NCBI RefSeq assembly: GCF_003334335.1
Contig: NZ_QOWQ01000050.1
Source of the DNA: Escherichia coli
GTDB taxonomy: Bacteria; Pseudomonadota; Gammaproteobacteria; Enterobacterales; Enterobacteriaceae
Strand: one strand, 5' to 3'
DNA: 28,028 nt
Shown here piece after piece: positions 1-28,028 of this stretch. The position numbers and the translations under genes were made by a program. Numbering within the stretch: position 1 is the stretch's first letter; every line of letters starts with the position of its first letter. A model generated the notes under the pieces. That model saw nothing but the letters and a program-made list of their open reading frames with translations, did no database searches and had not been told where the DNA came from.

Positions 1-197
1 TCCCACTACTTATTTGGTGGACACCACTTTGTCTAATTCGTCAGATTCTGACCAGACGGTTCAGGCTGTACGCTTACGGATATTTCGATGTGTTGTCAAC
101 CACGCTTTTCATCTCTTTTGCCAGCGACAGCATTTTTTCATCGTCATAGGTGAACTGATATTTATCGGTAAGCGTCAACAGAGCGCCGTATTGACAC

Positions 198-1810
198 TTA
201 TTTATCGGTGAAAACTACGTTCCATGGCAGCAGTTCGTCAACACGGTTGGAGGGCCATTCCGGCAGTACGCTCAGGATATGGCGCAGATACGCTTCTGGA
301 TCGATACCGTTCAACCGACAGCTCCCGATTAGTCCGTACAGCAGAGCTCCGCGCTCGCCTCCATGATCGTTGCCGAAGAACATGTAATTCTTTTTCCCGA
401 GACAGACGGCACGAAGCGCTCTTTCTGCTGTGTTATTGTCCGCCTCCGCCAGACCGTCATCACTGTAATAACAGAGGCCGTCCCACTGATTCAGGACATA
501 GCTGAACGCTTCGCCCAGTCTGGATTTTTTCGACAACGTGCCATTCTTCTCCACCATCCATTCATGCAGCGACGTCAGTAACGCTTTGCTTCGCTGCTGC
601 CTGGCTGCAAGACGTTCAGACTCCGGTAAGCCCCGTATTTCATCCTCGATGGCGTACAGTTCACTGATTCGCTTCAGAGCTTCTTCTGCCGTCGTACTTT
701 TGCTGCTGATGTATACATCGTGTATTTTTCGCCGGGCATGGACCCAGCACGCAACTTCTGTCTGTGCACCACCTTCACGTTTGGCACTGAACAGCCGATC
801 GTAACCGCTGAATGCATCCGCCTGCAGGATACCCCGGAAGGGACGAAGGTGTTGTACCGGATGTTTTCCCTGCCTGTCTGGTGAGTAGGCGAACCAGACC
901 GCCGGTGGCTCTGATGAGCCCGCATTCCGGTCATCCCGGACATACGTCCAGATGCGTCCTGTTTTTGCCTTTTTTCTGCCCGGTGTCAGCACTTTTACCG
1001 GTGTGTCGTCAGTGTGAACCTTGCGGGTGTTCATTACATAACGGTACAGGGCATCATTCAGCGGAGTCATTAACTGGCAGCACGCGTCAACCCAGTTGGA
1101 GATTAATGCACGGCTCAGTTCGGCACCCTGTCGGGCAAAGATTTCACTCTGACGATACAGTGGCAGGTGTTCGCAGTATTTTCCCGTTAACACGCGGGCA
1201 AGTAATCCGGAGCCCGCGATGCCGCGCGCTATCGGGCGGGACGGCGCTGGCGCTTCAACTATATAGTCACATTTTGTACAGGCTTTTTTTACCCGAACAG
1301 TGCGGATCACTTTCAGGGCGCTACTCACCAGTTCCAGTTGCTCAGCACTGACTTCACCCAGATAATCCAGCTCACTGCCACACTCCGGGCAACAACTTTC
1401 TTCAGGCTCCAGGCGGTGTATTTCACGGGGAAGATGTGCTGGTAACGGACGACGATGACGTGACTGTCGCAACTGGCGGGGAACCTGCGGGTCATCCTCA
1501 CTCCCACTGTAACGATCGCTTTCCTGTTCGCGTTGTTTCAGTTGGGCCTCAGCCTGTTCAACCTCACGCTGCAGTTTTTCAGAACGGGTACCGAACAGCA
1601 TCCGGCGCAGTTTTTCTATCTGGGCCCTCAGATATTCTATTTCCCGCTCCTCCTCTTCGATCTTTTCTTCGGCACGTGCCAGTGCAGAGCGCAGGAAGGC
1701 CCCGTCTCTTCAACCAGACTCAGTTGCAGATCTCTCTGACGGAGGGCTTCAGCCTGCTCAGAGAGCAGCCTTTCCAGCTCAGTGATACGAATGAGGTATT
1801 TCCGACTCAT
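198..1810 (-). pseudogene. tnpC: IS66-family transposase TnpC, disrupted by a frameshift
   Basis: N-terminal 57 codons (MSRKYLIRITELERLLSEQAEALRQRD...) from the ATG at 1810 run into a stop at 1637-1639. The remaining 467 codons (ORF 198-1601, MLFGTRSEKLQ...LPWNVVFTDK) are in another frame that is open up to a stop at 1710-1712. The shift therefore lies in 1640-1709, most likely a 1-bp deletion near 1700. Confidence 0.8.
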
Positions 1811-1840
1811 GACCGTTTTTATAATCCGGCCATGACATTT

Positions 1841-2191
1841 TTACAACATTGTCAGTGCGTTAAGACGGGATGTTTTTGGCTGACGCCAGTCCAGCTTATC
1901 GAGGAGCATTGCCAGCTGCGAGCGGGTAATGGATACCTTACCGTCACGCACCGCAGGCCAGATAAACTGGCCTTCCTCCAGGCGTTTGGTGAACAGGCAC
2001 AGACCATCAGCATCAGCCCAGAGGATTTTAATCATGTTACTCCGTCGGCCACGGAAGATGAACAGGTGACCGGAGAAGGGGGTCTCATCCAGCACATGTT
2101 GTACCTGTTCACCCAGACCGTTGAAGGATTTACGCATATCAGTAACGCCGGCAACCAGCCAGATTCGAGTGTCTGATGGGAGCGAGATCAT
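1841..2191 (-). CDS. tnpB: IS66-family accessory protein TnpB (orf2)
   Basis: 116-aa ORF (MISLPSDTRIWLVAGVTDMRKSFNGL...) characteristic of IS66 orf2; start overlaps the tnpA stop by 4 nt. Confidence 0.85.
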   Translation of the reverse strand: MISLPSDTRIWLVAGVTDMRKSFNGLGEQVQHVLDETPFSGHLFIFRGRRSNMIKILWADADGLCLFTKRLEEGQFIWPAVRDGKVSITRSQLAMLLDKLDWRQPKTSRLNALTML

Positions 2192-2613
2192 CGCCCCCTC
2201 CCGGTCAGTTCACGGATCAACACCGTGAGCAGCTCTGGTGAAGGATTTTCCAGCGTCATGTTACCGTGGCGGAACTCAACTTTACAGGAACTGGCACTGA
2301 CTGTGCTTTGTGAAGGAGTGGATAAAAGCGGAGTAAGAGCCGCCATAGGCTCTTTCTGCTCATCAGGCGTTATCTCAACAGGTAATAATTCAACGCCAGC
2401 GCCAGAAGAGGTTGTTACCGGAAGACGCCGCGATATACGCCCTTCGTTCTGCCAGAGCCTGAGCCATTTGAACAGGAGGTTATCATTGATATCGTGTTCC
2501 CTGGCAATACGGGCAACAGAGGCTCCTAGTTGTGAAGCCAGTTTAACCATTTGAAGTTTAAACTCATTTGAAAATGTTCTGCGGGGTTCTGCGGATAATA
2601 TTTTCTGTTCCAT
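2188..2613 (-). CDS. tnpA: IS66-family accessory protein TnpA (orf1)
   Basis: 141-aa ORF (MEQKILSAEPRRTFSNEFKLQMVKLASQLGASVARIAREHDIN...) with helix-turn-helix-like N-terminus typical of IS66 orf1; first gene after the terminal repeat. Confidence 0.85.
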   Translation of the reverse strand: MEQKILSAEPRRTFSNEFKLQMVKLASQLGASVARIAREHDINDNLLFKWLRLWQNEGRISRRLPVTTSSGAGVELLPVEITPDEQKEPMAALTPLLSTPSQSTVSASSCKVEFRHGNMTLENPSPELLTVLIRELTGRGR

Positions 2614-3274
2614 AACAGGTGTCCACTAGTTGATGAAAAGGTGGGCACCTACGTTACCAATACTGGCTTAATGGCTACATACGGCGGTCAGTTTACGCTT
2701 ACCATGTATCTGGCGAGTGAAGCTTTATGTCGTGTTCTGGCGTGTCCTGTGTTAGTTAGAACACGCCATCGATGGTCAGCAGGTTCATATTGCACCAGAG
2801 CGGATACAGCGTGGTGTTATGTCAGGGCTGCGCTGTTTACGTGAACACGTGGCGTACGGCCCCGCTTCCTGGCCGCTGCTGGGCATGGATCACGGCGCGA
2901 CAAAGGGGCGACTACCTGGCAGCATGTGTCCAGCCGGTTCACAATCTGGTGAAGGTTCCTTACGCTCATGGGCCATACTGATAATTCACCAGGCCATCAT
3001 TTCCAGAGGAAGACGCCGTTTGCGTAGCGTGACAGTGTCGGACTCTTCAGGGCTGTGGGTAATCAGTTCCGGGGCAAGATAGTCGCAGAGGGTTACGCAG
3101 AGAATGGTAACTGGACACTGGATCGATCAACCGATCCTTAACTGAGCGGCATGACAGCTTTCTGATGGTTTTTTTTTGATAATCTTCACATTGTGCTTCT
3201 TTTCTGTTGGATAATCTTTGTACTTGGTGGTGTACTAGGTATCCCATTATGCAGTTAAGTGAAGGTGATTAAAA

Positions 3275-4192
3275 ATGCAATGTGAATTTAAAGGGGTCAT
3301 ATCAGCATTACCCACTCCTTATGACCAATCCCAGCAAATCGATATGGAGAGTCTTCGAAAACTGATCCGTTTTAATATCGAACAAAATATTAAGGGATTG
3401 TATGTTGGAGGCTCTACTGGAGAAGCATTTCTTCAGAATGTTGCAGAGCGAGAAAAAATTCTTGAAACAGTAGCCGATGAATCAGATGGAAGACTGACAC
3501 TTATAGCGCATGTGGGCGGAATCAGTACGGCAGAAAGCGAGGTACTTGCAAAAGCTGCAAAAAAATACGGATATCATGCTATATCTGCTGTTACTCCATT
3601 TTATTATCCTTTTTCATTTGAAGAGCATTGTATCCATTACAGGAAGATTATTGATTCTGCAGATGGACTTCCTATGGTAGTTTATAATATACCGGCTCTT
3701 AGCGGAGTGCGTTTTTCTTTAGATCAGATAAATGAGCTTGTCACAATACCCAGGGTTTGTGCATTAAAACAGACATCCGGTGATTTATTCCAGATGGAAC
3801 AAATCAAAAGGAATCATCCAGAGCTTGTGTTATATAATGGTTACGATGAAATATTTGCATCAGGGTTAATTGCAGGTGCAGATGGGGGAATCGGTAGTAC
3901 ATATAATATAATGGGGTGGCGTTATCTTGAAATATTTGAAGCAGTCAAAAACAATGATGTGATTAAGGCGAAGGAAATACAGGTAGCCTGTAACCAGGTT
4001 ATTGACACTCTTATTCAGAGTGGTGTCCTGGCAGGTATAAAAACTCTTCTTTACTATATGGGGATTATAAATACTCCTGTATGCAGAAGTCCTTTTTCTC
4101 CGGTAAAGGAAAAGAATCTGGATGTATTATCAAAACTTGCAGAGCGACTGCTCGAAGAACATGACAGAAACAAAAAAATGAAAATAATCTGA
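3275..4192 (+). CDS. nanA: N-acetylneuraminate lyase, NanA paralogue (DapA/DHDPS family)
   Basis: 305-aa ORF with long colinear matches to E. coli NanA as recalled ([91 protein letters not shown]). RBS aaggtga 6 nt upstream. AT-rich codon usage. Confidence 0.9.
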
Positions 4193-4225
4193 ATAATTGC
4201 AAGATTGTTATATAGGTGAAAATGA

Positions 4226-5101
4226 ATGATAACACTGGCTGTTGATATAGGAGGAACGAAAATTTCAGCGGCGTTGATATCTGATGACGGTTCATTTTTG
4301 CTGAAAAAACAGATATCAACACCTCATGAAAGATGTCCTGACGAAATGACAGGGGCTTTACGTCTACTGGTTTCTGAAATGAAGGGAACAGCGGAGCGAT
4401 TTGCAGTAGCATCAACAGGGATTATTAATAATGGAGTATTGACAGCTCTGAATCCAGACAATCTTGGAGGGCTGAAAGAGTATCCTCTGAAAAATATAAT
4501 GGAAGATATAACTGGTTTAAATGGAAGTGTGATAAATGATGCCCAGGCAGCCGCATGGGCAGAATATACAGTTTTGCCAAAAGAAATTTGTGATATGGTT
4601 TTTATAACCGTTTCTACGGGGGTTGGAGGGGGAATTGTAGTTAACAGAAAATTATTAACAGGTGTTTCTGGATTAGCCGGACATGTTGGGCATATATTGT
4701 CCGGAGTAACGGATACAGAATGTGGATGTGGTCGTCGGGGATGCGTTGAAGCGGTTTCATCTGGTCGGGCCATCATGGGGGCAGCAAAAAATAAACTTGC
4801 AGGATATAGCACCAAATATATTTTTGAATTAGCGAGACAGGGATATAAGGAAGCAGAATTTTTGACAGAGCGTTCTGCCAGTACTATTGCTGAATTAATA
4901 GTAAGTTTAAAATTACTGCTTGATTGTCAGGTTGTTGTTGTCGGAGGAAGTGTTGGACTTGCTGATGGGTATGTTCAGAAAGTGTCGAAACATCTTTCCA
5001 TATATTCTGAAATTTGTAATGTAATGCTGTTTCCGGCATATTTCAGAAGTGACTCTGGTCTTATTGGTGCAACTCTTTGGGACCGGGATTGTATTACTTA
5101 A
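4226..5101 (+). CDS. nanK: ROK-family N-acetylmannosamine kinase, NanK-like
   Basis: 291-aa ORF; N-terminal LAVDIGGTK and motifs INDAQAAAWAE, MVFITVSTGVGGG, GHVGH, CGCGRRGCVEA match the ROK/NanK pattern. Sits directly downstream of the nanA paralogue. Confidence 0.8.
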   Translation: MITLAVDIGGTKISAALISDDGSFLLKKQISTPHERCPDEMTGALRLLVSEMKGTAERFAVASTGIINNGVLTALNPDNLGGLKEYPLKNIMEDITGLNGSVINDAQAAAWAEYTVLPKEICDMVFITVSTGVGGGIVVNRKLLTGVSGLAGHVGHILSGVTDTECGCGRRGCVEAVSSGRAIMGAAKNKLAGYSTKYIFELARQGYKEAEFLTERSASTIAELIVSLKLLLDCQVVVVGGSVGLADGYVQKVSKHLSIYSEICNVMLFPAYFRSDSGLIGATLWDRDCIT

Positions 5102-5149
5102 AGTAATACTCCAGTGTATTATAAATCCGCTATTATTGTGAGGTTTAAT

Positions 5150-6622
5150 ATGGACTCCTGTATTCAGAAAAAGCAGGTTTGGTATAAGCATCTTTCACCC
5201 AGACAGTGGAAGATATTCGGTGCGGCATGGACAGGTTATTTACTTGATGGTTTTGATTTCGTTCTGATATCTCTGGTTCTTACAGAGGTTCAGCATGAAT
5301 TCGGCTTGACGACAATAGAAGCGGCAAGCCTTATTTCCGCTGCTTTTATTTCCCGATGGTTTGGGGGGCTTGCTATTGGCGCTTTATCGGACAAGATGGG
5401 GCGCAGGATGGCAATGGTTTTAAGTATAGTGCTATTCTCTCTCGGAACCCTTGCCTGTGGTCTGGCTCCTGGATATGCAGTGATGTTTATTGCTCGCATT
5501 GTTATTGGGCTTGGTATGGCAGGTGAATATGGCTCAAGTGTAACATATGTTATCGAAAGCTGGCCTGTTCATCTCAGAAACAAGGCAAGTGGTTTTTTAA
5601 TTTCTGGATTTTCTATTGGGGGAGGTTTAGCTGCACAGGTTTATAGCATTGTAGTACCACTATGGGGCTGGCGTTCTCTTTTCTTTGTCGGCATGCTTCC
5701 AATATTATTTGCTTTTTATCTTCGCAAGAATCTTCCGGAGTCTGATGACTGGCAAAAAAGGCAACAAGAGAATAAACCCGTCAGAACAATGGTGGATATT
5801 CTGTACAGAGAAAAGAATAAATACATAAATATTCTTCTGTCTTGTATTGCATTTGCATGTCTATATGTTTGTTTTTCAGGCGTCACTGCAAACGCTGCTT
5901 TAATCACAGTTATGGCATTGTGCTGTGCGGCTGTTTTTATCAGTTTTATATATCAGGGTATGGGGAAAAGATGGCCAACAGGCATTATGTTGATGCTTGT
6001 GGTTATGTTCTGTTTCCTCTACGGATGGCCACTGCAGGCTTTTCTTCCTACATGGCTTAAGGTTGATATGCAGTATTCACCAGAAACTGTTGCTCTCATA
6101 TTTATGCTGGCAGGTTTTGGCTCTGCAGCTGGAAGTTGTATAGGTGGTTTTATGGGGGACTGGCTTGGAACCCGAAAAGCATATGTTATATCACTTCTTA
6201 TCGGTCAGCTTGTTATTATCCCCGTTTTTCTTGTGGACCGGGACTATGTATGGTTACTTGGCCTTCTAATCTTTACTCAGCAGGTTTTTGGTCAGGGGAT
6301 TGGTGCTCTGGTGCCGAAAATAATCAGTGGTTATTTTAATGTGGAGCAGCGTGCGGCAGGACTGGGGTTTATTTATAATGTAGGTTCACTTGGTGGAGCA
6401 TGTGCGCCTATTCTTGGTGCAGTTGTTGCGTCTCATACAAGTCTTGGTACAGCAATGTGTTCTCTTGCTTTTATCTTAACATTTGTTGTTCTTGTCCTTA
6501 TTGGTTTTGATATGCCATCACGTGTACAGAGATGGATCCATCCAGAAGCTGCGCTTGAATATGATACTGTCGATGGAAAACCTTTTTATGGAGCAAGAAA
6601 AAAGAATGTTGCAGAAGAATAA
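5150..6622 (+). CDS. nanT: MFS sialic acid transporter, NanT-like
   Basis: About 490 aa counted from the ATG at 5150, which has an RBS (gtgagg) 6 nt upstream; the ORF track's upstream ATG at 5114 lacks one. Near-identical blocks to E. coli NanT as recalled: [88 protein letters not shown]. Confidence 0.85.
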
Positions 6623-6646
6623 CGGATGCTATCAGGGAATAAAAAA

Positions 6647-7456
6647 ATGATTCATTACAGGGAGAATATATATTCTCTTGATAATTATGAGCGTTACATA
6701 ACTGACAGTTCGCTATTTGAGAATACTGGCGATGGCATAATATATACAGGTATTGTGCCCCTTATTACAGTTGTTGAGCCTGTTGTATCTAATCAACATA
6801 GTGTGCTGATTATACCTGGAGGTGGATACAGGAGGATTGTTTATGAAAGAGAGGGACTTGATGTTGGCAGATGGATAGCAGGTCAGGGATATACGGCATT
6901 TATTCTTTCTTACAGAATGCCCTCCGTTAATGGTTATTATTCCTTTGCAGATGCGAAGAATGCCCTGAACTTTATTTCTTACTGGGCCGGAATGTCGGAG
7001 AGAACATTTAAGAGTGTTGGGTGTATGGGGTTTTCGGCAGGTGGTCATCTTGCTGGATATATTACTCATCTCCATTATGAGGAAGAGACTTCTGTGCGTC
7101 CTGACTGGATGGCTCTGATATATCCAGTTATATCTCTTGACAGGAGTATTGCTCATCAGGGATGCCGGAAACGTCTTCTGGATGCAGGTGAAAGTGAATA
7201 TTCAGCCAGTCTTGAAAATAGTGTTACAGAGTATATGCCACCAGTCTTTATTGTGCATGCAACAGATGATAAGGATGTTCCAGTTATTCATTCTCTGAGA
7301 TATTTTAACTCTATTCGGGATAAGGGACATCATGCAGAAGCTCATTTTTTTGATAAGGGGGGTCATGGATTTGGTGTATCCGGAAAAAATGGATATCCGA
7401 TAGAAAAATGGCAAAGCCTGCTTCTGGAATGGCTTGCGGAACATAAGTTTCATTGA
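6647..7456 (+). CDS. alpha/beta-hydrolase fold esterase (fold-3 / acetyl-esterase-like); putative sugar O-acetyl esterase (est1)
   Basis: ORF in frame from 6626; preferred start is the ATG at 6647 with RBS aggga. Oxyanion-hole motif IIPGGGY, nucleophile elbow GFSAGGH, C-terminal DD..VP and GGHGF motifs. No obvious signal peptide. Starts a few nt after the nanT stop, so likely co-transcribed. Confidence 0.7.
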   Translation: MIHYRENIYSLDNYERYITDSSLFENTGDGIIYTGIVPLITVVEPVVSNQHSVLIIPGGGYRRIVYEREGLDVGRWIAGQGYTAFILSYRMPSVNGYYSFADAKNALNFISYWAGMSERTFKSVGCMGFSAGGHLAGYITHLHYEEETSVRPDWMALIYPVISLDRSIAHQGCRKRLLDAGESEYSASLENSVTEYMPPVFIVHATDDKDVPVIHSLRYFNSIRDKGHHAEAHFFDKGGHGFGVSGKNGYPIEKWQSLLLEWLAEHKFH

Positions 7457-7501
7457 GAAATCAAATTACAAGTGATAAATATATTTAATGATGAGGCATT
7501 T

Positions 7502-8212
7502 ATGAAAAAATATTATCCACTATTAACTGTAATTCTTCTTGGTTTACCTTTGTGCTCTCAGGCATTAACTCTTAATCTACGTGGGGGATACAGAAGCGCC
7601 AGTCAGGCTTATGAAACGTTGATTCAGGTTAGTCAGGGGTGGAATAATGGTTGGTGGGCAAGTTTTGAGTCAAACACCTGGAATACAATTCACAACAATG
7701 AAAATGAATTGTTTGCACTCAATTATAATAAAATAGATATAAATAAAACATATAAAATAGATGACAAATGGGCTCTAATCCCAGGGATTCAGACACAATG
7801 GATGTCAGCAGGAAGTCAGTATAACCCTTATCTGAAAATTTCGTATCAGGCAACGCCAGATCTTAATCTGGCCTTACGCTATCGCTATGACTGGAAAGCT
7901 TTCCGACAGACGGATTTAGATGGCAACAGGGCGCGTAATGATCAGCATCAGTTTGATGGTTATGTGACATACAAAATTAATGATTCATGGTTGTTTGCAT
8001 GGCAGACCACGGTATATACGAAGGTTAATAATTTCAAATATGGGAATCATAAAAAAACAGCAACTGAAAATGCATTTGTTCTGCAATATAAAATGTCACC
8101 GGTGTTCACCCCATATATAGAATATGATTACCTGGATAAACAAGGGGTGTATAAGGGGAAAGATAATAAACATGAAAATAGTTACCGTGTCGGTGTTCTG
8201 ATTAATTTTTAA
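7502..8212 (+). CDS. nanC: KdgM-family outer-membrane channel, NanC-like (N-acetylneuraminate porin)
   Basis: ORF in frame from 7472; likely start MKKYYPLL at 7502 with a signal peptide. Strong colinear match to E. coli NanC as recalled: RGGYRS.S.AYET...VS.GW.NGWWAS.ESNTWNTIH, RYRYDWKA.RQ.DL, DGYVTY.IN, FAWQTT.Y.K, ANHKK.ATENAFVLQY.M.P..TPYIEYDYLD.QGVY.G.DN..ENSYR.GV. Confidence 0.8.
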   Translation: MKKYYPLLTVILLGLPLCSQALTLNLRGGYRSASQAYETLIQVSQGWNNGWWASFESNTWNTIHNNENELFALNYNKIDINKTYKIDDKWALIPGIQTQWMSAGSQYNPYLKISYQATPDLNLALRYRYDWKAFRQTDLDGNRARNDQHQFDGYVTYKINDSWLFAWQTTVYTKVNNFKYGNHKKTATENAFVLQYKMSPVFTPYIEYDYLDKQGVYKGKDNKHENSYRVGVLINF

Positions 8213-8224
8213 AAGGTGATTACA

Positions 8225-9334
8225 ATGAAAGTGAAAAACTTTATATATCTTCCCTTCTGCTTGTTTATTGGAACGTCGGTAGCCGGAGCTTTACCGGAAA
8301 TTCCTGAACCATTTAAATATGGTGTAGGAGGGATCGAGAATGGTAAAATATATATAGGACTGGGAAGTCTGGGAAATAACTGGTATATGATAGATACAAA
8401 CCAGAGTGAAAAAAAATGGACTAAGATAGCACAATGGCCGACAGTTCCCAGAGAGCAGGCAACAGCTACTATTATTGATGGTAAGATCTATGTATTTGGA
8501 GGAATTGGAAAAGATAAAAGTGGAGTCATAACCTTACAAAAAGATGTCTATTCCTATGATATTGCTAAAGATAAATGGGAAAAATTGATGACCCGTCCCC
8601 CTGTATCTCTTGCCGGTCATGTTTCTTTTATCCATAATGGTCATGCGGTATCTACTGGTGGTGTAAATGAGAATATTTTTAATGGATACTTTTCAGATGT
8701 CGAGTTATCAAAAGGGAATTCCGCGCTGACAGAGAAAGTCAACAGGGATTATTTTAGTAAACCTGCTGATGATTATTTTTTAAATAATCATATAATTTCT
8801 TATGACCCGTCAAAAAACCAGTGGAAGAACCTGGGAACGACTCCATTTCCGGGAACTGCTGGTTCATCGGTGATTTTTGCAGAACAGCAAATTTATATAC
8901 TGGGAGGGGAGAGAAAACCGGGGCTTCGTTCTGTTAGATCCTGGACGGGGGAGCTTTCGCATGATCGAATTAAATGGTCTGAACTTCCACCAGTAGCTTC
9001 ACCCGAGGGGGTGTCAGGAGCATATGCCTCTGTTATTGATGGAAATATCTTTCTGGCCGGTGGTGCATATTTCCCGGGGGCGGCAGAAAAGTATAGCAAT
9101 GGTGAATACTGGTCTCATAAAGGACTGGATAAAGCCTATTCAAAAGAGATATATCAGCTAATAAAAAATGACTGGAAAAAAGTTGGTTCTTTGCCGGAAG
9201 GACTTGCTTATGGTGTAAGCCTGCCCTGGCAGGGGGGGATGCTCATTCTGGGTGGGGAGAAAAAAGATGGTAAAGCTGTTTCAGATGTTATTTATCTGAA
9301 AAAAAATGACAAACAAATAAAGATTGTTAAATAA
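8225..9334 (+). CDS. nanM: N-acetylneuraminate mutarotase/epimerase, NanM-like (Kelch-repeat beta-propeller)
   Basis: ORF open from a GTG at 8216; ATG at 8225 follows an aaaagg RBS. Signal peptide, then motifs matching E. coli NanM (YjhT) as recalled: IYIGLGS.G..WY..DT......KW, YVFGGIGK, NENIFNGYF, PGLR, YGVSLPW......I.GGE...GKAV.D. Confidence 0.85.
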   Translation: MKVKNFIYLPFCLFIGTSVAGALPEIPEPFKYGVGGIENGKIYIGLGSLGNNWYMIDTNQSEKKWTKIAQWPTVPREQATATIIDGKIYVFGGIGKDKSGVITLQKDVYSYDIAKDKWEKLMTRPPVSLAGHVSFIHNGHAVSTGGVNENIFNGYFSDVELSKGNSALTEKVNRDYFSKPADDYFLNNHIISYDPSKNQWKNLGTTPFPGTAGSSVIFAEQQIYILGGERKPGLRSVRSWTGELSHDRIKWSELPPVASPEGVSGAYASVIDGNIFLAGGAYFPGAAEKYSNGEYWSHKGLDKAYSKEIYQLIKNDWKKVGSLPEGLAYGVSLPWQGGMLILGGEKKDGKAVSDVIYLKKNDKQIKIVK

Positions 9335-9342
9335 CTGTAATG

Positions 9343-9380
9343 CAGGTGACTGTATTAGTTGTTCAGTCACCTGAGTTATT
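9343..9380 (+). terminator. Rho-independent terminator-like hairpin after the nanM-like gene
   Basis: Perfect 10-bp inverted repeat caggtgactg (9343-9352) / cagtcacctg (9364-9373) with 11-nt loop, followed by a T-rich tract (agttatttta). Confidence 0.55.
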
Positions 9381-9395
9381 TTAATGGGGTTTATA

Positions 9396-28028: not shown

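What the first reader, a model, noticed from the sequence alone, without database searches (positions are those of the whole stretch)
1640..1712. IS66 tnpC is split by a frameshift, so copy 1 is probably not autonomous
The TnpC N-terminus (57 codons from the ATG at 1810) and the remaining 467 codons are in different frames. The two frames overlap only in 1640-1709, so the indel lies there, most likely a single-base loss near 1700 where frame A reads LVEETGPSC and frame B reads AFLRSALARAEE. The downstream frame begins with Met (MLFGTRSEKLQ), so an N-terminally truncated product is conceivable. Transposition of this copy would probably need TnpC supplied in trans, for example by the second copy.
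Basis: partly seen in the sequence, partly recalled or inferred. Interest (0 to 1): 0.4.

Follow-up and report, generated by a model that had tools for sequence, protein, structure and literature searches.

The report
Frameshifted IS66-family transposase gene
One copy of a common E. coli jumping gene (IS66 family) has lost a single base in its transposase gene, so it can no longer make the full enzyme; this is an ordinary, strain-private defect, or possibly a sequencing error.

Summary
An IS66-family element (168-2702, minus strand; tnpA, tnpB, tnpC) has its tnpC split into a 57-codon ORF (1810-1637) and a 467-codon ORF (1601-198) in different frames.

Alignment to the same element at the same chromosomal site in 99.9%-identical E. 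coli genomes places the lesion exactly. One A is missing from codon 37 (intact ACG-GAG-GCC, window ACG-GGG-CC, between 1702 and 1701). The intact gene encodes 537 aa. The shift precedes all Pfam domains (LZ, zinc finger, DDE, C-terminal).

The allele is a singleton:
- It is absent from 5,426 complete E. coli genomes, from the species-representative genome set and from metagenome contigs. The intact allele was found in every one of these collections.
- It is absent even from sister draft assemblies that share this copy's two SNPs.
- The only other record carrying it is draft contig LYBF01000345.1.
- It is the only indel in about 28 kb against the closest genome.

The most likely reading is a recent private loss-of-function mutation, which leaves the copy dependent on TnpC supplied in trans. 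A consensus error cannot be excluded without reads. Nothing supports programmed recoding. This is an ordinary decayed IS and of low interest.

The parts
168..2702 (-). IS66-family insertion sequence, copy 1 (2,535 bp), related to IS682/ISEc23. Gene order is tnpA-tnpB-tnpC.
   Evidence: The terminal repeats both begin GTAAGCGT, at 2702 (minus strand) and 168 (plus strand). The element is 99.9% identical to the element at the same site in NZ_CP145707 and NZ_CM129862. PGAP names for close copies are 'IS66-like element IS682 family' and 'ISEc23 family'.
2673..2702 (-). Left terminal inverted repeat: GTAAGCGTAAACTGACCGCCGTATGTAGCC.
   Evidence: It is identical to the repeat in the intact orthologues, because the only differences across 150-2700 are at 2038, 1702/1701 and 1338.
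168..197 (+). Right terminal inverted repeat, read inward on the plus strand: GTAAGCGTCAACAGAGCGCCGTATTGACAC.
2188..2613 (-). tnpA (141 aa), intact.
   Evidence: NF047595 IS66 TnpA, 80 bits. It is annotated as tnpA in the orthologue.
1841..2191 (-). tnpB (116 aa), intact. It overlaps tnpA at ATGA and carries the lineage SNP D52N at 2038.
   Evidence: NF033819, 119 bits. The SNP is shown. The same allele is on 10 draft contigs.
1637..1810 (-). 5' fragment of tnpC. It has 36 native codons, then 21 out-of-frame codons, then TAG.
1700..1703 (-). Site of the 1-nt deletion. The GGGG run here was created when the A of codon 37 (GAG) was lost between 1702 and 1701.
   Evidence: Alignments.
198..1709 (-). 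The remainder of tnpC in the shifted frame, corresponding to residues 38-537 of the intact protein. The first possible start is ATG 1601-1599 (Met71), which gives 467 aa.
   Evidence: The Pfam domains LZ, zf-IS66, DDE_Tnp_IS66 and DDE_Tnp_IS66_C all lie here.
27738..28028 (-). Right end (terminal repeat plus 3' end of tnpC) of a paralogous IS66-family copy, cut by the window edge.
   Evidence: It is 89% identical to 167-457. Its terminal repeat is at 27739. In NZ_CM129862 it is a complete tnpABC with a 537-aa TnpC.
1..77 (-). Left terminal repeat and first bases of a third, more distant IS66-family element. It begins 90 bp downstream of copy 1.
   Evidence: GTAAGCGTACAGCCTGAACCGTCTGG starts at 77 on the minus strand. 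In relatives it continues as tnpA/tnpB/tnpC, and its 512-aa TnpC is 61% identical.

Best explanation
tnpC of this IS66-family copy carries a genuine, very recent single-nucleotide deletion: the A of codon 37 is lost, so GAG becomes G-G. Translation from the normal ATG (1810) shifts frame after Thr36 and stops at TAG 1639-1637. The product is a 57-aa peptide with no zinc-finger or DDE domain. tnpA, tnpB and both terminal repeats are unchanged. The copy therefore cannot supply its own transposase and could move only if a compatible TnpC came from another copy. Shown: the deletion, its exact position, the domain loss, and that the allele is private to one strain or assembly. Inferred: that the deletion is real rather than an error, and that loss of TnpC abolishes transposition. 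The second inference rests on established knowledge of IS679, where each of tnpA, tnpB and tnpC is needed (Han et al. 2001, J Bacteriol 183:4296). I recall that paper from memory; it was not readable here.
For: The orthologous copy at the same locus has an uninterrupted 1,614-nt tnpC encoding 537 aa in NZ_CP145707, NZ_CP060083 and NZ_CM129862. The window's tnpC is 1,613 nt and lacks one A. Sister draft contigs share both SNPs of this copy (1338 and 2038) and differ inside the IS only by that base. The deletion is the only indel between the window and its closest complete genome, alongside 10 substitutions and one repeat-number change over about 28 kb, so the sequence is not indel-prone. The ancestral site GGAGG is not a homopolymer. 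None of 7,989 places in 5,426 E. coli genomes carries the deletion, and neither does the flanking paralogue L006. Reads from other IS copies therefore cannot have introduced it by mis-assembly. The same deletion is in GenBank contig LYBF01000345.1. That contig ends at window position 57, so the window comes from a differently bounded record. The frameshift lies upstream of every Pfam domain.
Against: The allele is a singleton. It had 0 exact hits in genome contigs and metagenome contigs, whereas the intact allele had 3 hits and at least 120 hits. It was also absent from every other fetched locus in which the site was checked (L001-L004, L006-L009 and L011-L020). That pattern is also what a consensus error in one isolate's data would give. 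The two records that carry it may derive from the same isolate or the same reads; their independence is unknown. No reads are available here.
Confidence: 0.66

Rival explanations
1. The missing base is a sequencing or consensus error in one isolate's data. The real element has an intact 537-codon tnpC and is as autonomous as its orthologues.
For: The allele occurs only in the window and in one fragmented draft assembly: GCA_002190205.1, contig 345, 28 kb. It is absent from thousands of other copies, including the closest sisters. The resulting sequence is a 4-G run, and IS copies are repeats where consensus calling is weakest.
Against: There is no other indel in about 28 kb against the nearest complete genome. 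The ancestral context GGAGG is not a homopolymer, so the usual length-miscount error does not apply. No paralogue carries the deletion, so repeat collapse cannot explain it. Two records with different ends agree on it.
Confidence: 0.3
2. The split is functional. Either ribosomes shift -1 at the site to make full-length TnpC, or the Met71 ORF (467 aa) is expressed by reinitiation and acts as a transposase or as a regulator.
For: The downstream frame begins with ATG 35 nt after the frame-A stop codon, so termination-reinitiation is physically possible. The 467-aa product would keep most of LZ and all of the zinc-finger, DDE and C-terminal domains. Invariant columns in the alignment of the three IS66-family TnpCs with the window's 467-aa ORF start at Met71, though that ORF, which begins there, is one of the four aligned sequences.
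Against: Every other copy examined has one continuous frame, so the split is not a conserved design. There is no X XXY YYZ slippery heptamer in the overlap. No Shine-Dalgarno sequence sits 5-12 nt before ATG 1601; the nearest GAGGG is 24-28 nt upstream. The product would lack residues 1-70, including the first 10 residues of the LZ domain and a QLSLV motif.
Confidence: 0.03

Closest known systems
IS66-family insertion sequences of E. coli close to IS682 and ISEc23 (tnpA-tnpB-tnpC type; prototypes IS66 and IS679)
   Same: It has three genes in the canonical order with the tnpA/tnpB ATGA overlap. TnpC has LZ, zf-IS66, DDE_Tnp_IS66 and C-terminal domains. The terminal repeats begin GTAAGCG. DNA copies about 98% identical are named IS682 family by PGAP, and members of the same 90%-identity protein cluster are named ISEc23 family.
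   Different: This copy has a 1-nt deletion in codon 37 of tnpC and has no matching 8-bp target duplication; its flanks are GATACATG and CGATAAAT. ISfinder could not be queried, so the exact IS name is not settled.
The orthologous copy at the same site in other E. coli carrying the sialic-acid/aerobactin/iha island (for example NZ_CM129862 and NZ_CP145707; TnpC WP_032218830.1)
   Same: The insertion site, flanks and terminal repeats are identical. The element differs at only 3 positions in 2,551 nt.
   Different: The orthologues have an intact 537-aa TnpC, and that exact protein is on 206 contigs. The window has the frameshift plus two lineage SNPs.
Frameshifted transposase pseudogenes as routinely annotated by PGAP ('frameshifted' IS66-family transposase)
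   Same: A single indel interrupts a transposase ORF in a resident IS. Neighbouring IS remnants in the same island are annotated this way.
   Different: Nothing of substance. Here the decay is minimal, one base, and private to one strain.

Membership tests
IS66 family (tnpABC type) | Three consecutive ORFs, tnpA, tnpB and tnpC, with the tnpB start overlapping the tnpA stop (ATGA). | tested here: met
   The ORFs are 2613-2188, 2191-1841 and 1810-198, with a 4-nt overlap at 2191-2188. NCBIfam hits were IS66 TnpA (80 bits), IS66_TnpB (119 bits) and transpos_IS66 (438 bits).
IS66 family (tnpABC type) | TnpC carries the DDE_Tnp_IS66 catalytic domain, preceded by a leucine-zipper region and a zinc finger. 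| tested here: met
   Pfam hits on the restored protein were LZ_Tnp_IS66 61-130, zf-IS66 138-182, DDE_Tnp_IS66 196-486 (E 4e-95) and DDE_Tnp_IS66_C 494-530. The same families are recorded for the window's own 467-aa ORF.
IS66 family (tnpABC type) | Imperfect terminal inverted repeats of about 20-30 bp beginning 5'-GTAAGCG. | tested here: met
   GTAAGCGTAAACTGACCGCCGTATG is at 2702 (minus strand) and GTAAGCGTCAACAGAGCGCCGTATT is at 168 (plus strand).
IS66 family (tnpABC type) | An 8-bp direct target-site duplication flanking the element. | tested here: not met
   The flanks GATACATG and CGATAAAT differ. The element sits between a degraded transposase remnant and another IS66-family element. The duplication was probably lost through nested insertion or inter-IS recombination. 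This bears on the history of this copy, not on family membership.
Autonomous (self-mobilising) IS copy | An uninterrupted transposase reading frame. | tested here: not met
   A 1-nt deletion in codon 37 gives a stop after 57 codons.
Autonomous (self-mobilising) IS copy | Demonstrated transposition. | not testable with these tools
   This needs a mating-out or papillation assay.
Programmed ribosomal frameshift in a transposase (IS1/IS3 style) | The two-frame arrangement is conserved among relatives, with a slippery motif in the overlap. | tested here: not met
   All relatives examined have a single frame: the best matches in 3,955 E. coli records all contain the extra base, as do the sister and paralogous loci and at least 120 metagenome contigs. 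No slippery heptamer was seen in 1640-1709.

The most novel reading that the evidence does not exclude
The deletion is real, and the 467-aa Met71 product is made at a low level by termination-reinitiation. It lacks the N-terminal 70 residues, including a QLSLV motif that resembles the beta-clamp-binding consensus QLSLF. It would then act in trans on the neighbouring IS66-family copies as a dominant-negative or altered-specificity transposase, comparable to the Tn5 inhibitor protein.
Probability: 0.03. Interest if true: 0.3.

Novelty: already known. Interest (0 to 1): 0.05.

Why it matters
It matters little beyond correct annotation. The gene should be flagged as a frameshifted IS66-family transposase pseudogene, and the 467-aa ORF (deposited as OWD55351.1, 'transposase') should not be treated as a normal protein. 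If the deletion is real, it marks the first step of IS decay in one lineage: one of the three IS66-family elements around the sialic-acid/aerobactin/iha island becomes dependent on a transposase from elsewhere. It does not change how the island is understood and opens no new question.

Tried and rejected
- **Programmed frameshifting or recoding.** Rejected, because every relative has one continuous frame and the overlap contains no slippery motif.
- **Mis-assembly from paralogous IS copies.** Rejected as the source of the deletion, because no paralogue carries it. The synonymous SNP at 1338 does match the right-hand paralogue's base, but it is shared by sister assemblies, so it is a lineage allele.
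- **A second inactivating hit in tnpB (D52N, 2038).** Not supported. The position varies among paralogues (D/D/S/D), and the allele is shared by 10 contigs whose tnpC is otherwise intact.
- **Finding the window's source record or an independent carrier of the deletion.** Not achieved.
  - The 131-nt probe against E. coli genomes gave at best 99.2% identity, so every match has the extra base.
  - The exact 36-mer gave no hit in genome contigs or metagenome contigs.
  - The exact look-up of the 57-aa peptide found nothing.
  - The look-up of the esterase allele was uninformative, because that allele is very common.
- **Reading Han et al. 2001 (PMC95320).** The paper is not held.
- **Checking whether the clamp-binding peptides of Gomez et al. 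2014 include QLSLV.** No supplement is held.

Full report
**What is in the window.** The left 2.7 kb carries, on the minus strand, a complete IS66-family element.
- tnpA lies at 2613-2188 (141 aa) and tnpB at 2191-1841 (116 aa). The two overlap at ATGA.
- tnpC starts at ATG 1810 and ends at the stop codon at 198.
- NCBIfam recognises all three genes: IS66 TnpA at 80 bits, IS66_TnpB at 119 bits and transpos_IS66 at 438 bits.
- The element is bounded by imperfect terminal repeats that begin GTAAGCG, at 2702 (minus strand) and 168 (plus strand), which makes it 2,535 bp long.
- The rest of the window is an E. coli island with a sialic-acid catabolism cluster, iucABCD-iutA and iha.
- The end of a second IS66-family copy lies at 27738-28028. 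The start of a third lies at 1-77.

tnpC is split into a 57-codon ORF (1810-1637) and a 467-codon ORF (1601-198) in a different frame. Frame A ends at TAG 1639-1637, and frame B is closed upstream by TGA 1712-1710.

**Pinpointing the lesion.** The same element sits at the same chromosomal site, next to the N-acetylneuraminate lyase gene, in many E. coli genomes at 99.8-99.9% identity. There PGAP annotates tnpC as one uninterrupted 1,614-nt gene of 537 aa, WP_032218830.1.
- The window's tnpC is 1,613 nt. Alignment shows three differences from NZ_CP145707 over 2,551 nt: two substitutions (2038 and 1338) and one missing base.
- The missing base is the A of codon 37. The intact sequence reads ...GAA GAG ACG GAG GCC TTC..., and the window reads ...GAA GAG ACG GGG CCT TCC.... 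The base is lost between window positions 1702 and 1701.
- The product from the normal start therefore has 36 native residues, 21 out-of-frame residues and a stop.
- The remark that the site is a C/G run needs correcting. The GGGG run at 1703-1700 was created by the deletion. The ancestral sequence is GGAGG, so the change is not a miscount of an existing homopolymer.

**Consequence for the protein.** Pfam on the restored protein places LZ_Tnp_IS66 at 61-130, zf-IS66 at 138-182, DDE_Tnp_IS66 at 196-486 and the IS66 C-terminal element at 494-530. The shift at codon 37 precedes all of them, so nothing catalytic is translated from the normal start.
- The downstream frame has no start codon before ATG 1601 (Met71).
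- No Shine-Dalgarno sequence lies at a working distance from that ATG. The nearest GAGGG is 24-28 nt upstream, and the frame-A stop is 35 nt upstream. Any truncated product would depend on inefficient reinitiation.
- tnpA, tnpB and both terminal repeats are identical to those of intact orthologues, apart from one missense change in tnpB.

**How widespread the allele is.** It is a singleton.
- A 131-nt probe across the site matched 3,955 records and 7,989 places in 5,426 complete E. coli genomes. The best identity was 99.2% over 132 record bases, so every match contains the extra base.
- The exact 36-mer with the deletion has no match in the 100,044-species genome set or in the metagenome contigs.
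- The exact 467-aa ORF is on record for one contig only: LYBF01000345.1 of draft assembly GCA_002190205.1, protein OWD55351.1. The exact intact 537-aa protein is on 206 contigs.
- The tnpB missense allele (D52N, 2038) is shared by 10 draft contigs at the same locus. Three of these sisters were read. They share both SNPs of the window's IS, and inside the IS they differ from it only by having the A.
- Every other fetched locus in which the site was checked has the intact allele, including the right-hand paralogue.

**Real mutation or error?** This cannot be settled without reads. I favour a real mutation at roughly two to one, for four reasons.
- The deletion is the only indel between the window and its closest complete genome, alongside ten substitutions and one 8-nt repeat-number difference, so the sequence is not indel-prone.
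- The ancestral context is not a homopolymer.
- No paralogue carries the deletion, so mixing reads from other copies cannot have produced it.
- The GenBank contig that shares it ends at window position 57, while the window continues colinearly with related genomes. Two differently bounded records therefore agree.

Against this, both records may derive from one isolate, and a private singleton inside a repeat is also what a consensus error looks like.

**Mechanism and rivals.** The best-supported reading is ordinary IS decay. A private 1-nt deletion knocks out TnpC and leaves a copy with intact ends and accessory genes. Such a copy could move only with TnpC supplied in trans.
- That tnpC is required is established for IS679 (Han et al. 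2001, J Bacteriol 183:4296). I recall this from memory, as the paper was not readable here.
In relatives the right-hand paralogue encodes a 537-aa TnpC that is 87% identical, and its right terminal repeat differs from that of copy 1 at 3 of 30 positions.
- Programmed frameshifting is rejected, because all relatives have one continuous frame and the overlap contains no slippery motif.

**Comparison with what is known.** The element meets the defining features of the IS66 family that could be tested: gene order and overlap, the TnpC domain set, and GTAAGCG terminal repeats. The exception is the 8-bp target duplication, since the flanks GATACATG and CGATAAAT differ. That fits its position between a degraded transposase remnant and another IS66-family element. 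DNA copies about 98% identical are named IS682 family by PGAP, and members of the same 90%-identity protein cluster are named ISEc23 family. The exact ISfinder name could not be checked. A frameshifted transposase in a resident IS is a routine annotation category.

**Verdict.** The feature is an ordinary, strain-private pseudogenising deletion, or possibly a sequence error. Interest is low.

Noticed in passing
window 1712-1726 (minus strand), TnpC residues 29-33: The N-terminal region reads QLSLV, one residue away from the beta-sliding-clamp-binding consensus QLSLF. Gomez et al. 2014 (PMC3971601) report clamp-binding motifs in IS66 TnpC upstream or downstream of the LZ domain. The motif is kept in the 57-aa fragment and would be missing from any Met71 product. 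It is conserved in the right-hand paralogue and absent in the third. I could not check whether it is the peptide they tested.
   Followed up: partly
window 2038 (tnpB codon 52): There is a missense change D52N in TnpB relative to all complete E. coli genomes; the best of 805 records is 98.8% identical. It is a real lineage allele found on 10 draft contigs at the same locus. The position varies among paralogues.
   Followed up: yes
window 160-167 and 2703-2710: IS66 copy 1 has no matching 8-bp target-site duplication; the flanks are GATACATG and CGATAAAT. It lies between a degraded transposase remnant (about 2703-3250) and another IS66-family element that starts 90 bp downstream. This suggests nested insertion or inter-IS recombination.
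   Followed up: partly
window 1-77 and 27738-28028: The 25-kb island (sialic-acid catabolism cluster, iucABCD-iutA, iha) is bracketed by two IS66-family copies in the same orientation. They are 86-89% identical in DNA and 87% in TnpC, giving a composite-transposon-like layout. A third IS66-family element (TnpC 61% identical) abuts copy 1.
   Followed up: partly
window 23134-23190: A perfect 8-nt tandem repeat, TTTCGTAG x 7.1, lies in the gene-poor stretch between iutA and iha. The closest complete genome, NZ_CM129862, is 32 nt longer here, equal to four more units.
   Followed up: partly
window 21842-21870 (+) and 21669-21712: An isolated IS66-like terminal repeat, GTAAGCGTCGTCTCAGCACCGTCTGG, lies just downstream of iutA, near a 16-nt x 2.8 tandem repeat. 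It is probably the scar of an older IS66-family element.
   Followed up: no
whole window versus GenBank LYBF01000345.1: The only public record found with the same frameshift is a 28,039-nt draft contig that is offset from the window by 56 nt. The contig ends at window position 57. The window therefore comes from a different record of the same or a near-identical strain, which was not identified.
   Followed up: partly

What the first reader, a model, noticed from the sequence alone, without database searches (positions are those of the whole stretch)
3226..3244. Degenerate GGTATA-type repeats upstream of the nanA paralogue (possible NanR operator)
About 30-45 bp upstream of the nanA-like start the sequence ggtGGTGTActaGGTATCc contains two hexamers, each one mismatch from GGTATA, separated by 3 nt. 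This resembles the spacing of the NanR operator (tandem GGTATA repeats) as recalled. It would allow control by the island's own NanR-like regulator or cross-talk with a core NanR. No comparable repeats are seen in the nanR-nanS divergent region.
Basis: inference. Interest (0 to 1): 0.4.

Follow-up and report, generated by a model that had tools for sequence, protein, structure and literature searches.

The report
NanR-type operator of the nan-9 operon
The two GGTATA-like hexamers in front of the second sialic-acid lyase gene are almost certainly a real repressor-binding site: a two-repeat version of the known E. coli NanR operator that controls the accessory 'nan-9' sialic-acid operon, so it is an expected kind of element that had not been described for this cluster.

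Summary
GGTGTA-cta-GGTATC lies at 3229-3243, 31 nt before the nanA' ATG. On its own the match is weak: 4 matches at up to 2 mismatches in the window against 1.67 expected.

Comparison makes it strong. The window carries the E. coli GI-pheV 'nan-9' cluster. Three other lineages carry diverged versions of this cluster: an E. coli contig, an IncFIB plasmid and the Proteus chromosome (NanR' 71-79% identical, nanA' 70% nt identical to the window). All carry TGGTGTACTAGGTAT unchanged, while flanks are 33-48% identical.

In all four lineages the first hexamer starts 38 nt after a CRP-like site (window 3175-3190). About 70 Enterobacterales core nanA promoters place GGTATA-aca-GGTATA-aa-GGTnnn 37-40 nt after their CRP-like site. 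The site is therefore positionally homologous to repeats 1-2 of the canonical operator. The third repeat is missing.

The island regulator NanR' (10355-11089, minus strand) keeps the recognition helix and 8 of 9 proposed DNA-contact residues. Only the wing residue differs (Asn89 to Lys).

The motif occurs once in the cluster, upstream of the seven-gene operon nanA'-nanK'-nanT'-esterase-nanC'-nanM'-esterase. Binding, inducer and transcription start are untested. Verdict: new member of a known kind, modest interest.

The parts
3228..3244 (+). Operator core TGGTGTACTAGGTATCC, the predicted NanR'/NanR binding site
   Evidence: TGGTGTACTAGGTAT is identical in the window, L010, L088 and Proteus L006/L014. 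The invariant pattern TGGTnTAnnAGGTA is shared with core nanA operators.
3229..3234 (+). Hexamer 1, GGTGTA (canonical GGTATA); positional homologue of repeat 1 of the K-12 operator
   Evidence: It starts 38 nt after the CRP-like site, as in the core promoters (37-40 nt).
3238..3243 (+). Hexamer 2, GGTATC (GGTATA in Proteus); positional homologue of repeat 2
3246..3251 (+). Position of the canonical third repeat; reads ATTATG (3 of 6, no GG), so it is vestigial or absent
   Evidence: Not conserved among island-type lineages: ATTATG, AGTGCA, ATTATA, AATTTT. Core promoters keep GGT here (one has GGC).
3175..3190 (+). CRP-like site TTTGAtaatctTCACA
   Evidence: Conserved at 78% mean pairwise identity with fixed spacing in all island-type lineages. 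It corresponds to AGTGAn6TCGCA of core nanA promoters.
3208..3213 (+). Putative -35 (TGGATA); inference only
   Evidence: A TGG triplet is conserved in all four lineages, 17 nt upstream of the putative -10. No TSS data.
3231..3236 (+). Putative -10 (TGTACT) inside hexamer 1, with predicted TSS near 3243-3244; inference by homology with TATAAC in the K-12 nanA operator
   Evidence: Geometry. The consensus scan finds no promoter here, and none at the real K-12 nanA promoter either.
3275..10319 (+). Predicted regulated operon: nanA', nanK', sialate MFS transporter, esterase, KdgM/NanC-like porin, NanM-like epimerase, esterase
   Evidence: RefSeq annotation. NCBIfam matches. Intergenic gaps are at most 49 bp. 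A hairpin at 10340-10367 follows the last gene.
10355..11089 (-). nanR', the island NanR paralogue and predicted cognate repressor
   Evidence: 52% identical to K-12 NanR, with the VGRPSVREAL helix identical. NCBIfam NF003011 NanR scores 273 bits against a cutoff of 260. The clade-specific wing is YNKGEKASV.
2759..3154 (-). IS4-like transposase remnant and its terminal repeat; it truncates the native upstream region 21 bp before the CRP-like site
   Evidence: Annotation. Comparison with IS4 ends.

Best explanation
The site is the operator of the nan-9 operon, a two-repeat member of the NanR (GGTATA)n operator family.

Proposed mechanism:
- A FadR-type GntR repressor binds the tandem hexamers GGTGTA-cta-GGTATC. 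The most likely binder is the cluster's own NanR' (10355-11089). The core NanR may bind as well.
- These hexamers overlap the -10/+1 region of a weak promoter.
- That promoter is activated by CRP-cAMP from the site at 3175-3190, about 61 bp upstream of the predicted start.
- Repressor binding blocks RNA polymerase. A sialic acid bound in the Zn-containing FCD domain releases the repressor.
- The seven genes nanA' to the second esterase (3275-10319) are then transcribed.

What is shown: the sequence, its conservation, its positional homology to repeats 1-2 of the canonical operator, and conservation of the regulator's DNA-reading residues.

What is inferred: which regulator binds, the stoichiometry (probably two dimers), the transcription start, the CRP class and the inducer.
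For: 1. Sequence is as described.

2. Phylogenetic footprint. Four island-type lineages have NanR' 71-79% identical to the window and nanA' DNA 70-78% identical among lineages (70-71% to the window). All share TGGTGTACTAGGTAT at 100%. The 37-nt spacer upstream averages 48% pairwise identity and the 45 nt downstream 33%.

3. Positional homology. The gap from the CRP-like site to the first hexamer is 38 nt in all island types and 37-40 nt (mostly 38 or 39) in the core nanA promoters where a CRP-like site was found, all from different GTDB species.

4. Specificity. TGGTnTAnnAGGTA occurs 75 times in 1.44 Mb of those loci, every time upstream of nanA, where about 0.7 is expected by chance (my estimate). 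It occurs once in each island-type locus.

5. Regulator. NanR' retains S33, E58, R59, G68, R69, S71, R73 and E91 of the nine proposed DNA-contact residues of K-12 NanR (PMC8012715; alignments). It also retains all four Zn ligands and 7 of 10 Neu5Ac-contact residues. It passes the NCBIfam NanR cutoff.

6. Two perfect GGTATA repeats suffice for high-affinity binding of K-12 NanR (KD about 25 nM), whereas one repeat does not (PMC8012715).

7. nanR' and the site travel together in three different genomic contexts.
Against: - No binding, footprint, reporter or TSS data exist for this site in anything I could search.
- Each hexamer has a mismatch and the third repeat is missing. Three-dimer cooperative assembly as in K-12 cannot be assumed.
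- The N-terminal extension that mediates cooperativity is shorter in NanR' (24 aa, and 13 aa in Proteus, against 32).
- The putative -10 (TGTACT) lacks the conserved A at position 2.
- Part of the conservation could reflect promoter function rather than repressor binding.
- An IS4-like remnant ends 21 bp upstream of the CRP-like site and may have removed upstream elements.
Confidence: 0.8

Rival explanations
1. The operator is real, but in E. coli it is used mainly by the core NanR (cross-talk). NanR' would be redundant or would act elsewhere.
For: The recognition helices of NanR and NanR' are identical. K-12 NanR binds two-repeat operators and tolerates GGTGCA in the third repeat of nanC. Nearly all E. 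coli carry the core nanR (PMC10088187).
Against: The site and nanR' are co-inherited in Proteus and on plasmids. All four NanR' lineages have GGTGTA and a cta spacer, while none of about 70 core-NanR promoters has GGTGTA. That pattern fits a dedicated pair. The two readings are not mutually exclusive.
Confidence: 0.12
2. The conserved block is only the core promoter (-10, discriminator, +1) kept for RNA polymerase. No repressor binds it.
For: By homology with K-12, the block overlaps the predicted -10/+1.
Against: Fifteen contiguous invariant bases with a GGTnTA-N3-GGTA repeat far exceed what a weak -10 requires. The same repeat is the experimentally footprinted NanR site in K-12 (Kalivoda 2003, from my own knowledge; PMC8012715). 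A NanR paralogue is always adjacent.
Confidence: 0.05
3. The site is a single-dimer palindromic GntR operator (TGGTGTAC-tag-GTATACCA) rather than tandem direct repeats.
For: In Proteus the 19-mer TGGTGTACTAGGTATACCA is an imperfect inverted repeat, with 7 of 9 pairs. FadR-family proteins usually bind palindromes (PMC8012715).
Against: The outer ACCA half is not conserved in the three E. coli-borne lineages (CCCA, CCTA, CCCA). TGGT and ACCA are 11 nt apart, against 3 nt in the FadR operator (my own knowledge). Positional homology is to the direct repeats 1-2 of the canonical operator.
Confidence: 0.05
4. The resemblance is chance and has no function.
For: The bare pattern is not enriched in the window: 4 matches against 1.67 expected.
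Against: Conservation, fixed spacing and specificity.
Confidence: 0.02

Closest known systems
E. coli K-12 NanR operator, (GGTATA)3, at nanATEKQ, nanCMS and nanXY (Kalivoda et al. 2003, 2013; Horne et al. 2021, PMC8012715)
   Same: Tandem direct GGTATA-type hexamers with a 3-nt first spacer. The same distance (38-39 nt) downstream of a CRP-like site. It lies in front of a nanA gene. A NanR-family repressor with an identical recognition helix is encoded nearby.
   Different: Two repeats instead of three. Hexamer 1 is GGTGTA and hexamer 2 is GGTATC in E. coli (GGTATA in Proteus). The spacer is cta rather than aca. The regulator has wing Asn89 replaced by Lys and a shorter N-terminal extension of 24 aa against 32.
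nan-9 / GI-pheV nan module of ExPEC (Tiwari et al. 2023, PMC10088187; PMC11537424)
   Same: This is the same gene cluster, carried by 689 of 5426 complete E. coli genomes at 98.7% identity or more over a 231-bp query spanning the site (window 3100-3330).
   Different: Those papers describe gene content, host association and growth phenotypes. They contain no promoter or operator analysis; the word 'operator' does not occur.
FadR operator (palindromic TGGT-N3-ACCA, FadR subfamily of GntR)
   Same: The TGGT half-site is read by a homologous winged helix (PMC8012715).
   Different: Here the TGGT/GGT elements are direct repeats with a 9-bp period. They are not an inverted repeat bound symmetrically.

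Membership tests
NanR (GGTATA)n operator | At least two tandem direct GGTATA-type hexamers | tested here: met
   GGTGTA and GGTATC, 5 of 6 each. The GGT and the T at position 5 are invariant across island and core types.
NanR (GGTATA)n operator | Spacers of 2-3 nt (8-9 bp period) | tested here: met
   A 3-nt spacer, as between repeats 1 and 2 in K-12.
NanR (GGTATA)n operator | Three repeats | tested here: not met
   The third position reads ATTATG and is not conserved. Two repeats are sufficient for K-12 NanR in vitro.
NanR (GGTATA)n operator | Located in the promoter of a sialic-acid gene, at a fixed distance from the CRP site | tested here: met
   38 nt after the CRP-like site, against 37-40 nt in about 70 core promoters.
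NanR (GGTATA)n operator | Conserved in orthologous loci beyond the neutral background | tested here: met
   100% identity against 33-48% in the flanks, in four lineages.
NanR (GGTATA)n operator | Bound by NanR and released by Neu5Ac | not testable with these tools
   Needs EMSA, footprinting or reporter assays.
NanR protein (FadR-type GntR with Zn-FCD domain), for nanR' at 10355-11089 | Score above the curated NCBIfam NanR cutoff, with GntR and FCD domains | tested here: met
   NF003011 scores 273.1 bits against a cutoff of 260. PF00392 and PF07729 are present.
NanR protein (FadR-type GntR with Zn-FCD domain), for nanR' at 10355-11089 | The nine proposed DNA-contact residues | tested here: inconclusive
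   8 of 9 are identical. Wing Asn89 is Lys in the whole NanR' clade.
NanR protein (FadR-type GntR with Zn-FCD domain), for nanR' at 10355-11089 | 32-residue N-terminal extension that mediates cooperativity | tested here: inconclusive
   24 residues in the window and 13 in Proteus. Only the RKPxxxKKLSE part is shared.
NanR protein (FadR-type GntR with Zn-FCD domain), for nanR' at 10355-11089 | Zn ligands and Neu5Ac-contact residues | tested here: met
   D172, H176, H222 and H244 are all conserved. 7 of 10 Neu5Ac contacts are identical; the changes are N165P, R203K, H214N and S218T.
CRP-dependent (class I-like) promoter | TGTGA-N6-TCACA site at about -61.5 | tested here: inconclusive
   The TTTGAtaatctTCACA site is present and conserved. 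Its position relative to the TSS cannot be tested without TSS data.

The most novel reading that the evidence does not exclude
NanR' and its GGTGTA-cta-GGTAT(C/A) operator may form a regulator-operator pair that has diverged enough to be insulated from the core NanR/(GGTATA)3 system. The differences are the wing change Asn89 to Lys, a shorter cooperativity arm, and two repeats instead of three. With four altered effector-pocket residues, NanR' might also respond to a different sialic acid, such as an O-acetylated form or Neu5Gc. ExPEC lineages such as ST131, ST73 and ST69 would then run two independent sialic-acid circuits. Conversely, NanR' could act on the core operators, including the nanC-fimB region.
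Probability: 0.25. Interest if true: 0.55.

Novelty: new member of a known kind. Interest (0 to 1): 0.35.

Why it matters
[quoted passage not shown] It is common in ST131, ST73 and ST69 (PMC10088187), and its regulation has not been described.

The analysis gives three things.
- It pins down the single promoter/operator module that should control seven of the nine genes. That yields concrete targets for mutagenesis and reporter work.
- It offers a natural two-repeat operator with a variant wing and a short N-terminal arm. This can test the three-dimer cooperative model of NanR.
- It frames a testable question: do the core and accessory sialic-acid systems cross-regulate, including effects on fimB and type 1 fimbriae?

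It does not reveal a new kind of mechanism.

Tried and rejected
- **Bare pattern statistics** in the window are not significant, so chance could not be excluded that way.
- **Footprinting within E. coli** is impossible. All 689 carriers are at least 98.7% identical here. The only variants seen are G/A at 3227, just outside the core, and one strain with A3237G in the spacer.
- **The consensus sigma-70 scan** finds no promoter at the site. It also misses the real K-12 nanA promoter, so it is uninformative for these weak promoters.
- **Further operators in the cluster** were sought in the nanR'-nanS' intergenic region and at internal gaps. None was found. The other near-matches lie in coding sequence or in Esr41.
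- **RNA element**: Rfam finds nothing near the site.
- **Palindrome reading**: considered and ranked low (see rivals).
- **A position weight matrix from core operators** was not used. Those operators are nearly invariant, so it would only restate mismatch counts.
- **Kalivoda 2003 and 2013** (PMC166481, PMC3807447) are not held. The mapped K-12 TSS and the operator mutagenesis could therefore not be read. Statements on them rest on my own knowledge and on Horne 2021.

Full report
**What the window is.** The region around the finding is 100% identical to E. coli chromosomes. RefSeq annotation of one of them translates to these window coordinates:
- IS66 copies, then a degenerate IS4-like transposase remnant (2759-3157, minus strand).
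- N-acetylneuraminate lyase nanA' (3275-4192).
- N-acetylmannosamine kinase (4226-5101).
- A sialate MFS transporter (5150-6622).
- An alpha/beta hydrolase (6626-7456).
- A KdgM/NanC-like porin (7502-8212).
- A NanM-like epimerase (8225-9334).
- A second hydrolase (9384-10319).
- nanR on the minus strand (10355-11089).
- A sialate O-acetylesterase (11189-12175).
- shiF, then the start of the aerobactin operon (iucA-iucC in the annotated stretch); the remaining ORFs of the window were not checked.

NCBIfam agrees with these names. This is the 'nan-9' cluster of Tiwari et al. 2023 (PMC10088187) and the 'nan module' of GI-pheV (PMC11537424). Neither paper analyses its promoter or operator. In the collection searched, 689 of 5426 complete E. 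coli genomes carry the region at 98.7% identity or more.

**The observation.** Positions 3226-3244 read ggtGGTGTActaGGTATCc. The two hexamers are at 3229-3234 and 3238-3243, each one mismatch from GGTATA, with a 3-nt spacer. They lie 31-46 nt before the ATG at 3275.

The three K-12 operators, read directly from MG1655, are GGTATAacaGGTATAaaGGTATA (nanA and nanX) and GGTATAacaGGTATAaaGGTGCA (nanC).

As a pattern the match is unremarkable. There are 4 matches at up to 2 mismatches in 28 kb against 1.67 expected. Exact GGTATA is not enriched either.

**Where the native upstream DNA starts.** Window 3116-3154 is the end of an IS4-like element. Its terminal sequence ...ccttaactgagcggcatga matches the K-12 IS4 end ...ccttaactgatcggcatta. 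Only about 120 bp (3155-3274) of native DNA precede nanA'.

**Comparative evidence.** Within E. coli there is no useful diversity. I therefore searched for diverged relatives of the island regulator and fetched their contexts. Three further lineages of the same cluster exist:
- Proteus chromosomes (L006-L009, L014; NanR' 79%).
- An E. coli contig type (L010, L011; NanR' 71%).
- An IncFIB conjugative plasmid from a mouse E. coli (L088; NanR' 76%).

Their nanA' genes are only 70% identical to the window at the DNA level. Gene order also differs: nanS' precedes nanA' in L010 and L088, and Proteus has no nanK'. Upstream of nanA' all of them nonetheless read TGGTGTACTAGGTAT(C/A)C.

In an ungapped alignment anchored on that block, mean pairwise identity is:

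| Segment | Mean pairwise identity |
|---|---|
| 15-mer core | 100% |
| CRP-like 16-mer | 78% |
| 37-nt spacer between them | 48% |
| 45 nt downstream of the core | 33% |

The operator core is thus more conserved than the coding sequence it precedes.

**Positional homology with the canonical operator.** A protein-guided scan of one genome per GTDB species returned 76 nanA loci. About 70 of them have a core-type NanR (79-99% identical to K-12) directly upstream. All of these carry CTGGTATA-a(c/t)a-GGTATA-(a/c)a-GGTnnn.

The gap between a CRP-like site (AGTGAn6TCGCA) and the first hexamer is 38 or 39 nt in 71 promoters, and 37 or 40 nt in four. The island-type promoters have (T/C)(T/G)TGAn6TCACA followed by exactly 38 nt and then GGTGTA. 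In the window the CRP-like site is TTTGAtaatctTCACA at 3175-3190.

A six-sequence alignment shows the shared invariant columns TGA...TC.C and TGGT.TA..AGGTA. The island site is therefore the homologue of repeats 1 and 2 of the canonical operator.

The canonical third repeat is not retained: the position reads ATTATG, AGTGCA, ATTATA or AATTTT in the four lineages. Proteus instead has an extra GGTATA or GGCATA 4 nt upstream of the first hexamer.

**Specificity.** TGGTnTAnnAGGTA occurs 75 times in the 1.44 Mb of these loci on both strands. Every occurrence is upstream of nanA, where I estimate about 0.7 by chance. It occurs exactly once in the window, L010, L088, L006 and L014. No such site exists in the nanR'-nanS' divergent regions.

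**More distant relatives use the same motif.**
- L081 has a NanR 72% identical to K-12 and reads GGTATActaGGTACAtaGGTATA.
- L091 reads GGTATAataGGTATAaaGGTGGT.
- L092 has a NanR 43% identical to the island protein. It reads TGGTATACTAGCTAT in front of a TonB-receptor/SSF/nanE/nanK operon.

**The regulator.** NanR' is 52% identical to K-12 NanR without gaps over 227 residues. The helix VGRPSVREAL is identical.

Horne et al. 2021 propose nine DNA-contact residues: S33, E58, R59, G68, R69, S71, R73, N89 and E91. Eight are identical in NanR'. Only the wing residue N89 is Lys, and this holds throughout the NanR' clade (YNKGEKASV against INNGERARV).

The N-terminal extension, shown by the same authors to mediate cooperative assembly of three dimers, is 24 residues here and 13 in Proteus, against 32 in K-12.

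The four Zn ligands are conserved. Seven of ten Neu5Ac contacts are identical; the changes are N165P, R203K, H214N and S218T (mapped). NanR' passes the curated NCBIfam NanR threshold.

Horne et al. also show that two GGTATA repeats give K-12 NanR a KD of about 25 nM, that one repeat is not bound, and that lengthening the spacers abolishes binding. A two-repeat operator is therefore functionally plausible.

**Proposed mechanism.** This part is inference. If the CRP-like site is centred near -61.5, the start falls near 3243-3244. The -10 would then be TGTACT (3231-3236), the counterpart of TATAAC inside the first K-12 repeat. The conserved TGG (TGGATA, 3208-3213) sits at the -35 position with a 17-nt spacer.

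A repressor on hexamers 1-2 would then occlude -10/+1. From my own knowledge of Kalivoda et al. 2003, NanR protects about 30 bp covering the K-12 nanA promoter. That paper could not be read here.

The downstream genes are separated by at most 49 bp. A hairpin follows the last one at 10340-10367. One promoter/operator probably controls seven of the nine nan-9 genes, while nanR' and nanS' have no recognisable operator.

**Which regulator binds?** NanR' is favoured for two reasons:
- The site and nanR' are inherited together in three genomic contexts.
- All NanR' lineages have GGTGTA and a cta spacer, whereas no core-NanR promoter has GGTGTA.

Because the recognition helices are identical, binding by core NanR cannot be excluded.

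**Assessment.** It is a new member of a known kind of operator. It is of modest interest, mainly as an entry point to the regulation of a human-associated ExPEC locus and as a natural variant for testing the NanR cooperativity model.

Noticed in passing
window 23007-23080 (-): A full-length match to the Rfam family Esr41, an enterohaemorrhagic E. coli sRNA: 108.6 bits against a gathering score of 102. It lies in the window's 3' part, downstream of the nan-9 and iuc genes; the flanking genes there were not identified.
   Followed up: no
window 2759-3154: A degenerate IS4-like transposase remnant whose terminal repeat ends only 21 bp upstream of the CRP-like site of the nan-9 promoter. Any native regulatory DNA further upstream has been lost. 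The 20 bp just outside the IS end loosely resemble the flank of another IS4 copy (L005).
   Followed up: partly
window 3178-3186 and 3210-3218: A 9-bp direct repeat GATAATCTT, 32 bp apart. The first copy overlaps the CRP-like site and the second overlaps the putative -35. It is specific to the E. coli chromosomal nan-9 version and absent from L010, L088 and Proteus. Its significance is unknown.
   Followed up: no
window 10340-10367: A terminator-like hairpin (10 pairs) between the convergent second esterase gene and nanR'. It probably terminates both transcripts.
   Followed up: no
window 3227 and 3237; L089, L090, L013: Most E. coli carriers, including ST131, have A at 3227 where the window has G. 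This is immediately 5' of the operator core. One O25b:H4 strain has A3237G in the spacer, next to hexamer 2.
   Followed up: partly
L010 7746-9057; L088 8710-10000; L006 9897-17838: Gene order of the cluster differs between lineages. On the plasmid and contig versions nanS' sits between nanR' and nanA', so the CRP/operator module is an internal promoter after nanS'. Proteus lacks nanK' and has an 800-bp AT-rich region upstream of nanA'.
   Followed up: partly
L092 2650-2670: A distant NanR homologue (43% identical) sits next to TGGTATACTAGCTAT, upstream of a TonB-dependent receptor/SSF transporter/nanE/nanK operon in a GC-rich organism. The motif, including the cta spacer, therefore reaches well beyond Enterobacterales.
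   Followed up: no
window 11189-12175: The nanS'-like sialate O-acetylesterase has no NCBIfam match at E<=1e-10, although its Proteus and plasmid counterparts carry Pfam SASA (PF03629).
   Followed up: no
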